Origin: an uncultured Thermodesulfobacteriaceae bacterium | GTDB lineage: Bacteria; Desulfobacterota; Dissulfuribacteria; Dissulfuribacterales; UBA3076 | Assembly (NCBI GenBank): GCA_964585405.1 | Contig: CAZPDU010000027.1 | Location: 1-40,708, forward strand | DNA: 40,708 nucleotides | Direction: 5' to 3' | Shown: positions 1 through 40,708 of the stretch, one piece after another | How positions within the stretch are numbered: the first letter of the stretch is position 1 | Layout: each line of letters starts with the position of its first letter | Position numbers and translations under genes: made by a program | Notes under the pieces: model-generated | What the model was told of the DNA's origin: nothing | Seen by the model: only the letters and a program-made list of their open reading frames with translations | Databases searched by the model: none

Positions 1-255
1 AAAAACGGCTGGGCCTTTGGCCGAGAGGAAAAAAACGGAAATCGAGATCAGGCGGACGCCGAGGCAATATATCGAATTTTGGAAGAAGAGATCATCCCCT
101 GTTACTATAATGTCTCGGATGAAGGTATACCGCATAAATGGGTCGAAGTTATGAAGGAGTGTATAAAAAGCAATGCCGCAAGGTTTTCGTCGCGACGGAT
201 GGTCAAAGAATATATGGAAAAATTTTATACCAAGGCCTTGGAAGAAATTCATTGA
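1..255 (+). CDS. alpha-glucan (glycogen/maltodextrin) phosphorylase family protein, C-terminal fragment; the 5' end lies outside the window
   Basis: Frame 1 is open from base 1 to TGA at 253-255. The tail KNGWAFGREE...EAIYRILEEEIIPCYY...RFSSRRMVKEYMEKFYTKALEEIH resembles the C-terminus of GT35 alpha-glucan phosphorylases. It sits directly upstream of the MalQ/TreY gene. Confidence 0.55.
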   Translation, partial: KNGWAFGREEKNGNRDQADAEAIYRILEEEIIPCYYNVSDEGIPHKWVEVMKECIKSNAARFSSRRMVKEYMEKFYTKALEEIH

Positions 256-278
256 ATATGTCCCTCTATTTTTAATTT

Positions 279-3200
279 ATGATCATGAACGAAAACGTGC
301 TTAATCAACTGGCTGAACTCTGTGGAATAGAGCCGGAATATCACGATATCTGGGGGAGAATTCATAAGGTCTCCAATAAGACCAAATCAGATCTGTTGAG
401 AGCCATGGGCCTGCCAATGGATGACGAAGCCTCTATAAGTTCTGCCCTGGCCGGGGAAAAGGCCGTTTTCTGGCAGCGCTTACTGGATCCTGTTCTGGTT
501 GTGAAGGAGAAGGAGTCTCCGTTCCTGGTCACTATCCGGCTCCCTGAAAAGGATACTGAGAATCGATTTGAATGGTTAATAAGGGAAGAGGGCGGTAATT
601 ATCACAAGGATACTTTTCTGCCTAAAGAGCTGGAAGTGAAAGGGTACGGCGAAACACAGGGGGAAACCTATATCCAGTGCATACTCTCCGTTCCGGTAAC
701 GCCTGGTCCGGGCTATCATCAACTGGAGATACGTCAGATCGATAACGGGAGCGAGTTGCCGAGGGTTATGCGACTCATAGTCGCTCCAGAGACTTGCTAC
801 ATGCCTTTTGGCCTTCAAGAGGGACGTGTCTGGGGACCCGCGGTACAACTCTATGCCCTCCGTTCCAGGCGTAACTGGGGGATAGGAGATTTGACGGACC
901 TTAAGACCCTTGTTTCCTGTTGCGCTGACATGGGTGCCGGTATTCTGGGTATTAATCCATTGCATGCTCTGTTTATCGAGGACCCTGAATATGCGAGTCC
1001 CTACAGCCCGTCGAGCAGGCTTTTTATAAATCTCCTTTATCTGGACATAGAGGCCATAGCAGATTTTCCGGAGTGCGACGAAGCACTGGATATGGTTAAG
1101 AATCCGGAATTTCAGGCCAGACTTGCCTCTTTCAGAGAAGGCGATCTGGTGGATTATAGTGAGGTGGCCGCAGCTAAACGCCCTGTTATGGAAGCACTTT
1201 ACAGGCATTTCCGCACGCACCATATGGGGCCAGAGGATGAAAGGTGTATGGCCTTCAGATCCTTTCAGGACCAGAGGGGTGAAGAGTTATACCGCTACGG
1301 ACTTTTTGAGGCCCTGGAAGAACATTTGTATCAAAAGACCCCTGGTATTCACGGCTGGCCAGGCTGGCCGGAAGACTACCGTAACCCTGATTCTCCTGCG
1401 GTCGCTGAATTTTCCGGGACACATCAGGAACGGATTGAATTTTTTCAATACCTTCAATGGCAAGCAGATCTGCAACTTGGTGCAGCAGGGCGTCAGTCTA
1501 TGGAACTTGGTCTTAAGGTGGGGCTCTATGAAGATCTGGCAGTCGGCGTTGATTCGGCAGGGCAAGAGACCTGGATGCATCAGAATCTATATGCCCTTGG
1601 CGTCCGCATTGGGGCCCCTCCTGACGATTTTAATCTCAACGGTCAGGACTGGGGGCTACCTCCCTTAATCCCGAACAGGCTTGTAGAGGAGGCGTATGCA
1701 CCATTTATAGCGACCCTCAGGGCCAATATGCGCTACGCAGGGGCACTAAGAATTGACCATGTGATGGGTCTCATGAGGCTCTTCTGGGTGCCGCCGGGGG
1801 GAAAACCGGCTGAAGGTGCTTATGTCAGTTATGCCTTTGATGACCTCCTGGGGATTCTGGCATTGGAAAGCCAGAGAAACAGGTGCCTCGTGATAGGTGA
1901 AGACCTAGGTACAGTGACGGATGATGTGCGTAGAGCACTTAAATCCATGAAGGTCCTGTCCTGCCGGCTCTTTTATTTCGAAAAGGAAGCAAATGGCAGA
2001 TTCAAGGCGCCTGATGATTATCCCGAACAGGCCCTGGTGGCTGTAAGCACCCACGATCTTCCCACTCTTTCAGGGTACTGGCGGGGATGGGATCTGGCGC
2101 TCAGAAACGAGCTGGGCCTGTTTCCGGAAGAATCTTTGCGGGAGGCCCAGATTGTGGGCAGGGCTCAGGATCGGGCTCGCCTCCTTATCGCCCTGGAACG
2201 TCAGGATATGCTTCCGAAAGGTATAGGAGTGGATCCGGCCTCAGTTCCAGAGATGACCACTGAGTTAGTGAATGCAGTTTATCTCTATCTGGCTCGTACA
2301 GTTTCCAAAATCTTGATGTTCCAGCTTGAAGATGTCTTTGCTCAACTGGAACAGGTCAATCTTCCCGGTACGATGGAGCAGTATCCAAACTGGCGCAGAA
2401 AGCTTCCTCTTGATCTTGAAGTCTTAATGGAAGATGAGCGCATTCAATCCCTTACCCGGATAATGCGGCAGGAAAGAGGGGGGGCACGGGCCTGGCCTGC
2501 TGCACCTCCAGAAAAAGGGCCGAGAATTGCGGGTGCGTGGATTCCCTCTGCGACTTACCGCCTTCAGTTCAACAGGGATTTTACATTTACTCAGGCAGCG
2601 GATCTTGTCCCTTATCTCAGACAACTGGGTATAAGCCATTGCTATTCCTCTCCTTATCTGAAGGCCCGTCCTGGCAGTCTTCATGGTTATGACATCATAG
2701 ACCACAGTGCACTCAATCCCGAGATTGGGACATGGGAAGACTTCGTTCATTTCATTGATACACTTCACTATCACGGAATGGGTCAGATTCTTGACCTGGT
2801 GCCCAATCATATGGGTGTTGGGTGCGATAACTACTGGTGGGTTGATGTCCTGGAAAACGGACAGGCTTCTCCTTATGCGGCCTTTTTTGATATCGACTGG
2901 TGGCCTGTCAAGGAGGAATTGCGGGGCAAGGTTCTTTTGCCGATACTGGAAGATCACTACGGCGCAGTGTTAGAGGCCGGTCTTCTCAGGCTGACCTTTG
3001 ATGACCAAAAAGGCGAATTCGGAATCTCTTATTACGATAACCTCTTTCCCATAGATCCGGCTACATATTCCTTTGTACTGGGTCATGGAACTGAGAGGCT
3101 GGAGGCCCGTCTGGAGGCTCAAGTCCAATGCTTTTCTGAATTTCAAAGTCTGGTTGCCGCCTTTGAAAACCTGCCCGGCAGTGAGGACAAGGAAAGAATA

Positions 3201-5465
3201 GAGGCCCGCCTTCGGGATAAGGAAGTCCATAAGCGACGGCTGGCAGGACTCTGCAAGGAATATTCGCAGATAAAAAGTTTCATTCAGGAAAATATTGTCT
3301 TGTTTAATGGCACAGAATCAGATGCCGCCAGTTTCCATCTTTTACACCGCCTGCTGGAAGCTCAGGCCTACCGGTTCGCCCACTGGCGAGTAGCCTCAGA
3401 TGAGATCAACTACCGCCGTTTCTTTGATATCAATGATCTTGCCGGACTCAAGACGGAAAATCCCAGAGTCTTTGAAGCAACCCACAGCTTTGTGCTGGAT
3501 CTTATAGACCAGGGTAAGATTGATGGACTGCGCATAGATCATCCTGATGGTCTTTATGATCCTGCTGAATACTACCGAAGGCTCAATGACGGAGTTCGAT
3601 GGCAAGTTATGGCGAGAGGCAAGAGAGAAAGCGGGCCGGATTCCAATAATAGTGCTACGGCTCCGGATCTCATATACCTGGTGGTGGAGAAGATTCTTGC
3701 CAACTATGAAAGGCTTCGAGGGGACTGGCAGGTACACGGAACGACAGGATACGATTTCGCCAATCTGGTGGGCGGTCTCTTTGTGAATACTCAAACGGAA
3801 AAGGAGATGTACAGGATCTATACGGAGTTCCTGGGCAATAGACTTGATTTTGAGGAATTGCTTTACCAGCGCAAAAAACTCATCATGAAAGTAGCCCTTG
3901 CCAGTGAATTAAATGTTCTTGCCAGTGAACTCAATCGCATCTCCGAATCAGACTGCCACACCAGAGATTTTACATTGAATAGTTTGAGGGATGCGCTTTC
4001 AGAAGTGGTGGCATGTTTTCCGGTGTACCGTACTTATGTCACCAGGGAGCGGATTACTTCGGAGGATCGCCGTTACGTGGATTGGGCCATAGCTCAGGCC
4101 CGAAAAAGGAGCCGGGCAGCTGACACGAATATATATGATTTTATCAGAGATGTCCTTCTCATGGATATAAGTGAGGACAAGAGCCATGAGTATAGAAAGG
4201 CTGTAAATGACTTCACTATGAAGTTCCAGCAATATTCCGGTCCTGTAATGGCCAAGGGTCTTGAAGACACCGCCTTTTACACCTACAATCTTTTAATATC
4301 ACTCAATGAAGTGGGCGGGGAGCCCCGCCGTTTTGGAGTTTCCGTCTCTGCCTTTCACCACCTGAATCAGGAGAGGGCGGCAAGCTGGCCTCATTCCATG
4401 CTGAATACGTCAACCCATGACAGTAAGAGGAGCGAAGACGTCCGGGCCAGGATAAGCGTACTATCTGAAATTCCAGACGAGTGGGAGGCAGCTGTAACCA
4501 AATGGGGTCTGCTCAGCCGCTTGAGCAAGCCAGCCTCTGACAGGGGAACAACCCGGTTCGCGAACGACGAGTATGCCCTGTACCAGACTCTGATCGGTGC
4601 TTGGCCTCTGGGGCAGCTTGATCAAAAAGGTTTTGCCTCTTTCCGCAGTCGCATTGAGCAATATATGATCAAGGCAGTAAGAGAGGCAAAGATCCTCAGC
4701 AGCTGGATCAATCCCGATCTTGAATATGAAGGTGCACTTCTCAAGTTCCTCCAGGGGCTTATAACCAGCGAGGGCGATAACCAGTTTCTCAAGGAGTTCC
4801 TTCCGTTTCAGCAGCGAGTTGTCTGGTTCGGCATGTTAAACAGCCTATCTCAGACCTTGCTTAAATTAACCGTTCCCGGAGTTCCAGACATATATCAGGG
4901 TAATGAGGTTTGGTCGTTCAGACTAGTGGATCCGGACAATAGAAGTCCGGTAGATTTTGGCCGCACAAGGGAGATTTTTCGAGATCTTGCCGCCTTTCTG
5001 TCCGTGCCGGACGAGCTGTTGCCAGGACGCGTGCGGGAACTTATGGAAGAAATGGAGGACGGAAGGATCAAGCTGTATCTTACCTGGAGGACCCTGTCTC
5101 TGCGGTGGGAGCATCAGGGGCTGTTTCAATACGGCACATATCTGCCTTTGTCTGTTAATGGTACAAAGGCAGAACACATATGCGCTTTTGCAAGAAGATT
5201 CAAAGACAGCACAGCTATCGTGGCAGTTCCAAGGCTCTATGTCGGACTTTGCGGTTTTTATCCGAAAGCGAAGCCTTTAGGTTCCGGAATATGGTCAGAC
5301 ACTGGGGTGAACGCCGCTTCTGAGCAATTTGATCAAAGGGCTTATCGAAATATCTTTACAGGAGAATGTATGGTTCCGGAAATGCACAGCGGCAACCTCT
5401 GTTTTCCAGCGGCACAACTGTTTTCCAATTTTCCTGTAGCCTTGTTAACCGATGCCCCGGCTTAG
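279..5465 (+). CDS. fusion protein: 4-alpha-glucanotransferase (amylomaltase, GH77, MalQ-like) joined to malto-oligosyltrehalose synthase (GH13, TreY-like)
   Basis: One uninterrupted 1728-codon ORF. The N-terminal ~735 aa carry GH77 motifs (INPLHAL, YSPSSRLF, LRIDHVMGL, IGEDLGTV, STHDLPT). A Pro/Ala-rich linker follows (~aa 736-752, about nt 2484-2534). The C-terminal ~975 aa carry TreY motifs (YRLQFN..FTF, HGYDIIDH, DLVPNH, GLRIDHPDGL, VVEKIL, STHDSKRSEDVR). Confidence 0.9.
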   Translation: MIMNENVLNQLAELCGIEPEYHDIWGRIHKVSNKTKSDLLRAMGLPMDDEASISSALAGEKAVFWQRLLDPVLVVKEKESPFLVTIRLPEKDTENRFEWLIREEGGNYHKDTFLPKELEVKGYGETQGETYIQCILSVPVTPGPGYHQLEIRQIDNGSELPRVMRLIVAPETCYMPFGLQEGRVWGPAVQLYALRSRRNWGIGDLTDLKTLVSCCADMGAGILGINPLHALFIEDPEYASPYSPSSRLFINLLYLDIEAIADFPECDEALDMVKNPEFQARLASFREGDLVDYSEVAAAKRPVMEALYRHFRTHHMGPEDERCMAFRSFQDQRGEELYRYGLFEALEEHLYQKTPGIHGWPGWPEDYRNPDSPAVAEFSGTHQERIEFFQYLQWQADLQLGAAGRQSMELGLKVGLYEDLAVGVDSAGQETWMHQNLYALGVRIGAPPDDFNLNGQDWGLPPLIPNRLVEEAYAPFIATLRANMRYAGALRIDHVMGLMRLFWVPPGGKPAEGAYVSYAFDDLLGILALESQRNRCLVIGEDLGTVTDDVRRALKSMKVLSCRLFYFEKEANGRFKAPDDYPEQALVAVSTHDLPTLSGYWRGWDLALRNELGLFPEESLREAQIVGRAQDRARLLIALERQDMLPKGIGVDPASVPEMTTELVNAVYLYLARTVSKILMFQLEDVFAQLEQVNLPGTMEQYPNWRRKLPLDLEVLMEDERIQSLTRIMRQERGGARAWPAAPPEKGPRIAGAWIPSATYRLQFNRDFTFTQAADLVPYLRQLGISHCYSSPYLKARPGSLHGYDIIDHSALNPEIGTWEDFVHFIDTLHYHGMGQILDLVPNHMGVGCDNYWWVDVLENGQASPYAAFFDIDWWPVKEELRGKVLLPILEDHYGAVLEAGLLRLTFDDQKGEFGISYYDNLFPIDPATYSFVLGHGTERLEARLEAQVQCFSEFQSLVAAFENLPGSEDKERIEARLRDKEVHKRRLAGLCKEYSQIKSFIQENIVLFNGTESDAASFHLLHRLLEAQAYRFAHWRVASDEINYRRFFDINDLAGLKTENPRVFEATHSFVLDLIDQGKIDGLRIDHPDGLYDPAEYYRRLNDGVRWQVMARGKRESGPDSNNSATAPDLIYLVVEKILANYERLRGDWQVHGTTGYDFANLVGGLFVNTQTEKEMYRIYTEFLGNRLDFEELLYQRKKLIMKVALASELNVLASELNRISESDCHTRDFTLNSLRDALSEVVACFPVYRTYVTRERITSEDRRYVDWAIAQARKRSRAADTNIYDFIRDVLLMDISEDKSHEYRKAVNDFTMKFQQYSGPVMAKGLEDTAFYTYNLLISLNEVGGEPRRFGVSVSAFHHLNQERAASWPHSMLNTSTHDSKRSEDVRARISVLSEIPDEWEAAVTKWGLLSRLSKPASDRGTTRFANDEYALYQTLIGAWPLGQLDQKGFASFRSRIEQYMIKAVREAKILSSWINPDLEYEGALLKFLQGLITSEGDNQFLKEFLPFQQRVVWFGMLNSLSQTLLKLTVPGVPDIYQGNEVWSFRLVDPDNRSPVDFGRTREIFRDLAAFLSVPDELLPGRVRELMEEMEDGRIKLYLTWRTLSLRWEHQGLFQYGTYLPLSVNGTKAEHICAFARRFKDSTAIVAVPRLYVGLCGFYPKAKPLGSGIWSDTGVNAASEQFDQRAYRNIFTGECMVPEMHSGNLCFPAAQLFSNFPVALLTDAPA

Positions 5466-5816
5466 GATCAACCGCATCCGATCCTATGGCATTTAAAGCC
5501 GATATCTGATTGGAAACGAAATGTCTATGTTCAGATTCTTGTCAGTAACAAAAAAGTTTGAAAAATCAGGTTATTATCTCCGATAATTTATAATTTTTCA
5601 GATTCTGACCGAAGGCCAGGCAAGAATGAATTCTGCAACTGGTAAAAATAATTATTGATACCTTTCTCGTAATAAAGTAAAAGGCCGAGGATTCATTTTA
5701 GAATTCGATCTATCTCATAATTTTTCAACACAAAAATTAAGAGGAGTGGAGCTTTTTCGAATTTTTCCCAATTGACCCGAAACCGAAACAGTTTTTTTTA
5801 GGAGGATTTATGGAAA

Positions 5817-6206
5817 ATGAAGAGCCAGATATACGGATACGGTCCGCATTTAATGCTCGATTTGAGTGATTGTAATTCGACAATACTGAACGACCTTGAT
5901 GCCTGTTTCAGACTACTGAACGAGTTGCCCGAAAGGATAGGGATGACAAAAATAACACAGCCTTATGTGTTTCGATACTGCGGGGTGGTACCTGAAGACG
6001 AGGGTATTACCGGGGTGACCATAATAGCCGAGAGTCATATATCCCTTCATACTTATCCGAAAAAGAAGTTCGTATTTGTGGACATCTTTTCCTGTAAACC
6101 ATTCGATGTGGAAAGGGCCAAAGACCATGTTATCCAGTTTTTCCAGTCAAAATCTCCATCTGTTCATATAAAGGAAAGGGGGGCGGCCTTTCCCTCGGTT
6201 GTGTGA
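5817..6206 (+). CDS. class-1 S-adenosylmethionine-decarboxylase-fold pyruvoyl proenzyme (SpeH-like); the substrate may be arginine rather than AdoMet
   Basis: 129 aa with the self-processing signature IIAESHISLHTYP. The expected Glu72/Ser73 cleavage puts the Ser codon at 6033-6035. Size and N-terminus (GPHLMLDLSDC) are typical of small bacterial/archaeal AdoMetDC. AGGAGG lies at 5800-5805. Confidence 0.8.
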   Translation: MKSQIYGYGPHLMLDLSDCNSTILNDLDACFRLLNELPERIGMTKITQPYVFRYCGVVPEDEGITGVTIIAESHISLHTYPKKKFVFVDIFSCKPFDVERAKDHVIQFFQSKSPSVHIKERGAAFPSVV

Positions 6207-6233
6207 TTTTGGGTTGCCAGAGGGGATCCCTTA

Positions 6234-7106
6234 ATGGATATTAAGGTCGAACCCGGCGCTTACGGTGCACTTCCTGAAGCGTACTGCCGTTACAGTACAG
6301 CATCCATTGCAATTCTTCCCGTACCTTATGACGGGACATCAACATGGATGAAGGGTGCAGACCGCGGTCCGCGGGCCTTGCTGGAGGCATCTGCCAATCT
6401 GGAACTATACGACATTGAAACCGATTCCGAGGTTTTTAAACACGGGATTGTGACACTGGAACCCGTCCTGTGTCCTGAGGAGCCGGGGGCAATGGTTTCT
6501 GCAGCATATGAACGTGCAAGGCATATTTTAGAGGAAGGGAAATTCATTGTCGGCATCGGTGGAGAACATACGGTCTCTGTTGGTTTAGTGCAGGCCGCGG
6601 CGAATAGATTTCACGATCTCTCCGTGCTCCAATTCGATGCCCACGCGGATACCCGGAATGAGTATAAGGGAAGCAGGTACAATCACGCCTGTGTCATGTC
6701 AAGGATAGGTGAGATCTGCCCATATGTTCAGGCAGGGATTCGAAGCATGGATATATCCGAGCTGAAAACACTGAATCGTGACCGGACGTTTTTTTCTCAT
6801 GAGATACTCAGGGGGCCGGATGTGACGTCCAGAGCAATTAAGGCATTGACAGAAAACGTATATATAACAATTGATCTGGACGTACTGGACCCTTCCATTA
6901 TGCCATCTACCGGTACTCCTGAACCTGGAGGATTGGACTGGTACACTTTGCTTTATTTCATAGAATCAGTGGTAAGGGAAAAAAACGTAATTGGAATAGA
7001 TACAACCGAGTTGCTTCCCAATCCTGACAACAGAGCACCGGATTTTTTGGCCGCGAAATTGATCTACAGGATATTGAGCATGATCTTCTTAAAGAGGGAT
7101 AAATAG
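6234..7106 (+). CDS. speB: agmatinase (ureohydrolase/arginase family)
   Basis: 290 aa with the ureohydrolase metal-binding motifs GGEHTVS, QFDAHADT and TIDLDVLDPS. The N-terminal segment is agmatinase-like. SD-like AGAGGGGA lies upstream of the ATG. Confidence 0.85.
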   Translation: MDIKVEPGAYGALPEAYCRYSTASIAILPVPYDGTSTWMKGADRGPRALLEASANLELYDIETDSEVFKHGIVTLEPVLCPEEPGAMVSAAYERARHILEEGKFIVGIGGEHTVSVGLVQAAANRFHDLSVLQFDAHADTRNEYKGSRYNHACVMSRIGEICPYVQAGIRSMDISELKTLNRDRTFFSHEILRGPDVTSRAIKALTENVYITIDLDVLDPSIMPSTGTPEPGGLDWYTLLYFIESVVREKNVIGIDTTELLPNPDNRAPDFLAAKLIYRILSMIFLKRDK

Positions 7107-8131
7107 TGATGGAGAAAAAGGATTTCTTGCGCAAACCGATTGAGCATATAGACATCAAGACCTTTGATGCCAGAGCCGTCATAGATGGTTATGCCTCCAT
7201 GGCCTTCCAGGCCCGGAATCTCGCAGTAGCATCGAATATTTATAACCGGATGCTGGCAGACCGCGATTGCAAGATCATTCTTACGCTTGCTGGTTCTCTA
7301 TTCAGTGCTGGTCTGAAGCATGTTGTGGTGGATATGATTGACAACAACATGGTGGATGCCATCGTTTCCACGGGCGCCATCATTGTGGATCAGGATTTTT
7401 TTGAGGCCCTGGGTTTCAGACATTATATGGGCACCCAATTCGTTGACGATGCTTTGTTGCGTGAACTTGGCATTGACAGGATTTACGACACATTTATCGA
7501 CGAAGATGAACTGAGGATCTGTGACATGACTATAGAGGAAATCGCCGGCACCTTGTCTCCGAGGCCCTATTCCTCCAGAGAAATCATTCATGTCATGGGG
7601 GCCTATCTGGAAGAGAAAGGGTTAAAGGTTGAAAGGTCGGTTGTTTACTCTGCCTATAAAAAGGGAGTGCCGATTTTCGTGCCTGCATTTTCAGATTGCT
7701 CGGCTGGTTTTGGATTGATTTACCATCAATGGCACAAAAAAGATGCGCACGTCACTGTTGATTCTGTTCGGGATTTTCGTGAACTCACAGAGATTAAAAT
7801 GGCCGTAAAAGACACGGGCATTATTATGATAGGCGGCGGTGTACCCAAAAATTTCACCCAGGATGTCGTGGTAGCCACAGATATACTGGGCAGGGAAAGG
7901 CCTATGCATAAATATGCTATTCAGCTCACCGTAGCCGATGAACGGGACGGCGGACTATCGGGGTCCACTCTGAAGGAAGCCTGCTCCTGGGGCAAAGTGG
8001 ACATGAAATATGAACAGATGGTATTGGGTGAGGCCACAATTACGCTGCCTTTGCTTATGAGTGATGCCTACCACCGGGGTGTTTGGAAGAAAAGGGCACC
8101 GGGGAATCTTTCGGCGCTCTTCAATTTATGA
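7106..8131 (+). CDS. deoxyhypusine synthase family protein (bacterial DHS-like; possible homospermidine-synthase-type enzyme)
   Basis: 341 aa with DHS-family motifs (TLAGSLFSAGL, STGA, GGGVPKNF). The catalytic-lysine context DGGLSGSTLKEACSWGK is present. The start (GTG 7106 or ATG 7109) overlaps or abuts the speB stop at 7104-7106, which suggests translational coupling. Confidence 0.8.
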   Translation: MMEKKDFLRKPIEHIDIKTFDARAVIDGYASMAFQARNLAVASNIYNRMLADRDCKIILTLAGSLFSAGLKHVVVDMIDNNMVDAIVSTGAIIVDQDFFEALGFRHYMGTQFVDDALLRELGIDRIYDTFIDEDELRICDMTIEEIAGTLSPRPYSSREIIHVMGAYLEEKGLKVERSVVYSAYKKGVPIFVPAFSDCSAGFGLIYHQWHKKDAHVTVDSVRDFRELTEIKMAVKDTGIIMIGGGVPKNFTQDVVVATDILGRERPMHKYAIQLTVADERDGGLSGSTLKEACSWGKVDMKYEQMVLGEATITLPLLMSDAYHRGVWKKRAPGNLSALFNL

Positions 8132-8157
8132 AAAGCACCGACTAAGCTAACCATATG

Positions 8158-8224
8158 GAAGCTGATGCTCTAAGATCTGAAAATCCCTGCAGAGGAGATC
8201 ATGAAATTTCAGTATCAGCTTTTC
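8158..8224. terminator. long imperfect hairpin between convergent genes; possible bidirectional terminator
   Basis: AAGCTGAT (8159-8166) pairs with ATCAGCTT (8214-8221). An inner CTGAAA (8177-8182) pairs with TTTCAG (8207-8212). TTTC follows. It lies between the DHS-like stop (8131) and the GAF-ANTAR stop (8280). Confidence 0.35.
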
Positions 8225-8279
8225 AATAAGTTCGAAAAATAAATAAGAGATTATCTTTTTGCCAGCATTATTGCATATT

Positions 8280-8993
8280 TTATTTTAATTCTTCTGCAAG
8301 CAGAACTGCCTCTGCTACCTGGCGCATTGATTTACGGGAGTCCATACTACGTTTTTGAATCCAGCGAAAGGCCTCATCCACTTCCATTTTCTGTCTGCGT
8401 ATAAGGACCTCTTTGGCACGCTCCACCAGTTTGCGCGTCTCCAGCTCCTCACTGATCACCTTGGTTTTTACCATGAGTTCGGTGTTGAGGATTGCGACTG
8501 CCGCCTGATTTGCAACCGTTGTAATGAGATAAACTTCAGTATCAGTAAATTCGTGAGGTTCTGAGGTAAAACAGTTCAGTACACCTATTACCTTCTCATC
8601 CTTTACTTGAAGCGGCACGCTGACCATAGATATCAGGCCGAGCTTTTTGGCCATTTCCTTTTCCTTGAACCGAGGCTCTTTTGACACATCCCTGATGATA
8701 AGTGGCTGATTGTGTGTGGCCACAAAGCCGACCACTCCCTCATCCAGAGATAGAGAACGGTCCTTCAGATAGTCAGAGGCTATGGCCTGCGTGGCCTTCA
8801 GCCGGATCTTTCTGGGATTTGCGGTTTCATCAATAAGCCATAATGAACAGATCTCAACACCTGTTACCTTGGCCGTTACCATTACGATGAGTTTCAGAAT
8901 ATCTTCAAGATACTGATCGGAAGTGATGGCCTGGCTTATATCCATCAGGGCCCTCATGTATTTTTCGTAGGTTTCTGGTCTGTTTTCTTCCAT
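8280..8993 (-). CDS. GAF domain plus ANTAR domain RNA-binding antitermination regulator
   Basis: 237 aa. The N-terminal ~150 aa are GAF-like (DISQAITS...ILKLIV...CSLWL...). The C-terminal ~55 aa match the ANTAR pattern (ETRKLVERAKEVLIRRQKMEVDEAFRWIQKRSMDSRKSMRQVAEAVL). Confidence 0.8.
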   Translation of the reverse strand: MEENRPETYEKYMRALMDISQAITSDQYLEDILKLIVMVTAKVTGVEICSLWLIDETANPRKIRLKATQAIASDYLKDRSLSLDEGVVGFVATHNQPLIIRDVSKEPRFKEKEMAKKLGLISMVSVPLQVKDEKVIGVLNCFTSEPHEFTDTEVYLITTVANQAAVAILNTELMVKTKVISEELETRKLVERAKEVLIRRQKMEVDEAFRWIQKRSMDSRKSMRQVAEAVLLAEELK

Positions 8994-9528
8994 TTATTAT
9001 GTGCCTGATTCCATTTCCGGAATATGCTAAAAAACAGGTTGATTCTGGTGTTGACCTCCAAACTGGGTCAGATTCAAGATAATACTAAAGATTCTCCTGT
9101 GACTCAATCACTCCATCTATCAGTATCAAGAAAAAATATTCGACTTATGCCTAATTGATTACAGTTGATATAATGTTGTTTGAAAGGCGGTATCAGTTAA
9201 GCAGGAAAGTAAAACGCAAGTGATAAGTTCACGCAGTAATTTTGCGCTAAGGGTAACCTGGAACCTCAGTAGTAATTTTCACCCCACAATTTCTAAAGTA
9301 TTTTTTTACCATATCAGGTAAATTAAACAGGTTAAACTTTATCTGTCATAATTACTTTAACAGTATTCGTTGTTGACAATTCTTGGTTTTTGAATTGACA
9401 ATCAGTCTGGTGCACTATAAACATAACATACAGGTAAATCCCATGATGCATCGCTAAAATATTGCTGGCATAATTGACATCTATAGATGTTTTTATTCCA
9501 TAAAACCCTTAAAGAGGAGGAGAAGAAG

Positions 9529-10005
9529 ATGATGAAAAAATGGAGCATTGTAGTTGTGTCTTGTATCATCATGATCAGCATGGTCAGTGTTGCGTCCGCC
9601 AACACCGTTCGAGAGGATTGTGGATGCGGTTTAGGCGCTATTGCTATCGGTGAAAAGGAAGGCGTCTTATGGAAACTGCTTGGCACATTTCTGAATGGGC
9701 TCTCCGGCAACCAGACCTTCGGCATGAGCAGCGGTACGTCAGATTGCGGAAAAGATCAATGGATTGCCAAGTATGACAAAATGAATATTTTTGTTGCCGA
9801 TAACATGGATATTTTGGCCATCGATATTGCTCAAGGCCAAGGCGAATCTTTAGATGCCTTAGCTGAAATTGCGGAAATTCCGATTGGTGAAAGGCCATCT
9901 CTGTATGCTGCCTTGCAGAGCAATTTCGATTCAATCTATCCCACAGCCCAGGTTTCTCACACCGATGTTGTAAAGGAAATTGCTAAAATTATACAGCCCA
10001 GCTAA
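9529..10005 (+). CDS. secreted DUF3015-like protein
   Basis: I prefer the ATG at 9529 over the track start at 9487 because AGGAGG at 9516-9521 lies 7 nt upstream. It has a signal peptide (MMKKWSIVVVSCIIMISMVSVASA). The CGCGLGA...GLSGNQTFGMSSGTSDC pattern matches my memory of the DUF3015 family and needs an HMM check. Confidence 0.6.
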   Translation: MMKKWSIVVVSCIIMISMVSVASANTVREDCGCGLGAIAIGEKEGVLWKLLGTFLNGLSGNQTFGMSSGTSDCGKDQWIAKYDKMNIFVADNMDILAIDIAQGQGESLDALAEIAEIPIGERPSLYAALQSNFDSIYPTAQVSHTDVVKEIAKIIQPS

Positions 10006-10011
10006 ACCTTC

Positions 10012-11952
10012 TTGCCGGTCAATCATAAGGATACAAAAAAGAGATACACAGTTTTTGCCCTTCGTGTATCTCTTTTTTGTAAGCTGGTTCTTCTATCAGC
10101 GCATGTAGCCTGTCCGGTCGCTTTCGCCGACCGACAGGAGGTGGCAGATCTGATCTCTATTGCCCAAGACAAAGGGCTCTTCAGAGATCGTTACTGGCAT
10201 ATTCTGATGCATTATGAAAAGACGCTTTTCGGTGTTAATAGTAACATCGATGACCCCTCTTTTTTTCTAGCACCTGACGGAAAAACAAATCCCCAATCCG
10301 AACTGGAAGCCACCATTTCCGTCCTGTTCCAAGAAGATGATAAAGCGGCAGAGCCCTATGTATGCAGGTTTTACGGCCGTTTTATGTGGCTTAAGCAAGC
10401 CCTGATGGTTAACTCCGAAAGGTATGCAAACCGAATGTGCGCAGAGATAGACAACATTTTGCCTGTATCCGCAACTCTCGTTTTCCCTACCTATTATATG
10501 AACAACCCGGCATCAATGTTTGGCCATACCCTGCTGACCATCAGTACTGAATATAAAAACAGACGGCTGGCATACGCGGTAAACTATGCGGCACAGGCCG
10601 ACAACACCGTGGACGGCCTTTCCTTTGCCGTAAACGGCTTATTCGGTCTGTACAAGGGTTACTATTCTGTGGAGCCGTATTATAAGAAGATTCAGGAGTA
10701 TGGAGATATTCACCACCGTGATATCTGGGAGTATACCCTTAACCTCACCCCTGAGGAATTGAAGTGGCTAATCCATCATGTCAAGGAGCTAAACGGAGTC
10801 TACACGGACTATTTTTTCTTTGACGAAAACTGCTCTTTCAATCTTCTTTTCCTTATTGAAGCGGCCAGACCCTCGGTAGACCTCGTTTCCCAATTTAAGG
10901 GTCCTTTTGTATTTCCATTGGATACCATAAAAGCAATTAAAAGCGCCGGCCTGATTATGGATGAAACATTTCGACCTTCAAAAGTAACACGCATCCGGCA
11001 TCTAATTGAGTCGCTAGATGATCCGGCCATAGACAGCGCCACAGAAATCATCAGGGGCCGGATTTCACCAATGGATATTAGTGTTACTTCCGGCTCTCAT
11101 CCACCGGATCAGAAGGCGAAGGTCCTTGATTTAGCTGCCGAACAGCTTCAATATCTCTACGTTAAAAAGATGATTGACAAAAAGACTTACCAGGAGCGTT
11201 TCCTGGAAACGTTGAGGGCTCGAAGCAGGCTGGGGATTATGAGTGCCGAAAATGCCAAAAACATTCCTATTCCACCACGGCCAGAAAGAGGTCATGATTC
11301 CAAGCGGATCAGTCTGGCTGGGGGATCGCACGATGGCAACGCGTTTTGTGAATTACGTTTTCGCCCAGCTTTTACTGATCTTCTTGACATGGATTATATT
11401 CATCAGCAGGGAGCCCAGATCGAATTTGGCGACGCCAGGCTACGCTATTTTTTTTCAAACCATCGATTTCAATTACAGCAACTCGATATAATCGATATTA
11501 TTTCCATATCGGCAAGGGACGCATTTTTTAAGCCGCTGTCATGGAAGGTGGATACCGGCTTTCACAGGAAACCCATAGACAACAAGGAAGGGGCGCTTTT
11601 TTACCGGCTCAACACGGGTACTGGCTTGGCTATCGACTATCCGTTTTTGGGCTTGTCCTATGCCATGGTCACAGGCGAAGCGGATTTCAGCGGGGCACTG
11701 AAAGAAAATTTTGCTCTGGGACCGGGCTTTATATGCGGTATGGTTAAAAAGGTAGCTCCTTTTCTAAAGAGTCACTTGTATGGGGAGATAAAATGGTTTA
11801 TGGCCGGCGATTCCCATACAGAGAGCGCGATAGCCTTTTCTAATAACTTGAAAGTGTCGAAAAACAACCATTTTTCTTTGGAATTGAAATGGGAACACGT
11901 TAATCATTGGGACAGCATGGAAGCCTCAGGCGTGTGGCACTTCTTTTTTTAA
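10012..11952 (+). CDS. DUF4105-like (Lnb N-terminal periplasmic domain) envelope protein with a probable beta-rich C-terminal half
   Basis: 646 codons from TTG 10012. A signal-peptide-like N-terminus ends in AFA-D. RYWHILMHYEKTLFG...IDDPSFFLAPDGKTNPQSELEAT is characteristic of DUF4105 proteins as I remember them. The start is uncertain because the hairpin at 10035-10079 lies inside the first 23 codons. Confidence 0.6.
   Translation: MPVNHKDTKKRYTVFALRVSLFCKLVLLSAHVACPVAFADRQEVADLISIAQDKGLFRDRYWHILMHYEKTLFGVNSNIDDPSFFLAPDGKTNPQSELEATISVLFQEDDKAAEPYVCRFYGRFMWLKQALMVNSERYANRMCAEIDNILPVSATLVFPTYYMNNPASMFGHTLLTISTEYKNRRLAYAVNYAAQADNTVDGLSFAVNGLFGLYKGYYSVEPYYKKIQEYGDIHHRDIWEYTLNLTPEELKWLIHHVKELNGVYTDYFFFDENCSFNLLFLIEAARPSVDLVSQFKGPFVFPLDTIKAIKSAGLIMDETFRPSKVTRIRHLIESLDDPAIDSATEIIRGRISPMDISVTSGSHPPDQKAKVLDLAAEQLQYLYVKKMIDKKTYQERFLETLRARSRLGIMSAENAKNIPIPPRPERGHDSKRISLAGGSHDGNAFCELRFRPAFTDLLDMDYIHQQGAQIEFGDARLRYFFSNHRFQLQQLDIIDIISISARDAFFKPLSWKVDTGFHRKPIDNKEGALFYRLNTGTGLAIDYPFLGLSYAMVTGEADFSGALKENFALGPGFICGMVKKVAPFLKSHLYGEIKWFMAGDSHTESAIAFSNNLKVSKNNHFSLELKWEHVNHWDSMEASGVWHFFF
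10035..10079 (+). terminator. perfect 15-bp hairpin with a T-run (terminator/attenuator-like) just after the DUF3015-like gene
   Basis: AAAAAAGAGATACAC (10035-10049) pairs perfectly with GTGTATCTCTTTTTT (10064-10078) around a 14-nt loop. The 3' arm ends in six Ts. Confidence 0.65.
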
Positions 11953-12030
11953 TTCAGCAAGTTCCACACATTTTTTATCTATCGAGGCTATAAAGCCGGT
12001 CAACAAATCAGCGTGTAATCAGAAGGCGTC

Positions 12031-12069
12031 GCAGCACTTTAACTTGCGGCTGTGAAAGTGTTTTTCTGC
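12031..12069 (+). terminator. candidate intrinsic terminator after the DUF4105-like gene
   Basis: CACTTT (12035-12040) pairs with AAAGTG (12055-12060) around a 14-nt loop, followed by TTTTT (12061-12065). Flanking GCAG/CTGC could extend the stem. Confidence 0.4.
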
Positions 12070-12121
12070 CAGATGCCATACTGATGAGCGTGATATTCGG
12101 TGTGGGAAATTAAATGAGTAA

Positions 12122-12991
12122 ATGGCATGGTTCACATTGAATTGCACGGATAATCTTGACCGTTGTTACATGTTAGGTTGGGTATTATTTTTTATTTTTC
12201 CTATCATTGTCGGTTGTTCCAATCTGATGTTTCTTCCGAATCAGATTCGATACAGTACGCCAGATGATTTCGGACTTGACTATGAAGACATTTTTCTCAG
12301 AATACCAGAAAATATAAGGCTTCATGCTTGGTTTCTTCCATCCAAAGTTGATGCCAAAGGGACGGTATTTTTCTTACACGGCAATGCTCAAAATATTAGC
12401 GCCCATATTTATAGTATATATTGGCTACCGGAGAATGGATATCATGTCTTTATGATAGATTATAGGGGATACGGGGCCTCAACCGGCACCCCCACAGTAC
12501 AGGGAGTTTTGGATGATATCAGTACAGGATTTGCTTGGCTTGTCCAGAATCAGCAAGTTCAAAAAGGCCCGATCTTTTTATTAGGCCAAAGTCTAGGAGC
12601 TAGTCTTGGCATCTATTTCGTGGGCACTCACTCTAATGAAAAAAAGCAACTGGCAGGTGTAATTTCGGATGCTGCTTTTTCAAGTTTTCGCTCAATCGCA
12701 CGTGAGAAACTTGATAGCTTCTGGCTGACTTGGCCTTTCCAATATCCACTATCATTGTTAATGCCTGACGATTTTGATCCACAGGACGTGATTCAAAACA
12801 TCTCTCCAGTTCCTGTGCTGATCATGCACAGCAAGGATGACCAGATCGTCCCATCAACTCACGGCCAAATCTTGTATGAATTGGCCGGAAAGCCTAAGTT
12901 TTTTGTTCAGACTAGAAACGGGCATATTGCAACATTCAAGTACAGTGAGTACCGGGAGGCAGCATTAAAATTCATGGCGGCTTTCGATTAA
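12122..12991 (+). CDS. alpha/beta hydrolase (serine aminopeptidase S33-like), membrane-anchored or lipoprotein
   Basis: 289 aa. It has the HG oxyanion motif FFLHGNAQN, the nucleophile elbow GQSLGAS, an acidic HSKDDQIVP segment and a late GH. The N-terminal hydrophobic segment ends in IIVGC, which is lipobox-like. The start could instead be the ATG at 12170. Confidence 0.8.
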   Translation: MAWFTLNCTDNLDRCYMLGWVLFFIFPIIVGCSNLMFLPNQIRYSTPDDFGLDYEDIFLRIPENIRLHAWFLPSKVDAKGTVFFLHGNAQNISAHIYSIYWLPENGYHVFMIDYRGYGASTGTPTVQGVLDDISTGFAWLVQNQQVQKGPIFLLGQSLGASLGIYFVGTHSNEKKQLAGVISDAAFSSFRSIAREKLDSFWLTWPFQYPLSLLMPDDFDPQDVIQNISPVPVLIMHSKDDQIVPSTHGQILYELAGKPKFFVQTRNGHIATFKYSEYREAALKFMAAFD

Positions 12992-13587
12992 TAAAAGACT
13001 TTTTTAGAACAACAATCTGGATATTCTCTTAAATCTATTTATAAATCAAAAGTAATATAATGTGGTCCCTATGACCCTGGTTTTCGAGGGACTCAGCTTA
13101 TTTCTCAAAGGACCACTCGAACACTCCTCATTCATGATGCTCGTCACCCTCAGTAATCATTTGATCAAAAAATGTGTTCGAATACCAGGTTCAGACATTA
13201 CAGAAACATAGAGAAGATCGATAAAATAAAATCTGAAATCCCCGCTTTTTAAGACCAGCTATGGTTGTCCTATATGCTATAAGGGGATTTATCCGGTCAC
13301 GTGTCAAAACATTGATTTTGACCTCTTTTAGACAATATATTGAAAATGCCTTGACCAGCATCCAACAGTCCTATACAAATTATTGTATAATGAATGGATC
13401 GCGTAGTAATTTTTTTATTGACGAATTTAGCATATTCTCAGTTGGAGCACTGATATGCTTAACTAATTAAGCAGGCAGGAATTGGCTTTACCAGTTTTTA
13501 CCTGTTTGCTTCGCTGAATTATCAGTGTGCTTATCGAAAAGGCAGTATTGCGGAATCTTATCTATTTTACTACTAGAGGGAAATACT

Positions 13588-13923
13588 ATGGACGGCTTGA
13601 ATTGGTCAGCGGAAAAGGAAAAGCGTGAGACGGCCGCCATTGAGGAACACGAGCGTCTCCATCGGCTTTTTGTAGAAGATCGCCTCTCCTTTGAACGGGA
13701 AAGAAAGAGCGCGATCAGGGAACTTATCGAAAGCGTCGAAGATGCGGGTATGCGGGAAAGGTTATGGGAATTCCAGCATTCCTGGGACAGGAAAATGAGG
13801 CATGCCGGATCCACAGCCAATCGTTTTGTTTTGGCGCAGACCTTCTTCTGGGAACATTTTCAAGAGGTCTGGCACCCTGCCATTAAGCAATTCAGTGCCA
13901 TGCTGAACGGAAAGCATGAGTAG
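13588..13923 (+). CDS. small hypothetical protein, possibly DUF3135-like
   Basis: I prefer the ATG at 13588 because AGAGGG lies 7 nt upstream; the track ORF starts at 13525. The 111-aa product is charged and helical. RERLWEFQHSWDRKMRH...FVLAQTFFWEHF loosely resembles DUF3135 proteins. The family call is tentative. Confidence 0.4.
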   Translation: MDGLNWSAEKEKRETAAIEEHERLHRLFVEDRLSFERERKSAIRELIESVEDAGMRERLWEFQHSWDRKMRHAGSTANRFVLAQTFFWEHFQEVWHPAIKQFSAMLNGKHE

Positions 13924-13983
13924 ATTTTTTTAGAACTATCCGCTTTCTAGACTGGGATTATTCAAGGTAAATTAATCTGGATT

Positions 13984-14199
13984 TTATTTTACTTCCGTTG
14001 GGCACAAGAAAAGTGGGCTGGCTTTCTCAGCCGCCCGGGCCAGCTCTAATCCGTTTTTTCCGGCGCGCGCCGCTTCAAAGAAGGCGTTAAGAGCAAGCAG
14101 ATTTGCCTGCATCCCGCGGTTTTTTCTCTCACGAGTATTCCTGATTATGTTCGTATTTTTTCTCTGTTTTTCCATGTTATTAATAAATTTTGCCTGCAT
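13984..14199 (-). other. 71-codon ORF containing a segment like the methyl-accepting-chemotaxis-protein hairpin tip; it could be coding, a gene relic, or part of a non-coding RNA
   Basis: The translation ...GMQANLLALNAFFEAARAGKNGLELARAAEKA matches the most conserved MCP signalling-tip motif (NLLALNAAIEAARAGE) at 14 of 16 positions. There is no convincing SD. An intrinsic terminator hairpin sits inside the ORF's 3' end. Confidence 0.3.
14005..14035 (-). terminator. intrinsic terminator (minus strand)
   Basis: The minus strand reads GGGCGGCU-gagaa-AGCCAGCCC, an 8-bp GC-rich stem with a one-nt bulge (plus-strand 14014-14035). It is followed by ACUUUUCUUG (plus-strand 14004-14013). Confidence 0.5.
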
Positions 14200-14255
14200 G
14201 TTTTATATTAGCCTGGATGGCATTATGTATCTAAAGCCTTTGAAACCCATAAAAC

Positions 14256-14271
14256 AGCAAAAAGGGTGCCA
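14256..14271 (-). promoter_or_regulatory. sigma54 (RpoN) -24/-12 promoter, exact consensus
   Basis: The minus strand reads TGGCAC-CCTTT-TTGCT, with the GG and GC dinucleotides separated by 10 nt. The predicted transcription start is near 14245, pointing toward the 13984-14199 ORF and its terminator. Confidence 0.7.
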
Positions 14272-14495
14272 AAAGGATTTTTGTATTTTTATAACGTAAT
14301 TTCAATTATATATATTAGTGAGATTGATTTTTAAGGGGCGGTGGGAGCTTGTGCGGTGCGCTGATAGTCACTTTTTTGACGCATAGATCGTGCCAGAACC
14401 GGTCTGCGAATGTATCATGATGTCTCTTTCGGCCTGCATCATTTTCATGATTATGACGCCGCATTGAGCAGAAGAATCGGAAAATTTCAGATTTA

Positions 14496-14525
14496 TTGAC
14501 CTGCTGATTCCAATCGTGCTATAAG
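14496..14525 (+). promoter_or_regulatory. sigma70-like promoter candidate upstream of the dodecin gene
   Basis: TTGACC (14496-14501), an 18-nt spacer, then TATAAG (14520-14525). This would give a leader of about 200 nt ahead of the ATG at 14733. Confidence 0.3.
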
Positions 14526-14732
14526 ATCAATATGTATTATTCCGCTATATTGTCAGCAGTTGAATGGCTAAATGCATTTCATTAATAGCTAGCCAATGCT
14601 GCCAGAAGCGATACACAGAAGTGGTCGAAAGCGGGGATTCTTTTCCGCAGGTTCGACGATCACTGAATAGCCAATTAACTAGAAGTGGGTACAGCCCTCC
14701 ATTTAAATCTTCACAGCTAGGGAGTATTAATC

Positions 14733-14933
14733 ATGTCAGTAGCTAAGGTTATCGAAGTCAGTGCAAGTTCTACAGAGAGCTTCGAAGATGCCGTTCGGCA
14801 GGGTATTAAACGGGCGGCGGAGACGGTTAAAAATATACAGAGCGCATGGATCAAGGAGCAGAAGGTCCTGGTGGAAAACGGCGAGGTCGTCGAATTTCGT
14901 GTCAATATGAAGATTACCTTCATCCTTCATTAG
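14733..14933 (+). CDS. dodecin family flavin-binding/storage protein
   Basis: 66 aa. MSVAKVIEVSASSTESFEDAVRQGIKRAAETVKNIQSAWIKEQKVLVENGEVVEFRVNMKITFIL fits the bacterial dodecin pattern (K.IE..G.S..S.EDA...A...A..T..N). The SD GGGAG lies 9 nt upstream. Confidence 0.85.
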   Translation: MSVAKVIEVSASSTESFEDAVRQGIKRAAETVKNIQSAWIKEQKVLVENGEVVEFRVNMKITFILH

Positions 14934-15362
14934 GCATAATGACCTAGAAGTTATGAGTGGACCAGCCTCATGGAAGACCTGTATGCCGGTTTGTCCTGGC
15001 TGCGGCTTTTTTCGGTCGAGTGATCTTTGACACTATGGTATCAGGGGATAACCTTGTATGCGCTTTTTTCTATAGTGCAAACGTCAAAACCAGCTTCTTA
15101 TAATCATGTAACAGGTTGTCAAGGTCCGAAGCGACATCCATTTACTCTGCCCCTATGGCTGCTTCTTCGTAGAGAAAGTATTTTTTCTTCCAGTAACTAT
15201 ACATTTCCTTAAATCTCGTTAGTCGTATCCCCTGCAATACTTTTGTTTGTCTCATGAGTGGCCTTCTTCACTCTCATGAAACCGCACAAAACGAGTGTTT
15301 CAAATCAGGACAATTCACGTGTTCACTGCAGATTTTTTGACAGTTCTTGACAGTCCGATCTT

Positions 15363-15379
15363 AATTGTGATACACAATT
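15363..15379. promoter_or_regulatory. 17-bp perfect palindrome (operator-like) overlapping a candidate promoter
   Basis: AATTGTG-ATA-CACAATT at 15363-15379. It lies immediately downstream of a tandem TTGACAGT TC TTGACAGT duplication (TTGACA at 15337-15342 and 15347-15352), about 135-175 nt upstream of the lipoprotein gene. Confidence 0.3.
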
Positions 15380-15512
15380 TTCATGTCATGGTAATTCGTA
15401 CTAAAGGAGTCTGAGGAGATCTTGTGTTCAGAGTCCATCGTTCACTGGTCAAACTACTCCCTAATTCCTTGAGAGCGATTTTATATAGGCCAGTGTTGGC
15501 AGGAGGCGAAAG

Positions 15513-15755
15513 ATGAAACGCATGTTAATGATTTTATTAGTCTTATTTTCACTGGCACTTGTAGGTTGTGAAAGTAGATGGGGTTCTGCAGGTCTGGGGG
15601 CCGCTGGAGGTGCAGCTGCAGGTGCAGGAGGTTATGAGTGGAAAATTAATCAGGAATTGAATCGCATAGATGAAGCACGTGATGAAGGAAAAATAAGTCA
15701 GGAAGAATATGAAATACGTAAGGATCAGATTCATAGGATGTCGATTTTAAAGTGA
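15513..15755 (+). CDS. small lipoprotein with a glycine-zipper segment and a SHOCT-like C-terminus
   Basis: 80 aa. The signal peptide has the lipobox LALVGC. It is followed by a Gly/Ala-rich stretch (GSAGLGAAGGAAAGAGG) and then EGKISQEEYEIRKDQI, which resembles the SHOCT motif. The SD GGAGG lies 7 nt upstream. Confidence 0.75.
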   Translation: MKRMLMILLVLFSLALVGCESRWGSAGLGAAGGAAAGAGGYEWKINQELNRIDEARDEGKISQEEYEIRKDQIHRMSILK

Positions 15756-16664
15756 TGATATGAGCTAAATTATGATCTATTGAATCATTTGGGTGGAAAA
15801 TGCATGTGAGCTTATCTCTTCTGGTTGCAACAACTATCTGGGGGAGAAATACTTCATAAGAAAGTGGTGAGGAAGGCATTTAATATGCTCATTATGCGGT
15901 AAATTTTTTATTGTAGCCACAGCATAAGGGCTCAAGACGTTTTCCAAGCGTTGCCTATTTATCATCCAACAGTTCTCTCGTTTTCCAGGTTACAGACCTT
16001 ATTACAGGCCGACGTTAAGGAGTCCATAAGCTCTCTGAGATAGCCTAATAATAGTCGATCAATGACGTTCATGCGATGACACTTGTGTAACTGCCTTCGA
16101 CCCCCAATGGGTCATGTTCACCATGGCGCCGACATGATATAAAAAAGAAACGCTTAGTTCACGGCGAGTTTGACAAAGCAAAGATCATGAGGAGGCGAGA
16201 AGGCCGAAGATGCCTCACTTAATCTCAATAATCAGTCGCTGATCCGGTAAATTTCAGCCGCTATTCTTTTTTCACCTTACGCATTTGGATCGTATAGTGT
16301 TAAATGAGTGACAATCAGTCTTGGAGTTGTTTTCCGATCCATGCCTGGAGTCTAAATGTTTTAAAGACTTATATCCCACGTGTCAGCCCAAAGTTTTAAA
16401 AAATACAAGAACCGAGAACAGAAAACATGAATCTATGAAATGGACGAAACGAGTGAAGAAGGTCATGGAACCAGCATCACCCTTTTGTGGGGCTCATGGC
16501 TAAAAAGGGGGAGAGAGAGCGCTGTGCCTGCTTATTGGGACCATGGATAATCACCTCTGAGCTTCTTGAAGATGTCGAAAGAAATCTCATGGGAAAAAAT
16601 GGAAAGAAATCAACTGATTCTACAGTCAACAGGGAAAAAACGGACAGGAAGGCCTTGATTTTTT

Positions 16665-18017
16665 ATGTCTCAATATCCAAGCAGATTCTTTGCCAGAGAA
16701 GGAGTGGATCCCCTGAGGTATGCCTTTGATAGTAAGATCGCAGTTCATGCCGGGGCCGGAGGACATCCACTTTCCAGGGAAGAAGTGTTGCCCACCTGGC
16801 AGGCACTTGGTAACAGGCCTGATGCCTCATCTCGAAGGGTGATATATATTCACGTGCCCTTCTGCCGTAAACAGTGTCTCTATTGCGGCTTCTTCATGCG
16901 TACCTTGGGCCGGGGGGACAGCACTTGTTACACTGATGCCCTTCTCAGAGAGATGGAGCAGGTCTCATGTCTTTCGGCGGTAACTGGCCATCCCATACAT
17001 GCTGTCTATATGGGAGGCGGGACACCTACGGCTTTAGATACAGTTGATCTTGAGCGGCTGTTAGAGGCTGTCCGCGGATTTTTCCCCCTGGCTGATGACT
17101 GCGAGATCACTGTGGAAGCCAGGGCGGCCGATTTTGAAGAAGAAAAGGTGCGGGCCTGTGTGGCCGGAGGTGTCAACCGCTTTTCTGTCGGGGTTCAGAG
17201 CTTTAATACCAAGGTCAGACAGCAGGTGGGACGTATACTGAACAGAACAGATGTCCTGGAAATGCTCACAAACCTGACCGACATGGTGGACAATTCGGTC
17301 ACAATTATTGACCTAATATACGGACTTCCTGACCAGACCATGACTATCTGGGAAGATGATCTGAGGACCCTTATAGAAGAAACAAGTATAGACGGTGTGG
17401 ATCTTTATCAATTAAACGTCTTCAAGGACAGCCTTTTGACCCGGGCTGTTAATAAAGGTAAGCTCTCTCCACCTGCCGATATTTCTTGTCAGGCAGAGAT
17501 GTTTTTAAGGGGCAGAGAGACGCTGGAGGCAGCTCGTTTCAGACGCCTCTCCATGTCTCATTGGGGTCGCAGTCCCGGGGAGCGCAACCGTTACAATACC
17601 TTTATTCGCTGCGGGGCCACCTGCTTTCCCCTTGGCTGTGGGGCAGGAGGGCGCCTTCACGGCCACTATTTCTTCCAGGAGGCGGATCTGAAAGCCTATT
17701 ACAAACAGGTAAATGCAGGGGAAAAACCACTGGCTATGGCCATTCGTCTGCCTGCCTGTTCGCCTCTTTTCAGAAACTTGGCCGAGCAGATGGAAAAGGG
17801 TGATATGAATCTTACTGCCCTCGGGCAACAACATGGTTTTGACCTGGAGGCAATCTTTTTCCCACTGCTTGAGCAATGGGAGCAGACCGGTCTTATTAAA
17901 CGTCAGGGGAACGGCCAGATTGAGCTTACGGTGGCAGGTGAATTCTGGAATGTCAATCTGACACAGTTTCTTATTGACTATTTTCAGCACTATCATCAGG
18001 AAGATGCGCAGTCATGA
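16665..18017 (+). CDS. HemN-family radical SAM enzyme, probably ChuW/HutW-type (anaerobic haem-degrading methyltransferase)
   Basis: 450 aa with the radical SAM cluster motif IYIHVPFCRKQCLYCGFF. A ~60-aa N-terminal extension (FFAREGVDPLRYAF...) and the overall length are as I recall for ChuW/HutW rather than HemW/HemN. The subfamily call needs an HMM check. Confidence 0.65.
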   Translation: MSQYPSRFFAREGVDPLRYAFDSKIAVHAGAGGHPLSREEVLPTWQALGNRPDASSRRVIYIHVPFCRKQCLYCGFFMRTLGRGDSTCYTDALLREMEQVSCLSAVTGHPIHAVYMGGGTPTALDTVDLERLLEAVRGFFPLADDCEITVEARAADFEEEKVRACVAGGVNRFSVGVQSFNTKVRQQVGRILNRTDVLEMLTNLTDMVDNSVTIIDLIYGLPDQTMTIWEDDLRTLIEETSIDGVDLYQLNVFKDSLLTRAVNKGKLSPPADISCQAEMFLRGRETLEAARFRRLSMSHWGRSPGERNRYNTFIRCGATCFPLGCGAGGRLHGHYFFQEADLKAYYKQVNAGEKPLAMAIRLPACSPLFRNLAEQMEKGDMNLTALGQQHGFDLEAIFFPLLEQWEQTGLIKRQGNGQIELTVAGEFWNVNLTQFLIDYFQHYHQEDAQS

Positions 18018-18544
18018 AAACTCTGATCGTATGTGCCAGCAAGTATGGCTCAACCTTTGAAATCGGTAAATGGCTGGCAGAAAGGCTGGGCGGCGACAGC
18101 CTGGTGGATAGGGCCGAATCCATGCCGCTTCCTGCGGATGCAGATCTTGTTATTCTGGGTTCAGGTATTTACAGACACAAGGTATTACCTTCACTGGAGG
18201 AATATGTGAACCGCTTTAGAGATAAAATAAAAGGCAAGAAGACCGTAGTTTTCGGGGTCGCAATGGACACAACCGGTATTTTTTTACGAGGGAAGGTCCA
18301 TGGCGGATGGAATTGCATCCTGCCTGTAATCCTCAGTCTGCCGGAACCACCGATACATGCCGGACTCCTGGGAGGAGAGATAAACCCCGACAAGCTGGAT
18401 GCCAAAGATACGGAAGGACTTAAGCAGTTTTACAGGATGATTTACGGCCGGGAGACCAAAATACCTTATAAGACCAGAATGGACAAAAATCATGTCTGGG
18501 CCTTTGCCGAGACAATATTAGAGCGTCTTGAGAGACCGATTTAA
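18014..18544 (+). CDS. flavodoxin-fold protein (HemG/flavodoxin_5-like)
   Basis: 176 aa. MKTLIVCASKYGSTFEIGKWLAERL is a typical flavodoxin-domain N-terminus. Its ATG overlaps the upstream TGA (ATGA at 18014-18017), which indicates translational coupling. Confidence 0.75.
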   Translation: MKTLIVCASKYGSTFEIGKWLAERLGGDSLVDRAESMPLPADADLVILGSGIYRHKVLPSLEEYVNRFRDKIKGKKTVVFGVAMDTTGIFLRGKVHGGWNCILPVILSLPEPPIHAGLLGGEINPDKLDAKDTEGLKQFYRMIYGRETKIPYKTRMDKNHVWAFAETILERLERPI

Positions 18545-18681
18545 TGAAATATAAGGTGTTTCTGATCAATCTTCATTATTTTGCCTGAAAGATTCTCCTT
18601 GTTCACTGTTCAAACTGTTTCCCAGTCTTCAAGGGTCTTCGACATGGGTGAGGCCGCTTTGTATACCGGTACAATATATCC

Positions 18682-19791
18682 TTATGTAGTACGATGGCGA
18701 AAAAGCCAGGCAGCGGCCAGCATTGTTAAGCCCCCTATAAGCGCCATGGGCCAATATTGGTCTAAAAGCACCGCAACCGGAGCCTCTTCCAGAAAGACAC
18801 CCCTGATAACTATCATAAAGTAGCGCAGCGGATTTAACAGGGTCAACTTCTGGACCAATACAGGCATGTTGGCAATAGGCGTGGTGAATCCGGAGAGAAT
18901 GACCGAGGGTACCAGGAATATAAAGGCTCCCATCAGACCCTGTTGCTGAGTCAGTGCCAGGGACGAGATCATAAGACCGACTCCGATGGCGGAAAGCAGG
19001 AACAAAACCAGCCCTATATAGAGCGCCAGGAGATTGCCCCGCAAAGGTATGTCAAACCAGAACATGGCAATTAAAATAATAAGAGTTGCTTCAAAGATGC
19101 CAATGATAAAACCAGGAAGTGCCTTCCCGAGGAGAAGCTCGAACGGCCGCAGCGGCGTTACCAGCAGCTGGTCAAAGGTCCCCTGTTCGCGTTCTCTGGC
19201 TACTGATAAGGCGGTTACCACCATGGTTACTACCAGGGTCAGAAGTCCTATAATACCTGGTACTATAAACCAGCGACTTTCCAGGTTCTCATTATACCAG
19301 GATCTAATATGGAGACTTGCCGGCGGCGTGGGCCAGTTGTGACGGGTAATCCAATCCATATTGAAATCGGTTAAAATAGTACGCACATAATTGAGCACTA
19401 TGAGCGCGGTATTAGAATTGCGCCCGTCTATAATAATCTGCAGGTTAGTTCCCCGACCTGTGTAAAGGTCGCGAGAAAATTGCGGACCGATACGCATTAT
19501 CAGCAATACATTTTTATTGTCGATAAGAGGTGCAATCTGCTCGTCCCGTGTTATTTGACTGACCAGTTGAAACGTCGGCGAGCCGCTAAAACGGGAGACC
19601 AGATCTCTGGAGGCATGGCTGCGGTCTTCGTCATATACTGCGAAACGGACTCGCTCGAGATCGTAAGTGGCGGCGTAACCAAAAATGAGGAGCTGCAAGA
19701 TGGGAGGAATAATGATGGTGAGGCGACTTTTCTTGTCCTTCATCAGGACAAGAAATTCTTTTTTTATTAATGCTATAACTCGTCGTCGCAT
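18682..19791 (-). CDS. ABC-2 type transporter permease (YbhR/YbhS-like)
   Basis: 369 aa. An N-terminal TM helix and a large periplasmic loop are followed by five C-terminal TM helices. It is the last gene of a four-gene efflux operon. Confidence 0.85.
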   Translation of the reverse strand: MRRRVIALIKKEFLVLMKDKKSRLTIIIPPILQLLIFGYAATYDLERVRFAVYDEDRSHASRDLVSRFSGSPTFQLVSQITRDEQIAPLIDNKNVLLIMRIGPQFSRDLYTGRGTNLQIIIDGRNSNTALIVLNYVRTILTDFNMDWITRHNWPTPPASLHIRSWYNENLESRWFIVPGIIGLLTLVVTMVVTALSVAREREQGTFDQLLVTPLRPFELLLGKALPGFIIGIFEATLIILIAMFWFDIPLRGNLLALYIGLVLFLLSAIGVGLMISSLALTQQQGLMGAFIFLVPSVILSGFTTPIANMPVLVQKLTLLNPLRYFMIVIRGVFLEEAPVAVLLDQYWPMALIGGLTMLAAAWLFRHRTT

Positions 19792-19909
19792 GGGCTATCT
19801 TTTACCTTGAGGCCTTGCGTATGCTCCAACCACGCTCAGCATGCCCTTTACATCACATATCTAACGTGCAAATAGTGCGCTCAGATTATTTTATGTGATA
19901 TATATATTG

Positions 19910-21076
19910 CTAATCCAGCCGTTTATATGATTTCAACCTGCTTAATCCGAGAAAAATGACAGCCAGAACCAGCAGGGCAAAAGCATTGGGGATAATGACC
20001 GACCACACGTTCCCGGCCAGAAATACCGTCTGGAGTATCATAATAAAGTAACGGGCAGCAATGATATAGGTTATAGCCTGGACAAGGACCGGCATACTTT
20101 CAATGTCGAAAATAAATCCGGATAACAGGAATGCCGGCAGGAAAGTGACAATAATAGCAGCTTGTCCGGCAATGAATTGATTACGGGCAATGGTGGAAAT
20201 AAGCAGTCCCATCCCCAGAGCAGTTAACAGAAACAGGGCTGAAGTGATTACCAGAATCCAGAATGAACCCCGCAACGGGACATCGAAAAGCCAGACCGTC
20301 AATGCCACGGTGAGCAGCATACCCCCCATTCCCAGAACAAAATAAGGAATGATTTTCCCCAGGAGTATTTCACGTATAGCAACTGGTGTCGACATGAGGG
20401 CCTCCATAGTTCCCCGTTCCCATTCACGGGAGACTATCATGGCGGTGAGCAACGCACCGATTAACGTCATGATGACTGCCACCAGACCAGGGACCAAAAA
20501 ATTCTGGCTGCGCACCTGACTGTTGAACCAGATACGCTGTTGCAGATTCACCGGCATCGAGACCTGGCTTCCCTTTTGTCTTGCCAGTTCTTCGATCCAG
20601 GTTGCCCATATGCCTTGGACATATCCTGAAACTAGTCGTGCGGTATTTGAGTCTACGCCATTCAGGATGACTTGAATAGGTGCCGGTTCATACCCGGTTT
20701 TCAGCATGCGGCTGAAATCAGATTTGAGATAGATGATGCCGTCTACTCTGTGGCTGATGAGTGCCTGCTTCGCTTCCTTCAGGCTGGTGATAAAAACCGG
20801 CTCAAAGTATCTGGAGTTGGAAAATTTGGCGGTAAGAGATGTGGTATGTACGCTGGGATGTTCTACTACTAAAGCCACTGGGACATGTTCAGCATCAAGA
20901 GATACGCCGTAGCCGAACAGAAGCAGAAGTAAAACCGGCATAAGGAACGCTATGGCTATACTGCTCGGGTCCCTCATGATCTGGAGGAATTCCTTGCGTA
21001 CTATTCCCCTCAGACGCATGGCCTTGAAGCCGGATACGGCCTGATTGAGGTCTTTCCCCTGTTTTTTATTATTCAT
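19910..21076 (-). CDS. ABC-2 type transporter permease (YbhS/YbhR-like)
   Basis: 388 aa, a paralogue of the neighbouring permease (RKEFLQIMRDPSS... architecture). The start could instead be the ATG at 21019 (MRLRGIVRKEF). Confidence 0.85.
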   Translation of the reverse strand: MNNKKQGKDLNQAVSGFKAMRLRGIVRKEFLQIMRDPSSIAIAFLMPVLLLLLFGYGVSLDAEHVPVALVVEHPSVHTTSLTAKFSNSRYFEPVFITSLKEAKQALISHRVDGIIYLKSDFSRMLKTGYEPAPIQVILNGVDSNTARLVSGYVQGIWATWIEELARQKGSQVSMPVNLQQRIWFNSQVRSQNFLVPGLVAVIMTLIGALLTAMIVSREWERGTMEALMSTPVAIREILLGKIIPYFVLGMGGMLLTVALTVWLFDVPLRGSFWILVITSALFLLTALGMGLLISTIARNQFIAGQAAIIVTFLPAFLLSGFIFDIESMPVLVQAITYIIAARYFIMILQTVFLAGNVWSVIIPNAFALLVLAVIFLGLSRLKSYKRLD

Positions 21077-21194
21077 TATAAACAGTTTAACATTGTCTTT
21101 ACTTAACAGTCTGTTGACAGTTGGTTGTTTCGTTCGTGTTTTTTCTTAAGAGAATACTATGACTGGATAGGACTTGTCTCAAGCTGAATGCCTC

Positions 21195-22952
21195 TTAATT
21201 TTTCGATTGTGCGCGGATCAGAGTGATAAATGCCTCTTCCATACTTACGATAGGTTTGCGGGCAATTGCGCCTGCCTGGGTGCGTATTTCCAGCGGTGTG
21301 CCTATGGCCGGAATCTCGCCGTCCACCATAATGGCCAATCGGTCGCAGTACTCAGCTTCTTCCATAAAATGGGTGGTTACTAATACGGTGACCCCGCTGT
21401 TAGACAAGGCATTGATATGCTTCCAGAACTCCCTGCGGGCAAGGGAATCGACGCCGGATGTGGGTTCATCCAAAAAAAGTATGTCAGGTTCGTGCATGAG
21501 CGCGCAGGACAGAGCCAGACGCTGCTTATAACCTAAGGGAAGCTCTCCGCTGGCGGCATCCTTTACCGGCGCCAGCTCAAGCTGATCCAGAGCCCACTGG
21601 ATGCGTTCTTTACGTCGGCGACCGGTCAAGTTATAGACGCTGCTGAAAAAGCGCAAATTTTGAATCACACTCAGGCTGCTATAGAGTGAAAACTTCTGAG
21701 ACATATATCCGACAAGGGCTCGAGCTTCAGCTGCAGCTGTATGCAGATCCACTCCGGAAACTCTGAGCCTGCCTTCACTCAACGGCAACATACCGCACAA
21801 CATGCGAAAAGTGGTGGTTTTACCGGCACCGTTAGCGCCCAGTAGACCAAAAACTTCACCACGAAAGACCTGGAAGGATACATCTTTAACTGCGTAAAAA
21901 TCGCCGAAGCGCCGCTTGATATGGTCAACGGTAATAACTATTCCGTCTTTTGTTTCTTTGGCGTCAGTGCCTAATTTGACCCCTTGGGCGTTCAGTCTGC
22001 CTTTTCCCGCGTCCAGCATGGCCATATAGCCGTCTTCAAAACGCGGCGACACTGGATCAATCTGAATTCCGTGTAGATCGGAAATTTGTTTCACTTTTTT
22101 GGGCTCATATCCTTCTCGCATTACCAAACGGACTAAATCTCCCCTAATCACTGCATCCAGTACTCCTTCAGCACTCTGTAACTCCTGCTGGAGCTTTCGC
22201 TTATTGATGTCAGACGTAACTTCAAAGATCCTGTGCTTCAGGCCTCGAGTGAAGGAGTCGGGCGAACCTTGATCCAATATCCTTCCTTCATTAAGGAGAA
22301 TAATGTTGTCGCAGCGTTCTGCTTCATCCAGATAGGCGGTACTAAGGAGCACAGTAATATGCTCTTCTTCTACCAGTCGGCTGACAATAGACCATAATTC
22401 CCGTCGAGATATAGGGTCAACACCTACTGTAGGTTCATCCAGAAGTAAAAGCTTTGGTGAAGTTAATAGTGTGCAGGCCAGGCCGAGCTTCTGTTTCATC
22501 CCACCTGATAACCGTCCCGCCAGCCGAGAGGTGAAATTTTGCAGATTCGTCATCTTCATAAGCCCCTGATAACGTTCGGGCCTTTCAGCTGGGGGCACGC
22601 CCCGCAGATCTGCATACAAATCCAGGTTTTCGTTCACGGTAAGATCTTCGTAGAGACCAAAGCGCTGGGGCATGTATCCCGTGACTGTTTGAACGTAAGA
22701 CGGAGCAGACGCGATTGATGTATCGAACAGGGTGATATCACCCTGTTCAGGGCGCAACAGGCCAAGTGCTAAACGAATTAATGTTGTTTTGCCCGCTCCG
22801 TCAGGACCTACCAGGCTGGAAATGCTGCCCAGGCCAATTCTGAAAGTAACATTTACCAGGGCAGGGATGGTCCGCCTGCCTTCAACAAAGGTTTTGGATA
22901 CAGCATTAAATGACAGGGCTGATTGCTGAAACACAGCCGTCTCATTCACCAT
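21195..22952 (-). CDS. ABC transporter ATP-binding protein with two fused ATPase domains (YbhF-like)
   Basis: It has two Walker A motifs (GPDGAGKTT, GANGAGKTT), two signature motifs (LSGGMKQKL, LPLGYKQRL) and two Walker B motifs (LLLLDEPT, ILFLDEPT). I prefer the ATG at 22952 (MVNETAVF), which overlaps the HlyD-family stop by 11 nt, over the track start at 23072. Confidence 0.9.
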   Translation of the reverse strand: MVNETAVFQQSALSFNAVSKTFVEGRRTIPALVNVTFRIGLGSISSLVGPDGAGKTTLIRLALGLLRPEQGDITLFDTSIASAPSYVQTVTGYMPQRFGLYEDLTVNENLDLYADLRGVPPAERPERYQGLMKMTNLQNFTSRLAGRLSGGMKQKLGLACTLLTSPKLLLLDEPTVGVDPISRRELWSIVSRLVEEEHITVLLSTAYLDEAERCDNIILLNEGRILDQGSPDSFTRGLKHRIFEVTSDINKRKLQQELQSAEGVLDAVIRGDLVRLVMREGYEPKKVKQISDLHGIQIDPVSPRFEDGYMAMLDAGKGRLNAQGVKLGTDAKETKDGIVITVDHIKRRFGDFYAVKDVSFQVFRGEVFGLLGANGAGKTTTFRMLCGMLPLSEGRLRVSGVDLHTAAAEARALVGYMSQKFSLYSSLSVIQNLRFFSSVYNLTGRRRKERIQWALDQLELAPVKDAASGELPLGYKQRLALSCALMHEPDILFLDEPTSGVDSLARREFWKHINALSNSGVTVLVTTHFMEEAEYCDRLAIMVDGEIPAIGTPLEIRTQAGAIARKPIVSMEEAFITLIRAQSKN

Positions 22953-23997
22953 TCGATCTTTTCTCGTACGAAGGTGTAGTTTGTTTTTCTTTGTTGCTTC
23001 CGGATTGGTGAGGCCAGATAATGACAGTTGCGGGCATTCCCAGACGGAGCTCATTTTCAGGATTACGGACAATTACATGCACTTGATATACAAGACTGGT
23101 GCGAATTTCCGGACTTTGCACGGTCTTGGGCGTGAATTCAGCTGTGGGGGAGATGAATCCAACCCATGCGTCGTAGGACTTTTCAGGATAGCTGTCGGTC
23201 TTTACTGTTGCCGGCAATCCAGGGAATAACACTCCCAGATCAGTTTCCGATACATAGGTACGTATCCAGATGGGATCAGTCAGGGCCAGCGTAAAAACAG
23301 GTTGCTGCGGAGAAGCCATATCCCCCGGTTGTAGTATTCGTTCTTGAATCACGCCTTGAACCGGGGCGTAGAGCTGGGTATCCATGAGATTCTGACGGGC
23401 AATGTCACGGGTTGCCTCTAATGCTTTGAGCTCTGATTGCGCATATGCTGTGTCTTCCTTTCGAAATCCATCCAAGACAAGATTAAGGTTTTCTTGGGCA
23501 GATTTGAGAGCAGCTTGCGCAGCCAATGCATTAGCTTCTGCGTTATCCACCTGTTCCCGCGATACCAGATAATCCGCTGCGATGGCCTGCAACCGCTTGA
23601 ATGTCCTCTGGGCATCATGAGCACGTATACGGGCGGCTTCTACTTCTGCACGGGCTTGATCAATCTCTTCCCGGCGTGACCCAGCCACCATTTTTGCTAC
23701 CACTTCGGCCTGGGCGGCAGCTCGGGCCTCGCTCTGGTTTAAGACAAGTTGAAATAACGTATTATCCAGAGTTGCCAAAAGTTGCCCCCTGCTGACCGTT
23801 GCACCTTCCTCAACCTTAATTTCCTCAATACGGTCACTGACTTTAAAGGCAAGGTTTACCTGTCGCATATCGACATTACCGTATAGTACCAGCCCTGTCC
23901 TGTCCTCATCGCTTTTAATATAAGAGAAATAATACCAAATGATACCGATTGCTCCCATCAGTGACAGAACTAAAATTACAATGCCGACTTTTTTCAT
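22942..23997 (-). CDS. HlyD-family membrane fusion/periplasmic adaptor protein (YbhG-like)
   Basis: 351 aa. It has an N-terminal TM anchor (VGIVILVLSLMGAIGIIWYYF), a long coiled-coil region rich in A/Q/E/R, and a beta-barrel C-terminus. It is the first gene of the operon. Confidence 0.85.
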   Translation of the reverse strand: MKKVGIVILVLSLMGAIGIIWYYFSYIKSDEDRTGLVLYGNVDMRQVNLAFKVSDRIEEIKVEEGATVSRGQLLATLDNTLFQLVLNQSEARAAAQAEVVAKMVAGSRREEIDQARAEVEAARIRAHDAQRTFKRLQAIAADYLVSREQVDNAEANALAAQAALKSAQENLNLVLDGFRKEDTAYAQSELKALEATRDIARQNLMDTQLYAPVQGVIQERILQPGDMASPQQPVFTLALTDPIWIRTYVSETDLGVLFPGLPATVKTDSYPEKSYDAWVGFISPTAEFTPKTVQSPEIRTSLVYQVHVIVRNPENELRLGMPATVIIWPHQSGSNKEKQTTPSYEKRSNGE

Positions 23998-24079
23998 TAG
24001 ACTAACGGGTTAAACCTATTTTCAACTGGAGGGTTCATTAGTATTATTATCAGCCTTTTTCTTTAATAACTATCGAATT

Positions 24080-24095
24080 TTGATTTAGAAATCAA
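24080..24095. promoter_or_regulatory. 16-bp perfect palindrome upstream of the efflux operon (operator candidate)
   Basis: TTGATTT-AG-AAATCAA at 24080-24095, 83 nt upstream of the HlyD-family start codon. Confidence 0.25.
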
Positions 24096-24306
24096 GAACA
24101 TGCTATCAGGGATTAATTACAGAAATTTGAGGATTTGCATGGACCGTTAATCAAGCCTGATCAAGATATGTGAGTATATTTGAAAATGGTTGGAAATCAA
24201 CACCTGGGAATTACTATTAAGCCGTTGTCTTGGGATATATTTCAGTCAATTATTAAAAATATATATTCTTTCTTTTCAGGAAGATAGGAAAAAATTTTTT
24301 AAGTTT

Positions 24307-26778
24307 TTATCTCATCAATTCTTTTTTAACGGCCGCCCCGATTTTTTTCAGGGTATAAGGCTTTTTGACATACTGTCCTGCCCCCAGTCGTTGAGCCTTC
24401 TTCAGACGTTCTGTTTCGGAAAAACCGCTTGTGATAATAGCCTTCTGATTTGGATGTAACTTGAGGATTTTACGATAGGTATCTAGCCCGTCAATACCGG
24501 AGTTCATGATCATATCCAGTACAAGAAGATCTACATAATTACTTTTTATATATTCAACCGCTTTTTCCCCGCTCTCGACCGCTTCCACTGAGTAGCCCAG
24601 GCTGGAAAGCATATTAGAGGCTATTTCTCTCTGATCATCCACATCGTCGACTACTAAGATATTTTCTCCTTGCCCTTTCAGATTTTCTAACAAAAGATCA
24701 GGCGGTATTTTTTCAAATTTTCTGTTGGTTACAGGAAAGTAGAGGATGAATGTGGTCCCTTTTCTTTCCCTGCTTTTAACATCGATATAACCTTTGTGGT
24801 CTTTAACCGTACCCCACACAACGGACATGCCCAGCCCTGTTCCACTCCTCCCCATTTTCTTTTTTGTGTAGAAAGGCTCAAAGATCCTGCTGATGTCATC
24901 TTGTGAGATACCCGACCCTGTGTCCCTTACGACAAGTATCACATAATCGCCTTCATTCACCTGGTCATAGCCGGTTACCGGTCTATCGACATACCTGTTT
25001 TCCGTAGAAATATATATTTTACCACCATCATTTATAGCCTCCGTAGCATTGGACACCAGATTCATGATGGTCTTGGAAATATGTACAGGAGATCCTGATA
25101 AGTTAAGCAAATCCGAATCCAGGTTTACTATCACTTCCACATCGGGATGAAGCGAGATCAGGCGATCATATTCCGGACTTCTGATATAAGCGGAAACAAT
25201 ATCATTAAGATTCACTACCTCGCTGTGAGTAACGCCCCTGCGTGCCAGTGTCAGTAAATCCTGGACTATGGCGGCCGCCTTTTCTCCCGCCCTCTGTATG
25301 GTCATAATGGGCTTTCTTAAAGTACTATCAGCAGGTAACTGCGTAAGCAGCAGATCTGGATAGCTTACGATTCCGGAAAGCACATTATTGAGATCATGGG
25401 CTACCCCGCCGGCAAGAGTCCCTATGGCCTCCATTTTTTCCGCCCTCTGGAGACGCGCTTCAAGTTCGAACCTTTCTTTTTCAACCTGCTTTCTCTCTGA
25501 CAGATCTATCATAATGCCTCTCAGGCCTGAGGGTTTTCCCTGTCGCAGAATCAGATTTGAATGTATCAAGATCGGGAATGTGCTCCCATCTTTTCTCAGC
25601 GCTGTGTATTCTACACCGCCCAAGATCCTTCCGCTTAAAATTGCCGCGAGATTCTTCTCTGCCCTTTCCCGATCATCAGGTACCAGCATTTCGAGGGCAT
25701 TTAAGCCTTCTTTGAAGTCCTTATCATTATAACCGAACTCCTTGAAGGCATTGAGGTTTGCGAATTTCAGCTCGCCTTCTTCGTCGGTCTCAAATACGAC
25801 TTGAGGTAAAGAATCAGCCAATTCTTTATACTTCATTTCGCTTTCTCGCAGGGCCTGCTTGGTCCTTTTGAGTTCGGTTATCGGTGTAACGCTGGAACGG
25901 ACACCTACAATCTGGCCTTCTTTCCAGATAGGCGCGCAATAAGCCAGTACATCAATACTACTTCCATCTTTACACTTTACTTTGTATTCACCTGGTTCCT
26001 GGGCCTCGTCTTTTAGAAGCCAGAGAAAATGTCCTTTATATTTTTCCTCCTGAGCGGGGAATATCTGGTCTGCGTATAGACCCTTTTCCAGATCAGTTTG
26101 AGAAAAGCCTAATACTTCTAACCCATATGTATTGACATAGGTAAACCGCCCATTGGCGTCATGCTCGCAGACAATGGTAGGCAGCAGTTCCACTGTCTCC
26201 CTGAATCTTTCTTCGCTTGCACAAATAGCCGCCTCATATTCAAGTTGCCTTTGGCGATCAAGTCCCATAGTGGCCACGATCTCCGCATAAGTAGTGAGGA
26301 AATCAAGGATGATGGAAAGTCTCTGTTGATCGATAATAGGTACCTCGCTTAAAGCTTCCAAATATGACTTTTTCTCGAAGCCATATTTAGCTGCCTGAGC
26401 CCGGAAAAAGTCCAAATCAGGCGGTTCAAGCAGAAACTGTCCCGCAAAGGCATTAGCTATGTGGGTTTTTTCTATAATTATAGGCGATGCGGCATCAGTC
26501 AGTCCGTTTAGACAACGATACATGGAGAACCTTTGATTTTTCTGCAAGGCGTTGGCCATTCGTGTGTCACTATTGATGCATCTCATACGAGTTCTCTGAT
26601 TAACTCGATGGAAATCCGTGCAGATTCTTTGCCATCTGGACCCTACAATTATTTCGCCCTCAAGATCGATTATCGCAGCTGCGATTCCCACCGCGTTACA
26701 GAAACTGTCGAGGAGCCTTTGGCTCTTGTCCACATCAATAAGTTCTTTTAGCTCATACCGCTCTTTTTTTGCTCCCAT
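24307..26778 (-). CDS. hybrid sensor histidine kinase: PocR sensory domain, two PAS domains, HisKA, HATPase_c and a C-terminal receiver
   Basis: I prefer the ATG at 26778 (MGAKKERYEL) because AAGGTGGA lies upstream; the track ORF starts at 26838. The N-terminal part is PocR-like (LLDSFCNAVGIAAAIIDLEGEIIVGSRWQRICTDFHR). The H-box is GGVAHDLNNVLSGI, with G-boxes DTGSGI and GTGLGMS. The receiver has LLVLDMIM and a conserved K near the C-terminus. Confidence 0.85.
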   Translation of the reverse strand: MGAKKERYELKELIDVDKSQRLLDSFCNAVGIAAAIIDLEGEIIVGSRWQRICTDFHRVNQRTRMRCINSDTRMANALQKNQRFSMYRCLNGLTDAASPIIIEKTHIANAFAGQFLLEPPDLDFFRAQAAKYGFEKKSYLEALSEVPIIDQQRLSIILDFLTTYAEIVATMGLDRQRQLEYEAAICASEERFRETVELLPTIVCEHDANGRFTYVNTYGLEVLGFSQTDLEKGLYADQIFPAQEEKYKGHFLWLLKDEAQEPGEYKVKCKDGSSIDVLAYCAPIWKEGQIVGVRSSVTPITELKRTKQALRESEMKYKELADSLPQVVFETDEEGELKFANLNAFKEFGYNDKDFKEGLNALEMLVPDDRERAEKNLAAILSGRILGGVEYTALRKDGSTFPILIHSNLILRQGKPSGLRGIMIDLSERKQVEKERFELEARLQRAEKMEAIGTLAGGVAHDLNNVLSGIVSYPDLLLTQLPADSTLRKPIMTIQRAGEKAAAIVQDLLTLARRGVTHSEVVNLNDIVSAYIRSPEYDRLISLHPDVEVIVNLDSDLLNLSGSPVHISKTIMNLVSNATEAINDGGKIYISTENRYVDRPVTGYDQVNEGDYVILVVRDTGSGISQDDISRIFEPFYTKKKMGRSGTGLGMSVVWGTVKDHKGYIDVKSRERKGTTFILYFPVTNRKFEKIPPDLLLENLKGQGENILVVDDVDDQREIASNMLSSLGYSVEAVESGEKAVEYIKSNYVDLLVLDMIMNSGIDGLDTYRKILKLHPNQKAIITSGFSETERLKKAQRLGAGQYVKKPYTLKKIGAAVKKELMR

Positions 26779-27126
26779 CTGGTCAAATCCACCTTTAAGT
26801 GTCTTCAAGGTTATGCAGAAGCAATTGAGTTGCATCAAGCCCGGGTTAATTTGTCCCTATGTGTATTGCACAGATTTTAACGACAGGTCTATGAATTCAA
26901 CAGGAGTAGACCGGGCCCTTGAAAAGTCACTATATAGAAACTTAATCGACAAATTACACAATCAGATAAACATAAAAAGGGTAAGTTTTTTGCTGGATAT
27001 TCTATGCCGGCTATTCATTTTAGGTCATCACGTGGCCATAAAGCTACCAACAAGAAGAGCGATTTGAATCAGGAATTTTGTTTTCTGACAAAAGAAAGAT
27101 TGATACATGCTCATATCTAGCTGCCT

Positions 27127-27142
27127 TGGTACAGACTTTGCT
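27127..27142 (+). promoter_or_regulatory. sigma54 -24/-12 promoter candidate
   Basis: TGGTAC-AGACT-TTGCT, with GG and GC separated by 10 nt and one mismatch to TGGCAC-N5-TTGCW. The predicted start is near 27153, 33 nt upstream of the ATG at 27186. AGGAGG lies at 27172-27177. Confidence 0.6.
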
Positions 27143-27185
27143 CTTTAAGGCATTAAGAGTAACTATTCTGTAGGAGGCAGTAACC

Positions 27186-29591
27186 ATGAACATCAATAAT
27201 AAACAGCCCGGTGCCGATTTCGGTGACTTTTCAATAAAATCCAGATCAGGCAAGGTTTTCGGCAAGCATCGCAATGCCAAAAAAAATTTACATAAAGTTT
27301 TGTTAAAGACTAAAAATATTTTTTCTTTTATCGTTGCATATATGATATTTCTGCCAGGGCTCTCACTCGGAGGAGGAACGGCTGTTATATCATGGGACTC
27401 CAATACAGAGCCTGATATTTCAGAATATAAGGTATTTTATGGTACAAGCAGTGGCAATTACTCAGATTGCATTACGGTAAATTCTACTGAGACCTCATGT
27501 CAAATCATTGACTTGCTGGAGGGAAACACCTACTATTTTGCCGTGAAGGCAATAGACATGTCAGGGCAGGAGAGCGAATTCTCTTCTGAGGTCTATAAAT
27601 ATATTCCGGTCCCAAATGTCTCTCCAGTGGCTAATATACAGGTAAATGCATATCACGGCATAGCACCGTTTGAAGTAATTCTGGATGCAGGCCTATCTTC
27701 AGATGCGGATGGTGAAATAGTTCTGTATTCATGGCAATTCGGCGATGGCTCCTCCGGGAACGGTGTTACTACTTCACATATCTATGATACACCGGGCACA
27801 TACACAGCCAGTCTGACTGTTACTGACAATACAGGGGGCTCGGATACAGAGACATTACAGATCGAAGTCATTTGCAACCAGCCTCCTGAAGCGTATATGG
27901 TACTCAGCAGGGTCAGCGGTTACGCACCATTATCTATAGATTTTGATGCAAGCGGTTCAACTGATAGCGACGGGAGTATTGTAGAATATAATTGGGACTT
28001 TGGTGACGAAGCAGCCGGCAGTGGATCGACTGTTTCTCACACTTATAGTAATACAGGTTTCTATACGATCACCTTATCGGTAACCGATGATAAAGGTGTT
28101 GCGGATACCGTTACAGCGACAATAGAGGTACGGCAGGGGTACCAATATACCTGGCATTTCGGTAATGGTCCGGATGCTGATTTTTCGGGAACTGTAGAAG
28201 ATACCTATATCAATCTTAATGATCAGAACTATTCAGATAATGAAATCCTGAGGCTGTATACCTGGCCTACGGACGAGGCAGCGAATGTAATCATCATGAA
28301 ATGGGATATTTCTGCCATTCCGGGTGATGCAGAGATAAGAGAGGCCATGGTACAGCTCTTCATGTCCGATATGGAATCGGATGGTGGCGACGACCCGTAT
28401 GACGTATCGGCACATCGTATAATCAACCACGACCCCGTAATTTCTCTCTGTAACGGTTTGACATACGACGGTGTCAGCGGGTGGACCACTGGTGAGGACA
28501 ATATTACCCTTGCACAATCTGACATAGCTTTCGAAGAAAGCATCGTTTCAGTGGATAAAATCTATGATTATAGGTCATGGAATATAACTAATATGGTACA
28601 GTATTGGATATCAACGCCTACAGAAAATTACGGATTACTCATCAATGCAGACAAAACTGCAGGTGCAGACAGTAACCGTTACTTTACCTCCAGCGAAGAC
28701 GAAGATGGCACTAAACGCCCGAAACTCATTGTAACTTTTGTGACGGGTGAGCCGATCAACCTTCCGCCAATGGCTAAGATGATTGCAGAACCAATCAGCG
28801 GTCAGGCCCCACTCCTTGTGAGTTTCGACGCCAGCACCTCGCAGGATCCAGAAGGCTCGATCGCAAGTTGTCAATGGGACTTCGGCGACGGTACCGGCGG
28901 TGAGGGCGCACAAATTTCCCATACTTATCAGGACCCGGGTATCTATAACGCAAAACTCACTGTTACAGACGATCAGGGAGCTACTGATTCAATCCTCATG
29001 GAAATCAGTGTGACATCAAACAGTGCGCCTGTAGCCGTTATAGATGGCTGGCCTTTAAGCGGCTATGTACCTTTGATAGTAAGCCTGAACGCGAGTGGTT
29101 CTAGCGATAGTGATGGGTCCATAGTAAATTATAACTGGGACTTTGGTGATAATTCCAGCCAGACCGGAATTGAAGCAGAACATATCTATAACGCTTCCGG
29201 TAACCATGTGGTCACTCTGACTGTAACGGATGATAACGGGGCAACAGGGACCGCCACGGTGACAGTGCAAGTGGCTGCCAACAGCCCACCGGAAATTCTG
29301 GATTTTTCTGCAAGTCCGACAGAATTTGACAATCCTCCCGGCAAAGTGACCTTCTCTTGTTCAGCCGTGGATATGGACAATGACAGCCTTTCATACAGCC
29401 TGGACTTCGGCGACGGCAAGCTCACTGACAGCCTTCCCGTGTCTCATAACTATACCGCGGCAGGCACCTATGAGGCGGTACTTAAGGTTGCTGACGACCA
29501 TGATAACGAAGTGAGTCAGGCGGTAACCATAGTAGTAAATAATTCGAAACCAAACGCCCCGAGCAATGTAAAAGTGGTACTCAAGGACTGA
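27186..29591 (+). CDS. secreted/cell-surface protein: signal anchor, FN3, two PKD domains, a DNRLRE-like domain, three PKD domains
   Basis: 801 aa. The FN3-like segment spans aa ~66-138 (ISWDSN...YKVFYG...YYFAVKAIDMSGQES). Five PKD repeats carry W/L-x-FGDG and H-x-Y...G-x-Y...L-x-V-x-D motifs (aa ~147-228, 232-315, 527-609, 613-696, 700-784). The central aa ~335-520 (ILRLYTWP...IMKWDISAIPGDAEIREAMVQLF...RPKLIVTF) resembles the DNRLRE-type domain; that call is tentative. Confidence 0.8.
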   Translation: MNINNKQPGADFGDFSIKSRSGKVFGKHRNAKKNLHKVLLKTKNIFSFIVAYMIFLPGLSLGGGTAVISWDSNTEPDISEYKVFYGTSSGNYSDCITVNSTETSCQIIDLLEGNTYYFAVKAIDMSGQESEFSSEVYKYIPVPNVSPVANIQVNAYHGIAPFEVILDAGLSSDADGEIVLYSWQFGDGSSGNGVTTSHIYDTPGTYTASLTVTDNTGGSDTETLQIEVICNQPPEAYMVLSRVSGYAPLSIDFDASGSTDSDGSIVEYNWDFGDEAAGSGSTVSHTYSNTGFYTITLSVTDDKGVADTVTATIEVRQGYQYTWHFGNGPDADFSGTVEDTYINLNDQNYSDNEILRLYTWPTDEAANVIIMKWDISAIPGDAEIREAMVQLFMSDMESDGGDDPYDVSAHRIINHDPVISLCNGLTYDGVSGWTTGEDNITLAQSDIAFEESIVSVDKIYDYRSWNITNMVQYWISTPTENYGLLINADKTAGADSNRYFTSSEDEDGTKRPKLIVTFVTGEPINLPPMAKMIAEPISGQAPLLVSFDASTSQDPEGSIASCQWDFGDGTGGEGAQISHTYQDPGIYNAKLTVTDDQGATDSILMEISVTSNSAPVAVIDGWPLSGYVPLIVSLNASGSSDSDGSIVNYNWDFGDNSSQTGIEAEHIYNASGNHVVTLTVTDDNGATGTATVTVQVAANSPPEILDFSASPTEFDNPPGKVTFSCSAVDMDNDSLSYSLDFGDGKLTDSLPVSHNYTAAGTYEAVLKVADDHDNEVSQAVTIVVNNSKPNAPSNVKVVLKD

Positions 29592-29627
29592 CAGAGTAGA
29601 TAAAATCAGGATGACTGAAGGTCCGGC

Positions 29628-29666
29628 CCTGTAATCAGAGGCCGGACCTTTTTTCTTGTTTCGCTG
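29628..29666 (+). terminator. Rho-independent terminator
   Basis: AAGGTCCGGCC (29628-29638) pairs perfectly with GGCCGGACCTT (29650-29660) around an 11-nt loop, followed by TTTTT. It starts 37 nt after the stop codon. Confidence 0.85.
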
Positions 29667-29739
29667 TGAAACCTCAATACTTCGACCATCCGTGTAATCC
29701 GTGTCTAAAATGGTTAACTAAAACGTGCAAGCTTACCCA

Positions 29740-30669
29740 CTAATTTTGGAATGCCATAAGCCACGCCATGATTGGCACAAGACATGTGATCAATCCTATA
29801 AAACGGTCCGATCTAAGAGAAGGAAGGTTGGTAATCTTTAATAGTTGACCTGCGATCAATCCCAGTATAAGACCTGACATGAAACCGAAAAAATGTGCCC
29901 CGATATCCGTATGCTCACCATAGGTGCCCAAAAAACCGAGGAGTGCAATGCCGGCTCCTACTGGTACAGCGCGGTCTTTAAAAGAAAGGCGTTGTGCAGT
30001 GAGTGTCTGAAGCGCTATTATTATACCCAATGCCCCGAAAATAGCGGTAGAAGATCCGATAGAACTGTGGGCCTCCCCATGCGCCAGGGCATTAATCAAA
30101 TTTCCAAGTATACCTGATGAGAGGGTTATCCACCATCCAAGGCCGGTGCCCAAAAGGCTGCAAAGCCAGACCATTAATAGCCCTCCCATCATCATGTTTC
30201 CAAGCAGATGTGGAGGATCGGAATGCAGTGTCAGGGCAGTCACCAGGCGCCACCATTGTCCGTCATGAAGAATGCTGTCCACATCTCCGCTGCCGATTCG
30301 AATCAATTGCTCTCTCCAGTTCTCTGAAAAGGAAAAACTGAATATCGCGGTTAATATGAGCACGGTCCAAAGCGTAGATTGCGCATTAGCATACCATGAA
30401 GCAACTTCAGTTTTCAGAGGCCATGCCTCATTCTCATTATCATATTTTTCAAGTTCGTCAGCCGCAAGGGTTTCATGTTCTGGAGCGACTGTTATCCTGT
30501 AACCATATGCCGAGTGCATTATCTTATGGGGTATATTACGGGCAGTCAGCACCAGCGACCAGATTTCCGCCTGCTCCTTTGGCACAGGTCTGTTAAGATA
30601 TCTTTTTACCAAGGCTGAATGGCCGGAAAGGACCTGAGGTTCAGCCGCTTTTTCATCAAGTGTATTCAT
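29740..30669 (-). CDS. rhomboid family intramembrane serine protease
   Basis: It has the WRLVTALTLHSDPPHLLGNM motif, the catalytic serine context GSSTAIFGALG and the histidine context GAHFFGFMSGLILG, plus multiple TM helices. The start is uncertain: the ATG at 30669 is given, and the track uses TTG at 30708. Confidence 0.8.
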   Translation of the reverse strand: MNTLDEKAAEPQVLSGHSALVKRYLNRPVPKEQAEIWSLVLTARNIPHKIMHSAYGYRITVAPEHETLAADELEKYDNENEAWPLKTEVASWYANAQSTLWTVLILTAIFSFSFSENWREQLIRIGSGDVDSILHDGQWWRLVTALTLHSDPPHLLGNMMMGGLLMVWLCSLLGTGLGWWITLSSGILGNLINALAHGEAHSSIGSSTAIFGALGIIIALQTLTAQRLSFKDRAVPVGAGIALLGFLGTYGEHTDIGAHFFGFMSGLILGLIAGQLLKITNLPSLRSDRFIGLITCLVPIMAWLMAFQN

Positions 30670-30789
30670 AAATAAAGGGGGAAATAGACATCCTTCACGA
30701 CAGGTCAAAAGTAGTTTATACTTTGTTAATTACGTATTTTGACAGTGAAATTTGAAAACAGGAAATTGACTATACTCCAAGTCTAAATT

Positions 30790-32241
30790 GTGGACAATAA
30801 AGTGAACATAGATTGCCGGGGAGCCGAGCAGACATCGGGTGGCCTTTCGTGTCGAATCAGGCGGGCAGCTGGCTCACTGATGGACTGGATTTGGTCAACT
30901 CCCGAACCTGATGAGCAAAAATGGCTGAATTTAATAAGGATAATCACAAGGATTCATTTTATACTGTTTCAGGAATTTCAGCGTGACTTCATAACCCTCA
31001 GGGCGAGTGCCCTGACCTACACGGTGGTCCTGTCCCTGGTCCCCATGCTGGCTTTGGGTACCGCAGTCTTAAAGGGTTTGGGCGCCGGAGACCAGATGCG
31101 TGAGGTTGCTTATAAATTTATTGACCAGCTTGACCTTTCTGTAAACCCGGTGGAAGAAAGTGAGCAACAGATCACCCCTGCCGGCGGCCCTTTTCCCGAT
31201 CGTCAGCCTGGCAGAGACACAGCGACAGCAGCAGAGCCATCCCCAAACAGTCTTATTAATCATCTTCGAAAGGCGGTAGATCAGGTCTTTGATTATGTGG
31301 ACCTCACCAACTTCGCCACCTTGGGTGCCTTTGGAATCCTGGGGGTTGTGATTGCATCGATTTTTGTCCTGGGCAGCATCGAGCAGGCCATGAACGCCAT
31401 CTGGCAGGCAGAGAGCAGCCGGCCAGTCGGCCGGAAGGTTATGGACTACCTGGCCCTTATGATACTGCTCCCGGTAAGCATAAATACAGTAATGGCCGCA
31501 ATGGCGACTCTTCAGAGCCAGGTTTTGCTGGTCAGGCTTCAGGTAATACTGCCTGGAACCTGGATAGCCTCTTTCCTCCTGAACTTAATTCCCATAATAT
31601 TATTGGTAGCCACTTTCACCATACTGTACAGGTTTCTCCCAAATACCAGAGTGAAATTTTTTCCTGCCTTTGTAGGTGGGGTATGCGGGGGGATGGGTTG
31701 GCTTCTGATACAGATCATTTATATAAAACTTCAGATAGGAGTGGCCCGCTACAACGCCATCTATGGCTCCTTTGCCACTCTGCCGCTCTTCCTGATTTGG
31801 ATGCAAGTGTGCTGGGTAGTCTTTCTGTCTGGTGCGGAAATGGCCTTTGCAGTTCAAGTCTGGCGCAGTTATCTATGGAAGAACGCAATACTTAATCCGA
31901 GCGTCCGGCTGGCTCTTGCCTTTGACATTATGAAAACAACCCTGGCCGATTTTCATGAAAGAAGGGTTACGGACCGGACCAGCCTGGTAAGACGTCTCAA
32001 CCAACCGAATTCTTATATAGTAAGCGTCCTGGAGAGTCTCTTTAGTACGGGCCTGCTGAGGAGAGTCGATGGCGAAAAGGATCGATTCGTACCCGCAGCG
32101 CCGGCTGAAGAAATTGATTCTTCCGAGATCGTTGATCTTATTTATGGCACAGAAGTGCCTTCTTCGCCAGGAGGCCAAATGGCGAAAAAGGGTCTTAAGG
32201 CAGCAAGATCGGCCCTGGCTGAAGAAAGAATGATACATTGA
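30790..32241 (+). CDS. YihY/BrkB (virulence factor BrkB) family inner-membrane protein with a C-terminal extension
   Basis: It carries RASALTYTVVLSLVPMLAL and YGSFATLPLFLIWMQVCWVVFLSGAEMAF, both typical of the YihY family. The start is uncertain: the track uses GTG at 30790, and an internal Met (MDWIW) is possible. Confidence 0.8.
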   Translation: MDNKVNIDCRGAEQTSGGLSCRIRRAAGSLMDWIWSTPEPDEQKWLNLIRIITRIHFILFQEFQRDFITLRASALTYTVVLSLVPMLALGTAVLKGLGAGDQMREVAYKFIDQLDLSVNPVEESEQQITPAGGPFPDRQPGRDTATAAEPSPNSLINHLRKAVDQVFDYVDLTNFATLGAFGILGVVIASIFVLGSIEQAMNAIWQAESSRPVGRKVMDYLALMILLPVSINTVMAAMATLQSQVLLVRLQVILPGTWIASFLLNLIPIILLVATFTILYRFLPNTRVKFFPAFVGGVCGGMGWLLIQIIYIKLQIGVARYNAIYGSFATLPLFLIWMQVCWVVFLSGAEMAFAVQVWRSYLWKNAILNPSVRLALAFDIMKTTLADFHERRVTDRTSLVRRLNQPNSYIVSVLESLFSTGLLRRVDGEKDRFVPAAPAEEIDSSEIVDLIYGTEVPSSPGGQMAKKGLKAARSALAEERMIH

Positions 32242-32912
32242 GAGACACGATCAGATCCATATTATTCGATATGGACGGGGTAATCCTTGACAGCATGCCC
32301 TATCACGTCAGGTCCTGGCAGGAGGCCCTCAACGAACGGGGGTTTTCAGTGTCTGCAGAGCTGCTTTACCTCCACGAAGGTGCAATTGATCTGAACACGG
32401 CCGCGGCGATCTTCCGGGGCAATAATCGTTTCATAGATGCCGATGTGTTCCGTGAGATACTTGAGCGTCAGATGGAGATATTCGCCACTCGTTATCAGTC
32501 ATTGATCAAGCCGTTTCCAGCGGTGTTGCAGATACTGAAGCGGCTCAGAGAAGCCGGGTTGCAACTTGCCCTGGTCACAAGCTCTCACTCGGAAATTCTC
32601 AAAAAGGTCCTCCCGCCCGAGATAAAAAGCCATATGGATCATATAGTTACTGGAGATAAGGTCAGCAGGAGAAAACCATTTCCAGATCCGTTTTTGACCG
32701 CTCTTTCAGCCCTGGATCAGAGTTCGAATACCTGCCTTGTAGTGGAAAACGCGCCAGCCGGCATCATGTCGGCCAAGGCCGCTTTCCTTCATTGTGTCGC
32801 CCTTACCACCACCCTTCCTGAAGAATACCTGTCTGAGGCTGACGCAGTATTCAACTCGCATGCCGAACTGAGTGACTATCTTTTTAGACCGCAGCCGGGG
32901 CAGGGCAGATAA
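32238..32912 (+). CDS. HAD-superfamily hydrolase (beta-phosphoglucomutase/phosphatase subfamily IA)
   Basis: It has motif I ILFDMDGVILDS, motif II LVTSS, and a motif III/IV region (K...ENAPAG). The TTG start overlaps the yihY-like stop (TTGA at 32238-32241). No in-frame ATG precedes motif I. Confidence 0.8.
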   Translation: MRDTIRSILFDMDGVILDSMPYHVRSWQEALNERGFSVSAELLYLHEGAIDLNTAAAIFRGNNRFIDADVFREILERQMEIFATRYQSLIKPFPAVLQILKRLREAGLQLALVTSSHSEILKKVLPPEIKSHMDHIVTGDKVSRRKPFPDPFLTALSALDQSSNTCLVVENAPAGIMSAKAAFLHCVALTTTLPEEYLSEADAVFNSHAELSDYLFRPQPGQGR

Positions 32913-32986
32913 AAGGGGGATCTGAGATAAACGAGGCCAATATTTTTCAGCAATATCGATAATGTTATTCTATTCAGCTTGAAATC

Positions 32987-33027
32987 AAAAAAAAGGAAAG
33001 TCAGGTTTATGCTGACTTTCCCTTTTC
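32987..33027. terminator. bidirectional Rho-independent terminator between convergent genes
   Basis: GGAAAGTCAG (32995-33004) pairs perfectly with CTGACTTTCC (33012-33021) around a 7-nt loop. An A8 run lies on the left (32987-32994) and CTTTT on the right. Confidence 0.85.
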
Positions 33028-33065
33028 AAAATTGTCTATTTTGTTGTTCAAACAGTCATATCTAT

Positions 33066-33977
33066 TTACATGCGCAGATCATGTGCTATGCCGTGGCATG
33101 CACTGCACTTCGGATATTTCTGGTGTATTGCAGGATTATGCGGCGCATCGCCGTGACAATCCTGGCAGGCCATGAGTTCTTTGTGGACCGGATGACATTC
33201 TGCGCACGCCAATTCCGAATGTTTGGTCTGGTGGGTCTTAAGGTCTGCATATGGCGTTTCATGGCATCCAGCGCATATCAGATTATTTTCTACTTCCCCT
33301 GAATAAGTGATCTGCAATGGCTCATGAACCGGATGGCAGACGATGCATTGCGGGGTATTCATGGTTACCATTGGACTGTGATTTCCATGACATTCTGAAC
33401 ATTCAGGTATCCTGCCATGAACTTCAGAGTGACATGAAGAGCAGCTTTCGTCCGTATGTGCGCTGGGATGCCTGATCAGGGTCTGTGCCACTTCAGTATG
33501 GCATACCCTGCATTGCGGTTCCATATTGGATGGATCCGGAATTGCCGCAACTGGTCTGTGGGGGTCCGCATGACAATCTGCACATTTCTGAACCGCTGCG
33601 TCTTCACCATGGGGATTCTCATGACAGGCAGCGCATTTAGGCATGATCTCAGCATAATTATTCTTCAATGGATTATAGGCATGATAAACCTCGTGGCAAT
33701 CCGTACATGAAACACTGACATGCCTGCCACCCTCTTCTTTGATCCTTGTAAATTGATCCATATGGCATTGCGCACACTCTTGCGTGGTGAGGGGCACTAC
33801 CGGAACATTATAAACGCTGCCCCCTTCAACGGTCTCTGTTGCTGCCGTCTCTTGCACCTGAGCAGGTTCTCCGGTCTGTAAAGCAGCAGGCTGTTGTTTC
33901 ACACAGCCAAAGCTGATGGCTAAAATAAGCAGAGCTACTGTTCCGATCAGCATTCCAATCCCATTTTTTACCGTCAT
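33066..33977 (-). CDS. dodecahaem c-type cytochrome, probably lipid-anchored
   Basis: 303 aa with 12 CxxCH motifs. The N-terminal hydrophobic segment ends in AISFGC, which is lipobox-like. A low-complexity Q/P/A/E/T linker follows. Extra His residues between haem motifs are consistent with bis-His ligation. Confidence 0.9.
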   Translation of the reverse strand: MTVKNGIGMLIGTVALLILAISFGCVKQQPAALQTGEPAQVQETAATETVEGGSVYNVPVVPLTTQECAQCHMDQFTRIKEEGGRHVSVSCTDCHEVYHAYNPLKNNYAEIMPKCAACHENPHGEDAAVQKCADCHADPHRPVAAIPDPSNMEPQCRVCHTEVAQTLIRHPSAHTDESCSSCHSEVHGRIPECSECHGNHSPMVTMNTPQCIVCHPVHEPLQITYSGEVENNLICAGCHETPYADLKTHQTKHSELACAECHPVHKELMACQDCHGDAPHNPAIHQKYPKCSACHGIAHDLRM

Positions 33978-34060
33978 TTTCCTAGTCCTTTGTTTCGGGT
34001 TTTTCCTGTTAACTGAATTCCATAATTCTAAATATTTTATAATATGGTCTTAATTCCAGA

Positions 34061-34858
34061 TTACTTGACAAGATTGTGCGCATCTAAATGACAATCCAGG
34101 CAATTGGGCATTTTTTCGTGAACTGAGGCCGAGTGTGGTTTGCCGTGGCATGTCTCACACTGAGGTATAAAACCATGGACTTCCTTATGACAGAATGCAC
34201 AGGTAAAGGTCTTATGTGCCGTTTCGGTCTGGTTCATAAGATCGCCAACTCCCTCGTGGCATGGCGTACAGTAAGACCTTGGTGTTTCATCGGCATAATG
34301 GATTACCAGTGGCTTATGTACTGGGTGACATCCCAGACAATCCGTTGTTGTCTGACCCTGAGTGTGTGGTTCGTGACACAGGGAGCAGTCGGGAATTTCT
34401 CCGTGGGTTGTGTGACAGAAAGTACAGGCTACCTCTGTGTGTTTGCTTGGATAGTCCTGAAGTTCCTGGCCCTGTTCAGGGTGACAGGTCAGACAGGCTG
34501 CGGTGATGTTGTCATCGAGTTGTAATGCCAGGGGCTGGTGAGGATCGGAATGGCAGGAAAGACAGTTTTCTAATTCATAGTGTGGCTTACCTGCGTGACA
34601 CATGGAACACTGAGGAATCGTTTCCGTCCCCAATGGCGGGTGCTCTATGTGGCAGTCCAAACAACCCACAGCCGTCTTGTGCAGGCCGCCGTTCTTCTCT
34701 ATACTTGCGGATTCTGCCTTGTGACATTTTATGCAGTCGGAATTTTGAAGGCTTACGACATTCTGCGCCAAGGCAAAAGCGCTGAATGCAGTAACAATTG
34801 TTGCAGATAAAAAGAATGTATTTATAATTTTACTAAACGTTGCAGTTTTGTTTTTCAT
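34061..34858 (-). CDS. dodecahaem c-type cytochrome, periplasmic/secreted
   Basis: 265 aa with 12 CxxCH motifs and a Sec-type signal peptide ending in ALA-Q. Its inter-motif spacing pattern matches that of the downstream paralogue. Confidence 0.9.
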   Translation of the reverse strand: MKNKTATFSKIINTFFLSATIVTAFSAFALAQNVVSLQNSDCIKCHKAESASIEKNGGLHKTAVGCLDCHIEHPPLGTETIPQCSMCHAGKPHYELENCLSCHSDPHQPLALQLDDNITAACLTCHPEQGQELQDYPSKHTEVACTFCHTTHGEIPDCSLCHEPHTQGQTTTDCLGCHPVHKPLVIHYADETPRSYCTPCHEGVGDLMNQTETAHKTFTCAFCHKEVHGFIPQCETCHGKPHSASVHEKMPNCLDCHLDAHNLVK

Positions 34859-35154
34859 CCCTCAGCACACCTTCCTCAACCGGGACCTTTTTTGTTGACA
34901 GATCCCAAAAATTGAATTTTCATTCAGTTTTGCTGCAGATTATATCCCCTAATGGCAAAACGATGAATCAAACAGACCCTCACACTTTTCAGAAAACACT
35001 TCCACCGCACATTAAAATGGCATGTTCTAATTTGATAGATATACCATTTATTTTCCCAAACATTCAAATAGCAAACCACCCCTCTATTTGTCAAGTAATA
35101 ACTTCGACCACCACTTAATATTTGCAGCTTAATAATTGCATCGAGCGTCAACGC

Positions 35155-35190
35155 ATAAAAAATCCCCGGGAAAAACGACCGGGGATTTTA
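35155..35190 (-). terminator. Rho-independent terminator after the PEP-CTERM protein gene
   Basis: AAAATCCCCGG (35159-35169) pairs perfectly with CCGGGGATTTT (35179-35189) around a 9-nt loop. On the minus strand the stem runs into UUUUUUA. Confidence 0.85.
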
Positions 35191-35221
35191 CAGGAATATA
35201 GCTAGTATGTGTTGATTATGT

Positions 35222-36046
35222 CTATCCGGTTTTTTTGTTAAACCTCTTGCGGCCAAAGGCGATCATGCCGAAGAGACCAGAACCTACAAGCAATACCGTG
35301 GCAGGTTCGGGGACCGGGGCGCTCCCGTTACCCATAAGATTATCATTACCGCATTCCATGGTAAAGTGTACTGTAAAGTCCTGTAAATCAGCCCCGGCAT
35401 CTATAAGATCACAGAGATCTATGGCCACCGCGTTGTGTGTTCCGCCCAGAAGACCGCCCACATCAGTATCCGCCAGGCCGGTGTAATATGTAAAACCGTA
35501 GCCGTCTATGTTGCCTGCAAGGTCCCCGCCAGAGTTATAGGCCACCGGATTTGATTCGTCATTCTGTCCATAATAAACCGATACAGTTGATGATTCGTTC
35601 AAACTATAAATATGATAACGGTTAGTTGCAAAATTAAGCCTCAGTGCATATTCGTATCCAAAATTGTTGTTTAAAATGCCGTATCCACTTCCACTGCCCT
35701 GATTTGCGGTTCCATATTCCGCATCTCCGTTCGTATCAATAAATATATCCCCTGATTCGAACAATAAACCATTTCCCCATACACCATTTAAAAAATCGTA
35801 ACCGCCCACCATGGTCAGTATTGTACCATCAAGGAAAAAACCTTCCAGGTCCCACATTTGCCCTGTAACACAGTTGGGTGCAACCTCCTGGTCTTCCTGA
35901 GCACCATACCATCCGGTGCCAGAACCGACTCCGTCATACATGGTTATGTTAGTTCCCAGAGAGAGTGCAGAGACAATTCCTGTGGTGCCCAAAACCATTA
36001 AAATAGAAAATAAAAAGATTTCTAAAGACCTTTTCTTACTTTTCAT
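35222..36046 (-). CDS. PEP-CTERM sorting-domain protein (secreted, exosortase substrate)
   Basis: 274 aa with a signal peptide. The C-terminus VPEPATVLLVGSGLFGMIAFGRKRFNKK has the PEP motif, a TM helix and a basic tail. The SD GGGGA lies 5 nt upstream of the ATG. Confidence 0.85.
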   Translation of the reverse strand: MKSKKRSLEIFLFSILMVLGTTGIVSALSLGTNITMYDGVGSGTGWYGAQEDQEVAPNCVTGQMWDLEGFFLDGTILTMVGGYDFLNGVWGNGLLFESGDIFIDTNGDAEYGTANQGSGSGYGILNNNFGYEYALRLNFATNRYHIYSLNESSTVSVYYGQNDESNPVAYNSGGDLAGNIDGYGFTYYTGLADTDVGGLLGGTHNAVAIDLCDLIDAGADLQDFTVHFTMECGNDNLMGNGSAPVPEPATVLLVGSGLFGMIAFGRKRFNKKTG

Positions 36047-36060
36047 TTTTATCCCCTTTC

Positions 36061-36082
36061 TTTTGGAATTCTAATTCCAAAA
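36061..36082 (-). promoter_or_regulatory. perfect 10-bp-arm palindrome in the predicted 5' UTR of the PEP-CTERM gene
   Basis: TTTTGGAATT-CT-AATTCCAAAA at 36061-36082. It lies between the predicted sigma54 transcription start (~36089) and the SD (36052-36056). Confidence 0.4.
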
Positions 36083-36099
36083 TTCTATTGCATATATTC

Positions 36100-36115
36100 A
36101 GCAATAATAATGCCA
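36100..36115 (-). promoter_or_regulatory. sigma54 -24/-12 promoter candidate for the PEP-CTERM protein gene
   Basis: The minus strand reads TGGCAT-TATTA-TTGCT, with GG and GC separated by 10 nt and one mismatch to TGGCAC-N5-TTGCW. The predicted start is near 36089, 43 nt upstream of the ATG at 36046. Confidence 0.65.
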
Positions 36116-36176
36116 TATTTTCAAGTAATTGATTTGCTTAATATTTTATAAAACTGTGATTGGCATAGATTTGAGT

Positions 36177-36230
36177 GGTGTAAAAAATTCCGACATTATT
36201 TCGTGACCGGAATTCCGATACTTTTACACC
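36177..36230. repeat. nested inverted and direct repeats; possible enhancer (UAS) for a sigma54 activator
   Basis: GGTGTAAAA (36177-36185) and TTTTACACC (36222-36230) form an inverted repeat. They enclose two copies of AATTCCGA (36186-36193 and 36211-36218) and the palindrome CGGAATTCCG. The element lies 62-130 bp upstream of the -24/-12 element. Confidence 0.35.
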
Positions 36231-36482
36231 GCTAAATTATATAATATATTGTAATCATAAATAAAAAATGAAATTTTCCAAAACGGCTCTGAATTTTTAT
36301 GAAAAATTTTACTAAAAATGGTGTCGAAATTCTTTACAGTTTTTAGAGGCATTTGGGGTTCTAAATCAGGATAAACTGTTCACTTCATACCTGACTGGTG
36401 AAGTTTGAATTCGGCCGTACATGAGGGTTTTGAGGTGCGGCGACCATCAAATCCCAGCGGTAATTTACGGGGAACCTGGGTT

Positions 36483-38594
36483 TCAGGTACTGTTAAAATT
36501 CCCGACACCTTTTGATAGCGGCAGACTCAACTTAAATCGGGCCCCGCCCTCAGGCACGTTTTCTGCCACTATGTATCCATTGAGGCCTGCCATGAGCTGC
36601 CTTACCTGCCAGAGGCCTATACCGCTGCCTTTGGGCTTGCTGGTCTTGAAGGGTTCGAACAGGGCATGGGGCAACAACTCCTGCGGAATTCCAGGACCGT
36701 TGTCAATAATCTCAATTATCGCCTGCTTGCGACCATATTCCCTGTTTGTCTTTATCTGCACCTCCGTTCCATCACCGCCTGCCTCCAGGACGTTAAGCAG
36801 CAGATTTTCCAAAATACTGGATAATAATCCAGAATCAGTGTGTGCATGTATTTCGCCCTGACATTCAAGACTGATTTTCAAGGCACCCATCTTCTTTCCC
36901 AAATGCCGGCAGCGGTCTTTAAGAAAATTACAGAGTTCCAATTCCTCCCATGCAGGCGCGCTTTCCCCCTTGAGCGCCCTTAAACGGTCTTGCACCTTGG
37001 CCATACGTTTCAGTGCATCATCAATGGCCTTCAGCATATCCTGCTGAAATTCGGGTTCATGGATATAATCCGGGGCATTATCCCTTACCAGAGAGAGCAT
37101 GGTAGCCGCATTCTTGACATCGTGGAGGACAAAGGCCGAAAGCCGGTCCCATGCATCTTTTTCACGAGTATGGGCAAGTTGCTCTGCCATGCGCACAGCC
37201 AGAAGAGCGGAAGCCGCCTGGGTTCCCAGGGCTGTCAAAAGGTCAAAATCATCCTGGCCGTATCGTCCTCCAGTGAATTCAGGCCCGATGCCTATTAACC
37301 CGACGAGCTGGTCACCGATGAAAAGCGGTGTCACTAATACCAGATTTAACTTTTCCAGGAAGCCCTTCTTTTTAGCCAATGTCTCTTTCCATGCATTATC
37401 AGGTTCATCTTCCCCAAGATGAAAATAAGTATGGGTCTCCAGGAATCGGATCAGTGGATCTTCCAGAGAAAGGGTATATTCATCGGCTTTACCATTTTGA
37501 TTCCCATCGAGGGAAATTGTTCTATAGCCACGTTCCCTGTCCCCCAGCCATATAATCAGTTTGGTCGTATAGAGACTGTCTGCCAGGACCCGGTGGAGGG
37601 CCTTTACCACCTCTGTTTCGGTTAATGCTCCCTGAAGCCGACGAGAAAGGGCCAGCCATTCGTCCCGATATTCATATTTGTTGACATAAAAATGTGTACT
37701 GATAAAAAAATGCACCCGTCTTCGCAGCTTTCCGGAACAGGCAAAGATGCCGAGCGCAACCAACCCCAGGGCCAGAAACAGCCAGCGCAGGACAAAGGGG
37801 AGTTCAAGCCCGAAGGTTCGCATTACCAGAGAGACAATTCCAAGGACCAAAAGATAAACAGCAAATACTAATGGGGTGACAAAGGAATAGACAACCTTTC
37901 TGGATACGAACATCTTGCGGTTCAACAGCCGATGGCGGGCTATTGCGTAAGACATTAGAGACCAGGAAAGGATTAGAAGCGCAGCGAGCAGAAATAAATG
38001 GTCGGGAATAAGACGAAAGTATGTAAGCCGGTAGGATGTCGCCCAGCACAGTGTTGCGCAGACCAGAAAGCTTCCGACTATCAGGAATTTATACTCCCAT
38101 CGATATGCAGGCGTCAGTGCACGCCAGAATTCCTCCAGGCGCCAGGCCGCAAACAGCATGGCTGTCAGGATAAAAATGGAATAAAAATATAGAGGATCAT
38201 AGAGGTCAAAGACCAGAATGCCATCTACTACTAGGAAGAAGGAATTATAGACCAGACAATAATAGGACAATCCAGTTATCAGCGTCCCCACAGAAATCTC
38301 AATATAAAAAGAGAGTCGGGAACCTGCGTTTGCAACAACGGTTGCTTTACGCAACCGATAGGCCAAATTAAACCATATAAGGGTAAATACAATTTCTGAA
38401 AAAAGGACCGCTGAAATCACATGCGGTTCCAGATTATAGGCCAAATAGATATATTCTACGGCCAGCAGAGGCAGGCTCAGCAGGGATTGCACCAGAGACA
38501 TGGAAAACAGGCGCTCTCCGGTTTTAAGCCGAATGGCAAAGAGGCAGGAGAGTAAGAGTAACAGATTCAGGGCATAAAAGAGATGGATCATCAT
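36483..38594 (-). CDS. prsK: PEP-CTERM system histidine kinase PrsK
   Basis: 703 aa. It has a polytopic N-terminal membrane domain (~300 aa), a GAF-like region, an H-box LSAFVLHDVKNAATMLSLV...EPEFQQDML that is characteristic of PrsK as I recall it, and an HATPase_c domain (DNGPGI, GSGIGL). Confidence 0.8.
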   Translation of the reverse strand: MMIHLFYALNLLLLLSCLFAIRLKTGERLFSMSLVQSLLSLPLLAVEYIYLAYNLEPHVISAVLFSEIVFTLIWFNLAYRLRKATVVANAGSRLSFYIEISVGTLITGLSYYCLVYNSFFLVVDGILVFDLYDPLYFYSIFILTAMLFAAWRLEEFWRALTPAYRWEYKFLIVGSFLVCATLCWATSYRLTYFRLIPDHLFLLAALLILSWSLMSYAIARHRLLNRKMFVSRKVVYSFVTPLVFAVYLLVLGIVSLVMRTFGLELPFVLRWLFLALGLVALGIFACSGKLRRRVHFFISTHFYVNKYEYRDEWLALSRRLQGALTETEVVKALHRVLADSLYTTKLIIWLGDRERGYRTISLDGNQNGKADEYTLSLEDPLIRFLETHTYFHLGEDEPDNAWKETLAKKKGFLEKLNLVLVTPLFIGDQLVGLIGIGPEFTGGRYGQDDFDLLTALGTQAASALLAVRMAEQLAHTREKDAWDRLSAFVLHDVKNAATMLSLVRDNAPDYIHEPEFQQDMLKAIDDALKRMAKVQDRLRALKGESAPAWEELELCNFLKDRCRHLGKKMGALKISLECQGEIHAHTDSGLLSSILENLLLNVLEAGGDGTEVQIKTNREYGRKQAIIEIIDNGPGIPQELLPHALFEPFKTSKPKGSGIGLWQVRQLMAGLNGYIVAENVPEGGARFKLSLPLSKGVGNFNST

Positions 38595-38827
38595 GGAAGC
38601 CGTCTGAAATGCCGAAAGTTGTCTAAAATGCCCAGGATTGAGATAAGTTTGGCATTATTCACGGCTATTCATGATGAGGATCTTATAAAAAGTCGATACG
38701 TACTTTGGTTGACGTACAATCTTGAAACAGCCGATTCTCTGAAGGCATAAATCCCATCCTACACAGTTACCTGCCTATGTCGCAGAGCTGCAAAATTATG
38801 TCTGACCAGGGTAGATTATTTGATGTC

Positions 38828-40639
38828 TTACGGCACAACGAAATAGGTCATCCAGAAATAATAATCGTCCAGATTCAGATCGCCTGCGGCTGTCACCAGG
38901 AGGTAGAGTTCATATGCCCCAGGAGGCCATGTTGAAACCGGGATATCCCCATACAGCGATTCATCTATGTCTCCCCATCCTGAACTTATCCAGGGTACAA
39001 GTCCGAATGACAGCAACTGAAAGCCCAGATCCGGCTTAACTATAAACACATCAGGATTTATTACCGGTGCATATATACCCAGGTATACGTCAACAGCCCC
39101 TGAAAAAGGGGGTAACCCAACCTGCAGGCTCAATATTCCACCTAAAACATCGCCCACTGCGAACGGCTTGCAAAGGCCTGCTTCCGGATTTTTTACAGGG
39201 GCTTCCACGGGGAAATATGGATATATATTCGATCCTGACGGCAAAGGCAGTGCAAACACAGGAATACCAAGGGCGCCGAAATCAGCTGTTACCGACTTGT
39301 CGGAATCCATTGTCAGTACACATATTCCGGAGCCTGAACAGTCTCCTGACCATTCGATGAACTGGGAAGTATAATTAGTACCGTCAATGGGCGTGGCCGA
39401 AAGAGCAACAGATTCGCCGGTGGCAAAATCATTACTGCACGTCACAGTCAATGTAATATTACTGCTTGTACAGTCTATCCCTGCGGGAGTACTTAAGACA
39501 TTGCCTGAACCGTTGATTGTAATGTCAAGTGTGTACTGTGCTTCTACCCATGGTGCATCAAAATAAAGGCCGTTTCTCCCTAAATAGGAGAAAACCACTC
39601 CCCCTCCAGTGGCTGATGCCCCGGGGGAATAAATTATTCTGGGGGCAACGTCTTCCGGCCAGGGTTGAACATCCTGATCGTTTACTACTTGAGTGCCTCT
39701 CCAACTGGATGGATCACCGGTGGATGTATACGTCCATACAGCGTCAGTTCCCAGTAACGGATCATCTTTAATATAGACCATGTCTACCCACTGGTTCGGA
39801 TAACCCCTATAGAACTTGATGTCCGCAATATATTCATCAATGCCGTCAACTGCAGAGACAGTATATTCCGCTGGGTCCCAGGTCTGCCCGGCATCGGGAC
39901 TGTATCTGAAATAGATGTCTATCTCATGCCCTCCACGGTCACGGTTGTACAGCACCCAGACACCCGAATCATCAACATTGGCTGCAGCAACACGGGGATC
40001 ATAGTCTTTGAAGACATTGTTGGTCAGACGTGTTTTGATATCCCACATGCCGCCACTGGCAGGCAACCTGAAGAAAGTTATCTCTGCAGGCGAGGCATAC
40101 TCTAAACCGGCATAGGTCCAGAACAGGTGATCCGAAGAGCCCGGACCATAAGCCAGGCTTTGTCTCTTTTCACCACCGGACCAGGACCAGTTTACCATTG
40201 GATTCCATGTCTGCCCGTTGTCATCCGAATATCTTACATATTGATTATCGCCATTCGATGTACCATCCATCCAGGTCACGAAAATCCTGCCGTCATTTAT
40301 GTTCTGCGTTATATCAAAACTGCCCTCAAGAACAGGCCCTATATCTACTACTGTATGATAGGGATCATAAACATCCAGAGGGACTCTCATCGAGATGAGG
40401 TTTTCATTGCTGTTTACAAAGAACACATCAAGGCCCTCAGGCGAATCATCATAAAGAAGCCTGATTCTCTCAAGGTCAGTACGCGGAGCAACACCTTCCG
40501 GTCTATTTGTTCCAAAGGTCGTCAACTGACTCCAGGTCTTACCGTGATTGCTTGACCGGTATACAAGGATAAGATGTTCTCCCTCTTGCTGAAAGGCTAC
40601 ATACATGTCGCCTGTCTTCACATTACTGAAGTTTCCCAC
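38828..40639 (-). CDS. BNR/Asp-box beta-propeller protein with an InlB-B-repeat-like domain and an unassigned C-terminal domain
   Basis: It has Asp-box motifs SSNHGKTW, SDDNGQTW and SPDAGQTW. The segment LDITINGSGNVLSTPAGIDC...FIEWSGDCSGSGICVLTMDSDKSVTADF resembles the divergent InlB B-repeat. The last ~150 aa are unassigned. The start is uncertain: GTG at 40639 or ATG at 40606, with no signal peptide and an in-frame TGA just upstream. Confidence 0.65.
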   Translation of the reverse strand: MGNFSNVKTGDMYVAFQQEGEHLILVYRSSNHGKTWSQLTTFGTNRPEGVAPRTDLERIRLLYDDSPEGLDVFFVNSNENLISMRVPLDVYDPYHTVVDIGPVLEGSFDITQNINDGRIFVTWMDGTSNGDNQYVRYSDDNGQTWNPMVNWSWSGGEKRQSLAYGPGSSDHLFWTYAGLEYASPAEITFFRLPASGGMWDIKTRLTNNVFKDYDPRVAAANVDDSGVWVLYNRDRGGHEIDIYFRYSPDAGQTWDPAEYTVSAVDGIDEYIADIKFYRGYPNQWVDMVYIKDDPLLGTDAVWTYTSTGDPSSWRGTQVVNDQDVQPWPEDVAPRIIYSPGASATGGGVVFSYLGRNGLYFDAPWVEAQYTLDITINGSGNVLSTPAGIDCTSSNITLTVTCSNDFATGESVALSATPIDGTNYTSQFIEWSGDCSGSGICVLTMDSDKSVTADFGALGIPVFALPLPSGSNIYPYFPVEAPVKNPEAGLCKPFAVGDVLGGILSLQVGLPPFSGAVDVYLGIYAPVINPDVFIVKPDLGFQLLSFGLVPWISSGWGDIDESLYGDIPVSTWPPGAYELYLLVTAAGDLNLDDYYFWMTYFVVP

Positions 40640-40708
40640 TTTTTTGAGGAGGTAAATCCGAAATCAATTTATGATGCCCGAATGGTCACCAAAAAATCCA
40701 ATGATTTC

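Follow-up and report, generated by a model that had tools for sequence, protein, structure and literature searches.

A probable speDA-speB-speY operon for agmatine-dependent homospermidine synthesis in an uncultured Thermodesulfobacteriaceae bacterium

Gene clusters combining a speD homolog with speB and speY have already been described (Li et al., JBC 2023, PMC10407285; Li et al., JBC 2026, PMC13625781). The SpeD homologs encoded in such speB-speY clusters are arginine decarboxylases (SpeDA) without S-adenosylmethionine decarboxylase (AdoMetDC), ornithine or lysine activity (PMC10407285). Seven SpeY enzymes, the T. thermophilus control among them, were expressed in E. coli; each joined two agmatine molecules to G44G ("diagmatine"), and none used putrescine (PMC13625781). 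Homospermidine was seen only when SpeB was present, the SpeB-type ureohydrolase converting G44G to homospermidine, and agmatine was not measurably hydrolyzed by the two SpeY-linked SpeBs assayed (PMC13625781). Ureohydrolases that are specific for G44G and lack agmatine activity are defined as DUH in the same study, and no published sequence marker distinguishes them. Its authors concluded that SpeY depends on agmatine and would be deprived of its substrate by an active agmatinase. Furthermore, they predicted a patchy, cassette-like spread of the cluster (PMC13625781).

The window analyzed here, the entire stretch of 40,708 nt, contains the same three families as the published clusters of Ca. 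Marinimicrobia bacterium, Capsulimonas corticalis, Solirubrobacter sp., Ca. Woesearchaeota and marine group II archaea (PMC10407285; PMC13625781). The features of the locus are as follows:

5466..5816, + strand: upstream intergenic region or leader of the operon, read from the sequence
5817..6206, + strand: speDA, class 1b AdoMetDC-fold pyruvoyl proenzyme of 129 aa (PF02675), putative L-arginine decarboxylase
6234..7106, + strand: speB-type ureohydrolase of 290 aa (TIGR01230, PF00491), putatively converting G44G (diagmatine) to homospermidine
7106..8131, + strand: speY, deoxyhypusine synthase (DHS) homolog of 341 aa (NF002699 equivalog)

Judged by its sequence, the locus probably constitutes a speDA-speB-speY operon for agmatine-dependent homospermidine synthesis. 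It would be an unremarkable addition to a pathway already known. The first-pass annotation had presented the arrangement as unusual, but this cluster type is on record. Its account of three packed, co-directional genes is borne out by the open reading frames, which all lie on the + strand (5817-6206, 6234-7106 and 7106-8131). The first and second genes are separated by 27 nt (6207-6233), and the speB stop codon TAG at 7104-7106 overlaps the speY start codon GTG at 7106 by 1 nt; speY could equally well begin at an in-frame ATG (7109), which would leave a 2-nt gap after speB. All three proteins retain their catalytic residues. The upstream region contains a Shine-Dalgarno sequence (AGGAGG, 5800-5805), promoter-like sites at 5539-5587 and, in an alignment with three other cluster-carrying genomes, a near-invariant block at approximately 5644-5688. 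Positions 5300-9500 gave no Rfam match at E<=1, and the idea of a riboswitch or an ANTAR-type element in front of speDA was rejected.

The third gene product, SpeY, matches the DS family (PF01916, 331 bits) and exceeds the cut-off of the G44G-synthase equivalog NF002699 (564.4 bits, cut-off 500) over residues 5-339 of 341, and it scores below the cut-offs of all DHS equivalogs and of NF001980, the "homospermidine biosynthesis protein." The SWGK lysine whose retention had been noted earlier is K297: S294-W-G-K297 aligns with the catalytic SWGK lysine of solved archaeal DHS structures. SpeY is encoded by the single DS-family gene of a bacterial genome in which eIF5A was not found, with speDA and speB directly upstream. 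The second gene product passes the agmatinase model (TIGR01230, 220.4 bits, cut-off 174.3; PF00491, 220 bits), carries the binuclear-Mn ligand motifs GGEH (109-112), DAHAD (135-139) and DLDVLD (214-219), and represents the only arginase-fold gene of the genome.

Based on these assignments and on the enzymology of the published homologs, the following sequence of reactions is proposed. The 129-aa proenzyme would cleave itself between E72 and S73, generating an N-terminal pyruvoyl group, and would then decarboxylate L-arginine to agmatine. SpeY, in an NAD-dependent reaction involving the catalytic K297, would transfer the aminobutyl-type moiety of one agmatine to a second agmatine with release of ammonia; the expected product, given the equivalog match and the activities of homologs, is N1,N9-bis(guanidino)homospermidine (G44G, "diagmatine"). 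The SpeB-type Mn ureohydrolase would finally remove both guanidino groups as urea to yield sym-homospermidine, so that putrescine would not be an obligatory intermediate. Most likely, then, the agmatines are joined first and urea is removed afterwards.

The first-pass annotation had arranged the same genes differently: the SpeD homolog was to supply agmatine, the agmatinase to convert it to putrescine, and the DHS homolog to condense putrescine to homospermidine. The gene order (decarboxylase, agmatinase, DHS homolog) would suit such a route, as would the agmatinase equivalog match of SpeB. In addition, speDA-speB pairs that have no speY beside them encode SpeB orthologs with 72-75% identity, for which agmatine would be the expected substrate. 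One of these genomes, a Desulfobacterales MAG (GCA_040769985.1, ortholog 75% identical), yielded no DS gene; because of these orthologs, the SpeB of the window may still hydrolyze agmatine. The third gene, however, passes the model for G44G synthase and fails those for DHS and NF001980, all bacterial SpeY enzymes tested used agmatine and gave no homospermidine without a ureohydrolase, and an active agmatinase would, according to the same authors, deplete the agmatine that SpeY requires (PMC13625781). The end product proposed earlier is a likely one, whereas the order of steps that passes through putrescine is highly improbable.

The agmatine-first reading requires a source of agmatine, and the genome inventory offers a single candidate. 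The source assembly measures 2.61 Mb and is 90% complete, a completeness that limits every absence reported for it. Within this assembly no speA, PvlArgDC, AAT-fold decarboxylase above cut-off or aguA was found, nor any other arginine or ornithine decarboxylase; the sole alanine-racemase-fold decarboxylase is lysA, which adjoins dapF. The same 90% complete genome contains no HSS-type domain, second arginase fold, second DS gene, eIF-5a domain or canonical speE. Its only Spermine_synth domain belongs to an atypical 708-aa protein that reaches 62-106 bits against speE cut-offs of 250-472 and is also present in at least 12 genus-mates without any SpeD homolog. As stated in the first-pass annotation, neither speE nor a canonical arginine decarboxylase lies within the cluster, and this now extends to the rest of the 90% complete assembly, where the genome search for speA, speE and hss that it had recommended was negative save for lysA and the atypical SpeE-domain protein. 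In two genus-mates with the cluster (G011 and G012, 96-97% complete), an arginine decarboxylase of the speA, PvlArgDC or AAT-fold type was likewise not found, nor was canonical speE, and canonical speE was also not found in the two genomes with the closest speDA-speB pairs. The SpeD homolog thus shows the anomalous occurrence in the absence of spermidine synthase that Li et al. (2023) use as a criterion, and it is the only candidate agmatine source in the source genome, G011 and G012.

The 129-aa protein is the sole AdoMet_dc copy of its genome (PF02675, 95 bits). Its predicted self-cleavage site E72/S73 is the intact ES site reported earlier, and S73, H78 and C93 align with S63, H68 and C83 of the T. 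maritima enzyme in an alignment to the T. maritima and A. aeolicus AdoMetDCs. The Gly, Ser, His and Cys common to all functional SpeD homologs are therefore kept (GITG, S73, H78, C93). On TIGR03330, the AdoMetDC equivalog, it scores 71.4 bits, slightly under the cut-off of 75.65; its close relatives score 69.9-77.8 (one of them, at 77.8, above the cut-off) and the speB-linked copy of sister families 83-89. The TIGR03330 score was rejected as a discriminator between arginine decarboxylase and AdoMetDC, the gap being too small to decide. In the window protein, K82 replaces the Glu of HTWPE, a residue that all genuine AdoMetDCs in the comparison carry; this change is an empirical contrast only and carries no mechanistic argument. 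A published marker ("gamma") is a Pro that is invariant in genuine AdoMetDC and lost in SpeDA (Fig. 8 of PMC10407285). At possible positions of this marker, the window protein keeps P81 of HTYP, and its Pro before GxxG falls in a region altered by a 5-residue insertion. The insertion, located before GI(T/S)G, and the replacement of the HTWPE Glu by Lys or Arg characterize the subclade of the window protein, whose members come from MAGs labelled Deltaproteobacteria, Desulfobacterales and Anaerolineae. The tree of these proteins comprises relatives labelled by gene neighborhood only.

Could the 129-aa protein be a genuine AdoMetDC? Agmatine would in that case come from an unassembled or unrecognized decarboxylase, and dcAdoMet would pass to the 708-aa SpeE-domain protein or to another acceptor. 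The score close to the equivalog cut-off, the retention of all processing residues and of the HTxP proline, and the 90% completeness of the assembly are compatible with this possibility, as is the 47-50% identity to the one SpeD homolog with intact catalytic residues in the sister families, which do carry canonical speE. Against it stand the failure to find canonical speE in the source genome, in G011 and G012 and in the two genomes with the closest homologs, the occurrence of the atypical SpeE-domain protein in genus-mates that have no SpeD homolog, and the Lys at the HTWPE Glu. Moreover, SpeY would be left without an agmatine source, and in none of three independent assemblies of 90-97% completeness was another arginine decarboxylase found. 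A genuine AdoMetDC is consequently highly improbable.

The first-pass annotation had named arginine or, in parentheses, ornithine as the substrate of this protein. A SpeDC-type ornithine decarboxylase would share the fold and belong to a widespread group with one member in a cable bacterium. SpeDC enzymes are marked by four residues, a Gln and a Thr close to the pyruvoyl serine, a Phe that follows the His and a Tyr that precedes the Asp; the characterized SpeDC domains (Fig. S5) have QLIETS...HF...(A/V)Y(I/L)D. These diagnostic residues are missing from the window protein, which reads IIAESHISLHTYP...VFVD, with IIAESH...HTYP...VFVD at the diagnostic positions. A real SpeDC-like sequence, that of relative L081, forms a very long separate branch in the tree, and putrescine made from ornithine would deprive both SpeB and SpeY of substrate. 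Because the published signature is absent, the ornithine option is unlikely, and the SpeDC assignment as a whole is extremely improbable. The arginine part of the earlier proposal, by contrast, agrees with the sole candidate for an agmatine source, the lack of canonical speE in the 90% complete genome and the published SpeDA enzymes; an arginine decarboxylase is the preferred reading of the 129-aa protein.

The nearest vertical relatives of the window SpeD (47-50% identity, as above) occur in sister families within the order, each being the one SpeD homolog of its genome with intact catalytic residues. These families also encode a catalytically dead SpeD paralog, which most often adjoins speE. 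Among the sister-family genomes sampled, the one arginine or ornithine decarboxylase of a known type that came to light was a SpeDC-like ornithine decarboxylase homolog in G029. It is conceivable, though rather doubtful, that the window SpeD represents a further emergence of arginine decarboxylase from AdoMetDC, linked to speB and distinguished by the 5-residue insertion and the HTWPE Glu-to-Lys/Arg change; the sister-family pattern would fit a single pyruvoyl subunit acting on both AdoMet and arginine, possibly switched by the dead paralog in the manner of a prozyme. If this were true, the window SpeD would be a descendant that acts on arginine alone and was taken up by a mobile cassette of speDA, speB and speY.

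Within the genus, the cluster is present in 3 of 18 genomes, and its closest relatives (70-88% identity) occur in MAGs labelled Desulfobacterales and Anaerolineae. The three-gene synteny is kept in G011 and G012, in two more MAGs and in a distant JGI contig (73/76/85% identity). The assemblies of close genus-mates are titled "Deltaproteobacteria bacterium," one of them with a HyVt isolate code. The patchy occurrence, together with closest relatives in other orders and phyla, suggests that horizontal transfer brought the three-gene cassette into a small part of the genus or spread it there. A DNA search of positions 3500-10500 against 17 genus-mates defined no empty site for gain or loss; in the four loci inspected, the genes flanking the cluster lie in other neighborhoods or at contig ends.

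The locus would thus extend the published agmatine/SpeY pathway of homospermidine synthesis to one more uncultured lineage, and its distribution cleanly illustrates the patchy, cassette-like spread predicted by Li et al. (2026); the cluster by itself opens no new question. For annotation, it follows that the label "S-adenosylmethionine decarboxylase" in these MAGs is no evidence for spermidine synthesis and the label "deoxyhypusine synthase" no evidence for hypusination.

The published speDA-speB-speY clusters resemble the locus in lacking a speE partner and in their predicted synthesis of homospermidine via agmatine. The difference lies in the SpeD homolog, which in the window belongs to an uncharacterized subclade, the published SpeDA emergences numbering three or four. 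In Thermus thermophilus, SpeY condenses two agmatines to G44G ("caldomycin") and a SpeB homolog converts it to homospermidine, and the NCBIfam equivalog that takes its name from this G44G-forming activity is matched above cut-off by the window SpeY; the arginine decarboxylase of Thermus, however, is a PLP-dependent alanine-racemase-fold enzyme, whereas the only candidate here has the pyruvoyl AdoMetDC fold. This class 1b fold has likewise been recruited for arginine in the SpeD-derived arginine decarboxylase of the crenarchaeon Sulfolobus solfataricus. In Crenarchaeota, this enzyme supplies an aminopropyl pathway and has a genuine AdoMetDC as a close relative in the same organism, while the window protein is a single copy without speE that would feed SpeY. 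Bacterial HSS arrives at the same end product with a different fold and in a putrescine-dependent manner, and none is present in the 90% complete source genome. Eukaryotic DHS, finally, shares fold and catalytic lysine with the window SpeY but acts on spermidine and eIF5A, both of which would be missing here, and the window SpeY falls short of every DHS equivalog cut-off.

The speDA-speB-speY operon is real, intact and conserved. Its three open reading frames lie on the + strand, at exactly the positions called in the first-pass annotation:

5817–6206, + strand: speDA, AdoMetDC-fold decarboxylase homolog, 129 aa (ORF)
6234–7106, + strand: speB, agmatinase-family ureohydrolase, 290 aa (ORF)
7106–8131, + strand: speY, DHS homolog, 341 aa (ORF)

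A gap of 27 nt separates speDA from speB, and the GTG start of speY shares one base with the speB stop TAG (7104–7106). An alternative speY start is the ATG at 7109; the good Shine-Dalgarno sequence AAGAGGGA at 7091–7098 fits either start. The products match AdoMet_dc (SpeDA; Pfam, 95 bits), the agmatinase model TIGR01230 (SpeB; NCBIfam, 220 bits; cut-off 174) and DS (SpeY; Pfam, 331 bits). The decarboxylase homolog carries E72-S73, H78 and C93, of which S73, H78 and C93 align to S63, H68 and C83 of Thermotoga maritima; the metal motifs GGEH, DAHAD and DLDVLD are found in the ureohydrolase, as is SWGK with K297 in the DHS homolog. Among the equivalog models, the latter exceeds the cut-off of NF002699 (564.4 bits; cut-off 500), falls below that of every deoxyhypusine synthase model and of the NF001980 “homospermidine biosynthesis protein” model, and is therefore assigned to SpeY, the agmatine-coupling DHS homologs.

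A survey aimed at SpeD homologs with no accompanying spermidine synthase described clusters of such a homolog with SpeB and SpeY in Ca. Marinimicrobia, Capsulimonas, Solirubrobacter, DPANN and marine group II archaea (Li et al., 2023; PMC10407285). The cluster SpeD homologs tested did not rescue spermidine synthesis and, once purified, decarboxylated L-arginine as their only substrate, hence the name SpeDA (Li et al., 2023). Building on work in Thermus thermophilus, a later study examined seven SpeY proteins, one of them the T. thermophilus control, by expression in E. coli. Each joined a pair of agmatine molecules into N1,N9-bis(guanidino)homospermidine (G44G, “diagmatine”), with homospermidine seen only when SpeB was present (Li et al., 2026; PMC13625781). 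Two purified SpeY-associated SpeBs hydrolyzed G44G and not agmatine; in the authors’ view, SpeY requires agmatine and would be starved by an active agmatinase (Li et al., 2026). Given these data, both the type of cluster and the logic behind it are already known, and the window operon is a new, uncharacterized representative of this pathway. The order agmatine to putrescine to homospermidine proposed in the first-pass annotation conflicts with these data and has the wrong intermediate; homospermidine as the predicted end product agrees with the published SpeDA/SpeB/SpeY route.

Based on gene context and the literature, the window SpeD homolog is probably an arginine decarboxylase, in line with the recruited enzyme foreseen in the first-pass annotation. 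If it were instead a genuine AdoMetDC, a partner enzyme would be missing here and SpeY would be left without a substrate. Its score against the AdoMetDC equivalog (TIGR03330) lies slightly below the cut-off, a margin too narrow to carry weight. At the Glu position of HTWPE, the window clade has Lys, Arg or Tyr; the Glu itself is retained by the AdoMetDCs of T. maritima and A. aeolicus, by the AdoMetDC domains of published fusion proteins and by the sister-family copies. As for ornithine as the substrate, the window protein lacks the ornithine decarboxylase signature that a relative’s SpeDC-like gene shares with the sequences of the published Fig. S5.

The genome inventory covers an assembly of 2.61 Mb in 333 contigs (90% complete), whose only AdoMet_dc, arginase-fold and DS genes all lie inside the cluster. 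A search for speA and speE returned no canonical copy, nor were a pyruvoyl PvlArgDC, an AAT-fold decarboxylase above cut-off, aguA, an HSS-type domain or eIF5A found in this assembly. The sole alanine-racemase-fold decarboxylase is lysA (526 bits), which adjoins dapF. A single Spermine_synth domain, far under all speE cut-offs, occupies the center of one protein identified by domain search:

contig C221, locus L002:574–2700, - strand: 708-aa Spermine_synth-domain protein

It is conserved throughout the genus, including genomes without any SpeD homolog, and is thus not a SpeD partner. In the two cluster-bearing genus-mates G011 and G012 (96–97% complete), no arginine decarboxylase of the speA, PvlArgDC or AAT-fold type and no canonical speE was detected either.

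Since every SpeB homolog assayed in published work can hydrolyze G44G, this step is safe to assign to the window SpeB. Its orthologs of 72–75% identity occur in pairs without an adjacent speY, so it may act on agmatine as well as on G44G.

Among 41 related genomes, three carry the cluster: that of the window, G011 (91/89/92% identity for SpeDA/SpeB/SpeY) and G012, the MAG “Deltaproteobacteria bacterium M55B156” (100/91/96%). AdoMet_dc and SpeY-type DS genes were found neither in the other 15 genus-mates nor in three genomes from other genera of the family, one of which yields a sub-threshold DS match (20.8 bits). Two further MAGs, HyVt-14 and C2.bin.20, also contain the cluster. The nearest SpeD homologs outside the genus (70–88% identity) are labeled Desulfobacterales, Desulfobacteraceae, Ca. 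Desulfacyla and Anaerolineae. One distant contig retains the three genes in order (73/76/85%), and two others hold speDA-speB alone; canonical speE was found in neither of the latter genomes. A divergent DS gene lies elsewhere in one of them, and none was detected in the other. The window SpeD homolog shares just 47–50% identity with those of the order’s sister families, and its clade forms a separate subclade within the speB-linked group of the tree. This distribution fits horizontal cassette spread, as proposed for speY modules (Li et al., 2026); in genus-mates, rearranged flanks meant that an empty-site test could not separate gain from loss.

Immediately upstream of the operon (279–5465) lies a 1728-aa fusion of a MalQ-type 4-alpha-glucanotransferase (GH77) and an alpha-amylase-family domain, with 83% conservation in one genus-mate. 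The 350 nt preceding speDA contain a stretch of about 45 nt (5644–5688) that is near-invariant across the four cluster-bearing genomes and exceeds the adjoining sequence in conservation; it has no Rfam match, shows no clean sigma-70 spacing and may be an operator or leader element. Downstream, one gene is convergent with speY:

8280–8993, - strand: GAF-ANTAR regulator gene

In cluster-less genus-mates, this gene (85–90% identity) sits between unrelated genes for 1066-aa and 520-aa proteins and is thus not tied to the polyamine operon.

Outside the window, two SpeD homologs occur in every sister family of the order:

L010–L018 and L057–L062, relatives’ loci: copy 1
L063–L080, relatives’ loci: copy 2

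Copy 1 is intact, adjoined by an agmatinase gene in every locus examined and preceded, where checked, by a PuuR-like regulator gene. Copy 2, whose pyruvoyl Ser and catalytic Cys are both substituted, lies immediately 5′ of a canonical speE in most genomes. One sister-family genome encodes a third homolog (G029:C134, L081) with the published SpeDC signature of ornithine decarboxylases; apart from this, no speA, PvlArgDC, AAT-fold or other searched arginine/ornithine decarboxylase was found in these genomes, one of which is closed. A literature search returned no bacterial counterpart of the AdoMetDC prozyme. The two-copy set may represent a prozyme-like or dual-substrate arrangement, and its pairing of an intact with a dead homolog resembles that of the trypanosomatid AdoMetDC prozyme.

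Follow-up and report, generated by a model that had tools for sequence, protein, structure and literature searches.

What does a short reading frame encode when it lies behind a sigma54-type promoter and resembles nothing but the tip of a chemoreceptor? The question is raised by a locus on the minus strand of a 40,708-nucleotide stretch of DNA, here called the window. Few signalling machines have been studied as thoroughly as chemoreceptor arrays, and the initial annotation of this locus offered three readings of it: a sigma54-dependent small RNA, a mini-protein mimicking the receptor tip, or a decaying relic. Judged by comparative sequence data, the locus encodes a protein and should be read neither as a small RNA nor as a decaying relic, and we are confident that it represents a real sigma54-type small-protein gene from a family of tip-only methyl-accepting chemotaxis proteins (mini-MCPs).

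The first step towards this answer concerns the extent of the coding region. The 71-codon frame originally described (14199-13984) exists, but its start at position 14199 does not stand, since the ATG is lost in relatives: it is changed to ACA and accompanied by a 1-nt deletion in the approximately 90%-identical lineages B and C and in the related locus L026. The conserved start is the ATG at 14175, in agreement with the N-termini of distant homologues, and the conserved ORF has 63 codons. A start at M22 (ATG/GTG) was also considered and rejected because this position is non-Met in groups 2 and 3, while an N-terminal M-x-x-Q/K-x-K is shared between the groups. The coding features are thus:

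13984..14175, minus strand: conserved coding sequence of the tip-only mini-MCP, MEKQRKNTNIIRNTRERKNRGMQANLLALNAFFEAARAGKNGLELARAAEKASPLFLCPTEVK, 63 codons plus TAA
14176..14199, minus strand: N-terminal 8-codon extension of the mechanically derived 71-codon ORF, not conserved and outside the gene

The 63-codon frame is intact in all relatives and evolves at rates comparable to those of its neighbours. Its pN/pS amounts to 0.15-0.24 versus 0.11-0.43 in neighbouring genes, and its dN/dS ranges from 0.15 to 0.27, again like neighbouring genes, with a value of 0.20 at a dS of 0.93 in the comparison with L012. Of the six possible frames, the sense frame scores best (binomial p 0.0004). We agree with the initial annotation that the window copy has no convincing Shine-Dalgarno sequence; in the L012 orthologue, a strong AGGAGG stands immediately before the same start codon, within a 64-nt insertion.

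The chemoreceptor hairpin-tip motif recognized at the outset is real. The product matches the Pfam family MCPsignal (PF00015) with an E-value of 5e-7 and 30.1 bits at model positions 34-75 of 172, and residues 22-49 of the product line up with residues 373-400 of Tsr in a gap-free alignment. Overall, the mini-protein, made up of a basic N-terminal extension and the membrane-distal hairpin tip, is equivalent to Tsr ~352-414, and all other parts of a receptor are missing. The Pfam score lies under the gathering threshold of 34.6 bits, and with about 42 of the 172 model positions in 63 aa the product does not amount to a complete MCP signalling domain, a long antiparallel coiled coil comprising methylation and flexible-bundle subdomains. 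An input module (sensor, transmembrane, HAMP, PAS) is absent, and Pfam finds no further domain. A profile of the family retrieves MCP tips from the PDB at E ~1e-14. In the AlphaFold2 prediction, helix 2-37 and helix 40-56 form a helical hairpin (pLDDT 70.7), a model for which Foldseek found no significant match in the PDB, with an MCP match at E 2.7. Searches against NCBIfam yielded weak MCP matches only, those against PHROGs one MCP-like family, and PADLOC gave no match.

Which parts of the tip have been retained can be read from the CheA-P5/CheW interface residues of Tsr as listed in PMC13098124. The face corresponding to Tsr 377-388, which contacts CheA-P5 and CheW, is retained in every family member. 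Among the 37 family members, I377 is replaced by Leu in all 37, while L380 is kept in 35/37, N381 in 36/37, R388 in 33/37 and Q374 in 25/37. This retention of CheA/CheW-contact residues across a family of small proteins, in a frame under purifying selection, supports the proposal that the mini-protein mimics the receptor tip. V384 is exchanged for Phe in 35 of the 37, a count that is partly ascertainment-biased because the pattern used in the metagenome scan required F; lying mid-way in the CheA/CheW contact face, this near-invariant exchange could equally signify a changed partner. The C-terminal arm of the window copy (GLELARAAEKAS) is poorly MCP-like: R394/G395 and R404 are missing and Leu replaces F396.

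Some 37 distinct homologues, 58-88 aa long and from Desulfobacterota metagenomes and MAGs, make up the family itself and share the motif (Q)xNLLALNAxFEAARxGxxG; the window copy and approximately 36 others fit the combination of 58-88 aa with ALNAxFEAAR(x)G. In exhaustive HMMER and profile searches these small proteins reach 49-119 bits and outscore generic MCP fragments. The members agree in start, length and motif, and the protein is still conserved between groups whose DNA is no longer alignable. The 58-88-aa tip-only mini-MCP, paired with a DUF3135 protein as described below, is an undescribed small-protein family. Literature on DUF3135, receptor mimics, mini-chemoreceptors and small ORFs was searched, and no description of such proteins, or of any natural stand-alone protein consisting of the receptor tip alone, was found. 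With its canonical tip, an IS200-type transposase next to it and no DUF3135 gene beside it, one candidate member, P0026, was judged a true MCP fragment and excluded.

A single-sequence, word-indexed protein search returned only the protein's own 90% cluster, and the family becomes visible only to exhaustive HMMER and profile searches. Its carriers are uncultured MAGs; tryptic peptides predicted from the mini-protein include GMQANLLALNAFFEAAR and ASPLFLCPTEVK.

How would such a gene be expressed? The features upstream of the coding sequence are the following:

14256..14271, minus strand: sigma54 -24/-12 promoter, TGGCACCCTTTTTGCT, the sole exact consensus match in the window
14176..14245, minus strand: predicted 5' leader, its start near 14245 deduced from promoter geometry
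14280..14460, minus strand: conserved upstream region from the footprint versus L012 and L026, candidate enhancer/IHF region of the sigma54 promoter
14381-14355, minus strand: conserved block CGTCAAAAAAGTGACTATCAGCGCACC, phylogenetic footprint versus L012 and L026
14333-14323, minus strand: conserved block TTAAAAATCAA, same footprint
14304-14287, minus strand: conserved block TGAAATTACGTTATAAAA, same footprint
14413-14459, minus strand: TCAT/ATGA palindromes of the upstream region (inverted repeat I3)

The call of an exact-consensus sigma54 promoter proved correct. The element matches TGGCAC-N5-TTGCW at 11/11 specified positions with a GG/GC spacing of exactly 10 bp, and this one occurrence in the window (14271-14256, minus strand) compares with 0.03 expected from dinucleotide shuffles. 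Conservation strengthens the assignment further: the promoter is invariant in the alignment of the three ~90%-identical lineages, and the corresponding sites match at 11/11 positions in L026 and at 10/11 in L012. Distant family members, too, have similar sigma54-like sites in their upstream DNA. Defined family-wide by at least 9/11 matching positions and an intact GG/GC, they are present at 7/12 DUF3135-anchored mini-ORF loci against a background of 4.3% per 300 nt (p ~2e-7), and at only 2/29 DUF3135 loci without a mini ORF. Most loci of the motif-anchored metagenome scan have a sigma54-like site as well. A second, weaker element reported at 14395-14380 is present with 2 mismatches but is not conserved, its -12 GC being gone in one lineage.

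The conserved blocks and palindromes are located 20-200 bp upstream of the promoter and are, we infer, candidate activator sites. No gene for a bacterial enhancer-binding protein was found within the 40-kb window, and NtrC-type regulators occur a few kb off in L017 and L047 only. Another conserved block at 14496-14538 may be a distal enhancer or, alternatively, a promoter of the sigma70 type (TTGACC-18-TATAAG) that serves the divergent plus-strand genes. The predicted leader is A/U-rich, lacks a Shine-Dalgarno sequence and contains a conserved block, CATAATGC.A.CC.GGC, in the alignment with L012 and L026.

The main contextual clue, a convergent DUF3135 gene, was missed in the initial annotation. 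Two features are added on the opposite strand:

13588..13923, plus strand: convergent partner gene encoding a 111-aa DUF3135 protein (Pfam PF11333 match)
13899-13929, plus strand, with the DUF3135 gene: the partner's own terminator, a hairpin followed by T7, from a terminator scan

The two stops are 60 nt apart. The neighbour scores 30.2 bits against PF11333 (threshold 22.7) and has 119 homologues; AlphaFold2 predicts four helices (pLDDT 82.7), and Foldseek found no significant match to this model in the PDB. In the motif-anchored metagenome scan, a convergent DUF3135 gene accompanies 20/20 small ORFs with readable downstream DNA and none of the long MCPs; similarly, it is found in 4/4 protein-anchored contexts. 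Ordinary MCPs and MCP fragments are generally not paired in this way. In L029 and L031, the corresponding place, convergent with DUF3135, is taken by full-length MCPs, which suggests that the family arose from such a gene. A ParA-DUF3135 fusion in L022 probably arose as an artefact of gene calling or a frameshift, given that two separate genes are called in L021.

Taken together, the best explanation, which we consider probable, is a sigma54-dependent, translated small gene whose product would act on chemosensory arrays, either as an inducible decoy of the receptor tip or as an inducible modulator. An enhancer-binding protein would switch the gene on, and the mini-protein would then engage CheW/CheA-P5 or receptor trimers through its tip docking face. 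The outcome would be a decoy or modulator of array assembly or kinase coupling, and the DUF3135 protein would perhaps cooperate with the mini-protein or counter it. Action through the CheW/CheA interface is a possibility to which we give somewhat less than even chances. The fully specified version has to be regarded as tentative: a natural inducible decoy in which the 63-aa hairpin docks on CheW/CheA-P5 or intercalates in receptor trimers via the Phe-384 face, arrays are uncoupled or remodelled, and DUF3135 acts as partner or antagonist.

The alternative that survives best shifts the emphasis to the neighbour. The tip hairpin may have been co-opted for another partner and may form a two-component module with DUF3135, for example a regulator and an anti-regulator, with no role at CheA/CheW and with its MCP likeness reflecting ancestry. 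We consider this rather doubtful. In its favour, convergent pairing is the most constant feature of the family (20/20), other neighbours differ completely from group to group, and the strictness of the pairing hints at a partner outside chemotaxis. The family-specific V384>F exchange and the loss of the canonical R394-G395 point in the same direction, as does the lack of any che gene in the 40-kb window. In species-representative genomes the mini ORF is present in only ~30% of DUF3135 loci; the remaining ~70% imply that DUF3135 also exists independently of it. Against such a module, the residues kept invariant coincide exactly with those through which Tsr contacts CheA-P5/CheW, a full-length MCP lies directly upstream of the mini ORF in the same orientation in L030, and the group 3 loci have flagellar rod, PilZ and MinD/ParA-like genes nearby. 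DUF3135, moreover, offers no informative fold match.

A main function at the level of the RNA appears unlikely. Here the sigma54 transcript would run into the DUF3135 gene, causing antisense or transcriptional interference, or a dual-function small RNA would end at a hairpin within the gene, with the peptide being secondary. The hairpin in question is this element:

14006..14036, minus strand: GC hairpin (14036-14015) and weak U tract (14012-14006) within the 3' end of the coding sequence

Its position inside the ORF, as given in the initial annotation, was confirmed, and its stability is -14.7 kcal/mol. In favour of an RNA function, hairpin and CUUUUCUU tract are roughly retained in the three lineages, partly via non-synonymous changes; in family members, mini-MCP and DUF3135 genes are separated by gaps of no more than some -6 to 246 nt, and a proper minus-strand terminator is lacking between the two stops. 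The ~240-nt terminator-bounded transcript proposed originally is nevertheless wrong or doubtful: the hairpin probably does not bound the transcript, given its location within the ORF and the purifying selection on the codons that follow, the seven past the hairpin (LCPTEVK) showing three synonymous and no non-synonymous changes. At most, hairpin and U tract are a leaky terminator or pause site. Further evidence against an RNA function comes from the peptide, which is strongly conserved at saturating synonymous divergence and between groups whose DNA cannot be aligned. The 247-nt RNA folds no better than shuffled sequences (z = -0.81), and Rfam gives no match at the gathering threshold; relaxing the cutoff to E<=10 brought up nothing but noise. 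With its coding-like evolution, the locus does not bear out the proposed sigma54-dependent small RNA. The repeats noted alongside are of little consequence. An 11-nt direct repeat is real, but its upstream copy is not conserved in relatives; the GC palindrome CGGCGCGCGCCG is present but without meaning, as it results from the AARAG codons and is disrupted in relatives by a synonymous GCG>GCT change.

A decaying relic of a full-length MCP gene with a fortuitous sigma54 motif could appeal to the sub-threshold Pfam score, to the full-length MCPs beside DUF3135 in L029 and L031 and to true MCP fragments such as P0026, but it is highly improbable given an ORF intact in every relative with constrained dN/dS, a start, length and motif conserved in ~37 members, a promoter both conserved and enriched, and flanking DNA without MCP homology in any frame.

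If the decoy or modulator reading is true, the protein, conserved, under regulation of its own and consisting of the tip alone, would represent a new kind of array regulator and a natural counterpart to the engineered tip fragments of structural work. Together, mini-MCP and DUF3135 would then constitute a layer of chemotaxis control not known before in Desulfobacterota and provide the first function for DUF3135. The strict pairing in itself offers a testable functional link for this orphan Pfam family. There is also a lesson for annotation: a 63-codon ORF with a sub-threshold domain match and without a Shine-Dalgarno sequence resembled a small RNA or junk, and comparative data reveal it as a gene.

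Several known systems help to place the mini-MCP. Sigma54-dependent small RNAs are known, for example Vibrio Qrr and Pseudomonas CrcZ/NrsZ. Like them, the locus is short, stands alone as a transcription unit and has a -24/-12 promoter, upstream of which the DNA is conserved; it differs from them in having neither an Rfam match nor significant structure, and in its clear coding signature and conserved peptide family. The neighbour gene is a bona fide member of the stand-alone DUF3135 (PF11333) proteins, whose link to a mini-MCP gene has not been described. Another such system is the MCP hairpin tip (PF00015; E. coli Tsr ~373-404; T. maritima Tm1143, PDB 2CH7), with which the mini-protein has in common the NLLALNAxxEAARAGxxG motif, a helix-turn-helix hairpin as predicted by AlphaFold2, and the contact residues of CheA-P5/CheW. 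Unlike receptors of 300-700 aa, it has 63 aa and is devoid of methylation helices, HAMP, transmembrane and sensor domains; unlike their tips, it has Phe at the Tsr-384 position, has lost R394-G395 and carries a basic, non-heptad N-terminal arm. Engineered tip fragments of 85-90 aa have been co-crystallised with CheA-P4P5 and CheW, and an isolated tip can contact CheA-P5 and CheW (PMC13098124). The mini-MCP is similar in size to these fragments (PDB 3UR1 chain C, 85 aa; 4JPB chain B, 90 aa), represents the same part of the receptor and is linked to them by the family profile at E ~1e-12. The fragments are laboratory truncations; the mini-MCP, in contrast, is a natural gene with its own promoter, a divergent C-terminal arm and a conserved genomic partner.

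Sequence comparison shows a conserved sigma54-type promoter followed by a 63-codon gene that looks translated and selectively constrained. Its product belongs to a family of tip-only derivatives of chemoreceptors (MCPs) that keep the CheA/CheW contact residues, with a DUF3135 gene as obligate convergent partner. The features are as follows.

14413-14459: TCAT/ATGA palindromes, upstream of the sigma54 promoter
14271-14256, minus strand: sigma54 promoter
14175-13984, minus strand: mini-MCP gene, 63 codons
14036-14015, minus strand: hairpin, about -14.7 kcal/mol, then CACUUUUCUU
13588-13923, plus strand: DUF3135 gene (Pfam PF11333), 111 aa, convergent with the mini-MCP gene, stops 60 nt apart

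The exact sigma54 promoter reported in the initial annotation, TGGCACCCTTTTTGCT, is borne out: nothing else in the 40.7-kb window matches TGGCAC-N5-TTGCW exactly, dinucleotide-preserving shuffles average 0.03 matches, and the motif is invariant among three ~90%-identical lineages (861-bp alignment). A second sigma54-like site at 14395-14380 is present, but it has two mismatches and has lost the -12 GC in one lineage. Related loci carry TGGCACTTTTTTTGCT (L026) and TGGCATTCTTTTTGCT (L012, 159 nt 5' of an ATG preceded by AGGAGG), and two distant family branches carry TGGCACAATCTCTGCA at -65 (group 2) and TGGCATnATTCCTGCT 250-630 nt upstream (group 3). Counting sites that lie no more than ~300 nt upstream, keep both GG and GC and match at least 9 of 11 positions, 7 of the 12 mini-ORF loci among the DUF3135-anchored loci of species-representative genomes have one (background 4.3%, p ~2e-7); at DUF3135 loci without a mini ORF, only 2/29 have one within 900 nt. 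Several blocks upstream of the window promoter are kept even in L012, and these, like the palindromes, may serve as activator or IHF sites; no enhancer-binding protein gene was found within the window. A ~43-nt block at 14496-14538, also kept in the distant L012 locus, could be a plus-strand sigma70-like promoter (TTGACC-18 nt-TATAAG) toward the dodecin/radical-SAM genes or, just as well, a distal enhancer serving the sigma54 promoter. Elsewhere, another good sigma54-type site, TGGCATTATTATTGCT (36100-36115, minus strand; 1 mismatch, GG/GC intact), stands 54 nt 5' of the ATG of minus-strand ORF 35222-36046 (274 aa, without Pfam domain).

The chemoreceptor-tip motif was likewise confirmed. The product of the 71-codon ORF noted initially matches Pfam MCPsignal at E 5e-7 (30.1 bits, short of the 34.6-bit gathering threshold; the match is confined to model positions 34-75 of 172), and residues 22-49 of the window protein give a gapless alignment with Tsr 373-400. 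While a word-indexed single-sequence search returned its own cluster only, an exhaustive HMMER search of 1.84 billion representatives yielded more proteins of 63-69 aa at 45-68% identity, and a profile search ~20 clusters (61-77 aa, 49-119 bits), with generic MCP fragments mostly at or below 47 bits. An N-terminal M-x-x-Q/K-x-K, a basic stretch and the core QxNLLALNAxFEAARxGxxG are common to at least three groups. The AlphaFold2 model comprises helix 2-37, a turn and helix 40-56 (mean pLDDT 70.7); its Foldseek search against the PDB did not reach significance, unsurprisingly for a hairpin of this size, and both matches were MCP models. In group 3 an extra small plus-strand ORF (MDKIIILTGNSERDDRLIESLNILFPECEIEIQSKQTEGFEGFPVHMKENLEVGIR; L021 1918-2088, L022 1397-1621), without Pfam match, stops 1 nt before the mini-MCP start, which suggests a two-gene operon behind the distant sigma54-like site.

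In Tsr, Q374, I377, L380, N381, V384 and R388 lie within 4 Å of CheA-P5, and I377, L380, N381, V384, R388 and R404 within 4 Å of CheW (PMC13098124, a 2026 review). Among 37 distinct family members, the corresponding residues are L at I377 (37/37), L at L380 (35/37), N at N381 (36/37), R at R388 (33/37), Q at Q374 (25/37) and F at V384 (35/37), the last count being partly ascertainment-biased, since the metagenome scan pattern demanded Phe; HMM-based sets free of this requirement carry the same Phe. The canonical R394-G395 becomes a variable residue followed by E, and at the F396 position 23 members have F and 13 have L. From these counts, constraint is strongest on the N-helix docking face, whose centre carries a Phe specific to the family. 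We propose that an activator would induce the gene, and that the product would dock through its receptor-tip face onto CheW/CheA-P5 or onto receptor trimers, thereby modulating chemosensory arrays.

The convergent mini ORF-DUF3135 pair recurs in every protein-anchored context, the other neighbours being wholly different: the lineages of the window and of P0009 have dodecin and radical SAM, group 2 has thymidylate synthase, and group 3 has a flagellar rod gene, a MinD/ParA-like ATPase and PilZ. A DUF3135-anchored genome scan gave 41 loci, all in Desulfobacterota, of which 12 bear a convergent mini ORF and two a full-length MCP in its position. L030, counted among the 12, has the mini ORF directly behind a full-length heme-sensor MCP; the minus-strand series at 2409-4599 there runs multihaem cytochrome (c554-like), class-40H haem-sensor MCP and mini-MCP, all convergent with DUF3135. 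An ALNAxFEAA-anchored metagenome scan yielded 21 small ORFs; downstream DNA was readable for 20 of them, and each of these has a convergent DUF3135. No DUF3135 gene was seen beside the full-length MCPs and larger MCP-like ORFs of the same scan, only two of which have more than ~200 nt readable downstream. A plausible ancestor of the family is a full-length MCP lying convergent to DUF3135, an arrangement that L029 and L031 retain. P0026, a protein with a canonical tip that adjoins a transposase and has no DUF3135 neighbour, was rejected as a member and is a true MCP fragment, used as control. At DUF3135 loci without a mini-MCP, a different conserved small Cys-rich ORF (…RCGNCRHFSQFPNLKGHNTPQSLGKCLADSWDGNKGQWPMLRHPCKAF…, 65-78 aa) often fills the convergent position, as in L045, L046 and L056, on the minus strand just downstream of DUF3135.

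AlphaFold2 models DUF3135 with four helices (pLDDT 82.7); neither a structural nor a functional match turned up for it, and no description of its function was found in the literature. Given this pairing, the hairpin may instead have been re-targeted, most plausibly to DUF3135, and mini-MCP transcription running convergently into DUF3135 is possible as an extra layer.

That the gene encodes a tip-mimicking protein, one of the readings first offered, is upheld by the family's contact residues together with the constraint on its frame. The 71-codon mechanical ORF at 14199-13984 exists, but its start is not conserved: the ~90%-identical relatives have ACA in place of ATG 14199, together with a 1-nt deletion (861-bp alignment), so the conserved ORF is the 63 codons from ATG 14175. 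Measured against the other two lineages, its pN/pS is 0.24 and 0.15 (0.11-0.43 for the neighbouring bona fide dodecin, DUF3135, hydrolase and radical SAM genes), the lowest ratio among the six frames, with a synonymous excess (binomial p 0.0004 and 0.02). Against the L012 orthologue (68% protein identity) dN/dS is 0.20 at dS 0.93, and no relative has an indel or stop. The GC hairpin and U tract are present, but they probably do not bound the transcript as had been supposed: seven codons beyond the U tract (LCPTEVK) show 3 synonymous and 0 non-synonymous changes, so translation, and with it transcription, would run past the hairpin. A purely non-coding sRNA is very unlikely in view of this coding constraint, the lack of an Rfam match for the predicted transcript and a 247-nt RNA fold no better than shuffles (z = -0.81). 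A decaying relic is excluded by the constraint, the intact ORF in relatives and flanks devoid of MCP homology: tblastn with three full-length MCPs matches the mini ORF alone. The 11-nt direct repeat is real, but its upstream copy is lost in relatives; the GC palindrome simply spells A-A-R-A-G codons and is broken there by a synonymous GCG>GCT. All features listed initially thus exist, and of these the promoter and the MCP motif alone go beyond chance expectation.

Contig LQBF01000005 of GCA_002029965.1 and a JGI "ML8" metagenome contig both encode an identical mini-MCP protein; LQBF00000000 is MAG ML8_D from Mahoney Lake, a Seep-SRB2 member of Dissulfuribacterales family UBA3076 (PMC10553843). 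Relatives ~90% identical in DNA form three lineages. In the window, 14934-16664 is an unusually gene-poor 1.7 kb whose sole ORF (15513-15755, plus strand, 80 aa) is lipoprotein-like with a SHOCT-like C-terminus; lineage B (L006) lacks the stretch entirely, its dodecin gene lying right beside the radical-SAM gene. In L005, a strain 99.9% identical to the window, 7207-8530 differs from window 9487-12991 by a recent swap of DUF3015/Lnb-like/hydrolase genes for TRL and PEGA-SHOCT genes, the adjacent DUF3135/mini-MCP pair being untouched. A GAF-ANTAR RNA-binding antiterminator-type regulator (8280-8993, minus strand) is kept at all related loci.

No published description of a tip-only mini-MCP was found in the literature. 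Compared with MCPs (PF00015), the protein has only a partial signalling domain, no input module and a score below the Pfam threshold, and is therefore best described as a variant derived from MCPs, not as an MCP. Searched with the family profile, the PDB yields MCP tips (E ~1e-14), among them engineered tip constructs of 85-90 aa that were crystallised together with CheA/CheW (3UR1, 4JPB).
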